A DNA stretch of 40,922 nt from the IMG/VR virus record IMGVR_UViG_3300020044_006443, positions 1-40,922 of that record; one strand, given 5' to 3'. Origin of the DNA: a virus. Taxonomy: Duplodnaviria; Caudoviricetes. The notes below the pieces were generated by a model that made no database searches, was not told the origin of the DNA, and saw only the letters and a list, made by a program, of their open reading frames with translations. Of this stretch, positions 1-40,922 are shown in pieces. Numbering within the stretch: position 1 is the first letter of the stretch; the number at the start of each line of letters is the position of its first letter. The position numbers and the translations under genes were made by a program.

Positions 1-1613
1 AAGATCCCTGGGTCGTACACAGGCACGACGTCCATCGGGCCTTCGAAGTGTGCGCGGGTGGCCAGCACTTCGCCGACCTCTTGCTTCACGTCCGCGTCGT
101 CCAGATACATCGCGTTGAGGCGGTGCAGGATGCGCAGCGTGCGTGCCATTGCGCTGTGCAGACGCGCGTGGATCGAGGAGAACACGGTCATGCCCTCTTG
201 GATCAGGGCGAGCGTCGTGCCGACTGGCGCGTTCGGGTTCTGGTCGGCGAGGTTGTCCATCGACGTGCGGACCACGCCCTTGCCTGCGTCGACCACAAAG
301 CCGAGCAGTTGGAACAGGGTCGGCGACGGCGGGTTGAACGGGATCGGCATGGCCAGCTTGCGGACGTCGTCCACGTTGAGGCCACCCTCGATCTCTTCGA
401 CCTGCGTCGGCTGGATGTTCAGCGACTGGCCGCCGCGTGTGCCGCCCTTCAGCTTGAGCATCGTCGGCACGTTCTGGATGTGCGCGCTGTCCATCAGTGC
501 GCGCAGCGCGCCGGTCGCGGCAGCGGACAGGCCGCCGATCATGTGCGGCAGGCCGATTGGGTACGCGCCGCGCCACGGGATGAACGGGAACTCGACGAAC
601 CAGTCTAGCGGCTCGCGGCTCTCGTCCTCTTCGTCCCAGTTGCGGTAGATCGCAAGCACCTTGCTCGACGACTTGTCGATGGTGATGATGTACGGCGCGT
701 TGCCGTCACCCTCGACGTCGGCGATGACGTGGCACTCGAACACGGTGCGCAGGCCATCCTCGTTGTAGCTGGTGTCCGTGCGGCCCTCGATCTTGTCGTT
801 CGCCGTGTCGGCTGCCGAGCGCTCAGGCTCAAGGCCCGGAGGCGTCAGGTCGACGTCGCGATACATGCCGCTCTCGACGCGCATCTCATAGTCGAGCTGC
901 GTCAGATACTGCACGTGCGTCTTGCGCTGCGCGGTGTAGAAGTTGGTCGCAGCGAACGGCAGGTACATGTCGTCGATCATGACGGCAAGGAAGCCGGGGC
1001 GGTTGCGCGCCTCGTCCCACGACATCTTGAGGTACTGCGCGCCGCCGAGCGGCACCTGCGTCAGTAGCTGCTCAAGCTCGGAGCGGAACTCTTGGCTCTG
1101 CACCGTGAGCTGCCAGTTCATGAGCGACGTCTTGCGCTTCGCCTTCTGGATCTTCTCCATCGTGACTTCGCCCTCGATCAGGTCCTTTGCCGGACCCTGC
1201 GGTGGCAGAAGCTCTTTGATGGCGCGCGACGCGAAGTCGATGCACGCCTCGGTCATCATCGGGTGCACGACCTTCGATGCGCCGTTGAACTGCGCGCCGC
1301 CGGGGGCGTCGTCGCCCAGACCGGTGCGGCGGATGCCCTCTTCGTACTGCTCGTCGCGCTTCTTGCGCGCCTCTTTGTCGCGGCTGATCAGTTCGAGGAA
1401 CTTCGATGCCAGTGACTTTAGGTCCGGTTCGGGCATAGTTTCTGCGAGGTTGTCGTAGAACTCGCTCTCACCTGCGGCCGGTCCGTTCTCGTCGAGCGTG
1501 ACGATAGCGCCACCGTCCTCGGTGTCCTCGACGTCGCTGACGTCCTCGCCGTCATACTCGACGACCTCACCCTTGAGGATGTCGTCTTCTGGCTTCATAT
1601 CGTCTTCGTTCAT
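1..1613 (-). CDS. Portal protein (3' end runs off the window)
   Basis: Absent from the ORF track; N-terminal part translated by hand: MNEDDMKPEDDILKGEVVEYDGEDVSDVEDTEDGGAIV...EFYDNLAE...SKVVHPMMTEACIDFASRAIKELLPPQGP. AAGGA RBS upstream; lies directly after terL; resembles portals of aquatic podoviruses. Confidence 0.85.
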   Translation of the reverse strand, partial: MNEDDMKPEDDILKGEVVEYDGEDVSDVEDTEDGGAIVTLDENGPAAGESEFYDNLAETMPEPDLKSLASKFLELISRDKEARKKRDEQYEEGIRRTGLGDDAPGGAQFNGASKVVHPMMTEACIDFASRAIKELLPPQGPAKDLIEGEVTMEKIQKAKRKTSLMNWQLTVQSQEFRSELEQLLTQVPLGGAQYLKMSWDEARNRPGFLAVMIDDMYLPFAATNFYTAQRKTHVQYLTQLDYEMRVESGMYRDVDLTPPGLEPERSAADTANDKIEGRTDTSYNEDGLRTVFECHVIADVEGDGNAPYIITIDKSSSKVLAIYRNWDEEDESREPLDWFVEFPFIPWRGAYPIGLPHMIGGLSAAATGALRALMDSAHIQNVPTMLKLKGGTRGGQSLNIQPTQVEEIEGGLNVDDVRKLAMPIPFNPPSPTLFQLLGFVVDAGKGVVRTSMDNLADQNPNAPVGTTLALIQEGMTVFSSIHARLHSAMARTLRILHRLNAMYLDDADVKQEVGEVLATRAHFEGPMDVVPVYDPGI

Positions 1614-1622
1614 GTTCTGTCC

Positions 1623-3086
1623 TTACTGGCCGTATGGGTTCTGGATAACCTTCGGCGGCGGTCGATCGAGATCAACCTTCTTGGTTTCCTTTATCACTGA
1701 AACAAGTCGCTTGTCGATGCACAGTCTGACGCACTGCGTCATTGCGTCAACATAGTCGTCGTGCTTGACGCTCCTCGGCCCGGTGAAGGCGCAGAGTTGT
1801 GCGAGCATCGGCTCGACCCACGTGCGCGGCCTGCCGGGGAACTTGTCGCTCTCGGGCAGCCACACCCGCTTGCGTGCGAAGACGTGGCTGACCATGTGCA
1901 GGCGCGCCAGCTTGTCTGCTCGACCGGGGTTGTAGGCGTAAGCGTTGATGCCCTCCCGCTCGAGCATCTGTCTCAGGCTGATGCCGCTCCCCTTGTCCTC
2001 GATCAGGCACAGATCCGGCTTGCGGCCGGACGTGACTGGCTTTGCCCCGCCGAACATCGGCTTGATGATCGCCACGTCCTGATCGTCGCCGTACGCGACG
2101 TTCAGTTCCTTCTTCACGCGCTGGATCAGCTCGGGCATGCCCATCTGCTCGGACCAGCAGTCGAGCACGATCAGGTGGCTGACGTTGTCCTTGTCGTGGA
2201 AGCTGCCGATCACGACGCATGCCGTGCTGTCCGCGTCGCCCTTCTTCTTGTCGTACGTCGCCTCGGTGAAGGCGGTGTCGAGTGACATGATGATGTAGTC
2301 CAGTGCGGGCAGCGGCTTCTTCGCCGGCCAGAGGCGGAAGTCAGAGCGCTTGACGATGCCGCTCTCCTCTGGGTCGATCAGCTCCCCGTATAACTCCTGA
2401 CGCCCTAGCGTCGTACCCTCGTACTGCTCCAACGAGGCGAAGAAGCTGTCGGGCAGGTTCGCCTTGTTGTCGAACGTCGAGCCGCGCACGATGATGCGCC
2501 CATCCTGCGGCAGGCTCAGTTTGCGGATTAGCTCCTTCGGCTTTGGCGTCGTGGTCCAGAGCACCTGCGGCCGATCGCCCAGACGCATGCCCATCATCAG
2601 CATGTCCCACGTCTCTTCGTCGTACTGCCATGCGGCCAGCTCGTCGCACCACGCCCGTGTATGCTGAGGACCGCGCAAACGCTCAGGCTTCTCTGCCGTA
2701 AATCCGCGTATGGTGCTTACACCACCTGCAACATTTCGCATCTTGATGATCATGTCGGACTTGTTGTGCTCGACCAGAAGCTCGGGCGGCAGGACGGACA
2801 GGATGCCCGCAGGTCCCTCGAAGCAAGTGAACTTCACGTCCTGATAGGTGGGCGCGATGACGCAGCTATCGAGGCCGTTCGGATCTTCGAAGACTGCGCG
2901 TGAAATCCATTCGCTTCCCACGCGAGTTTTACCGAAACCGCGACCGGCGAGGTAGCCGCACTCGTTCCAGTTCTCGCGTCCCACGATCTGGTTCGGCCGC
3001 GCCGTCATGCGCCAGCGTCGCTGCCAGTCGAGATGGACGCGCTGCTCCGGGCTGAGCTTAGCGAGTAGGGCCGCGACGTCCGTCAT
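1623..3086 (-). CDS. terL: Terminase large subunit
   Basis: Walker A AGRGFGKT, LRGPQ, Walker B AWCDE, coupling motif TTTP, RNase H-like nuclease residues (SLDTA, IEDKGSG, HDDYVDA). Start moved to the ATG at 3086 (ATGA overlap). Confidence 0.96.
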   Translation of the reverse strand: MTDVAALLAKLSPEQRVHLDWQRRWRMTARPNQIVGRENWNECGYLAGRGFGKTRVGSEWISRAVFEDPNGLDSCVIAPTYQDVKFTCFEGPAGILSVLPPELLVEHNKSDMIIKMRNVAGGVSTIRGFTAEKPERLRGPQHTRAWCDELAAWQYDEETWDMLMMGMRLGDRPQVLWTTTPKPKELIRKLSLPQDGRIIVRGSTFDNKANLPDSFFASLEQYEGTTLGRQELYGELIDPEESGIVKRSDFRLWPAKKPLPALDYIIMSLDTAFTEATYDKKKGDADSTACVVIGSFHDKDNVSHLIVLDCWSEQMGMPELIQRVKKELNVAYGDDQDVAIIKPMFGGAKPVTSGRKPDLCLIEDKGSGISLRQMLEREGINAYAYNPGRADKLARLHMVSHVFARKRVWLPESDKFPGRPRTWVEPMLAQLCAFTGPRSVKHDDYVDAMTQCVRLCIDKRLVSVIKETKKVDLDRPPPKVIQNPYGQ

Positions 3087-3256
3087 CGCGAGCGATACAG
3101 TGCCAGCGCGTTGCGCAGTTGGGTGTTCATCTCGCGCACCTTGTCGTACCGATCGCACGACTGCGACAGGGCGAGTTCGATATTGTCACGCTCTTGCGTC
3201 GCCCGGTCGAGCTGCGCCTGCAGTTCGCGGGCCTTGCGCCACGGGTTCCAGATCAC
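3083..3256 (-). CDS. 57-aa coiled-coil protein between terS and terL
   Basis: Hand-translated MIWNPWRKARELQAQLDRATQERDNIELALSQSCDRYDKVREMNTQLRNALALYRSR; GTGA overlap with the terS stop and ATGA overlap with the terL start. Confidence 0.75.
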   Translation of the reverse strand: MIWNPWRKARELQAQLDRATQERDNIELALSQSCDRYDKVREMNTQLRNALALYRSR

Positions 3257-3708
3257 TTTGGCACGTCCGTCACACGAACCACCTCGGCCAGATGCCGTGT
3301 GAGTTCAACATTCTCCGCGTTTGCGCCGATCTTGAGGGTCTCGCCCTCCTTGTTGCCGATGCTGACGTCCTGCTTGTTTCCGTAGCGCTTCGGGCTCCAG
3401 CAGGCGAGCAGCTTCAGTCGCGTGTCGATGCGCATCTTGTTGCGTTGCACGTGTTCGCTGATGGCGGGCGTGTCGTCGGCGATGTCGAGGATGTCCTCGG
3501 CGATGGCCTCGAAGCCCAAATCGCGTGCGTACGCGATGCGTGCGGCAAGGGAGGGGTCTGCGTTTATCCAGTCATACACCGTACGCCAGCTTGGCATACC
3601 ATCCTGCCTGCACAGAACACGCAAGGCCACACCATCGGTCAGCCCCTCGATAATACGCTCCTCGACCTCGGGGGTCCGTTTCGTTTGGCCCTTGGCCATA
3701 TTCTGCAT
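3253..3708 (-). CDS. terS: Terminase small subunit (Sf6/P22-like)
   Basis: IIEGLTDGVALRVLCRQDGMPSWRTVYDW HTH; EDILDIADD; RIDTRLKLLACWSPKRYG. Upstream of terL. Confidence 0.92.
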   Translation of the reverse strand: MQNMAKGQTKRTPEVEERIIEGLTDGVALRVLCRQDGMPSWRTVYDWINADPSLAARIAYARDLGFEAIAEDILDIADDTPAISEHVQRNKMRIDTRLKLLACWSPKRYGNKQDVSIGNKEGETLKIGANAENVELTRHLAEVVRVTDVPK

Positions 3709-3747
3709 GCTCCGTTCGGTTACACAGTGCTACCAGTCAATGCCCAC

Positions 3748-3776
3748 GATATACGCGCCGCTAAACCTGTTGGCAA
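3748..3776 (-). promoter_or_regulatory. Sigma70-like promoter for the packaging operon
   Basis: Minus strand TTGCCA-N17-TATATC about 40 bp upstream of terS. Confidence 0.5.
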
Positions 3777-4021
3777 GGGGTGCCGAACACAAACTCCTCG
3801 CCCTCGGCCACGAAGGGCAAGTCCCCACGCTCCTGCATGCGCCGCATGGTCCTGATAAGACGCTGGCGGCGTGTGTCACGACCCGACGCCGTCCGAGGTG
3901 TGGCGTCAATGCAAAACCGCAAGAACACTTCTGCGCGAACCCGGTCGCAAACGACGGACATAGCATCCGCGCGATCGCGCACAACATCTTCGAGCCAACC
4001 TTTTTCAATTCGAGGGAACAT
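3761..4021 (-). CDS. 86-aa protein resembling the C-terminal (winged-helix-like) domain of the primase-helicase
   Basis: AAAGGAG RBS before the ATG at 4021; GRDTRRQRLIRTMRRMQERGDLPFVAEGEEFVF aligns with KRDTRRQSVTRAIQALSKEKDGPLRMEGGKIIF of 10624..12645. Confidence 0.7.
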   Translation of the reverse strand: MFPRIEKGWLEDVVRDRADAMSVVCDRVRAEVFLRFCIDATPRTASGRDTRRQRLIRTMRRMQERGDLPFVAEGEEFVFGTPCQQV

Positions 4022-4029
4022 CTTCAATC

Positions 4030-4275
4030 TCCTTTGCAACATGCACCTTACACCATAAAGATCTGCACCGCAACGCACCACGGTGCAAAAGTTTCAGAGC
4101 CTGCATCACGCACCACATTTGCTCCTGCACCGCCGCAGCACGGGGGGTTACCCTAAAGGGTACCTCCCCCGGTGGTGCAGCAGACGGTGCATCACTGGAG
4201 CTGCAACGCCGTGCACCATGATGTAAAAGATGCAAATGGTGCACGGTGCAAATAATTTGCAAAATAATGCAAATA
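4030..4275. repeat. Putative replication origin: iteron-like GCACC/GGTGC repeats around a central palindrome
   Basis: About 15 TGCA cores in about 240 bp; central GGGGGG-T-TACCCT-AA-AGGGTA-CCT-CCCCC (4142-4170) flanked by CTGCACCGCC/GGTGGTGCAG; lies at the divergence point of transcription. Confidence 0.6.
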
Positions 4276-4279
4276 GGTG

Positions 4280-4345
4280 TTGACCTACCTTCAAACCCGC
4301 AGTATGAGGGTACATCAGCAACGAAGACCCGGAGTAAATAACATG
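4280..4345 (+). promoter_or_regulatory. Early promoter plus conserved leader, copy 1
   Basis: TTGACC-N17-TATGAG, then ATCAGCAACGAAGACCCGGAGTAAATAACATG. Confidence 0.7.
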
Positions 4346-4570
4346 ACCACCGAAGCCCGCATCTACATCGGAACCCCAGCCGCTCTTCAGGCTGAGGTCG
4401 GCCTGCACCCATGCTACACCGGCAAGTACATCGTCGCTGCGTTCAACGCCGCTGGCGAGGAGATCACACCTGAAAGCGCAAGCAACATAAAAGAAGCTAA
4501 CGCCGTCGCTGCCGAGATCGGCGCGTGGTTGGAAAGCCTCGGCGAGACCGTCGTCAAGGCTTGGATTTAA
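4343..4570 (+). CDS. Hypothetical early protein
   Basis: GGAG RBS, ATG at 4343; first gene after the promoter. Confidence 0.7.
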   Translation: MTTEARIYIGTPAALQAEVGLHPCYTGKYIVAAFNAAGEEITPESASNIKEANAVAAEIGAWLESLGETVVKAWI

Positions 4571-4571
4571 T

Positions 4572-4598
4572 ATCAGCAACACAGGAGCACATCACATG
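4572..4598 (+). promoter_or_regulatory. Conserved leader/RBS, internal copy
   Basis: ATCAGCAACACAGGAGCACATCACATG; no matching -35 seen upstream. Confidence 0.65.
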
Positions 4599-4796
4599 AA
4601 AATACGTTTAGAACGCAAATGCCGCGCCACCCACGAGTGGGAGCACGTCGCCAACTTCAGGTTCCTGCACGACGCGCAGGCGACGGCCGAGCTCTTCAGC
4701 AAGCTGGACGAGTGCGACCAGCGCGTCATCGACCAACGCTGGGTCGAAGATGGTGACGAGACCACCCTCTTCCGCAACGGCAAACTTGTACCATAA
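4596..4796 (+). CDS. Hypothetical early protein
   Basis: AGGAG RBS; operon packing. Confidence 0.75.
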   Translation: MKIRLERKCRATHEWEHVANFRFLHDAQATAELFSKLDECDQRVIDQRWVEDGDETTLFRNGKLVP

Positions 4797-4825
4797 CCAT
4801 CAACTACTAAAAGGAGCACAATGAC

Positions 4826-5080
4826 ATGACCATCATCACACAAGCAATCGAGACGAAGTACCTTCGCGCCACCAACGTCCGGGGCGCACGCATCAAGGCC
4901 ACGGCACTGGCCGGCAGCCTGACAGTCGGCTACGACTACGCCCTCAACAGCGACGCCAACCACGCGGCCGCAGCGCAGGCGCTCATCGCACGGCTCGGCT
5001 GGACTGGCACATTCGCTCAGGGCGGCAACGCCGCGGGCACCGGCTACGTCTTCGTCAACATCGAGGGGGCGCTGGCATGA
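4826..5080 (+). CDS. Hypothetical phage protein (QAIETKYL..TN.RGARIKA type)
   Basis: AAGGAG RBS; sequence type recurrent in phage early regions. Confidence 0.8.
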   Translation: MTIITQAIETKYLRATNVRGARIKATALAGSLTVGYDYALNSDANHAAAAQALIARLGWTGTFAQGGNAAGTGYVFVNIEGALA

Positions 5081-5172
5081 CCGCACTGCACGTCGCATCG
5101 ACCCTCTTCTTCTTGGGCTTCCTGCCCGCCATCATCACCATCGCAATCATCAAGACCTTCAAGGGAGAATAA
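5077..5172 (+). CDS. 31-aa single-pass membrane peptide
   Basis: Hand-translated MTALHVASTLFFLGFLPAIITIAIIKTFKGE; ATGA overlap; fills the gap between neighbours. Confidence 0.7.
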   Translation: MTALHVASTLFFLGFLPAIITIAIIKTFKGE

Positions 5173-5173
5173 C

Positions 5174-5365
5174 ATGACCGACTTTCACGTACAGGACCAC
5201 GGCTCGATCATCATCCTTCTGCCACAGACGACTGTGGCCAAGGACTGGGCCGACGAGCACTTCCCCGAGGACGCCCAGAACTGGGCCAGCGGCACCGTCA
5301 TCGAGCGCTGCTACTTCAAACCGGTGTACGCGGGCATCATCCGCGACGGCCTGACCATCAGCTAA
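5174..5365 (+). CDS. Hypothetical early protein
   Basis: GGGAG RBS; operon packing. Confidence 0.75.
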   Translation: MTDFHVQDHGSIIILLPQTTVAKDWADEHFPEDAQNWASGTVIERCYFKPVYAGIIRDGLTIS

Positions 5366-5377
5366 GGAGCAAGACAC

Positions 5378-5836
5378 ATGGCAACACGTTCATTCATCAT
5401 CGTCGCCAACCCAAAGGGCGACTTCACCGGCAGCTACTGCCACTGGGACGGCTACCCGTCGCACAACGGTCGCCTGCTGCTTGAGCACTACAACAGCAAG
5501 GGCAAGGCACGCGAGCTGATCAACCTCGGCTGGCTGTCGTCACTGGGCGAGCGCGCAAAGCCGTTGGACCCCGCCAACCATAGTTACGAGAACAAGGAGG
5601 CGGGAACGACCGTTGCCGCTGGGCGGGATGGCGGCGAGCCTTGGGGCGCGGTCAAGCCGTTGAAGGCCGACACGCTGCGCCTTTTGGCCCAGTACGCCAG
5701 CGACTGCTGGTGCGAGTACGTCTACCTCTTCTGGAACGGGCACTGGTCGTACAACACCATCGCCAACGCACTGGACGGTAAGGCATGGGAGCCCCTGACG
5801 TGGGAGAACACCGCAGACGAGAGGCAGGCAGCATGA
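5378..5836 (+). CDS. Conserved phage protein of unknown function (M.TRS.I...YCHWDGYP family)
   Basis: MATRSFI, YCHWDGYPSHNGRLLLEHY and EYVYLF motifs; AAGGAG RBS. Confidence 0.85.
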   Translation: MATRSFIIVANPKGDFTGSYCHWDGYPSHNGRLLLEHYNSKGKARELINLGWLSSLGERAKPLDPANHSYENKEAGTTVAAGRDGGEPWGAVKPLKADTLRLLAQYASDCWCEYVYLFWNGHWSYNTIANALDGKAWEPLTWENTADERQAA

Positions 5837-5964
5837 ACACCGAACCGAAGGCATACGCCGGCAGCGTCACGACGCAGGTTCACCTGCGTGAGCTATGGGC
5901 CCTCCTCGGTGCCAGCACCCAGCAGGAGGCCCGCAGGGCAGTGCAGCAACTGCTCAAGAAATAG
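5833..5964 (+). CDS. 43-aa hypothetical protein
   Basis: Hand-translated MNTEPKAYAGSVTTQVHLRELWALLGASTQQEARRAVQQLLKK; ATGA overlap. Confidence 0.6.
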   Translation: MNTEPKAYAGSVTTQVHLRELWALLGASTQQEARRAVQQLLKK

Positions 5965-5967
5965 CTA

Positions 5968-6028
5968 TTGCAACACCTGATTGCATCCTTTAAGGGTACC
6001 TCATCAGCAACAAGGAGCACACGACATG
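5968..6028 (+). promoter_or_regulatory. Promoter with TGCAA-N7-TTGCA palindrome plus conserved leader
   Basis: TTGCAAcacctgaTTGCAT; TAAGGG at 17-bp spacing; ATCAGCAACAAGGAGCACACGACATG. Confidence 0.75.
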
Positions 6029-6289
6029 ATACGACCAATCCTCAACAACAACGGCACCGACGCCCTCGACCTTATCGACGCCCGCCGCAACGCGATGGCC
6101 CTGATCAACGAGGTTATCGACGCGCTCAAGCAGGTGACGCCCAACGGCCGCGACTACCTCGGTGATCGCGACCGGCTCATCGCCGACCGTAACCTCCACT
6201 TCGACCGACTGGCAGCACTGCACGCACTGCGTGAGGAGCTACTCGACGAGGCACTGCACATCCAACAGCAAGAGAAGGTGGGAGCATGA
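6026..6289 (+). CDS. Hypothetical protein
   Basis: Starts at the leader ATG (MIRPILNNNGT...PNGRDY). Confidence 0.8.
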   Translation: MIRPILNNNGTDALDLIDARRNAMALINEVIDALKQVTPNGRDYLGDRDRLIADRNLHFDRLAALHALREELLDEALHIQQQEKVGA

Positions 6290-6675
6290 CAAAGACACAC
6301 TGCGTACATGGGCATGAGTACACGCCAGAGAACACCCGCGTCAACAATCGAGGCCAGATTTACTGCCGGATATGTTCGTGCATTAGAGCGCAACGGTACA
6401 AGGCCAAGAACCCCGACGTCGTTAAGGCCCACCGCGCAAAGTACCATCCGGTATGGCAGGAGAAGAACAGGCCCAAGATGCGCGCGAAGTCACGCGCCGC
6501 TGGCAGCACGTCTGCTGTGCATTACAACGACGGCGTGGAGGCCGAGCGCGCCGCGACTGTGGCGTGGCTGCGCAAGAGCGCCAAACTTAACCCGCACATG
6601 CCCGAAGCGCAGGCGTTGGTTATCCTCTTTTCCAACGCCATCGAGGACGGCAAACATCACGGAGAACCAAAATGA
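6286..6675 (+). CDS. Zn-finger-like protein (KTHCxxGHE...CRIC) fused to an ERAA..AWLR module
   Basis: N-terminal motif of the type attached to phage HNH endonucleases; no HNH core present. Confidence 0.75.
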   Translation: MTKTHCVHGHEYTPENTRVNNRGQIYCRICSCIRAQRYKAKNPDVVKAHRAKYHPVWQEKNRPKMRAKSRAAGSTSAVHYNDGVEAERAATVAWLRKSAKLNPHMPEAQALVILFSNAIEDGKHHGEPK

Positions 6676-6866
6676 CACCTAAGCAACTTGAACTGAACAG
6701 CCTGCTACTGCAATACGAGATGCAGGTATTGGCACTATACGAGCTGCAACGCACCGACCCTAGCGCGGATGACTACATCGACGACGTGGAGCTGGATAAG
6801 TCCATCGCGAAGCGTCGTGCGGACATGGAGCGCCTACGCGGCGAGATCCTCGAGTACGCGTCATGA
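6672..6866 (+). CDS. Hypothetical protein
   Basis: GGAG RBS; ATGA overlap. Confidence 0.7.
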   Translation: MTPKQLELNSLLLQYEMQVLALYELQRTDPSADDYIDDVELDKSIAKRRADMERLRGEILEYAS

Positions 6867-7147
6867 CCGCCATCACCGAGGACACACCCGCAGGTGGCCC
6901 AGAGGAGCTTCAGTGGAAGATCGACCGGCTGATCGAGCAGGTCGAGCGGCACGCCGCCGAGCTGGAGCGCGAGCGCCACGCCCACAGGGCGACGCAGAAG
7001 AGCCTGACCAAGGCGCTTGATAAATCACTCAACCTAACATCGCGCCTGACCGTCGGCGTCCTACGCAAGGCAGGCTTCACCGTCACAATCGAGGAGGCTG
7101 AGTTCTGCGAAGCCTGCGGCGAAGACTTTTTAGGAGAAGAGCAATGA
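6863..7147 (+). CDS. Coiled-coil hypothetical protein
   Basis: ATGA overlaps at both ends; C-terminal CxxC. Confidence 0.7.
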   Translation: MTAITEDTPAGGPEELQWKIDRLIEQVERHAAELERERHAHRATQKSLTKALDKSLNLTSRLTVGVLRKAGFTVTIEEAEFCEACGEDFLGEEQ

Positions 7148-7704
7148 ACTTAACGAAAATCGAGAAGAAGGTACTACAGCAACTGTCCACCAACGGCGCT
7201 GCCACCGTGCAGGAGCTTACGGAGGCCCTCGCCTGCAGCCTGAGCGGCGTGCAGAAGGCCATGCGCACCCTGCGCGCTGCGGGCCTCATCCGCCCGCACA
7301 CTCTGAAGCACGTGCCGGGCTTCTACAAGCGCCACCGCACGTACGTCGCCAACGCGACGCACGCCGTCGTGGAGAACCCGCTACACGATCGTGTGGCCGC
7401 GCTGGAGGACGCCTTCAAGAACCTGACAGAAACGCACAACAGGATGGTCCTGAAGTTCTCCGAGCACGCCAAGAACATATCCCACTTCGGCGGGAAGACG
7501 GAGCAACTGTCGCGTTGGTTCAATGACCACGAGGTGTGGCTTACTGTCCTTGACGACCGCATCCGCGCGCTGGAGCCAGAGAGCGCCCCGGTCGACCCGG
7601 TGTACGCCGAGATCGAGGAGTGGGTGCGCACCACACTACAAGACGTTCCCGAGGAGGATCTGCGCGCGCTCGTAGACGAAATCTATGCGAAGCGCACAAA
7701 ATAG
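7144..7704 (+). CDS. Winged-helix HTH protein with coiled-coil C-terminus
   Basis: LTKIEKKVLQQLSTNGAATVQELTEALACSLSGVQKAMRTLRAAGLI is a typical wHTH pattern. Confidence 0.8.
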   Translation: MNLTKIEKKVLQQLSTNGAATVQELTEALACSLSGVQKAMRTLRAAGLIRPHTLKHVPGFYKRHRTYVANATHAVVENPLHDRVAALEDAFKNLTETHNRMVLKFSEHAKNISHFGGKTEQLSRWFNDHEVWLTVLDDRIRALEPESAPVDPVYAEIEEWVRTTLQDVPEEDLRALVDEIYAKRTK

Positions 7705-7707
7705 TTG

Positions 7708-7768
7708 TTGCACATACCCTCAAACCTCTATAGTGGGAGGGTATCAGCAACAAGGAGTACACGACATG
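7708..7768 (+). promoter_or_regulatory. Promoter plus conserved leader
   Basis: TTGCAC...TATAGTGG; TACCCTC/GAGGGTA inverted repeat; ATCAGCAACAAGGAGTACACGACATG. Confidence 0.75.
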
Positions 7769-7999
7769 ATCAACTGGACAAACGACGAACGCACCGTGGC
7801 GATACTGGCGCAGGCCGTCGAGCACTGCCGCGCCACCGACGAGTTCTCGCTCGAGCACGAGGCGCAGTTGGAGCTCATCCGCGACGAGTACCTGAACGAC
7901 CTGTGGAATGACTTCCGCAGCGAGGACGTCGACGCGTTCGAGGATTGGCACTGCCAGCCGACAGTTGAGGAAGCCTTCCTCAAGGAGATTGAAGCATGA
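7766..7999 (+). CDS. Highly acidic 77-aa protein
   Basis: Starts at the leader ATG; D/E-rich (DEFSLEHEAQLELIRDEYLNDLWNDFRSEDVDAFEDW). Confidence 0.75.
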   Translation: MINWTNDERTVAILAQAVEHCRATDEFSLEHEAQLELIRDEYLNDLWNDFRSEDVDAFEDWHCQPTVEEAFLKEIEA

Positions 8000-8199
8000 T
8001 TACCGAAGACACACAGCACGACGTGCTCTTGCGCGCGGCCGAGCTGCTCAAGGAGCAGGAGGCCCTGAAGGTTCAACTACGCGTCAACGAGGCCGCCCTG
8101 ACGGCAGTCGCACGCCAGTACGGCGAGGCGTACCGCATATGGGGCTTCCGCCCGGCCGAGGTTCTGCGTCAGGCCTGCGTGGCGCGGGGCATCCTGTAA
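7996..8199 (+). CDS. Hypothetical protein
   Basis: AAGGAG RBS; ATGA overlap. Confidence 0.75.
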   Translation: MITEDTQHDVLLRAAELLKEQEALKVQLRVNEAALTAVARQYGEAYRIWGFRPAEVLRQACVARGIL

Positions 8200-8384
8200 T
8201 GGCACGACCTATGACATACCCAATGGGCGACCTCGCCATCGGCGAGAGCGTCACGATGCCGGCGGATATGCCCGGCGACCCGAAGCGTATATCGAGGAAC
8301 GTCAGCCAGTACGGCATCCGTAAGGGCCGCTGTTACAAGGTACGGACGATCGACGGTGTAGCATTCATCACGAGGTTAACATGA
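8199..8384 (+). CDS. Small basic putative DNA-binding protein
   Basis: MARPMTYPMGDLAIGESV...YKVRTIDGVAFITRL; TAATG coupling. Confidence 0.75.
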   Translation: MARPMTYPMGDLAIGESVTMPADMPGDPKRISRNVSQYGIRKGRCYKVRTIDGVAFITRLT

Positions 8385-8728
8385 CAGACATTAGGAAAAA
8401 GGCACGAGTGCTGCTTAACGCTGCGCGGGAGGCACACGTAAATCCGGATGACTACCTTATAGGGCAAACCGCCGTATGCCTCGCCATCGAACAGCACGAA
8501 GCCTTTAAGCAAGAGGTGAGCGATGTGATGACGTATATTAAGGCGCTCTATCCCACACTGCCAAGAAACTTCGACCGCTTCATCATACCCAAGCCCGACC
8601 CGCTGGTGGAAGTAATAAAGGCTATGCAAGCTGAACCGACCACATATGTTACCAGCGAAGTATACGCCAATCGCATCCACAAAAAGCTGGACGACCTTGG
8701 CTTTGAGATACGGGAGAAGGGGCAATGA
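8381..8728 (+). CDS. Hypothetical protein
   Basis: GAGG RBS; ATGA overlap; lower GC. Confidence 0.7.
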   Translation: MTDIRKKARVLLNAAREAHVNPDDYLIGQTAVCLAIEQHEAFKQEVSDVMTYIKALYPTLPRNFDRFIIPKPDPLVEVIKAMQAEPTTYVTSEVYANRIHKKLDDLGFEIREKGQ

Positions 8729-9012
8729 CTGATAAGACAGAAGCAATGGACAACCTGATTGCACAGGATGCAGACTTGATTGAAATTTGCTCCGACGATT
8801 TAGTGCGGCGGCTGCGGTCAACTGTATGCCAAGGCAATCTAGGCTGTCACAGGCTAGTTGACGATGACGAAGCAGCCGACCGCATCGAAGCCCTTGAGGC
8901 AGATATTGAACGGCTGCGTGAGGCATTGGAGTATATGGAATACTCTGAACCCAGCGTTGTTGAAGCTATCCGTATGCGGGTTGCCCGCGCAGCCTTTGGA
9001 GAAAAGCAATGA
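8725..9012 (+). CDS. Hypothetical protein (DLVRRLR...EAADRIEALE type)
   Basis: Common phage coiled-coil motif EAADRIEALEADIERLREAL. Confidence 0.8.
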   Translation: MTDKTEAMDNLIAQDADLIEICSDDLVRRLRSTVCQGNLGCHRLVDDDEAADRIEALEADIERLREALEYMEYSEPSVVEAIRMRVARAAFGEKQ

Positions 9013-9122
9013 CTGGCATTTGGCTGCTTCTTTTTATTCCCGCCGTCATCGTAGCGTGGGCGATTGCTATGGTCGCTCTTGCTTGGATGACTTGGAGCAT
9101 CAGGGAGATTTTTCGTGACTGA
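9009..9122 (+). CDS. 37-aa membrane peptide
   Basis: Hand-translated MTGIWLLLFIPAVIVAWAIAMVALAWMTWSIREIFRD; GGAG RBS; ATGA overlap. Confidence 0.7.
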   Translation: MTGIWLLLFIPAVIVAWAIAMVALAWMTWSIREIFRD

Positions 9123-9324
9123 GATTACAGAGGCTGATTGCAATGTCGCGGAATACATTGTGGGTGATCGTGCGCGTGACCTTGATTATCAGGTTGTGGC
9201 CTATCACCGCGAATGGTCGGTCCTAGAGGAACGCGCCAAGATTGTGGCATGGCTGCGGGGCATGGGTTTGCGCAACATTAATTACATCGCAGACGACATC
9301 GAAGCAGGGGAGCATTTGAAATGA
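9115..9324 (+). CDS. Hypothetical protein with ERAKIVAWLR...IEAGEH module
   Basis: GGGAG RBS, GTG start; similar to the C-terminus of 6286..6675. Confidence 0.75.
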   Translation: MTEITEADCNVAEYIVGDRARDLDYQVVAYHREWSVLEERAKIVAWLRGMGLRNINYIADDIEAGEHLK

Positions 9325-9395
9325 CCCTGCGCCAATTCCTGCAAGACAATTTCGGCTGGGATATTTACGACTGGGCCGATGAGATTAGATTTTAG
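9321..9395 (+). CDS. 24-aa peptide
   Basis: Hand-translated MTLRQFLQDNFGWDIYDWADEIRF; GGGGAG RBS; ATGA overlap. Confidence 0.6.
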   Translation: MTLRQFLQDNFGWDIYDWADEIRF

Positions 9396-9408
9396 AAGGA
9401 GAAGTAAT

Positions 9409-9606
9409 ATGATGACCCCAGAAGACGCAATGAGACAGGCCCACATGACGGCCGACCTGTACGCACATGAGGCAGCACGTACATTTGAGCGGATCTTTGG
9501 CTTCCCGCCAGAGGAGGACGCGCCGGCCGCCGCCATATTCATCGGCCAGTACATGCGCACCGCAGCTCACGACTTCGATGTCGCCATGCGGGGACGCGGC
9601 AAATGA
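9409..9606 (+). CDS. Hypothetical protein
   Basis: AAGGAG RBS before the ATG at 9409. Confidence 0.75.
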   Translation: MMTPEDAMRQAHMTADLYAHEAARTFERIFGFPPEEDAPAAAIFIGQYMRTAAHDFDVAMRGRGK

Positions 9607-9890
9607 CAAACACATTCAGAGTTACCGACGCGGACATAAAGCGAGCCTGCTCGTACATAACGGAAGACAAGGCCATTGCCGACTACTTCCACGTCGACAT
9701 AGCACGCGTGAAAGAGCTGCGTAAGAAGGTGGCCAACACCGCGGAGATCAAGGCCGAGCGTGCGCAGAAGCGTGCGCCCATGCACGCCACTGCCGAGGAG
9801 AACCGCATGCGCGCAAACGCAAAGCAGGGATCTGATGATTTGCTGCGCGCACTAATGAAATTCTTTGAAAACCGAAGGGCAACACTATGA
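9603..9890 (+). CDS. Putative HTH protein
   Basis: DKAIADYFHVDIARVKELR is HTH-like; ATGA overlap. Confidence 0.7.
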   Translation: MTNTFRVTDADIKRACSYITEDKAIADYFHVDIARVKELRKKVANTAEIKAERAQKRAPMHATAEENRMRANAKQGSDDLLRALMKFFENRRATL

Positions 9891-10114
9891 GCAAGAAGAT
9901 AACCGCCGCAGTCGAGGCCGAGAAGGCCGCCGTCATTGAGATGCTGGTGTCGATGCGGGAAGGCATAGATGTCGCCTCGCGCACCGCCGGACCTACGGAC
10001 ATCGGCACACTGCGCTTCGCCAGTGGCTTTGTGTCTGGCATTATCGAGAGCATCGAGGACAATCTGCACCGGGGAGAGGCTCCGCAGCCGAAGCCGTTAA
10101 TTATTTTATCATAG
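9887..10114 (+). CDS. Hypothetical protein
   Basis: ATGA overlap; VEAEKAA...IEDNLHRGE. Confidence 0.7.
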   Translation: MSKKITAAVEAEKAAVIEMLVSMREGIDVASRTAGPTDIGTLRFASGFVSGIIESIEDNLHRGEAPQPKPLIILS

Positions 10115-10118
10115 GCAC

Positions 10119-10137
10119 TTGCAACTTTGGGTTGCAA
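10119..10137. promoter_or_regulatory. TGCAA-N7-TTGCA palindrome (operator/promoter) upstream of the cro-primase unit
   Basis: TTGCAActttgggTTGCAA in an intergenic gap. Confidence 0.65.
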
Positions 10138-10168
10138 ATGCGACACGCCAATTAGTAGGAGAGAGCAA

Positions 10169-10369
10169 ATGAGTATCTTGGACACCATTAACCCTTGGGG
10201 CGCAGTGCGCCGCATACGTAAAGAGTTTGAAGATGCGCAGGCAGCGCACTGGGTTGAGTACGAAAAGTGGACAGCCACGAACAACAAACTCAAGGCGCAG
10301 ATCGCTAAGGGCCACTTCCGCAATCCAAAGACAGGCCGCATTGGCCGCAAGGGAGTGACGTTTGAATGA
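10169..10369 (+). CDS. Hypothetical protein
   Basis: AGGAG RBS; C-terminal FRNPKTGR motif. Confidence 0.75.
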   Translation: MSILDTINPWGAVRRIRKEFEDAQAAHWVEYEKWTATNNKLKAQIAKGHFRNPKTGRIGRKGVTFE

Positions 10370-10608
10370 CTACCAAGGATGAACGTATCGCAGCCCTCGA
10401 CCTCGCCATTGAGCGTGGTGGGGGCATCGTGCGCTTTGCAAAGAGTATGAACGTCACGCATCAGGCCGTCTACAACTGGCGGAAGCGCGGATGGGTACCG
10501 CCCGAGCGTTCTTTGATTATCGAGACAATATTTGGTGTTGAGCGAAGTCGGCTAATGGACCCCAATCTTGTCCGCGCAGTGAGCACGCCCGCAGCACACA
10601 CTTTTTAA
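10366..10608 (+). CDS. Cro-like (YdaS-type) HTH regulator
   Basis: LDLAIERGGGIVRFAKSMNVTHQAVYNWRKRGWVPPER...LMDP; precedes the primase. Confidence 0.85.
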   Translation: MTTKDERIAALDLAIERGGGIVRFAKSMNVTHQAVYNWRKRGWVPPERSLIIETIFGVERSRLMDPNLVRAVSTPAAHTF

Positions 10609-10623
10609 GAAGGCCGACGCACC

Positions 10624-12645
10624 ATGACCGCTGTCCAGCGTATCACACCACACTTGCGCGAAATGAACGCGCCAGCACCCTTGCGCGACCTGCCATACTG
10701 GCTGTGTTGGAGGCTTGAGCCGTTCGACGGCGAGGTGAAGGCACGGAAAGTTCCGTACTATCCCACCGGCGAACGCCGCCACGGCACGCAGGGCGCGCCG
10801 CAGGACATGGCCAAACTGACGACCTTTGCCGTCGCACGGGATGCGGCCATCAAGGGAGGCTTTGACGGCGTGGGCTTTGCGCACACGTTGGCCGGCGGTG
10901 TTGTCACGCTCGACTTCGACGCGTGCGTCACAGACGGCGTCGTGCGTCCGGACATCCTTAGTCTGGTTGAGGGCACGTACGCAGAGTTCAGCCCCAGCGG
11001 TCAGGGCATCCACGCCATCTTCTTTGGACCTCCGAACCTGCTTGAGAACCGCAAGGCGCGCAACGAGGGGCCTGAGTTCGCGGTGGAGGCATTCAGCTCT
11101 GCGGGCTTTACGACGTTCACCGGGTGGCTACTCGATCACGTGGACATACTCGGATACGAGGACCGCATCGCGCCGCTGCCGCAGGCCGTTGTGGACGCAT
11201 GCCAGCGCCGCTTTGGTAAGAGCCGCTCTGCCGTCGACAGCGAGGACTTCATGCTCGGTCGCGAGAGGCCGCTCGGTCTTTCCATAGAGCAGATCGAGGA
11301 CATCCTGCGGCACCTGAGCCCAGACTGTAGCCGCGAGGAGTGGATACGCATCGGCACAGCCATCCACCACGAGACGGAGGGCGACGACACGGGCCTGTCC
11401 ATTTGGGACGAGTGGTCCTCCGACGGTGTCACGTACCCCGGCTCTGAGGGCGTTGAGTACCAGTGGCGCAGCTTCAGGGGGCCAACCCCCGGCCGCGCGT
11501 CGATAACAATGGCCTCGGTCATCAAGATGGCCAAGGAGGTAGGCTACCGCCCCAGTGAGGCAGCCAGCAGGGAACAGATGCTCGCCAAGGCCGAGGCGAT
11601 CATGGCTGAGCTGCCTAAAAAGAGTTTGGGCCGCTTCGGCCCCGTGCCAATCTACGACCTGTCCCTCGCACCGCCGATGGACTGGCTGATCAAAGGCGTC
11701 CTGCCGAGGGGCGAGCTGGGCGTGCTCTTCGGCGCGTCGGGATCTGGCAAGACGTTCGTGGCGCTGGATCTGGCATTCTCGGTCGCACGCGGCATCGCTT
11801 GGCGCGATCGGCGCACGACGCGCGGGCGTGTTGCGATCATCGCCGCAGAGGGCGGGGCGGGCATCGGCAAGCGCGGCGAGGCGTACGCACGCTACCATGA
11901 CTTCAACTTGCAGGGCGTTGACGTGCACGTCATCACGGCCGCACCGAACTTCCTTGACAGCGACGACGTCTCCGAGGTGATAGCCGAGCTTAACAACATC
12001 GGCCCCGTTGACTTGGTCATAGTTGACACGTTCGCGCAGGTGACACCCGGCGCAAATGAGAACACGTCCGAGGACGTGGGCCGTGCACTGTCGAACCTCA
12101 AGCTCCTGCATGAGGCGACGCGCGCCATGAACCTTGTTGTCGCACACGCCGGCAAGGATCTCAGCAAGGGCGTACGTGGCTGGTCGGGCCTGAAGGCCGC
12201 AGCCGACGTCCAGATCGAAGTGGTTCGCCACGAGGATGGCACGCGCGAGATTATTATCGAGAAGATGAAGGACGGCGAGGACGGCATCCGCTGGGCCTTC
12301 CGGCTTGAAGTCGTCGAGGTCGGCATCGACTATGACGGTGACATCGTCACGAGCTGCGTCGCCGTGCCAGCGGAATTGCCGGTCAAGGTCGAGGAAGAGC
12401 GCATCGTATTGAAGCGTCGCGGACGTGTAGAAAATCACGTGTTGGAGATTATGACCCTGTTCGGCGACCAGAGTATTGTCAGCGCTATTGAGCTAATCGA
12501 CCGCGCCGTGGCCGCATTACAGCCACCAGAGGACGGCAAGCGCGACACACGCAGGCAGTCCGTAACCCGCGCAATTCAGGCACTTAGCAAGGAGAAGGAC
12601 GGTCCGTTGCGCATGGAAGGCGGAAAAATTATCTTCTACGAGTAA
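10624..12645 (+). CDS. Primase-polymerase / PriCT-2 / RecA-fold (AAA_25, RepA-like) helicase fusion
   Basis: N-terminal KVPY, GVGF, LDFD, YAEFSPSGQGIH (NrS-1-like AEP); EEWIRIGTAIH..WDEWS..WRSF (PriCT-2); GASGSGKT, LVIVDT, H.GK..RG.S. Confidence 0.92.
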   Translation: MTAVQRITPHLREMNAPAPLRDLPYWLCWRLEPFDGEVKARKVPYYPTGERRHGTQGAPQDMAKLTTFAVARDAAIKGGFDGVGFAHTLAGGVVTLDFDACVTDGVVRPDILSLVEGTYAEFSPSGQGIHAIFFGPPNLLENRKARNEGPEFAVEAFSSAGFTTFTGWLLDHVDILGYEDRIAPLPQAVVDACQRRFGKSRSAVDSEDFMLGRERPLGLSIEQIEDILRHLSPDCSREEWIRIGTAIHHETEGDDTGLSIWDEWSSDGVTYPGSEGVEYQWRSFRGPTPGRASITMASVIKMAKEVGYRPSEAASREQMLAKAEAIMAELPKKSLGRFGPVPIYDLSLAPPMDWLIKGVLPRGELGVLFGASGSGKTFVALDLAFSVARGIAWRDRRTTRGRVAIIAAEGGAGIGKRGEAYARYHDFNLQGVDVHVITAAPNFLDSDDVSEVIAELNNIGPVDLVIVDTFAQVTPGANENTSEDVGRALSNLKLLHEATRAMNLVVAHAGKDLSKGVRGWSGLKAAADVQIEVVRHEDGTREIIIEKMKDGEDGIRWAFRLEVVEVGIDYDGDIVTSCVAVPAELPVKVEEERIVLKRRGRVENHVLEIMTLFGDQSIVSAIELIDRAVAALQPPEDGKRDTRRQSVTRAIQALSKEKDGPLRMEGGKIIFYE

Positions 12646-12662
12646 AAAATTGCAGATAGGTG

Positions 12663-12723
12663 TTGCAATGCCTAATTGCATGTGCCATTAAGGTGCATCA
12701 GCAACGAAGGAGTACACAACATG
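12663..12723 (+). promoter_or_regulatory. Promoter with TGCAA-N7-TTGCA palindrome plus conserved leader
   Basis: TTGCAAtgcctaaTTGCATGTGCCATTAAGGTGCATCAGCAACGAAGGAGTACACAACATG. Confidence 0.8.
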
Positions 12724-13032
12724 AGCACCGCATTTGCAACCATCAGCAACATCCACCCGGCCGACCGTCTGGGTGACATCAAGGCAGAGATCGCCCGCCT
12801 GTCGGAGATCTCAAAGTTCCTTGAGGCCGAACTTAAAGATCTTGGCGTCGGCGCGCACGAGGGCAACCTCTTCCGTGCCACCGTCAGCGAAGTGGCCGAG
12901 CGTTCGTCGCTCTGCCCCAAGGCTGCCGAGGCCAAGCTCCGCGAGCTGGGCGTTGACGGTCGCTGGTTCAGCAAGAACCAGAAGACCACCAAGGGCTACA
13001 CCGTCCTCAAAATTGCAGCGAGGAAGGTATAA
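12721..13032 (+). CDS. Hypothetical protein
   Basis: Starts at the leader ATG; ADRLGDIKAEIARL coiled coil followed by a beta-rich tail. Confidence 0.8.
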   Translation: MSTAFATISNIHPADRLGDIKAEIARLSEISKFLEAELKDLGVGAHEGNLFRATVSEVAERSSLCPKAAEAKLRELGVDGRWFSKNQKTTKGYTVLKIAARKV

Positions 13033-13211
13033 TGACTGGCAGCATCCTCGCAGCGGAATACACGTCGGGTACCAATCGGTACCCGCCAACCCTCTACATC
13101 AACCGGATCGCGGACGGACGCCGTTCGAACGTGGCCGCCTTCACCGTGTCAGGCAAGCGCGAGGCGCGCAAGCTGGCAAAGCAACAGGGAGCAGAACCGT
13201 GGAACTTTTAG
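13032..13211 (+). CDS. 59-aa hypothetical protein
   Basis: Hand-translated MTGSILAAEYTSG...VSGKREARKLAKQQGAEPWNF; TAATG coupling. Confidence 0.7.
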   Translation: MTGSILAAEYTSGTNRYPPTLYINRIADGRRSNVAAFTVSGKREARKLAKQQGAEPWNF

Positions 13212-13498
13212 ACCGCAGCCGTTACCGAATGCGCGAGGACAGCAACCTCCTCGAACAGGCGAAGTACAACCCCACCGCAGAGCTGGCCGTCGTGCTGGCC
13301 GAGCGTCTGGAGGAAGTGCAGTTCGAATTTGACGAACAGCTCGAGGAGGCAAAGGAGCGTGCGGCCGACTTTGAACGCGACGCCAACCACCTCGACGACA
13401 AGATCTACGAGCTGCAATCGGAGATCGACAAGCTCGAACTGATGCTGGGAGAGCGCGACCGTATTATTGACGAACTGAAGGAGCAGAAAAATGATTAA
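13199..13498 (+). CDS. Acidic coiled-coil protein
   Basis: GGGAG RBS and GTG at 13199; this is the 3' part of track ORF 12734..13498. Confidence 0.7.
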   Translation: MELLDRSRYRMREDSNLLEQAKYNPTAELAVVLAERLEEVQFEFDEQLEEAKERAADFERDANHLDDKIYELQSEIDKLELMLGERDRIIDELKEQKND

Positions 13499-13937
13499 GA
13501 TTGAAGTAACAGGCAACAGCATCCCCGAAGTGGCCGACAAGCTGCTGGCCATTGGTGCCAGTTTGCGTGCCAACGGCGCGCTTGTGGAGGTAGCCAAAGA
13601 GGCACTCGTGGACCCTACGCTGAACCGGCCTACGTCCGACGCCTCAGTGACTTCGCCCGATACGTCGAGCGATACGCCGCGTTCGGTGGCCCCCAAGAGT
13701 GCTCCCGCTGCTACAGTTACAGAGAGCCAGCCAACGACGAAGGAAGCCTCTTCTACCCCTGCCCCTGCGGCATTGGACTTTGACACGGACGTAGCGCCGC
13801 ACGTGCTGGCCGTGGTGCAGAAGCTGGGCAAGCCGGCCGCGCAGGAGATCCTGTCGCAGTTCGGCGTTGAGAAGGCATCGCTGCTCGACCCTGCGCGTTG
13901 GCCTGAGCTGGTCACAGCATTGCAGGACGCGAGCTAA
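13491..13937 (+). CDS. Hypothetical protein typical upstream of DUF2800 genes
   Basis: Pro/Thr/Ala linker and C-terminal [17 protein letters not shown] domain; AAGGAG RBS. Confidence 0.8.
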
Positions 13938-15175
13938 TGGCCCACGCAAAGCTATCACCCTCGGGGGCGCACCGTTGGCTGCGCTGCCCCGGCAGCGTCG
14001 TCCTTGAGGCACCGTACCCAGACACGAGCAGCAGTTACGCCCGCGAGGGCACTGCCGCGCACGAGCTGGCGGCCTTTATACTTTCTAGCGAGAGACCGAA
14101 TGCCCAGTACTATGTGAACCAGATATTTGAGTTCGACGACCACGGCGAAATGGTGGACTGGCGTGTAACGCAGGACATGGCCGATTACGTTGACGATTAC
14201 ATCAAGCTGGTCCGCGAGCTGGCGCAGGGTAAGATGCTGCTCGTTGAGCGCAGGGTGCCCATCAGCCACCTTACGGGAGAGGCGGGTGCCACCGGCACCA
14301 GCGATGTCGTCATCGTGGACACGACCGGCCGCAACCTAACCGTGGTCGACTTGAAGTACGGTATGGGCGTTCGCGTTGAGGCCGAGGAGAACCCCCAGCT
14401 CATGATGTACGCCCTTGGCGCGCTACACGAGTACGACGTTCTGGGCGTCTTTGAGACGGTCAGCATGTACATTCACATGCCCCGCCTGAACTTCGTCAGC
14501 GAGTATCACATACCCGTTCAAGAGCTGCTGAGCGCGGGCGAGGACGTCCGTCGCGGCGCGGAGCTGTGCCGCAAGGCAGAGGCGGCCGAGGAGGCAGATC
14601 TGGCCGAGTTCCTTGAGCCGGGCGAAAAGCAGTGCCGCTTCTGCAAGGCAAAGGCCACGTGCAGCGCCCTGCGTGCCGACATCACCGACGTTGTGGGCGG
14701 CGACGCTGCCTGCACCATTGATGAGTTCGCGGAGTTTCTGCCAGAGACTGTCGACAGCGAGACTGGCGACAACTACCTGCCGATCGCCATGTCCAAGGTC
14801 GCGCTGGTCGAGGATTGGTGCAAGGCCGTCCGCGCCGAGGTCGAGCGCAGATTGTTCGCCGGCCAGAAGGTGGACGGCTACAAGCTGGTCGAGGGCAAGC
14901 GCGGCCACCGCAAGTGGGGGAATGAGGCGGAGGTCGAGGATCTCTTCAAATCTTTCCGCATGCGGCAGGACGAGATGTACGATTTGAGCTTGATTTCGCC
15001 CACCAAGGCGGAGAAGGTGTTCAAGCAAAATCCCAAGCGCTGGGCTAAGGTCACTGACCTTATCACCCAAAGCGTGGGCAAGCCATCTGTGGCACTGGCC
15101 ACGGATAAACGACCAGAGATGGTCATCCAGTCGGTCTCTGATGATTTCAGCGACCTCATTAAAACGCTAAACTGA
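13937..15175 (+). CDS. Cas4-like PD-(D/E)XK exonuclease (DUF2800)
   Basis: [53 protein letters not shown]. Confidence 0.92.
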
Positions 15176-15192
15176 GAATAGGATAATTGAAA

Positions 15193-15786
15193 ATGGCTGC
15201 TAAAAAACAACTTATGCTGAAGAACGTCGTTCTGGCCTTCCCGAACATTGCCGAGCCGCAGGCCTTCGGAAAAGGTGAACCAGCATACGGCGCAAAATTC
15301 CCCATCGTACCCAACAGCGAACAGCACAAGGCTATCGAAGCCGCGATGCTGGAAGTTGCCAAGGAAGAGTGGGGCGATAAGGGCCCGAACATTCTCGCCA
15401 CCCTCACCGAGGACGACAAGGTCGCCTTCACCAAAAAGGTCTACAAGAACAAGACCTCCGGCGAGCCGTATCAGGGCTTCGAGGACAAGCACTACCTGTC
15501 GACACGCAACCCCAAGACCCAGCCGAGCGTTTACAACGCGTACGGTGACGACGTGGTCGGTAAGGCAGACATTGAGCGCGAGGCTTTCAGCGGTGCCGTT
15601 GTCAACGCCTCGATCGAGATCTGGGCACAGGACAGCAAGGACTGGGGCCGTCGCATCAACTGTTCGCTGCGTGGCATCATGTTGACAGGCGAAGGCGAGA
15701 ACTTCGGTGGTGGCTCAAAACCAGCATCGGCCGATGAGTTCGCCGCCTTCGCTAAGTCCAAGGCCGACGCCGAGGACATCCTGTGA
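15193..15786 (+). CDS. ssDNA-binding protein (DUF2815, T7 gp2.5-like)
   Basis: LAFPNIAEP, SGAVVNASI, RINCSLRGI..GEGENFGGG, acidic C-terminus; usual position between exonuclease and polymerase. Confidence 0.88.
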   Translation: MAAKKQLMLKNVVLAFPNIAEPQAFGKGEPAYGAKFPIVPNSEQHKAIEAAMLEVAKEEWGDKGPNILATLTEDDKVAFTKKVYKNKTSGEPYQGFEDKHYLSTRNPKTQPSVYNAYGDDVVGKADIEREAFSGAVVNASIEIWAQDSKDWGRRINCSLRGIMLTGEGENFGGGSKPASADEFAAFAKSKADAEDIL

Positions 15787-16037
15787 GCGTAATCGGCCAC
15801 AACTCCAGCGAGGAGCAACTGCGCCTCTTAATCGAGCGTGTTGAGCGTCTGGAGGAAGAAAAGAAGGGCGTTTCGGAGGACATCCGGGACGTCTACAGTG
15901 AGGCCAAGGCCGTTGGCTTCGACCCGAAGATCATGCGTCAAATCGTCCGCCTGCGGAAGATGACAAAGGATGATCGGGCGGAGATGGAGGCCATACTGGA
16001 GACCTACAAAAAGGCTCTTGGCATGGATCTGCTCTAA
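15783..16037 (+). CDS. gapR: GapR-like nucleoid-associated protein (DUF2312)
   Basis: QLRLLIERVERLEEEKKGVSEDIRDVYSEAKAVGFDPKIMRQIVRLRK...EAILETYKKALGM. Confidence 0.92.
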   Translation: MSVIGHNSSEEQLRLLIERVERLEEEKKGVSEDIRDVYSEAKAVGFDPKIMRQIVRLRKMTKDDRAEMEAILETYKKALGMDLL

Positions 16038-16046
16038 CTGTATAAG
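16018..16046 (+). promoter_or_regulatory. Putative sigma70-like promoter for the structured RNA
   Basis: TTGGCA(16018-16023)-N17-TATAAG(16041-16046). Confidence 0.45.
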
Positions 16047-16049
16047 ATT

Positions 16050-16098
16050 GGTGCGTTGGTCTTTTATCCACCCTTTAGGGCCAACGCACCTTCTTTCT
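16050..16098 (+). terminator. Hairpin with U-rich tail (terminator/attenuator candidate)
   Basis: GGTGCGTTGGTC / GGCCAACGCACC followed by TTCTTTCT; the loop is long (17 nt). Confidence 0.45.
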
Positions 16099-16170
16099 GG
16101 CGAGCCGCGCGCGGGTGCGGGTACTCCTGCGTTGCTGATACACGAAGCGCGCGGCTCACCTGAAAGAAGG
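16089..16170 (+). ncRNA. Putative antisense/riboregulator RNA complementary to the conserved leaders
   Basis: 24-bp stem (16089-16112 with 16147-16170, 22/24 paired); loop contains GTACTCCTGCGTTGCTGATACAC, the reverse complement of GTGTATCAGCAACGCAGGAGTAC. Confidence 0.65.
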
Positions 16171-16179
16171 AGTATCAGC

Positions 16180-16476
16180 ATGAGTAAGTTAACAATCCCA
16201 CAAATCCGCGAAGAAGTGCAGCAGCTCACTGCTGAAAGCACGCAGTTGGCGCGCCGGCAGATCCAGATCAACGCACGCATAGACGCCTTGATGCAGGAGA
16301 CGTACCGCCGCAGCTACACACGCGCGCCTACCACTAGCCGCCGCGTTACGGCCGCCGTTCGCGCCTCAGTGCGCGGGATGGCCGCCTGCGAACCAGACGC
16401 CTCGCACCAAGAGATTGCGACTGCCCACGGCATCAACATCGGCCGCGTCAGCGAAATCCTGCACGGCAAGCGATGA
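16180..16476 (+). CDS. Coiled-coil plus C-terminal HTH protein
   Basis: AAGGAG RBS, ATG at 16180; PDASHQEIATAHGINIGRVSEILHGKR. Confidence 0.8.
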   Translation: MSKLTIPQIREEVQQLTAESTQLARRQIQINARIDALMQETYRRSYTRAPTTSRRVTAAVRASVRGMAACEPDASHQEIATAHGINIGRVSEILHGKR

Positions 16477-18440
16477 GCACGCTCTGGCTCGACCTCGAAA
16501 CCTACAGCCCTGTGCCTATCAAGCACGGGGCGCATCGCTACGCCGAGGAGGCTGAGGTGCTGTTGGTGGCTATCGCAGTAGACGACCAGCCCACCGACGT
16601 GTGGGACACACAGTTCCGGCCCACGTGGAAGCGCGACCTCCAGTCTCTGATTGGCGCAGCCGAGCGCGTCGTCATCCACAACAGCGCCTTCGATCGCACA
16701 GTCCTGCACCACCAAGGCGTGCACGTGCCCGTGGACAAGGTCGAGGACACCATGATCATGGCGTTGGCGCACAGCCTACCTGCGTCGCTGGGCACGCTCT
16801 GCGACGTTCTGGACGTCCCGCAAGATAAATCTAAAGACAAAACCGGCAGACGGTTTATACAGCTATTCACGAAGCCGTGTCCGAAGAACTGGAAGATCCG
16901 GCGCGCCAACATGGGAACCCATCCGGATGAGTGGACCGCCTTCATCGAATACGCCCGCCTCGATGTGGACGCGATGCGAAACCTACACGGACGAGTGCCG
17001 CATTGGAACAATTCACATAGTGAGCGCTACCTTTGGCGACTTGACCAAGGAGTTAATGACCGTGGTGTCGCCGTCGATGTGGACCTCGCTAAGTCAGCAA
17101 TCCGAGCTTTTCGACGAGCTTCTGGATCTCTGGCCGCTCGTGCAGCCAGTCTAACCGGCGGGCAGGTTTCATCCACGACGCAGCGCGAAAAGCTGTTGAC
17201 GTACCTAAAGGACGATCGCGGCTTTGACACCGACGACCTGACCAAGGCCACCGTCGAGACGGCACTGAAGGGCGAACTCGACCCGAAGGTGCGAGAGTTG
17301 CTGGAGATCCGCCAGCAGGCCTCGGCCACCTCCCCTGCCAAGTATCAAGCGTTGCTTGACGCTACGTCACAGGACGGCCGCCTGCGCGGGACGATACAGT
17401 TCTGCGGCGCGGGGCGTACAGGCCGTGACGCGGGCCGGATATTCCAGCCGCAGAACCTGCCCCGATCGCCCGACTGGTTCGACGGTGACGTGCAGGAGGC
17501 CACCATCGCCGCCTTCAAGGCCGACTGCGAAGATCTCATTTACGACAACGTCAGCGAGCGCTGCTCTTTCGCCGTGCGCGGGTGTCTGGTCGCCGCCAAG
17601 GGCAAGAAGCTGGTCATCGCCGACCTGTCCAACATCGAGGGGCGCGTACTGGCTTGGATGGCCGGCGAGGAGTGGAAGATCGAGGCCTTTAAGGCTTACG
17701 ATCGCGGCGAGGGCGCGGACTTGTACAAGGTCACCGCCGGGCGCATCCTCGGAAAGGATCCGTTCGACGTGACGAAGGGCGAGCGCCAGACGCAGGGTAA
17801 GGTGCCTGAGCTGGCCGGAGGTTATGGCGGCGGCCTCGGTGCCTACCGCAAGATGGGCGGCGCGGTGTTCGACGCGATGGACGACGACGCCATCATGGAA
17901 ATCGTGCAGGCGTGGCGCAAGGCGCACCCTGCGACGAAGCGCTTCTGGTACGACGTCGAGGGCGCGGCGCGCGCCGCCGTGCGTACCGAGGGCGAGAGCT
18001 TCGCCGTGCGCGGCGAGATGGTGCGCTTCGACAGCATGCTCGGCCCAGACAAGGTTAGGTACGTGCGCTGCCGCCTGCCCTCTGGGCGGTACCTGTGCTA
18101 CCGCAGCATGCACGTCGACGAGGACGGCAAGCTGCAATATGAGGGTGTGAACCAGTTCACGCGCAAGTGGGAGCTACAGGAGACGTACTACGGCAAGCTG
18201 GTCGAGAACATCGTTCAGGCCGTGGCGCGCGACGTGTTCATGACGGGCATGCGCCGCGCCGAGGAGAACGACTATCCCGTCGTTCTGCGCGTGCACGATG
18301 AGCTTGTGTGCGAGGTGCCGAACCACAAGGGCTACGACGCCGACGTGCTGGCGACAATGATGTCAACGAACCCAAGCTGGTCGATAGGCCTGCCCCTGTC
18401 GGCGGCGGGCTTTGAGGCTCTGAGATATAGGAAGGAATAA
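16473..18440 (+). CDS. Family A DNA polymerase with 3'-5' exonuclease
   Basis: Exo motifs DLET, HNSAFD, YARLDV; QPQNLPR; motif A DLSNIEGR; motif B GKVPELAGGYG; motif C VHDEL. Confidence 0.96.
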   Translation: MSTLWLDLETYSPVPIKHGAHRYAEEAEVLLVAIAVDDQPTDVWDTQFRPTWKRDLQSLIGAAERVVIHNSAFDRTVLHHQGVHVPVDKVEDTMIMALAHSLPASLGTLCDVLDVPQDKSKDKTGRRFIQLFTKPCPKNWKIRRANMGTHPDEWTAFIEYARLDVDAMRNLHGRVPHWNNSHSERYLWRLDQGVNDRGVAVDVDLAKSAIRAFRRASGSLAARAASLTGGQVSSTTQREKLLTYLKDDRGFDTDDLTKATVETALKGELDPKVRELLEIRQQASATSPAKYQALLDATSQDGRLRGTIQFCGAGRTGRDAGRIFQPQNLPRSPDWFDGDVQEATIAAFKADCEDLIYDNVSERCSFAVRGCLVAAKGKKLVIADLSNIEGRVLAWMAGEEWKIEAFKAYDRGEGADLYKVTAGRILGKDPFDVTKGERQTQGKVPELAGGYGGGLGAYRKMGGAVFDAMDDDAIMEIVQAWRKAHPATKRFWYDVEGAARAAVRTEGESFAVRGEMVRFDSMLGPDKVRYVRCRLPSGRYLCYRSMHVDEDGKLQYEGVNQFTRKWELQETYYGKLVENIVQAVARDVFMTGMRRAEENDYPVVLRVHDELVCEVPNHKGYDADVLATMMSTNPSWSIGLPLSAAGFEALRYRKE

Positions 18441-18444
18441 GGTT

Positions 18445-18723
18445 ATGGCAGCCGAATACAACGAATACAACATCACATTTCTGTATGGATTTATGGAGCC
18501 GGACGGTGGCGCATCGTTCGGTTTCAACGCCGACACAGACCGCAAGCTGATCCTGACCAAGGAGCGGTGCTTTGAGGCCGCCAATGCCGACACGGCGACT
18601 GTGCTGGTTAAGGACGGAAAACCAAAACCCAAGCGCGATGCGGATCGTGCGTATCTGCATTACATCATCGACTGTTGGCTTGACGGCGAACCTGTGACGC
18701 TTCAACCCAGTGAGCTGGAGTAA
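18445..18723 (+). CDS. Hypothetical protein
   Basis: AAGGA RBS; fills the gap. Confidence 0.7.
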   Translation: MAAEYNEYNITFLYGFMEPDGGASFGFNADTDRKLILTKERCFEAANADTATVLVKDGKPKPKRDADRAYLHYIIDCWLDGEPVTLQPSELE

Positions 18724-18724
18724 T

Positions 18725-18931
18725 ATGTTCACGCAACTGAACCCGTCGATACCGATGGACACGCCCAAAGGCTCTGGCCTTGCGCTGGCCGTCATCGACT
18801 ACGGGCTGGAGCACAACCTGCTCTGGGTCGTCGCGATCGACGCCACCGGCGAGGTCTGGTGCGTGCCGAATGCCGACGTGCGCATGCAGAAGAACTGGTC
18901 CGCCGGGCGGCCCGGAGAGTGGTCGGAATGA
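18725..18931 (+). CDS. Conserved phage hypothetical protein
   Basis: QLNPSIPMDTPKG.G.A..VIDYG.EH.L.WV...GEVW; GGAG RBS. Confidence 0.8.
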   Translation: MFTQLNPSIPMDTPKGSGLALAVIDYGLEHNLLWVVAIDATGEVWCVPNADVRMQKNWSAGRPGEWSE

Positions 18932-19221
18932 CGCCCGCGGGCAAGTTACAGGATCACCTGAAGCACGTCGTACAGAAGAGTGGGGGTCAGTACCGTAAGG
19001 TGCGCTGGGAGGGCCGCAGGGGCTGCCCAGACTGCTTTGTGTGGTGGACGTGGCCCAAGGCGGCCTTCATTGAGATCAAGGCCGACGGCGACCGCGTCAG
19101 CGGGCACCAGCAGCGGGAGATTGAGCGCATGAGAAACGACGGTTTTCCGGTCTTTATCGCCCGGTCGATAGAAGAAATCGACGAAATTGTAGAAAAAGTG
19201 CGAAAGGGTATTGCAACCTGA
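18928..19221 (+). CDS. VRR-NUC domain nuclease
   Basis: GRRGCPD, FIEIK, SGHQQREIERM; upstream of the SNF2 helicase. Confidence 0.88.
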   Translation: MTPAGKLQDHLKHVVQKSGGQYRKVRWEGRRGCPDCFVWWTWPKAAFIEIKADGDRVSGHQQREIERMRNDGFPVFIARSIEEIDEIVEKVRKGIAT

Positions 19222-19271
19222 TGTTGCATGTGCCATTGGGGTGCATCAGCAACGAAGGAGTACACGACATG
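19211..19271 (+). promoter_or_regulatory. Promoter with TGCAA-N7-TTGCA palindrome plus conserved leader
   Basis: TTGCAAcctgatgTTGCATGTGCCATTGGGGTGCATCAGCAACGAAGGAGTACACGACATG; nearly identical to 12663-12723. Confidence 0.8.
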
Positions 19272-19433
19272 ACAAAGACACCCGGACAGATCGCATACGA
19301 GCAGGACGTAATACGCCAGCCGTGCTACTTACCCCGCGTTGACGGAACTCGGCTTCCGCGCGTTCCGTGGGTCGAACTGGGCGCTATAGAGCGCTGGTCG
19401 TGGGAGAAGAACCCGACACCAAGGAAATGGTGA
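19269..19433 (+). CDS. 54-aa hypothetical protein
   Basis: MTKTPGQIAYE...PWVELGAIERWSWE; starts at the leader ATG. Confidence 0.75.
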   Translation: MTKTPGQIAYEQDVIRQPCYLPRVDGTRLPRVPWVELGAIERWSWEKNPTPRKW

Positions 19434-19434
19434 A

Positions 19435-20793
19435 ATGACCTTCAAGCCACACGACTATCAGAAAGAGGCAATGGCGCACCTGTACAAGGTGCGCCGTTCC
19501 GCGTTGTGGATGCCGATGGGCGGCGGGAAGACCGTGTCCACGCTGACCGCGTTGGATAACCTGTCGCTGGTCGAGGATGTGTTCCCCGCGCTGGTGCTGG
19601 CACCGCTGCGCGTCGCGAAGTCGACGTGGCCCGATGAGGTGGCGAAGTGGCCCCATCTGGCGCACTTGCGCGTCAGCGTCGTCACCGGCACGCCGAAGCA
19701 GCGGCAGGCTGCGCTCGACACGCCGGCGGACATCTACTGCACGAACTACGACAACCTCGTCTGGCTGCGCACTGCCCTTGGCGACGCGTGGCCGTTCAAG
19801 ACCGTGGTGGCCGATGAGTTCACGCGCCTGAAGTCCTACCGCATCCGTCAGGGCGGATCTCGCGCCAGAGCGTTGGGTCAGGTGGCCCACGCAGAGGGGA
19901 GCCGCTTCATAGGGCTTACAGGGACGCCTGCGCCAAACGGTGTGAAGGATCTTTGGGGCCAGATATGGTTCCTCGACAAGGGCGAGCGGCTGGGCAAGAC
20001 GTTCAGCGCCTTTGAGCAGCGGTGGTTCCGCAAGGGGTACGACGGCTACAGCCTCGTGCCGTACGAGCACACGCAGCGCGAGGTCGAGGAGAAGCTGCGC
20101 GACATCTGCCTGACGGTGCAAGGCCTTCAGGTTGACGAACCGATCACGACGCCGATCTACGTCGACCTGCCACGCGCCGCCCGCGCCGCGTACAACGAGA
20201 TGGAGGCGGAGATGTTCGCCGTAATTAACGAGGAGGGTGTCGAGGCACCCAATGCCGCCGTTCGCACGCAGAAGTGTCTGCAGATCGCCAACGGGGCCAT
20301 ATACACGAATGACGTAGGAGAGTGGGAGGATGTACATGCCGCGAAGTTGGACGCACTGGAGAGCATTATTGAAGAGGCCAACGGTGCGCCTGTTATCGTT
20401 GCCTATAACTTCAAGCACGATCTCGAACGTCTACAGGCTCGTTTCCGTCAGGGTCGGGTGCTGGACGCTAACCCTGATACGATCAGGGACTGGAACGCCG
20501 GACGGGTGCCGCTACTATTCGCTCACCCTGCGTCGGCGGGGCACGGGCTCAACCTCGCGGACGGCGGGAACATCCTCGCCTTCTTCGGGGTCAACTGGAA
20601 CTTAGAAGAGCACATGCAGATCATCGAGCGCATCGGCCCCATGCGGCAGAAGCAGGCGGGCTACGATCGCCCGGTGCATATCTACCCCATTCTCGCCCGC
20701 GACACGGTGGACGACATGGTCATGGAGCGCCTGTCCTCGAAGAAGAGCGTGCAGGAAATTCTATTGGAAGCGTTGAAAAGAAGGAAAACCTAA
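19435..20793 (+). CDS. SNF2-like SF2 helicase
   Basis: PHDYQ, MGGGKT, VVADE, LTGTP, SAGHGLNL, QIIERI..RQ. Confidence 0.93.
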   Translation: MTFKPHDYQKEAMAHLYKVRRSALWMPMGGGKTVSTLTALDNLSLVEDVFPALVLAPLRVAKSTWPDEVAKWPHLAHLRVSVVTGTPKQRQAALDTPADIYCTNYDNLVWLRTALGDAWPFKTVVADEFTRLKSYRIRQGGSRARALGQVAHAEGSRFIGLTGTPAPNGVKDLWGQIWFLDKGERLGKTFSAFEQRWFRKGYDGYSLVPYEHTQREVEEKLRDICLTVQGLQVDEPITTPIYVDLPRAARAAYNEMEAEMFAVINEEGVEAPNAAVRTQKCLQIANGAIYTNDVGEWEDVHAAKLDALESIIEEANGAPVIVAYNFKHDLERLQARFRQGRVLDANPDTIRDWNAGRVPLLFAHPASAGHGLNLADGGNILAFFGVNWNLEEHMQIIERIGPMRQKQAGYDRPVHIYPILARDTVDDMVMERLSSKKSVQEILLEALKRRKT

Positions 20794-20960
20794 TGGCTTT
20801 ATATTATTCCGAGGACGGGTTCCCGTTCCTCGCACCACCATACAGTGAAGAGGAAAAATGGGAGTTTGAGCAGCGGCTTCGACGGGGTGGTGACATCACC
20901 ATTATCCGCCAGCGGCAACCAGACCACCCTGAGCCATCGCCGGACGACCCCGAGCAATAA
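20793..20960 (+). CDS. 55-aa acidic protein overlapping the convergent virion gene
   Basis: Hand-translated MALYYSEDGFPFLAPPYSEEEKWEFEQRLRRGGDITIIRQRQPDHPEPSPDDPEQ; AAGGA RBS; TAATG coupling. Confidence 0.6.
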   Translation: MALYYSEDGFPFLAPPYSEEEKWEFEQRLRRGGDITIIRQRQPDHPEPSPDDPEQ

Positions 20961-22512
20961 GGTCGAACAACGCCTGTAGGCGTTCCTGTTCGGCAATGGC
21001 TTCGCGGGCGCGCTGCACGTCTTCGCGCACCGGCACCCCAGCCCTGCGGGCCTCTTCGTCGCGCAGGAAGCGTCGCCCGAATTGCTCCGCAACGCGCGGG
21101 TCTTCAAGCATGGCCTCGCGGTACTTCGGTGTCATCTGATCGAGATAGCCGCGCAGAGCCTCGCTGACAGCGCCGCTGCCTTCCGGCTGCATCCACGCAT
21201 CCTCAAGGCCGATGTAGTCGCCAGTCGTACCGATTTGCTCTGGCCGCGTGGAAGAGCCAAGTATCCGACGTATATCGGCGCCGAGGTTGCCTTGACCAAG
21301 CGACATGGGTTGCCGCAGCGCGCGCATCGTCTCGGAGCCGAGCGGCAAGCCCCCAAAGTTGGTGAGCATGACGCCTTCGCCGAGATCTCCGACGTCGGGC
21401 AGGCCATACTTCGCGCCGCGCTCGCGCAGCTCAAGCAGTCTCTGGATGTCGGTCGGCGAGCCGGTGGGTATGAACAGCGCGCCAGCCTGCTCAAGATCTT
21501 TCGGCAGGATTGGCATCGACCATGCACCGGCACCCTGCGTGTCGGCCACAGCGCGGACGGCTTCTGCGCCACTCATCGCGTTGTATTGATCTGGCAGCGG
21601 ATTGCCGTCAGGCCCAATCTCTAGGCGCGGCCTTGCAGCGAAGCCGATGTTGCTCTCCAGCGCAGCGCCGGGCACGTCTGGCTCGTATATCCCAGTCATG
21701 CGGACAGTTGGCGACTGCGGTATTCCCAACACGTCGTATAGGGTGTCAGTGCCTTCCGAGGTCTGCCATGACGTGGCCGGATCAAGGCTGAACTGTTCGC
21801 GCAGCGCCTCGTCCCCCAGCACATCTTGACGGTGCCGGGTCATGACGCCGGGTGCCAGTTCGTAGGTACCGTATGCTGTGCTGCCCCGCTCTGGCGGCAC
21901 CGTCTTAACAGACAAACTTGACTTTGCGGCTGCCTTCTTTTTCGTCGCGATCTTCGTCGCACCTTTAATGGCTGACTTCTCTGCGGCCTTAATCGCTTTA
22001 CGTGTGGCGACGCCTGCGGGCCGTCCGAGGATAGGCACGGCGGACAGTATGGCGGTTCCGGCCATCGCTTCCATCTTCTCAGCCTCGGCATCGCGGCCCT
22101 GCGCACGCAGCTTGCGTGCGGTCTCGCGGACGTCACCGAAGTCACGGATGGCGGCGAGGGGTGAGAAGATTGCGTCTTCGATAAAGGCGTTCGGGTCTTC
22201 CACCGCTGCGTCAAGCGTGGCCGTAGCAATGCCCTTGACGTCACGGCCAACGCTTGAGGGCGTTGACGACTTGATGTAGTTCACGACGCGGCTCGGTATC
22301 GACGCGATCCCGCTGCCGAGTTTATCTATGTTCGCCGTTGCCGCTTCATTAGCTCGAAGCCGCTCGGCCCGCTTCGCCTCAAAACGACGCTTCTGGGTCG
22401 CCTTCGCGCTTTGCTTGCGTACGGCAAGGGGCTTCGCCGAGGGGGTGGGCGTGACTTCCCACTGACCCGTTTCGTCGTTGTAGAACGAAATCTCGAACCC
22501 GTTACCAGCCAT
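20902..22512 (-). CDS. Putative internal virion/ejected protein with unknown C-terminal domain
   Basis: Last gene of the virion operon; GAGGGG RBS; hydrophobic AILSAVPILG segment, K/A linker, C-terminal MAQGG. Confidence 0.7.
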   Translation of the reverse strand: MAGNGFEISFYNDETGQWEVTPTPSAKPLAVRKQSAKATQKRRFEAKRAERLRANEAATANIDKLGSGIASIPSRVVNYIKSSTPSSVGRDVKGIATATLDAAVEDPNAFIEDAIFSPLAAIRDFGDVRETARKLRAQGRDAEAEKMEAMAGTAILSAVPILGRPAGVATRKAIKAAEKSAIKGATKIATKKKAAAKSSLSVKTVPPERGSTAYGTYELAPGVMTRHRQDVLGDEALREQFSLDPATSWQTSEGTDTLYDVLGIPQSPTVRMTGIYEPDVPGAALESNIGFAARPRLEIGPDGNPLPDQYNAMSGAEAVRAVADTQGAGAWSMPILPKDLEQAGALFIPTGSPTDIQRLLELRERGAKYGLPDVGDLGEGVMLTNFGGLPLGSETMRALRQPMSLGQGNLGADIRRILGSSTRPEQIGTTGDYIGLEDAWMQPEGSGAVSEALRGYLDQMTPKYREAMLEDPRVAEQFGRRFLRDEEARRAGVPVREDVQRAREAIAEQERLQALFDLIARGRPAMAQGGLVAAGG

Positions 22513-22526
22513 TAACGTAACCCCTC

Positions 22527-25499
22527 TTAGCGGCGCATGCCGTAATGGCGTGCCAGATCGGCAATGGATGCCACGCCGCCGTTGCGGAACGCCTGAACGC
22601 GGCCACCACGGTACCTGCCGCCCTCTGGCTTCAGAAGGTCCGCAAGTTCCTTGACGCGGCGGCCCGTTGCCAGTTCGACGAACGTGTCCGTCTCAGGGTC
22701 GTATTCAACGGCCTTGTCTCCGAACATTGTGACGCCTTTGATTGGAACTTCTGCGGCCACTTCGGCAACCGGTGCAACAGCCACCCTTTCACCCTCGGAC
22801 GCGAGTACTGGCTCTTCCCGCGCTTCGGGCACCAGAGTTGGTATAAGGCCCGGAGCCAATACCCGCTCCGGCAAATACTTCTCGGCGAGGTCTGCAATAT
22901 CGCCACCGATAGCGGGGCGGTCAAACATAAACTTCGACAAGCCGCGCTGTCCACCGCGAGAACCTAACAGGCTAAGGATGGCGAGCGGGGTCAGCGTTGT
23001 TGCTGCACCGTAGGCCGCGTCCTCGCCAGAGAGGCCCGTTTCTTGGCTGTATCCGAGGCCGCCGCCAGCAACGCCGCCAGCACCCGCGAGGCCCAAACCA
23101 GTCAACGCTGCGCGACGGGCGGTGCCGCTGTCTGGCATTTTCGACGGGATGACGTTCTGCGCCAACCGCGAAAGTTCCTTCAGCGGAGGCGTGCCGGGGT
23201 ATTTACGGCCACTAGCAGACACGGCTTGCGTGAGGTTGCCCGGCGTGAACACGTCGGCACCCATACCCGTTGGGTCCATCTTCGCACGCTCTATGGCGTC
23301 TTCCAGTATTTTCTCGCCGCGATACATTGTGTCGGCTTCGCGGAGGAGGGGCACGAGGGTTGGGTCTTGCCGCTCCACCGCCTCGCGCAAGACGTTGCCA
23401 ACGCCACCGAGGGCGTTCCTGTAGTCCTGCTCGAAGCCGGGCTTCGTCGTCTCGCTCTTGTACCCGCTAATTTTACGTTGCGCCTGTTGATAATCAGGGC
23501 CGGACATGGTGCCGCTACGTCCGATTGGCGTATCTATGATGCTATTTTTGACTGCGAGATCGAATTTGTCCGCGAACTCGCCTGTCAACTGGCTGCGTGT
23601 GGCGAGGGCATCAACCATGTCCTGCGTGAACAGCGGGTCATTCAAGTCGAATTGCTTGCCCGCAACTGCGTCGTCGTACGCCTTTATCCGCGCCGCTTTC
23701 ACCGCAGCTATACCCTCGTCGCCGTAGCCCATAGGCTGGCCGCCAACTTCGCGGAATGCTGCTTTGTTTAGGTCGGCGATGCTTTCGCCGCGTCGCGCGT
23801 TAATTACATCACCAATTATGGGTATCGAGGTGGCTGCGTCTTCGATTGACTTCGGTGCGCCGCCCAGTTGCTGGCCGATGGTGAGGTCTTCTACGCCGTA
23901 CCGGTCAATCAGTTTCTGGACTGTGGGCGCGCGATCCGCGCCGCGCAAAATGAAGTCGCCCGCGTTGCCGAGGGTCTTTCCGAGTACGTTACCGGCAACG
24001 CCTGATATAGCTCCGCCAGTGGGATCGCCCTCAACGGCAGCGCCGTAGGCCGCGCCCTGCGTAGCGTCGCTGAGTAGGTTACGCGCAAAGGTCGCGCCCT
24101 TACCCCCAGACATGATATACTTTTGCAGTTCGGGCGCTTGAGTTAAAAGTTTGGACATGCCCGCGCCGCCAAGTTTCGCGAGGGCCGCACTACCGCCGAT
24201 AGAGCCACCAATGTCGCCCACCATGGCGGCGTTAGGGTTGAGTTCGCGGAGTTGCGCCATTTGTGGGAGTACGGCGTCGAGGGCGTTCAGGCCCAGACCA
24301 GAGACGCCCGTCGCAACGGCGGTGCCCACTGGGTTCATCACAGCCGTGCCCGCCGCCCGCTCAAACATGTTGCGTGTGTCATCAACGGTCACCGGAGGTA
24401 TGGTGACGTTCACGGGCTGCTTAGGGTCGTTGTATTGCTTCAGATACTCGATGGTGCGAGGATCGTCCTCGTAAGGCAAGTCTGGGCGGAAGCCGTACTT
24501 TGCGTCAAGAGCGCGACGGACGTTGGCGTATTCCTTCAGGCCCACAGTGCCGCGAGGGTGTTCCGCAAGCCAAGCGTTCATCTCCGCCTGCATCTCTGGC
24601 GGGATGGGCATGCTCTTCTTCTCTGCGTCGGACGCAGCCGCCTCCATCCCGATGGGTTGGGCAAACGCAGCGTTGTCAGGAAGCGCGGTAGTGGTGTCTG
24701 CCTGTGTCGGGGCTTCAGTTCGCAGGCTATCCAACTCGGGCGGTATGTCCTTGAACGTACCAACCTCGCGGACGCCCAGCTTGCTGCGCTCGCTCTCTGG
24801 GAGGGCGAGGTACTGCTGCGCCGCTACCTCCACAGGTTCGGTCCACTTGATGGGTGCGAGGCCCATCGACCGCGCCTTCGCGTCTATGCGGCGGCGTAAG
24901 TTGTAAACCTTGCCGAGGAAGGTGAGATCGAAGTCTGAGGTCGACGGCTGGTTGGCCGAGACAAAGCGTGTGGCATCGGCGTCCGACTGTGAGCCCATGC
25001 CGGGGATTTTGAAGAGGGCCAAACCTACGTCCGCAAGGCCCGCAGCGGTTGAGTTTATCGCGCCCTTCTCTTGCGTCGGGAAGTACTCCAACGTGGATTG
25101 GATTAGACCCTGTCCCGCGAGGTTTTTGTTAAACTGTTTGGTCAACAGGTTGATCGCGTCCACGGCGGTGTTCATGTCGCCGAGTATGCGCGTATCCGCC
25201 GTCTGTTCCGTTGCAGTTTTGGCTGGGCCTTTAAGGGCGTTAATGGCCGCCTGCGCGTCTGCCTTGGCCTTTTCTGCGTCGGCCACAGCCTTGTCGGCCC
25301 TAGCTCGCGCCTCACGCACCGCGTCTACCGAGGTCGCGTTGATGATGTCGGCTTCAGCTTGCTTCTTCCGCGTGTCCGCATCCGATATCCGCTTTGCGAA
25401 ATCAGCCTCGACGCCTCTGATCTTTGCGCTAGACGCAGCTTCAGACTGTTTCGGCGATGCTTGCGTGTCTAAATAGTCCGCAGGGTTAAGCGTTTGCAT
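22527..25499 (-). CDS. Large DNA-ejection (internal virion) protein
   Basis: 990 aa, Ala/Gly-rich helical; glycine-zipper segments; LTIGQQLGG and PDSGTARR motifs seen in podovirus injection proteins. Confidence 0.75.
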   Translation of the reverse strand: MQTLNPADYLDTQASPKQSEAASSAKIRGVEADFAKRISDADTRKKQAEADIINATSVDAVREARARADKAVADAEKAKADAQAAINALKGPAKTATEQTADTRILGDMNTAVDAINLLTKQFNKNLAGQGLIQSTLEYFPTQEKGAINSTAAGLADVGLALFKIPGMGSQSDADATRFVSANQPSTSDFDLTFLGKVYNLRRRIDAKARSMGLAPIKWTEPVEVAAQQYLALPESERSKLGVREVGTFKDIPPELDSLRTEAPTQADTTTALPDNAAFAQPIGMEAAASDAEKKSMPIPPEMQAEMNAWLAEHPRGTVGLKEYANVRRALDAKYGFRPDLPYEDDPRTIEYLKQYNDPKQPVNVTIPPVTVDDTRNMFERAAGTAVMNPVGTAVATGVSGLGLNALDAVLPQMAQLRELNPNAAMVGDIGGSIGGSAALAKLGGAGMSKLLTQAPELQKYIMSGGKGATFARNLLSDATQGAAYGAAVEGDPTGGAISGVAGNVLGKTLGNAGDFILRGADRAPTVQKLIDRYGVEDLTIGQQLGGAPKSIEDAATSIPIIGDVINARRGESIADLNKAAFREVGGQPMGYGDEGIAAVKAARIKAYDDAVAGKQFDLNDPLFTQDMVDALATRSQLTGEFADKFDLAVKNSIIDTPIGRSGTMSGPDYQQAQRKISGYKSETTKPGFEQDYRNALGGVGNVLREAVERQDPTLVPLLREADTMYRGEKILEDAIERAKMDPTGMGADVFTPGNLTQAVSASGRKYPGTPPLKELSRLAQNVIPSKMPDSGTARRAALTGLGLAGAGGVAGGGLGYSQETGLSGEDAAYGAATTLTPLAILSLLGSRGGQRGLSKFMFDRPAIGGDIADLAEKYLPERVLAPGLIPTLVPEAREEPVLASEGERVAVAPVAEVAAEVPIKGVTMFGDKAVEYDPETDTFVELATGRRVKELADLLKPEGGRYRGGRVQAFRNGGVASIADLARHYGMRR

Positions 25500-26120
25500 T
25501 TAACGTCCTTTGTTTTTTAGGCCACGTTCGTAAGCCGCTTTTAAATCTACCGCAAACGTCGGATAATACGCCACTGCGGCTTGTAAGTTTTCCTCTGTGG
25601 GGTCCTGTTCAAGCGCCTTGTAATACTCCGGCTTTGGCACGCGGTTGAACTCCGCGCCGATAACTCGGTTGGTAGCTCGGTCACGAAGTACGCCACCGAC
25701 ATCTACACCCACAACCGGCTTTGGTTGTTTCAGTTTCTCCATAGCAATCGAGGTCGATAGGCCCTGCTTGGCAAGGCCCATCTGTTGGGCAAGCTGATCG
25801 GCTTCCAGCTTCTCAAGCGCCTCCTGACGCGACATTTCACCCTCGCGCTTGACCCGCTCCTGCGCCGCTAATACTGGAGCGACGTTACTCAAGACGGCTC
25901 CCAAGCCGCGCCTCTTCGTCGGAGTGGCAAACGCCGCCGACAACTGGAACATGCGCTCGCTGAACGAGGGACCGTACCGCTTCTCTTTCAGAGCCTTAGC
26001 CTGCGCGTCGTAGCGTGCCTGTTGCTCCCTCGCGAGTTTGTCAATCCTAGTCATAGCGTCGCTGACGGACAGGCCGCCAACAGCGTCGTCTCCGATCAGC
26101 TTTCCATTTTCGTCGTACAT
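25500..26120 (-). CDS. Putative ejection protein
   Basis: Helical, Q/A/K-rich; between two ejection-type genes. Confidence 0.65.
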   Translation of the reverse strand: MYDENGKLIGDDAVGGLSVSDAMTRIDKLAREQQARYDAQAKALKEKRYGPSFSERMFQLSAAFATPTKRRGLGAVLSNVAPVLAAQERVKREGEMSRQEALEKLEADQLAQQMGLAKQGLSTSIAMEKLKQPKPVVGVDVGGVLRDRATNRVIGAEFNRVPKPEYYKALEQDPTEENLQAAVAYYPTFAVDLKAAYERGLKNKGR

Positions 26121-26134
26121 CGCATTGCCCTCAA

Positions 26135-27181
26135 TTATGGTTTCTTGTCGCCAATAAAACCACTCAAAGCAGCTAGAATGGCGGCGATGTCAGACCCCGT
26201 ACTCGTTTTCGCCGTGTCGGCGCTGCCTATCGGCGATATACCATAGGACCTGTCCGCACTCGGAACGCCAGTGGCGACGCCCTTGAAGGTGGCCATCATT
26301 TTGTCGAGTTGCTCCTGATCATAGCCTTGTTGACGCAGGAAGTCAGCGTAGGCCACATCGAGGTTCTTCTGACCCTGCTGCTGTTGCAGCGCGCCAATGT
26401 TACCCAACGCGCCCGCGCCGGTGAGGCCGAGGGTCTGTGCCTGCTCGCCGAGGTTCGACAGAGCGCCAGCGGCCGCAAGTTGCTGCTGTGTCTGCGACTG
26501 AGCCATATCGCCGGCCGTGCCGGCAAGGGTGCCGAAGCGTGACAAGTCGGTGCCTGCAAGCCCTGCGGCTTCAGAGTATCCAGACTGGAGAGCCTTCGTC
26601 TGCTGCGCGAGGATGTCGGCGCTGACGTCGCGAACGGCGCGTGAGGTGTCGGTCATCATGCCCGAGGGCGTGCCCGCGCCATCGCGGCCACCGAAGCCGA
26701 GCTGGCCCGCTTGGATGTACCGACCCTCGATCGCAGGCATAAGGTTTTCGGTAAGATTGCGCGTGCCCATCTCGGCAATGCGGTTGGTGACGGCAGCATT
26801 GTACGGGTTCATGTACTGGTTGATGTTCGCCACGGATGTCTGGCCCGCCTGCGACAGGTACGGCTGCGCGGTGTTTAACGCGCCCGGACCGGCTGCGGCG
26901 GCCTTTGCGGCGGTTTCGGCCTGACTAAGATAAGGTTGATACACGCCAGCCGCCGTGTCGGTTAGCGTAAACGATTTGTTCTGCGGTGCGGTAAATTCCG
27001 CGACGCGCGGCATAGGCGCTTTTACGTAGTCACGGGAGGATATGGCCTTCTGCCCCGCCAGAATGTCCATCGCGTAGTTGGTGTACCACTCAGGCAGCAC
27101 CTGCTGCTTGGTCATATCCGTTAGTGCCGAGCCTTGCGGTATCGGTTTGGCCCCCTCGGCTGTAAATGTTGTGGTAGTCAT
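26135..27181 (-). CDS. Putative DNA pilot/ejection protein
   Basis: Q/A/G-rich; INQYMNPY, LGNIGALQQQQGQKNLDVAYADF; C-terminal hydrophobic helix. Confidence 0.75.
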   Translation of the reverse strand: MTTTTFTAEGAKPIPQGSALTDMTKQQVLPEWYTNYAMDILAGQKAISSRDYVKAPMPRVAEFTAPQNKSFTLTDTAAGVYQPYLSQAETAAKAAAAGPGALNTAQPYLSQAGQTSVANINQYMNPYNAAVTNRIAEMGTRNLTENLMPAIEGRYIQAGQLGFGGRDGAGTPSGMMTDTSRAVRDVSADILAQQTKALQSGYSEAAGLAGTDLSRFGTLAGTAGDMAQSQTQQQLAAAGALSNLGEQAQTLGLTGAGALGNIGALQQQQGQKNLDVAYADFLRQQGYDQEQLDKMMATFKGVATGVPSADRSYGISPIGSADTAKTSTGSDIAAILAALSGFIGDKKP

Positions 27182-29787
27182 TAAACGCGTCCTCCAGACA
27201 AATACGCTTCGGGGTTCTTGGCATTAGCACTAAAGCGGCCCTTTGCCAACTTCTTGCCCTTGTGTTTACGAACTTTAACCCGAAGGTCATCTAACTTCTT
27301 TGCGCCGGCCTTACTCGATCCGTCACCTAACAGGGCGACAGTCTCGGCGTCGATGACATACTCACCGTCGGACAGTACCGCAGGAATGTCGTCGCTACGC
27401 CCAGTGCCGGGGCCGTTAACTGCAAATTCAGTGCGCAGCGACCGGCCTCCGCGCTTTGCGGAGAATGCGCCACCCTTGGCCATGCCGGGCGTTGTGGCAG
27501 GCGTGGCAGGCGTGGCAGGCGCGTAGTCGAAGAAGCTAAGCTCAGGCCGTGTGCCGTAAGTCAACCAGTCTACGTCGCCCATCGCGCGCGGTGTGCGGGT
27601 CGCGCCGATATTGCCGAGGCCGAGGCCGCCTGCGGCAGGCAGCTTGGCCGTGTATACGGAGCCCAGACCGCCCGCGCCGACGCCAGTGCCGCCGTATGTG
27701 CCCGTTTGACCTGTGCCACCGCCACCAACATTGCCGACTGCGGCAGCCGCGAGAGCTGCAAGGCGCAGGGCTTCTGCGATCTTCTGCCGCTCTTCTTCCT
27801 TCTTCTTCTTCTCGTCTTCCTCGGCCTTCTTTTTAGCTGCCTCTTCGGCAGCCAGCTCTTCAGCAGTTTTTGTGGTACCGCCACCACCGCCGCCGCCACC
27901 GCCTTTTCCTTTATTACCCTCCGCGAGAATTTCAGCTTCCTTCCTCAGCCGCTCTTCTTCGGCGAGTTTGTCTGCTGCTTCCTGCTTCAGCCGCTCTTCT
28001 TCTTCCTTCCGCTTCCGCTCTGCCTCTTCGGCAGCCAGCTCTTCAGCAGTTTTTGCGCCACCGCCACCAGTAGTTACACCACCAGTTCCACCAGTTCCTT
28101 TATCACCCAGTGCGAGAATTTCAGCAGCCTTGCGCGCTTCCTCATCTGCTGCTGCTTTAGCGGCTGCGTCTCGTGCGGCTTTATCTGCTGCGTCTTGTGC
28201 GGCTTTGTCTGCTGCGTCTTGTGCGGCTTTGTCTGCTGCGTCTGCTGCTTCCTTCTTCAACCGCTCTTCTTCTTCTTTGAGCCTCCGCTCTTCGGCAGCC
28301 GCGCGCTCGGCCTCTGAAAGACCGCCACCGCCGGTAGGTACGTTAGCCGTTCCGCCTGTTGTGTCAGCGCCTGTGACGGTAATTTTAGCTTTGGCTGCTG
28401 CCTCTGCTGCTACCTTGTCGGCCGCCTCTTCAGCAGCCTTGCGCGCGGCCTCGTCGGCTGCTGTTTTGGTTGCTGCGTCTGCGGCTGCTTTGTCTGCTGC
28501 TGCTTTGAGCGCCGCCTCTTCTTCTTTGAGCCTCCGCTCTTCGGCAGCCGCGCGCTCGGCCTCTGAAAGACCGCCACCGCCGGTAGGTACGTTAGCCGTT
28601 CCGCCTGTTGTCGTACCACCTGTGACGTTAATACGCGCTGCCTCGTCGGCTGCTGCTTGGGTAGCCTTGATTGCGGCTTCGGCTTCTTCAGCCACCCGCT
28701 CAGCCTCTGAAAGCCCACCACCGCCGCCAGTATTTACGTTAGCCGTTCCGGTCGTTCCTTTAGCGCCCGTTGCGACGATATCAGCAGCCTTACGTGCATC
28801 TTCAGCAGCCTTGAGTGCTTTGTCTGCTGCCGAAAGTCCACCGCCGCCAATATTTAAGTTAGCCGATCCTACCGCTGGAGTAGATACTACGTTAATAAGC
28901 GAGGGGTCGATGTCTACACCAGTGCCGGTGCCAGTGGAGGCGCGCGCGCCGACGCCCAACGCTTTAGTTATGTCTGGCGACGCGTAACTAAGCGCGCCAG
29001 AGGCAGCGCCGCTAAGGAGTGAGCTCTTCAAGTCCTGCCCCGTTACAAGACCGCCGACCGTGGAGCCGATGCCAGTGCCTACTGCGGTGGCAAGTCTTGG
29101 CACAAGAGCTGTACCAAATGTATTTCCGGCTTCAAACATAGGCCCAAGGACTTGGCCACCGGCGGCAGACAGGCCGCCCATCACCGCGCCTTTAAGAGGG
29201 TCGTCGCCCTTAAAAGCCGCGCCCGCGCCACCGAAGGCCGCGCCTGCGGCGATGGTGCCGAGTACGTTCAACCCCGGTATCGCCATAACTGCGAGGGGCA
29301 GGGCGGTGCCGATGACATCGCGTATAACCGAACCTTCGTTATAATCAGTCGGTCCTGAAATCCAGCGCTCACCAAAATAGGACGAACCATCGGGGTTGGT
29401 TGGACCTTGTTCAAGTTGTTGAATGTCCCACGACGCTTTCTGGCCCTTCGTGGCGCTCAGGTTCTGCGCAAACCTAACGGCTTCCGCAGCAGCCTCGGGC
29501 CCCTCGCCGCTGAACAGGACGTTGCCCTTGCGATCTGTGACGCGAATGGGGCCGCCTCGGTATTCAAAAAGGTTCGACCCTTGGCCCGCGATGTCGAAGC
29601 CTGTGCCCGCACCTAAGTTGTCCATCGGGGCCGATAAGTATGTACCCGGAGTTGGCGTATTCGCTGCAATCCTGCGGGCTTCGCGCTGCTCAGGCGTCAA
29701 GGCCGCACCGCCCGTGACGGGTCCGCCGTTGGCGTACGCGGGTACGATCGTTTCCAAATGGTTGCTGAAGCCGGGGATGTAGTTCAT
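27181..29787 (-). CDS. Putative ejection protein with glycine zippers, six strand-Gly-helix repeats and a GPGTGRSDDIPAVLSDGEYV domain
   Basis: 868-aa ORF, translationally coupled on both sides; C-terminal motif of the kind found in tape-measure/internal virion proteins. Confidence 0.8.
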   Translation of the reverse strand: MNYIPGFSNHLETIVPAYANGGPVTGGAALTPEQREARRIAANTPTPGTYLSAPMDNLGAGTGFDIAGQGSNLFEYRGGPIRVTDRKGNVLFSGEGPEAAAEAVRFAQNLSATKGQKASWDIQQLEQGPTNPDGSSYFGERWISGPTDYNEGSVIRDVIGTALPLAVMAIPGLNVLGTIAAGAAFGGAGAAFKGDDPLKGAVMGGLSAAGGQVLGPMFEAGNTFGTALVPRLATAVGTGIGSTVGGLVTGQDLKSSLLSGAASGALSYASPDITKALGVGARASTGTGTGVDIDPSLINVVSTPAVGSANLNIGGGGLSAADKALKAAEDARKAADIVATGAKGTTGTANVNTGGGGGLSEAERVAEEAEAAIKATQAAADEAARINVTGGTTTGGTANVPTGGGGLSEAERAAAEERRLKEEEAALKAAADKAAADAATKTAADEAARKAAEEAADKVAAEAAAKAKITVTGADTTGGTANVPTGGGGLSEAERAAAEERRLKEEEERLKKEAADAADKAAQDAADKAAQDAADKAARDAAAKAAADEEARKAAEILALGDKGTGGTGGVTTGGGGAKTAEELAAEEAERKRKEEEERLKQEAADKLAEEERLRKEAEILAEGNKGKGGGGGGGGGTTKTAEELAAEEAAKKKAEEDEKKKKEEERQKIAEALRLAALAAAAVGNVGGGGTGQTGTYGGTGVGAGGLGSVYTAKLPAAGGLGLGNIGATRTPRAMGDVDWLTYGTRPELSFFDYAPATPATPATTPGMAKGGAFSAKRGGRSLRTEFAVNGPGTGRSDDIPAVLSDGEYVIDAETVALLGDGSSKAGAKKLDDLRVKVRKHKGKKLAKGRFSANAKNPEAYLSGGRV
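28268..28611. repeat. 95-bp exact direct repeat (28268-28362 and 28517-28611) within a coding repeat region
   Basis: Both copies encode TTGGTANVPTGGGGLSEAERAAAEERRLKEEE; 21-bp tandem units (DAADKAAQ) lie at about 28170-28245. Confidence 0.9.
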
Positions 29788-30020
29788 GAGCTTTTACCTT
29801 CGAGCATTGGATATACACGCATTCCCCATTCACGCCAATCAGAGAACTGATAGGGGTCTGGAATAATTTGCTGCGTAAATGGTGAGGCACGCAGTAGCCC
29901 TATCGCCCAGCCTTGCCACTCGGCCTCCTCGGGAGGCGTGCCGAATGCCCACGCGTCGTTGACCGACAGTATAACCGAACAGGCCCAGTCTTGCCAAGTC
30001 ATTCCGCGCGGGTCGATCAT
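29784..30020 (-). CDS. Small Trp-rich virion-associated protein
   Basis: IDPRGMTWQDWA...PDPYQFSDWREW; follows the nozzle gene. Confidence 0.75.
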   Translation of the reverse strand: MIDPRGMTWQDWACSVILSVNDAWAFGTPPEEAEWQGWAIGLLRASPFTQQIIPDPYQFSDWREWGMRVYPMLEGKSS

Positions 30021-31795
30021 CAGCCGAGGGTCGTGCCATCGCCGGGCTGGACGTGCGCAAGCACGAGGCCCATCTGATAGTCACCGCCGAGGGCGTTGCT
30101 CTCGAAGCGGAAGCGCAGTTCGCGCCGCTGTGTCTTGAGGTATACGACCTGCTCCTGCGGCGTCTGCGGCGTCTCAGGGAACGTCATGACAATGCCGTTG
30201 ACTTCAGGCGCGCGGGCGTTGGCTCGGCCCATGACCTGAACCGTCATGTCGCCGCTCTGCACGAAGTCAGGCTCAAGCATCAAGACCTGCATGGCCCTGT
30301 TGGTGCCCGACGAGACGGGCAGAGACAAGTCAGCCGTCTCAAAGAACGACTGTATCGGGTTGAGCGTCAGGCCGTCAATCTCGTCCGTGCCGACCTCGTG
30401 AACCCAGAACTTGTACGGGTTGTCGAACGTGATGTTGAATGTGGCGGCGGAGCCAGCGCCGCCAGTCACGCTGACTGGATTGGTTGGAGCGGTGCTGTAC
30501 TGCCCCGCGTTGGTGATTGTGACGCCAGTGATGCCGCCCGTGCCGTTAACCGTGGACACCGTCAACTCTGTCGTAATCTGACCGATGCCGCCCACGACGG
30601 CAAGCGTGTTACCCGCAACATAGCCAGTGCCCGCCGCGTTAATGGCAACGCTAAAGGCTTCAGCCTCTTGCGGCGCAACGCCAGACAGGAGCGGCTTGCG
30701 GAATACCGCAGGGAACAGACCCGCACCGCGCCCGTCATTGGGCAGCTCGGTGTCGTACCACGTATTCTCGCGGACGTTGTAGATGACGGCGTGGTTCGGC
30801 TCGGTGCTGTCGCCAAACGGGAAGCACCACCATATCTCACCGAAGCGCGGAACCTTATACGCAAACACCTTCTGGCGCTGCGCATAGTTCAGATTGTCGA
30901 AGAAGAAGTTGAGGTTCAGGTTGTTCTCGACTTCGCGCACGACGCCGTTGAACATCAAGAAGCGGTCGGTGCCGATCCAGTAGAAGATGCCGTCATACTC
31001 GATGACGCTGTTGGCCGCCAAGATTGACGACTGCGTGCTGATCGTGTCGAACTGGAATACCGCCGTGCCGCCGACATAAGTGCCGCGAATGAGGCTGTCC
31101 GCCGACCAGAACAGGCCAGACGGGCTGTTGCCCGGTCCGCCGCGCAGTGGCATGGCCTTAATGATCTTCTGACCTGTTATGTACGCGTTGCCCGCGCCAG
31201 AGCCGGTGAAGTCCGCTGGGTCATTGGGCACGGACCACGCCGCGTAGCCGTCGTTGCCGAAAGCGAACGTGTAGGGCGGCAGTGTCGCAACGCCGCCTGT
31301 GACACTGAAGTTGGCGGGCACCGCGGTGACTTGCGTCAGGGCACTCGTGCCGAGGAGGTCGCCAACGAAGAGCGCGCCGCCGTCACTGTTACAGATGCAG
31401 TTCAGGTTCGGCGCGACTTGCGCGACGATCTGGTTACCGTTGGTCGTGTCATACGCCGTGGCGAACTGCCACATGTTGCCGTCGTCTAAGGTGAAGCCAG
31501 ATGTGGGCGTGCGATTGGTAATGACGCTCGTGTTGTACGCACCGTCGATGTAGAAGCGCTCCACACGGCTGGCCGACCCAGCGTGAACGTATGTCAGCAA
31601 GTCCTGCGTATACTCGTGAAGCGCACGCGGTAGGTCGCGCAGGAACTTGTTGATCGAGCGGTAGCCGCCGATCTTACGCGGTAGGCCACGCTGGAAGCGC
31701 ACCCACTGCCCGTCAACATACTGGTCGCCCTCAAACTTCGTCCCGTCCCGCTTAATGCCGGGCGCGGATTTGATTTGGACAATCTGTTCAGCCAT
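30020..31795 (-). CDS. Tail nozzle / stabilisation protein (P22 gp10 or tubular-B-like)
   Basis: PGIKRDGT, WVRFQRGLPRKIGGY, FGEIWWCFP, VIYNVRENTWY; beta-rich; position in the operon. Confidence 0.8.
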   Translation of the reverse strand: MAEQIVQIKSAPGIKRDGTKFEGDQYVDGQWVRFQRGLPRKIGGYRSINKFLRDLPRALHEYTQDLLTYVHAGSASRVERFYIDGAYNTSVITNRTPTSGFTLDDGNMWQFATAYDTTNGNQIVAQVAPNLNCICNSDGGALFVGDLLGTSALTQVTAVPANFSVTGGVATLPPYTFAFGNDGYAAWSVPNDPADFTGSGAGNAYITGQKIIKAMPLRGGPGNSPSGLFWSADSLIRGTYVGGTAVFQFDTISTQSSILAANSVIEYDGIFYWIGTDRFLMFNGVVREVENNLNLNFFFDNLNYAQRQKVFAYKVPRFGEIWWCFPFGDSTEPNHAVIYNVRENTWYDTELPNDGRGAGLFPAVFRKPLLSGVAPQEAEAFSVAINAAGTGYVAGNTLAVVGGIGQITTELTVSTVNGTGGITGVTITNAGQYSTAPTNPVSVTGGAGSAATFNITFDNPYKFWVHEVGTDEIDGLTLNPIQSFFETADLSLPVSSGTNRAMQVLMLEPDFVQSGDMTVQVMGRANARAPEVNGIVMTFPETPQTPQEQVVYLKTQRRELRFRFESNALGGDYQMGLVLAHVQPGDGTTLG

Positions 31796-33021
31796 TACCC
31801 CAACGCCACCGCGAACACGATAGCGTCGTTGCTTCCGCCGCCACCGGACACACCGATGGCCGCCTGCGCCGCCGCCTGATCGACTGCCGTGAAGACGGCG
31901 ATGCCGACCGACGTGCCGCCGAGGTTGATACGCGCGGCGCTGGCCGTCGTTGCGCCCGTGCCGCCGTCAGCGATGGGGACAGGTATCGCGATGCCGCCAG
32001 TCTCGGCGTCTACGACTTCGGAGCCGTTGCAGTACAAGATGGCGCGGCTGCCGCGAGCAACCGATACGCCCGGTGTCTGGGCGCTGGTCCTGACGCGCAG
32101 GGTGAATGAGCCGCCCGTCGTGTTGTTGTAGACCCAGTATTGCTGCACCGTATTCGGGACAACAACTTCGATATTACCCGTAATCGCGCCAGTGAACTCA
32201 TAGGCGATGCGGTTGAGTTCAGAGCCAGTAAGCGTGTAGTTGCCGCTCAGGCCGCCTAAGTTGATCGACGTGTAGTCGAAGGCGAAGACCGCGCTCTGGC
32301 CGAGGCCGAGGGTGAACCAGTTCAGGCCGTCTGTGACTATCGTTGCGCTGTCGCCCGGCTGTAGGACCAGCGAAGCGCCGCCGTTGATGGTTTCGGAACC
32401 CTGCGTCGCGACGGTTATGTCGCCAGCGCCACTGTTGCGTAGCGCGACGAAGTAGTCGTTCCCTGCCGTCACGGCTGAGAGTAAGGTGAATGTGCCAACG
32501 CCGCCGTTCCACACAAACGTCTCGGCGCGGTCTGCCGCACCGGCGGTATAGTTCGAGTTGAAGAGCGTGACCGGCGCTGACTGCGACAGTGTCGAGCCAG
32601 TCGCGGTGAGACCGTAGCCAGCGAGAGCCGAGGCTTGAGCCTGCGCCGTTGAGGCACCGTAGCGGAACACGCGCCACGAACCTGCGGCGGTGGTGTTGTC
32701 GGTCAGGTATATCTGCCACTGCTCGCCCTGCGCCATCGACAGGAGCGTAGCGCCCACGTTGTTCTTGACGGTGACAGTCTGAGGCCCGAGGTTGTTGAAC
32801 AGGACCGTCTGGCCAGTGCCAGTCTGGTCGGCGGGCGGCATGATGATTGAGTAGGTGCCCGTTGGCGTAACGTCGATGATACGGGCGACGGGATACTCGT
32901 TCGTGTTGCTCTCAAGCGGCCACTCAAGGGCTGTGTCGGCGGACAGCGTGAGCGCCAAATAGGAGACGTCCGACGGGTAGATTGTCGTGCCACCAAAAAC
33001 CTGTGTAAATGTGTTGGTCAT
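31795..33021 (-). CDS. Tail structural protein (fibre/spike)
   Basis: AAGGAGG RBS before the ATG at 33021; S/T/G-rich beta protein; PIADGGTGATTASAARINLG tail-fibre motif. Confidence 0.75.
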   Translation of the reverse strand: MTNTFTQVFGGTTIYPSDVSYLALTLSADTALEWPLESNTNEYPVARIIDVTPTGTYSIIMPPADQTGTGQTVLFNNLGPQTVTVKNNVGATLLSMAQGEQWQIYLTDNTTAAGSWRVFRYGASTAQAQASALAGYGLTATGSTLSQSAPVTLFNSNYTAGAADRAETFVWNGGVGTFTLLSAVTAGNDYFVALRNSGAGDITVATQGSETINGGASLVLQPGDSATIVTDGLNWFTLGLGQSAVFAFDYTSINLGGLSGNYTLTGSELNRIAYEFTGAITGNIEVVVPNTVQQYWVYNNTTGGSFTLRVRTSAQTPGVSVARGSRAILYCNGSEVVDAETGGIAIPVPIADGGTGATTASAARINLGGTSVGIAVFTAVDQAAAQAAIGVSGGGGSNDAIVFAVALG

Positions 33022-33674
33022 TACGCCTCCTTGCGCACGGCGGATCGGTCTAGAATTTTGGCGAGGTCTTCGCCGTTCAACATTGCCGCCGCACGGTCGT
33101 ACATGCTCTGCCAAACTGGGATGCGTTCGTCGTTCTTCAGGAACGGCGTTGCCTCAACCAGCGTGCCATAGAGCAAGAGCTGCGGGGCGTATTCGGTGAT
33201 CCAGTTCGTCTGCACGCTCTCGTCGAGTAAGGGAGGCAGTTCATAGTACAGGATTTCGAACGGGTACTCTGCGTCCGGTGTCGGCGCGAATAGCCAGTGG
33301 CTGTAGTCATAGTCGCTGTAAAAGAGGGGCGTGTCCGTCTGCGAGGCGTCCGGCCAGTAGGACCGCAGATATTCGTACACGCGGGAGAATATGATTTTGC
33401 GGGTATTGCTCCCCGTGCCTGTGCCGATGTTGACAGACACTGTGTCGCGCCAGCGGTCGGGCTTAGGGTAGACGGACTGGCCCTCAGTGAGCGTGCCAGT
33501 CACGACGTTAATGAAACCCTCGACCTTCAGCTCGCGAGCGATGCGGCGCTCGGCGAGGTTGATAAGACGCGGGATTTGTTCGAAGACTATAGGGTCTGAC
33601 GCAAGCGTATTGCCGCGCTCAAGATAGCGCTGCACGTCTTGTTTCAACGTCGTGAAGGTCATATTGGTGGCCAT
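33021..33674 (-). CDS. Head-tail adaptor (tail tubular A-like)
   Basis: IPRLINLAERRIAREL, APTPD, LLLYGTLVEATPFLK. Confidence 0.8.
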   Translation of the reverse strand: MATNMTFTTLKQDVQRYLERGNTLASDPIVFEQIPRLINLAERRIARELKVEGFINVVTGTLTEGQSVYPKPDRWRDTVSVNIGTGTGSNTRKIIFSRVYEYLRSYWPDASQTDTPLFYSDYDYSHWLFAPTPDAEYPFEILYYELPPLLDESVQTNWITEYAPQLLLYGTLVEATPFLKNDERIPVWQSMYDRAAAMLNGEDLAKILDRSAVRKEA

Positions 33675-33701
33675 AACGTGCCCCTATAACAGATTTAACG
33701 C

Positions 33702-33730
33702 ATAATAACAGCCTTCGCCGCGACTGTCGA
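33702..33730 (-). promoter_or_regulatory. Sigma70-like promoter upstream of the adaptor/tail/ejection genes
   Basis: Minus strand TCGACA-N17-TATTAT with a TGn extended -10, in an intergenic gap. Confidence 0.55.
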
Positions 33731-33735
33731 ATTGT

Positions 33736-33921
33736 TTACCCGGCGAGGTATTGTGAAAGAAGTGTCGCGCCTGTGGCGATTGCGGCAAGCACAGCCGCCA
33801 GTTTGGCTTTCCAACCGAGGGCGGGCTTTGCTCCGCCTTCCATCGGCAAGATTTTGCCTACGGCTTTGTTGAGAATTGCCTTCTCGGCTTCTTTCTGGAT
33901 GAGTTTCTTCAGGTTAACCAT
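33736..33921 (-). CDS. Small membrane protein in the lysis cassette
   Basis: AAGGAG RBS, ATG at 33921; C-terminal TM helix LAAVLAAIATGATLLSQYL. Confidence 0.7.
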   Translation of the reverse strand: MVNLKKLIQKEAEKAILNKAVGKILPMEGGAKPALGWKAKLAAVLAAIATGATLLSQYLAG

Positions 33922-33932
33922 AGTCGTTCTCC

Positions 33933-34547
33933 TTAGAGCCAAGCAGCATATTTCTTGGTTTTCTGCTTGCGGTCGTCGAGGCCGTGTGTACCACCATTGA
34001 TGCGTTTTGTCAGCGCAAGGATCGCGGCGTCATTGATGCCCTGATCGCAGATCGACCAGAGCTTGTTTGCGTCGAAGAACCACAGGGCGCTTTCAAAGCC
34101 GAGTTCGGTAGCCACAAGGTCTGGGTTGTCCAAAATCTCCTGTTCGCGACCAATGTACTTGCCGAATGCGCGGTAGTTGTTCTTGCCCGTAAGCTGGAGC
34201 GGACCACGGCCACGGTATTTCCATCCGTCGCCCGACGCTTCGTCGCCGTTACCCATGCGGTTGGCGTAGACGCGGTTGGCGATCTTCTGCGGCTGGCGCT
34301 CGTAAGCGCGGGCAAGCGCATCGGTAGGGAAGTACTTCCCGAAGATGCCGCGCAGACCCTTTGCGCCGTAGTTCAGGTTCTCGCTGAACGCCTTGAAGTT
34401 GCCACTCTCATGCGCCGTCTGGGCGAAGAAGTGCGCGGCGCGGTTCTTGTTCAGCTTGAAGTGCGCGCAGGCAGACTTCAGTGTTCCGGGGCCGAAGGCA
34501 CCATCTGCATGGCATCCACATTTATGTTGAAGGTTGGTTAAGCTCAT
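33933..34547 (-). CDS. Endolysin, glycoside hydrolase family 19
   Basis: AHFFAQTAHESG, ENLNY, YRGRGPLQLTGKNNY, SALWFF, TKRINGG; N-terminal ADGAFGPGT remnant of a peptidoglycan-binding domain. Confidence 0.93.
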   Translation of the reverse strand: MSLTNLQHKCGCHADGAFGPGTLKSACAHFKLNKNRAAHFFAQTAHESGNFKAFSENLNYGAKGLRGIFGKYFPTDALARAYERQPQKIANRVYANRMGNGDEASGDGWKYRGRGPLQLTGKNNYRAFGKYIGREQEILDNPDLVATELGFESALWFFDANKLWSICDQGINDAAILALTKRINGGTHGLDDRKQKTKKYAAWL

Positions 34548-35035
34548 TTGCCAGCACTCCGCCAATCAGGAAAGTCAAGTTCATCGACAACGCCGTCGCC
34601 GTTGGCATCATAGCGCAAGTCGTTGCGGTACTTCTCCCAAGGCTCCATGTCGTCATCATCGTCATCTTCAGGCTCGTCAATGAAGACCGTGCCTTGAGGG
34701 TCGCTATATGGCTTGGGTGCTTCTGGCTCTGGTGCGGGCGTGTCCAGTTCAAGCGGCGCTTCTGGCTCAGGCTCTTTGTCCCGCGCATTGGCGTTGAGGC
34801 TCAAACCGCCAAGCAGTCCAACGAACGCGCCGATGATGGTCTGGAAGGCGGGGTTAACCATCTCAAGGATGGCGGTGCTTTCTATGACGTCATTAGGCAT
34901 AAACAGGCCAACGGCTAGTGTCAGCACGACGACAAGGATAACTGCCGCCAGCGTGACGATGGCCACGCGCACAACAAACTCGACGGTGTCGTTAACACCT
35001 TCACCCTTGCTCTCAAAACTATTTAGGAAGCTCAT
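34544..35035 (-). CDS. Two-TM holin-like protein with acidic tail and EF-hand-like loop
   Basis: Two hydrophobic helices; DANGDGVVDELD near the C-terminus; ATGA overlap with the endolysin. Confidence 0.7.
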   Translation of the reverse strand: MSFLNSFESKGEGVNDTVEFVVRVAIVTLAAVILVVVLTLAVGLFMPNDVIESTAILEMVNPAFQTIIGAFVGLLGGLSLNANARDKEPEPEAPLELDTPAPEPEAPKPYSDPQGTVFIDEPEDDDDDDMEPWEKYRNDLRYDANGDGVVDELDFPDWRSAGK

Positions 35036-35324
35036 CTTCTTCTCCTTCGATATTCTCTGGGGGCTTCGGCGTCATCGAGCCGTTGCCCTGACCCGCCATC
35101 AATCCTGCCAACGCCCCGACGATAAATGTCGCTATCGGGTTAATCAGCTTAAAAAACTCAGCGTCATTCGGGGACTGCCCCTCCATCGGCTGCGACACAA
35201 ACACCAGCGAGTACAGCACGGTCGCCACAATAAACGTCAGTGTTAGCGACAGTACGATGCCGACGATGAACCGCAGCAGTTCCTCTGGCGACCATTCACT
35301 TCTCGGCTTCACGTTCTTTCTCAC
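35019..35324 (-). CDS. Two-TM holin-like protein (start uncertain)
   Basis: LLRFIVGIVLSLTLTFIVATVLYSLVFV and LINPIATFIVGALAGLM. Confidence 0.7.
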   Translation of the reverse strand: MRKNVKPRSEWSPEELLRFIVGIVLSLTLTFIVATVLYSLVFVSQPMEGQSPNDAEFFKLINPIATFIVGALAGLMAGQGNGSMTPKPPENIEGEEDELPK

Positions 35325-35487
35325 CCGTATCTATTAACCACTCGGTGCAATAGCCCATTGCGATACACTTAGGCTTCTTGCAGATTTCCTCCTGCCAGTT
35401 CTCAGGGTCTTGGCAGTCGTACCGATAGCGGTCCTGACAGCCCATGAGGGCCAAAGCCGCGAGGGGTAGCAAAAACCACTTCATCAC
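35296..35487 (-). CDS. Small Cys-rich lipoprotein (o-spanin-like)
   Basis: Signal peptide plus lipobox LMGC; four further cysteines. Confidence 0.75.
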   Translation of the reverse strand: MMKWFLLPLAALALMGCQDRYRYDCQDPENWQEEICKKPKCIAMGYCTEWLIDTGEKEREAEK

Positions 35488-35696
35488 CGATCCGCTTTGT
35501 TATCCAGTTTATCTTCAATCCGGCGGAGGTGCATCATGACCTCGTCGAACTTCTTATCAATGGCGTTGAACCTCTCTTCACCGAAGCCAAGACGCGCCTC
35601 CATGAGGGTGAGCCTGTTGTTTAGGTTTACCCAGACGGTTATCAAGCCGCCGATGAAGGCCAGCACGGTGACGACGGTGTTGATGTCGAAGTCCAT
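35484..35696 (-). CDS. Single-TM coiled-coil protein (holin or i-spanin-like)
   Basis: N-terminal TM helix, then LTLMEARL...LRRIEDKLDNKADR. Confidence 0.7.
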   Translation of the reverse strand: MDFDINTVVTVLAFIGGLITVWVNLNNRLTLMEARLGFGEERFNAIDKKFDEVMMHLRRIEDKLDNKADR

Positions 35697-36058
35697 TATT
35701 TCAGGTTCCGCAGCTTGTATATGGTGGTCAGATACGTGTCTGTGACACCGTCAACCAAATTGCCCACTGCGCGGTTGCCCTTGCAGATATCCTCGTGGTG
35801 CTCCTCGATCCAGTCCGCGTCAGCCTCTAGGAGCTTCAGCACGTCACGCTCAGTCACCTCTGGGGCGGGTATGTTGCCGATGAGGCTGAACGCGCCTTGG
35901 TAGGCTTCCACGAGCTTGTCGATTGCGTCAATGACGTCGTCGTAGAAGTCGCCCAGTGACATGTGTTTCGCGAAGCTGCCGTCGCCCTTTGCTCGCCAGT
36001 GCTCGAAGTGGGCTACGTTGCGTGCATAGAAGACGCGGCTGATAAGTTGTTCGATCAT
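35696..36058 (-). CDS. Ferritin/Dps-like four-helix protein (DUF5856-like)
   Basis: AHFEHW, FAKHMSLGDFYD, DKLVEAYQG, TIYKLRNLK. Confidence 0.8.
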   Translation of the reverse strand: MIEQLISRVFYARNVAHFEHWRAKGDGSFAKHMSLGDFYDDVIDAIDKLVEAYQGAFSLIGNIPAPEVTERDVLKLLEADADWIEEHHEDICKGNRAVGNLVDGVTDTYLTTIYKLRNLK

Positions 36059-36068
36059 ACGTTCACCT

Positions 36069-36794
36069 TCAGTGTTTCGTTACGTCCACCATCGCCGCGT
36101 AGGTGCCTGAGAAGCAGTACGCGCCGAAGTGGCCCAGTTCGCACCACGGCGCGGCCCAAACCGTTCCGCCGTGTTTACGGTATTCGTGGCAAAAATGATA
36201 GTCCTCTGATAACAACTTGCCGTCTTCTACCAAGACGCGGAAAAAGTCGTGAACCTCTTCCTCGGGTGGGATGCTCGCGCCGCCATTGGTGTAAGTCTGC
36301 GTGTGCTCTGCAAGGCCTTCGAATACGTCGCGCCGGATTAACATGAAGCCGGTGCCGATGTGCTCGACTTGAAACGGCTCGTTTGGGCTAACCATGCCGT
36401 GGTCGGGCAGTGTATTGAGGTTGAAGATGCCAGTCAGCGCGGCGAGGTTCGGGTGGTTAAGCACCGCCCCCTGCCGCACGCGGTCCCAGTTGATACCCTT
36501 CATGGGCACCGGACCGCCGATGATACCCTTGTCGGCCTTGATCATCAGCGCGACATCATTTGCGCGGAAGCGCTGATCCGCGTCGATGAAGAGCAGGTGG
36601 GTGGCGTCGGGGATACGCAGGAAGTGGTGCGCAATAGTGTTACGACCGCGCTGGATCAGGCTCTCGTTGCCGAGGAAGATGCAGGTCAACTGGATGTCGT
36701 ACTGCATGCACGCCTCTTTGAGCGCCAGCAACGACTGCGTGTACTCGGTACACATCATGCCCCCGTAGCAGGGCGTGCCGATGACGAGATGCAT
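36069..36794 (-). CDS. GT-A fold glycosyltransferase
   Basis: IGTPCYGG, ESLIQRGRN, THLLFIDAD (DxD), IGTGFMLIRR, LSEDYHFC, LGHFG; start at ATG 36794 with GGAG RBS. Confidence 0.88.
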   Translation of the reverse strand: MHLVIGTPCYGGMMCTEYTQSLLALKEACMQYDIQLTCIFLGNESLIQRGRNTIAHHFLRIPDATHLLFIDADQRFRANDVALMIKADKGIIGGPVPMKGINWDRVRQGAVLNHPNLAALTGIFNLNTLPDHGMVSPNEPFQVEHIGTGFMLIRRDVFEGLAEHTQTYTNGGASIPPEEEVHDFFRVLVEDGKLLSEDYHFCHEYRKHGGTVWAAPWCELGHFGAYCFSGTYAAMVDVTKH

Positions 36795-37618
36795 CAATCG
36801 GTCTCCGCCGTGAGTTGCGGCACGTTGGTCAGGCTCTGCTTGTCGAACAGGCTGAAGCCGCGATACTGCGCGAACTTCTCTGGGTCGCTCGCCCACTTGT
36901 CAGCGCAAGCCTCCAGCCACTGGAGCGTCATTTCATGCGCCGGGGCCTTGCCTTGGCTAATCAGCTCGTTTTCAAGGGAGAGATACGCAAAGACTTCAGC
37001 CTGCGCCTGCGCGGCGTTGATGCCGAGGTCAAACAGGTAAATCATGTTGCCTTCGTCGATTACGCCTTGACGGCTGCGCGCCGCGTTCAATGCCTGCTTC
37101 ATGCAGGTCATGATGTGGTAGCGTGCCTCTTCAAGCTCGTAATCGGCTTCGGTGATCTCGGTCTTGCCCACCTTCTCCAACAACTGCCTGTGCTGATTGA
37201 CGAAGAAGTTCATCTTGCGGATCGCGCCGTTGACGTGGTTCTGCGTGCTCTCGAGTTGATACTGAAGCTCGATAATCTCGACGTCCAGCATCTCAATGTC
37301 GAAGGCGTCCTCGGCTGTCTCCAGTTCCGCCTGCTTGCGTTTCAGCTCAACCTGCTTCTTGCGCATGCCGATGTACGCCTCTTGCAGCGCCGAGCGTGTC
37401 CGGTCGATCTCGGCCAGCGTGTGCTTGATGGAACGTATCGGCGTAATCGCCGTCACGTCGAGTGACACTTGCATAAATTGCGAGTGGCTCTTGTAGAAGT
37501 TGCTGGTGTCTCGCACCACCGCAGGCATCCGCTCTTGGATGTTCTGCAACATGGTGCCGTATTCGGGTTTAGTAACTGGTAGGGCGGTGGTGAAGTCCAC
37601 CAATACTATATCGTTCAT
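36794..37618 (-). CDS. Coiled-coil protein adjacent to the repeat proteins
   Basis: AAGGAG RBS before the ATG at 37618; long heptad region. Confidence 0.8.
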   Translation of the reverse strand: MNDIVLVDFTTALPVTKPEYGTMLQNIQERMPAVVRDTSNFYKSHSQFMQVSLDVTAITPIRSIKHTLAEIDRTRSALQEAYIGMRKKQVELKRKQAELETAEDAFDIEMLDVEIIELQYQLESTQNHVNGAIRKMNFFVNQHRQLLEKVGKTEITEADYELEEARYHIMTCMKQALNAARSRQGVIDEGNMIYLFDLGINAAQAQAEVFAYLSLENELISQGKAPAHEMTLQWLEACADKWASDPEKFAQYRGFSLFDKQSLTNVPQLTAETD

Positions 37619-37652
37619 TACAGTGCTCCTTGTGTTGAACGGGTTGGGGAAA

Positions 37653-38648
37653 TCAGAGGCCGCCATGCCCGCTGGAGCAAGCGGCGACCTGCGAAGTACC
37701 AGCAAGCAGGTCTCCAAAATCGAGCGCGTTACCTGTGGTTGCGATAGTGACATAGTTTATAGTGTTGTTGCTCAAGCCCCCTCCAACGACCCCACGAGTT
37801 TCAGAGGAGCACGCAGCCGCACCGAACGTAGAGTAGAGCAAAGTGCCAAAATTCAAAGTGTTTCCTGTGGTCGCGATAGTGACGTATTGGATAGTTGTTT
37901 GGGACGCTGACCCCCCAAAAAATACAGCGCGGGTGCTACTCGCACAAGCCGCAGGCCCCTCGGAGGCCGCCGATAAATCACCAAAATCGAGCGCGTCACC
38001 TGTGGTTGCGATGGTCACGTAATCTATCACATTTTGCGCACTTGGGCTTGCATAACCGCCTGCAAAAAGACCGCGAGTGGTATTAGCGGTGCCGCATAGA
38101 TACTCGCGGGCGACCGTGACACCGCCAAAATTTACGGCGTTACCTGTAGTAGCAATCGTAACGTAATCTATACGGCTGGTGTATACGTTGCTGGCGGTGT
38201 TGCCTGACCCAAAAAGACCGCGAGTGCTGTTGGAGCAGCCCCCGAGTTGTGTTCGTGCCAATGTCAAGTTTCCAAAACTAATAGCGTTTCCAGTAGTCTG
38301 TATCGTAACATAATCGATTGCTGCGGTAGGGCCGCTGCTGCCGCCCCCAAACAAACCCCGTGTGGAGGAAGCACAAGAACCCATTTGACTTCTAGCGGAA
38401 GTAAGATTGCCAAAGTTGAGGGCGTTGCCGGTTGAGGTTATAGTGATGTACTGGATCGACGAGAAGCCGGTAAACACGCCAGCAAACAACCCCCTCGGTG
38501 CTTGGATACCCGCAATCGGCCACAGACCCTGCTTCGTCCAGTACGCCGCCTCGGCCAGTGACCACACGCCAGAAGCCGCGCCGTCCTGAAGCGGGCCAGC
38601 GGGGATAACAGGTGTCTTGCGGATAAGATTTCCGGGCCAGTTACTCAT
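37653..38648 (-). CDS. Six-repeat kelch-like propeller protein 3 (putative tail/receptor-binding)
   Basis: Six repeats of RGLFGGG..IDYVTIATTGNA..FG.L...R...AACS; ends HGGL. Confidence 0.75.
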   Translation of the reverse strand: MSNWPGNLIRKTPVIPAGPLQDGAASGVWSLAEAAYWTKQGLWPIAGIQAPRGLFAGVFTGFSSIQYITITSTGNALNFGNLTSARSQMGSCASSTRGLFGGGSSGPTAAIDYVTIQTTGNAISFGNLTLARTQLGGCSNSTRGLFGSGNTASNVYTSRIDYVTIATTGNAVNFGGVTVAREYLCGTANTTRGLFAGGYASPSAQNVIDYVTIATTGDALDFGDLSAASEGPAACASSTRAVFFGGSASQTTIQYVTIATTGNTLNFGTLLYSTFGAAACSSETRGVVGGGLSNNTINYVTIATTGNALDFGDLLAGTSQVAACSSGHGGL

Positions 38649-39589
38649 GAAAGTCCTCCATGCCCGTTAGAGCATCCCGCATCGTACTGCCTAGCAACTG
38701 TCAGATCACCAAAATAAATGGCGTTGCCGACGGTGGCTATTGTTACGAAACTGATCTTTGCCGTACTCGCACCACCGTAAGAGGCACAAGCCCTTGTGGG
38801 GCTTGCACAAGCCGCGCCGTCTTCTGTGTCTAGCGGCAAATCACCAAAATCTGTGGCGTTCCCGGTGGTCGCGATAGTGATGTAGTCAATGACGTTCTGC
38901 GATGCTCCCGAAGCGCCGCCAAAAAACAAGCCCGTAGTTGCGTTAGAAGCTCCGGCCACCGACCCACGCGCGACCGTCAAGTTCCCAAAACTAACAGCAT
39001 TTCCGGTCGTTGCTATGGTAACGTAATCGATCACACTGGTCGTAGAGGTGCCTCCCCCGAAAACCCCTCGCGTGGGGGAAGCGCACGCCCCTGTGGCCCT
39101 TCGCGTCACAGACAAAGAACCAAAGTTGGTTGCGTTCCCGGTCGTCGCTATGGTCACGTAATCAATGACACTAGTGTTTGACGTAAAGTTTCCGGTCATG
39201 CCGCCGCCAAACAAACCACGAGTTGAGGAGGAGCACCCGGAAACGTATGTTCGCGCGACTGTAAGGTTGCCAAAAGTTGTGGCATTTCCTGCGGTTGCAA
39301 TCGTGACATAGTAAATTGCGCTCTGATCCGTGCTGCCGGTGGTTCCACCGGCAAAAAGCCCACGCGTGCTGGATGAACACGAAGCAAGATAAGTCCTAGC
39401 TGCGGTCAGGCTCCCGAAACTGGTAGCATTTCCCGCCGAAGATATGTTTATCTGATCGACTACGTTAAGCGCCGCGCCCCCCGCGCTGCCTCCACCAAAC
39501 AACCCTGTTACCGGCGGCGACTGCCAGTTACCAGCCGCGACCGCCTGAAGCTGCTGCGTGAGGGTCCAGACACCAGAATAGTTAGGCAT
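38645..39589 (-). CDS. Six-repeat kelch-like propeller protein 2
   Basis: Same six repeats; start at ATG 39589 with GGAGG RBS; ends HGGLS. Confidence 0.75.
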   Translation of the reverse strand: MPNYSGVWTLTQQLQAVAAGNWQSPPVTGLFGGGSAGGAALNVVDQINISSAGNATSFGSLTAARTYLASCSSSTRGLFAGGTTGSTDQSAIYYVTIATAGNATTFGNLTVARTYVSGCSSSTRGLFGGGMTGNFTSNTSVIDYVTIATTGNATNFGSLSVTRRATGACASPTRGVFGGGTSTTSVIDYVTIATTGNAVSFGNLTVARGSVAGASNATTGLFFGGASGASQNVIDYITIATTGNATDFGDLPLDTEDGAACASPTRACASYGGASTAKISFVTIATVGNAIYFGDLTVARQYDAGCSNGHGGLS

Positions 39590-40755
39590 TAGGCTAGTCC
39601 TCCGTGTGCGCTTGAGCAAGCAGCGACGCCCACCCTAGCAGACGTAAGATTTCCAAAACTTATCGAATTGCCGGTACTAGCAATCGTGATGTAACTGATA
39701 GCGCTGGAGGGGCCGCTACCCCCACCAAAAACTCCACGCGTTGCGTCAGCGCAACCAGCAAGACCGTTTCGCGCAGGAGATAAAGATCCGAAGGACACCG
39801 CGTTTCCGGTCGTGGCGATAGTAATGTAATCAATGGTCGTTCCATTACGAGCGCTTCCGCCTCCCGCAAAAACCCCACGTGTGCTATTCGAGCAGGCCGC
39901 AAGCAACTGTCCAGCAACCGTTAAATTCCCAAAGGAGGCGCTGTCGCCAGTAGTAGCTATAGTTATGAAAGTTATAGCGGACGTTACTGAAGAAGTATCA
40001 CCCCCGCCAAATACACCTCGCGTCGGCGACGCACAGCCAGCTAGATCCGCTGTCCCATTTATTAACGACCCAAAAGATATGGCGTTGCCTGCGCTGGCGA
40101 GAGTTACATAGTCCATCGTGGCTGAATAACCAAAAAGGTAACCACCGGCGAACACGCCGCGTGTCGCTGAAGAACACGCCGCGAATTCTTGGGCGGCCCG
40201 CGTAAGATCGCCAAAAAATACTGAGTTGCCTGTGGTAGCTATAGTTACGTAGTTTATGGCGCTAACACTACTACCACCACCAGCAAAAAGCCCCCGACTT
40301 GCGGAAGAACAACTAGCCAAATAGGTAACAGCAGCCGAAAGCTGCCCAAAAGACAACGCGTTTCCTAATGTGGGTATAGAAATATAATCGATAGTGTTAG
40401 ATCCACCCCCGCCGCCAAAGAGACCACGCGCCACTGCTGGTGTCACTGACCCGCTCGGACCGCCCGCAGGCGAGGGTCCGTAAGTGTTTAGCGCCCAGAC
40501 GTTAAACGTGTACGCGGTGCCATTGGTCAGGCCAGACACGGTGATTGGCGAAGTAGACCCGGTCGCGCCGATACCACCGGGATTGCTCCCAACAGTATAG
40601 CCCGTGATAGCCGATCCGCCCACGTTACTCGGAGCGGTGAAGCTGACAGACGCAGACTGATCCCCAGCGGACGCCGCAACGCTAGTAGGTGCGTTCGGGG
40701 CTTGCAGCGGGTTAAAGCCTACGCCGAGTATGCCGCCTTGATAGCGTTTCGCCAT
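39589..40755 (-). CDS. Fibronectin type III domain plus six-repeat propeller protein 1
   Basis: PNAPTSV...VSFTAP..GGSAITGYTV...VSGLTNGTAYTFNVWALN (FN3), then six repeats; ends HGGLA. Confidence 0.8.
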   Translation of the reverse strand: MAKRYQGGILGVGFNPLQAPNAPTSVAASAGDQSASVSFTAPSNVGGSAITGYTVGSNPGGIGATGSTSPITVSGLTNGTAYTFNVWALNTYGPSPAGGPSGSVTPAVARGLFGGGGGSNTIDYISIPTLGNALSFGQLSAAVTYLASCSSASRGLFAGGGSSVSAINYVTIATTGNSVFFGDLTRAAQEFAACSSATRGVFAGGYLFGYSATMDYVTLASAGNAISFGSLINGTADLAGCASPTRGVFGGGDTSSVTSAITFITIATTGDSASFGNLTVAGQLLAACSNSTRGVFAGGGSARNGTTIDYITIATTGNAVSFGSLSPARNGLAGCADATRGVFGGGSGPSSAISYITIASTGNSISFGNLTSARVGVAACSSAHGGLA

Positions 40756-40761
40756 GCGCCT

Positions 40762-40922
40762 TTACCCTGCAAATTCTTGGTAGGTCACCGTCATTGTAAT
40801 AGCGTTCGACGTGCCAGCCGTCGCGCCGAGTGACGTGTTGGCGGCCAGTACAACTGGCGTCGTCACGTCTGAGACGATCAGCGAGGCGTCGGCAGGCACT
40901 GAGATTGTGGACGCTATCGGGA
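40762..40922 (-). CDS. Partial small tail-associated protein (C-terminus only)
   Basis: Hand-translated ...PIASTISVPADASLIVSDVTTPVVLAANTSLGATAGTSNAITMTVTYQEFAG*. Confidence 0.7.
   Translation of the reverse strand, partial: PIASTISVPADASLIVSDVTTPVVLAANTSLGATAGTSNAITMTVTYQEFAG

Follow-up and report, generated by a model that had tools for sequence, protein, structure and literature searches.

The C4 RNA of phages P1 and P7 has a defined fold and arises by processing of a longer transcript; specificity is set by one of its exposed stretches, a ribosome site is covered by another, and a few matched changes in RNA and target define specificity groups (PMC5320573, in excerpt). Peculiar to C4, according to the same excerpt, are its three stem-loops, a cut by RNase P, the targeting of its own operon and the maintenance of lysogeny. 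The CI RNA of satellite phage P4 is processed from the untranslated leader of a replication-gene unit and pairs within that transcript; it acts on seqA and seqC of its own transcript via premature termination, and no dispersed 5′-end regulon figures in the excerpt of PMC4825925. That excerpt also describes IsrK of Gifsy-1, a single phage RNA which is both a closed mRNA leader and a trans-acting small RNA; it activates its own long isoform and, there too, no shared leader regulon appears. RNA-OUT of IS10, about 60-70 nt long, pairs with the 5′ translation-initiation region of RNA-IN and blocks ribosomes; it is cis-encoded, perfectly complementary over 35 nt to a single target, and its inhibition grows with copy number (PMC5006887, in excerpt). 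The phage antisense RNAs named in a survey of phage sRNAs have single targets (PMC12197685, in excerpt), PMC11053796 (in excerpt) gives context only, and in the literature covered, itself partly in excerpt, the known phage antisense RNAs control one operon each, mostly in temperate phages.

We report here on a hairpin element of a phage genome that resembles each of these RNAs in part. Unlike C4, it has one long stem and one bipartite loop, a predicted processing by RNase III, and at least six dispersed predicted targets. It has neither the three stem-loops of C4 nor distinct loops for a′ and b′, the neighbouring hairpin 1 being unrelated, and its stem runs on for 12 bp below a mismatch, which argues against a tRNA-like end for RNase P. 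As in C4, the loop would cover ribosome sites and co-varies with its targets, at the level of sequence. As with P4 CI, the element is part of the leader of a replication unit, and a complement to it lies further down that transcript, whereas no match to CI was found in sequence or model. The cis encoding of RNA-OUT is not found here: the targets lie on the same strand as the element and match it at 21/23 positions at best, so that it would be trans-encoded, imperfect and directed at many messages. An Rfam scan gave 0 matches at gathering score in the window and, over 15900-16350, only chance miRNA and lncRNA matches (E 0.2-5), in keeping with the first-pass annotation, which had seen no sequence resemblance to P1/P7 c4 or P4 CI RNA. 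Literature searches, with most subscription papers and bioRxiv supplements outside their scope, found no description of the element. It would work like C4 or P4 CI RNA, outside Rfam; what sets it apart from the described systems is the lack of a model match, of the three-loop fold, of a temperate context or of cis encoding.

The genome and its relatives

The window, that is, the whole stretch of 40,922 bases analysed, is an entire virus record. It is probably a fragment, as near-complete relatives measure 56-60 kb; direct terminal repeats were found in 2 of the 5 near-complete relatives. Its rightward genes encode small unknown proteins, a Cro-like protein, a primase-helicase, DUF2800, an Enc34-type SSB, GapR, PolA, VRR-NUC and an SNF2 helicase, and its leftward genes a terminase and virion proteins, one of them with a weak DNA-ejection match. 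Adjoining the latter is a gene for an 868-aa protein (27181-29787, minus strand) with Ala/Lys/Glu-rich and Gly-rich repeat blocks. Also on the minus strand, four neighbouring genes (36794-40755) are made of repeats of about 45 residues (16 copies; three match phrog_19111), and a small gene among the late genes (35696-36058) matches phrog_858, a starvation-inducible regulator.

Among cultured phages, Caulobacter phage RW has the closest PolA (57%). This kinship, together with the presence of GapR, suggests that the host is probably alphaproteobacterial. A search for the SSB in 185,579 prokaryote genomes returned only two MAG scaffolds and one 28% match, with no close relative in isolate genomes. 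Relatives were gathered via PolA, SSB and GapR. Tyrosine integrase (PF00589), resolvase (PF00239) and S24 repressor (PF00717) domains are absent from all five near-complete relatives, and no CI-type repressor was found among them. The element would therefore lie outside any temperate lysogeny or immunity region of the kind that holds C4 and P4 CI; immunity in the prophage sense, a possible form of one of the roles first suggested for it, is not supported by this gene content, and a non-integrating life style is likely.

Table 1. The element, its neighbours and its predicted targets in the window
Feature	Coordinates	Strand	Remarks
Target 1	4280..4345	+	promoter TTGACC, seed 4314, Shine-Dalgarno, ATG 4343; -25.5 kcal/mol
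Target 2	4572..4598	+	internal leader directly after stop codon, no -35; ATG 4596; -29.8 kcal/mol
Target 3	5968..6028	+	promoter, seed 6003, ATG 6026; -26.7 kcal/mol
Target 4	7708..7768	+	promoter, seed 7743, ATG 7766; -31.4 kcal/mol
Target 5	12663..12723	+	promoter, seed 12697, ATG 12721; heads DUF2800-SSB-gapR unit; -33.2 kcal/mol
Extra seed copy	12742..12750	+	inside the 12721 coding region, 21 nt in; kept in three close relatives
gapR-like gene	15783..16037	+	PF10073, E 1.6e-34; last codons contain the -35 of the element's inferred promoter
Inferred sigma70-type promoter, TTGGCA-17-TATAAG	16018..16046	+	inferred start G16053
Hairpin 1	16050..16090	+	14 bp, C-rich loop; fold kept, sequence variable
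Hairpin 2	16089..16170	+	24-bp stem; A/U-richer lower half pairs with Shine-Dalgarno, upper half G-C-rich
GG/CC doublet and invariant mismatch C16101.A16158	16099..16101	+	predicted RNase III cuts 16100/16101 and 16160/16161
Guide loop, 34 nt	16113..16146	+	anti-Shine-Dalgarno CUCCU 16124-16128; seed GUUGCUGAU 16131-16139
Own downstream ribosome site	16167..16182	+	AAGGAG partly in stem; spacer complementary to loop 16133-16141; ATG 16180
Optional small gene, weak C-terminal HTH match	16180..16476	+	phrog_23243 and phrog_1468 weak; overlaps polA start
Family A DNA polymerase	16473..18440	+	PF00476, PF01612
Target 6	19211..19271	+	promoter, seed 19245, ATG 19269; heads SNF2 helicase unit; -34.5 kcal/mol

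A conserved hairpin with a probable promoter of its own

Of 99 elements, 84 have a TATA motif no more than 16 nt from the gapR stop; among these 84, a TTG stands 17 nt upstream of it in 76, and a pyrimidine-to-purine step (-1 to +1) six nt past the -10 in 72. Given this conservation the element probably has its own promoter, although an E. coli consensus scan of the window did not pick it up, and the claim that the RNA is made in the replication operon was not upheld. As to the strand, G-U pairs in the stem number 36 against 5 A-C, which points to a plus-strand RNA, and a minus-strand reading has no ATG past GGAG and no TTG at -35, as had been remarked before. The RNA-run data consist of assembled contigs only, from five holders, in which strand, ends and level are unreadable, and nothing was inferred from them: in run X1 one contig covers 12713-16034, another starts at polA and none lies over the element, and in run X4 a contig spans the element, late genes being covered too.

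The 24-bp stem and 34-nt loop of the first-pass annotation were recovered (arms 16089-16112 and 16147-16170, 22/24 positions paired, or 92%, with 34 nt between). The fold of 16050-16200 has a z-score of -5.5, and 0 of 200 shuffles were as stable. Besides the probable promoter and the mid-stem mismatch discussed below, two parts had been overlooked. The element begins near 16050 with hairpin 1, possibly a weak terminator or 5′ stabiliser; a terminator scan made no call there, and the U-tract is poor. The second part is the AAGG of the next gene's Shine-Dalgarno, which is buried in the 3′ arm of the stem and costs a computed 8-11 kcal/mol to open. It serves whichever gene follows: the small HTH gene (missing from several relatives), some other insertion, or polA directly. 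This position (16180-16476 in the window, and the corresponding place in relatives) is a hot spot for insertions, and all of its occupants use the hairpin-buried ribosome site.

The loop also complements this ribosome site of its own. At least 8 nt of Watson-Crick pairing were found in 45 of 80 distinct elements, compared with about 0.5 of 80 in shuffles, through the seed half or the anti-Shine-Dalgarno half depending on the lineage, and the loop tail GATAC(AC) co-varies with that site and not with promoters. An intramolecular pseudoknot was ruled out, since by our estimate the 6-nt linker is too short to span 24 bp. As this pairing is, on the same estimate, sterically impossible in the intact stem, it would imply action in trans. 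For hairpin 1, we considered whether its loop is a second guide for the primase ribosome site and rejected the idea: in 45 comparisons cognate pairs did not rise above non-cognate ones, and a 12-nt complement (hairpin 1 loop, L025:9188-9250, with the primase ribosome site, L025:3750) is confined to L025. A kissing contact of the same loop with the G-rich part of loop 2 can be seen by eye in some lineages and is absent elsewhere.

The element is present in 99 of 103 distinct regions following a gapR stop, a count that leaves out L015, whose gapR is truncated, and regions cut by contig ends. In L015 (6672-6882) hairpin 1 is mostly deleted and hairpin 2 is intact; the undeleted form resembles L063, and the deletion could be an assembly artefact. 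The hairpin is missing from four regions: L055 (which is Caulobacter phage RW), L117, L132 and L356. In three of the hairpin-less regions there are few promoter leaders, which are not shared and are too few to count. Phage RW has two hairpins before polA (L055:11905-12003), the second of which pairs over the ribosome site, with neither a large loop nor a shared leader. A model built on 44 stems found a single copy in the window and no comparable match in 57 other loci, mostly of unrelated gapR-bearing phages; blastn of the element against 50,697 GenBank phages returned one 23-nt chance match, and a stem-pattern scan of 11 of 64 parts gave mostly noise.

In agreement with the stem-loop RNA first proposed, compensatory changes were seen at 16 of 21 stem pairs among the 44 sequences. 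None of 500 shuffles equalled this number and slid controls gave 3-5. The sequences being related, this count and those given below overstate the independent events, which are about five.

The loop co-varies with leaders of dispersed genes

The 23-mer opposite the loop matches 21/23 positions at both 12693 and 19241, as had been counted before, with 0 chance matches expected, and the leaders listed with them as close matches (4572, 6003, 7743 and, in its 5′ half, 4314) all hold an exact ATCAGCAAC core. Exact copies of ATCAGCAAC lie on the plus strand at 4314, 4572, 6003, 7743, 12697, 12742 and 19245, the one at 12742 being new relative to the first-pass annotation; the only minus-strand copy is that of the loop. 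The expected number was 0.38, and 8 were reached in 0 of 100 shuffles. Six of the plus-strand copies precede a Shine-Dalgarno and start codon, and the remaining one, at 12742-12750, is possibly a second binding site. The targets lie 3-12 kb from the element, on the same strand. Raw duplex energy does not single them out: the leaders at 19241, 12693 and 7741 rank 4th, 6th and 12th among stretches of the window. Of the six transcription units first described, five keep an inferred promoter, and the site at 4572 has none; it follows a stop codon and is internal. Pairing from the +1 through the Shine-Dalgarno is backed by the co-variation described below, except that the first four bases of the 23-mer precede the inferred +1 and at most 17/19 positions could pair.

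Across leaders, the seed lies 34-35 nt after the TTG, is preceded by a pyrimidine and mostly begins with A. From this fixed distance and the Y-1/A+1 step, the message probably begins with the seed.

Seeds next to a Shine-Dalgarno fit the loop type of the same phage in 133 of 147 cases for TCAGCAAC, 6 of 7 for TCAACAAC and 18 of 18 for CCAACAAC (134 loci, distinct contexts). In L043-45 the first base is changed in both loop and leaders; in L130 the first base is changed and, in two of its leaders, the tenth too. A loop with one extra base predicted ATCAAGCAA leaders, which were then found, two in L232 and one each in L338, L339 and L343. L441 is a loop variant, with no leader within the stretch examined. 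On a quick SSB+GapR tree each seed type falls in a lineage of its own, and the common type persists in the sister of the CCAACAAC clade. These matched changes, a one-base insertion among them, answer to the antisense role proposed by the first-pass annotation. When six loops were compared, the cognate leader was the best partner for all six with the seed alone, and for three over 20 nt. No wobble enrichment was found among leader substitutions, which are not mostly wobble-compatible.

The leaders are unstructured, the spacing from seed to Shine-Dalgarno is variable, and promoter-less copies occur after stop codons or small hairpins. All three features favour RNA pairing over a DNA site. These comparisons, together with the G-U over A-C bias of the plus strand, lend strong support to pairing of the plus-strand loop with the leader and Shine-Dalgarno that phage messages from scattered loci have in common.

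Predicted processing by RNase III

Opening of the T7 R1.1 and lambda N leaders by RNase III releases translation, and the hairpins excised from them are, to our knowledge, not known as regulators; the excised loop of the present element, unlike those, would be a guide. Common to all three is a long stem with a central irregularity, which in the T7 and lambda leaders is opened by RNase III (PMC8708148, in excerpt). In 80 distinct stems, gathered with a script that looked for a mid-stem mismatch, the latter is C.A in 58, U.U in 21 and C.U in 1; both its sides vary yet remain unpaired. A centred GG/CC doublet lies below it in 76 of the 80, position D is A-U or U-A in 64 and D′ is U-A in 78, and together they form a twofold-symmetric centred pattern, UC-N-GG-N-GA / UC-N-CC-N-GA. 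For E. coli, the excerpt of Altuvia et al. (PMC6212723) gives a substrate of 22 bp with G-C at A/A′ and a strong A-U preference at D/D′. Stems were scored with counts from that source, which are E. coli rules applied to a phage of a probably alphaproteobacterial host.

With this matrix, the predicted register scores best in 37 of 44 stems. Pair-order shuffles scored as high or higher in 20 to 977 of 2000 cases in ten stems (590 for the window), and the best register of the ACCAACAAC clade differs from the predicted one. A mismatch at position B is uncommon in the E. coli sites (C-A in 5 of 85, same excerpt), and the J/J′ preference for G is not followed here. The predicted products are a 60-nt hairpin (16101-16160, -32 kcal/mol, 2-nt 3′ overhang) and a nearly unstructured message from 16161; the duplex left after the cuts has 9 A/U-rich bp (-13 kcal/mol). 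We conclude with moderate confidence that the mismatch beside the GG/CC doublet would fit the E. coli rules. The composition of the stem, with a G-C fraction of 0.85 in the upper and 0.44 in the lower part of the 80 stems, would also fit cropping by RNase III.

Repression in trans could do without RNase III if the active RNA were the leader left uncut, or a transcript that ended early or was trimmed in some other way, and the mismatch were a protein site or protected the stem. The seed is already open in the uncut fold (computed opening cost 0.86 kcal/mol), a buried Shine-Dalgarno would favour Rho termination, as in the transcripts controlled by P4 CI (PMC4825925, in excerpt), and the significance reached with the E. 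coli matrix is modest. Such a route, however, leaves the translation of polA unexplained, together with the symmetric pattern and the split of the stem into G-C-rich and A/U-richer parts, and we think it unlikely.

Proposed mechanism and alternatives

The reading that we prefer, cropping by RNase III and then repression in trans, is as follows. Host RNA polymerase would initiate at G16053, and the AAGG of the Shine-Dalgarno is computed to be hidden by the 24-bp stem. RNase III cuts flanking the GG/CC doublet would free the ribosome site of the polA unit and release the 60-nt, G-C-clamped hairpin. Its loop, as the co-variation suggests, would pair with +1 to +9 and the Shine-Dalgarno of the five promoter-proximal leaders, internal leaders and its own downstream ribosome site being further partners, and the hairpin would thereby block ribosome loading on non-structural leaders. 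Since one RNA would be made per activated polA message, its accumulation could serve as a dose or time counter. Rising RNA would damp the first genes of all barcoded rightward units, including those for SSB, helicase and its own, and perhaps whole units by polarity; a phage that arrived later with a matching seed type would be silenced by it as well. We lean slightly towards this whole chain (own promoter, RNase III cropping and loop-guided block of other non-structural messages), and we consider it likely that trans repression occurs by one route or the other, cropped or uncut. The element would be a general brake on the non-structural side. The early-to-middle switch offered by the first-pass annotation fits poorly, because the replication units, DUF2800-SSB-gapR (12697) and helicase (19245), are themselves among the targets.

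Early leaders might, conversely, act on the element: by binding the loop of the nascent polA message they would turn polA translation on or change its processing, so that polA would be made only while early genes are active. The loop does sit in a stem that buries the Shine-Dalgarno whatever gene comes next, it also complements its own ribosome site, and IsrK shows that a closed leader in a phage can be activated in trans (PMC4825925, in excerpt). The leader's complement, however, has no overlap with the stem, so that binding would displace no strand. G-C pairs make up 85% of the upper stem, a loop of 25-42 nt, the range observed, takes a 17-bp duplex unstrained (partly an estimate), and the triggers would in any case have their ribosome sites blocked by the pairing. 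This sensing role appears quite unlikely to us.

The loop might also cap 5′ ends against 5′-end-dependent decay, or keep messages in store. Pairing at the 5′ end hinders RppH and RNase J, and the invariant seed corresponds exactly to the inferred first nine bases; yet in every loop examined a pyrimidine anti-Shine-Dalgarno tract adjoins the seed, and internal leaders occur. We hold protection to be very improbable. That the 9-mer is a DNA-level motif, i.e. a protein site or promoter element, with the copy in the loop being such a site in inverted orientation or a signal for primase and with co-variation driven by a change of protein, is hardly tenable: a protein site would also predict co-variation of all copies, and the distance to the -35 is constant in 122 leaders, but the lone inverted copy always lies in the loop of a covarying plus-strand hairpin, with an anti-Shine-Dalgarno at variable spacing, and the insertion variant, the promoter-less copies tied to ribosome sites and the G-U bias speak against it.

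The element is real and conserved, with unusually good support from natural compensatory variants, and the function, loop-guided repression in trans, is what we infer from them. If true, a single RNA and a 5′ barcode common to its targets would suffice to coordinate a dispersed gene class, without any repressor protein or sigma factor; the conserved start-associated leaders of many phage genomes would gain a testable function; and a non-integrating phage would have a means of timing its programme or of excluding its kin. With the seed variants found in nature (ATCAGCAAC, ACCAACAAC, ATCAAGCAA), compensatory mutants are already to hand, and these might double as orthogonal parts for translation control in alphaproteobacteria. 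More speculatively, and with more doubt than confidence, one may picture a lytic lineage with a microRNA-like route, in which a single RNase III cut switches on polA and frees a loop-guided repressor of messages with a 9-nt barcode, orthogonal barcode types being RNA-only exclusion groups.

Leaders with particular features

A seed with a mismatch to the loop, ATCAACAAC, was found in 5 of 122 promoter-linked leaders of loci with a ATCAGCAAC-type loop, and in two more in G002. In some phages it is the rightward promoters furthest upstream that carry ATCAACAAC despite a ATCAGCAAC-fitting loop (L332:8994, L332:10018, L021:573-2026, L059:1850 and L107:469); they may be targets that are weakened or escape.

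Over the -35 and spacer of three leader promoters of the window (5968-5990, 12663-12685 and 19211-19233) lies an inverted repeat, TGCAA-N7-TTGCA, which is common in relatives and absent at 4280 and 7708. It is a candidate operator for the Cro-like protein (10366-10608). Promoter-less leaders, for their part, often follow a small GGGGG-loop-CCCCC hairpin with no U-tract (L334:15381, L116:173, L064:298 and others), and are possibly processed, 5′-stabilised message ends.
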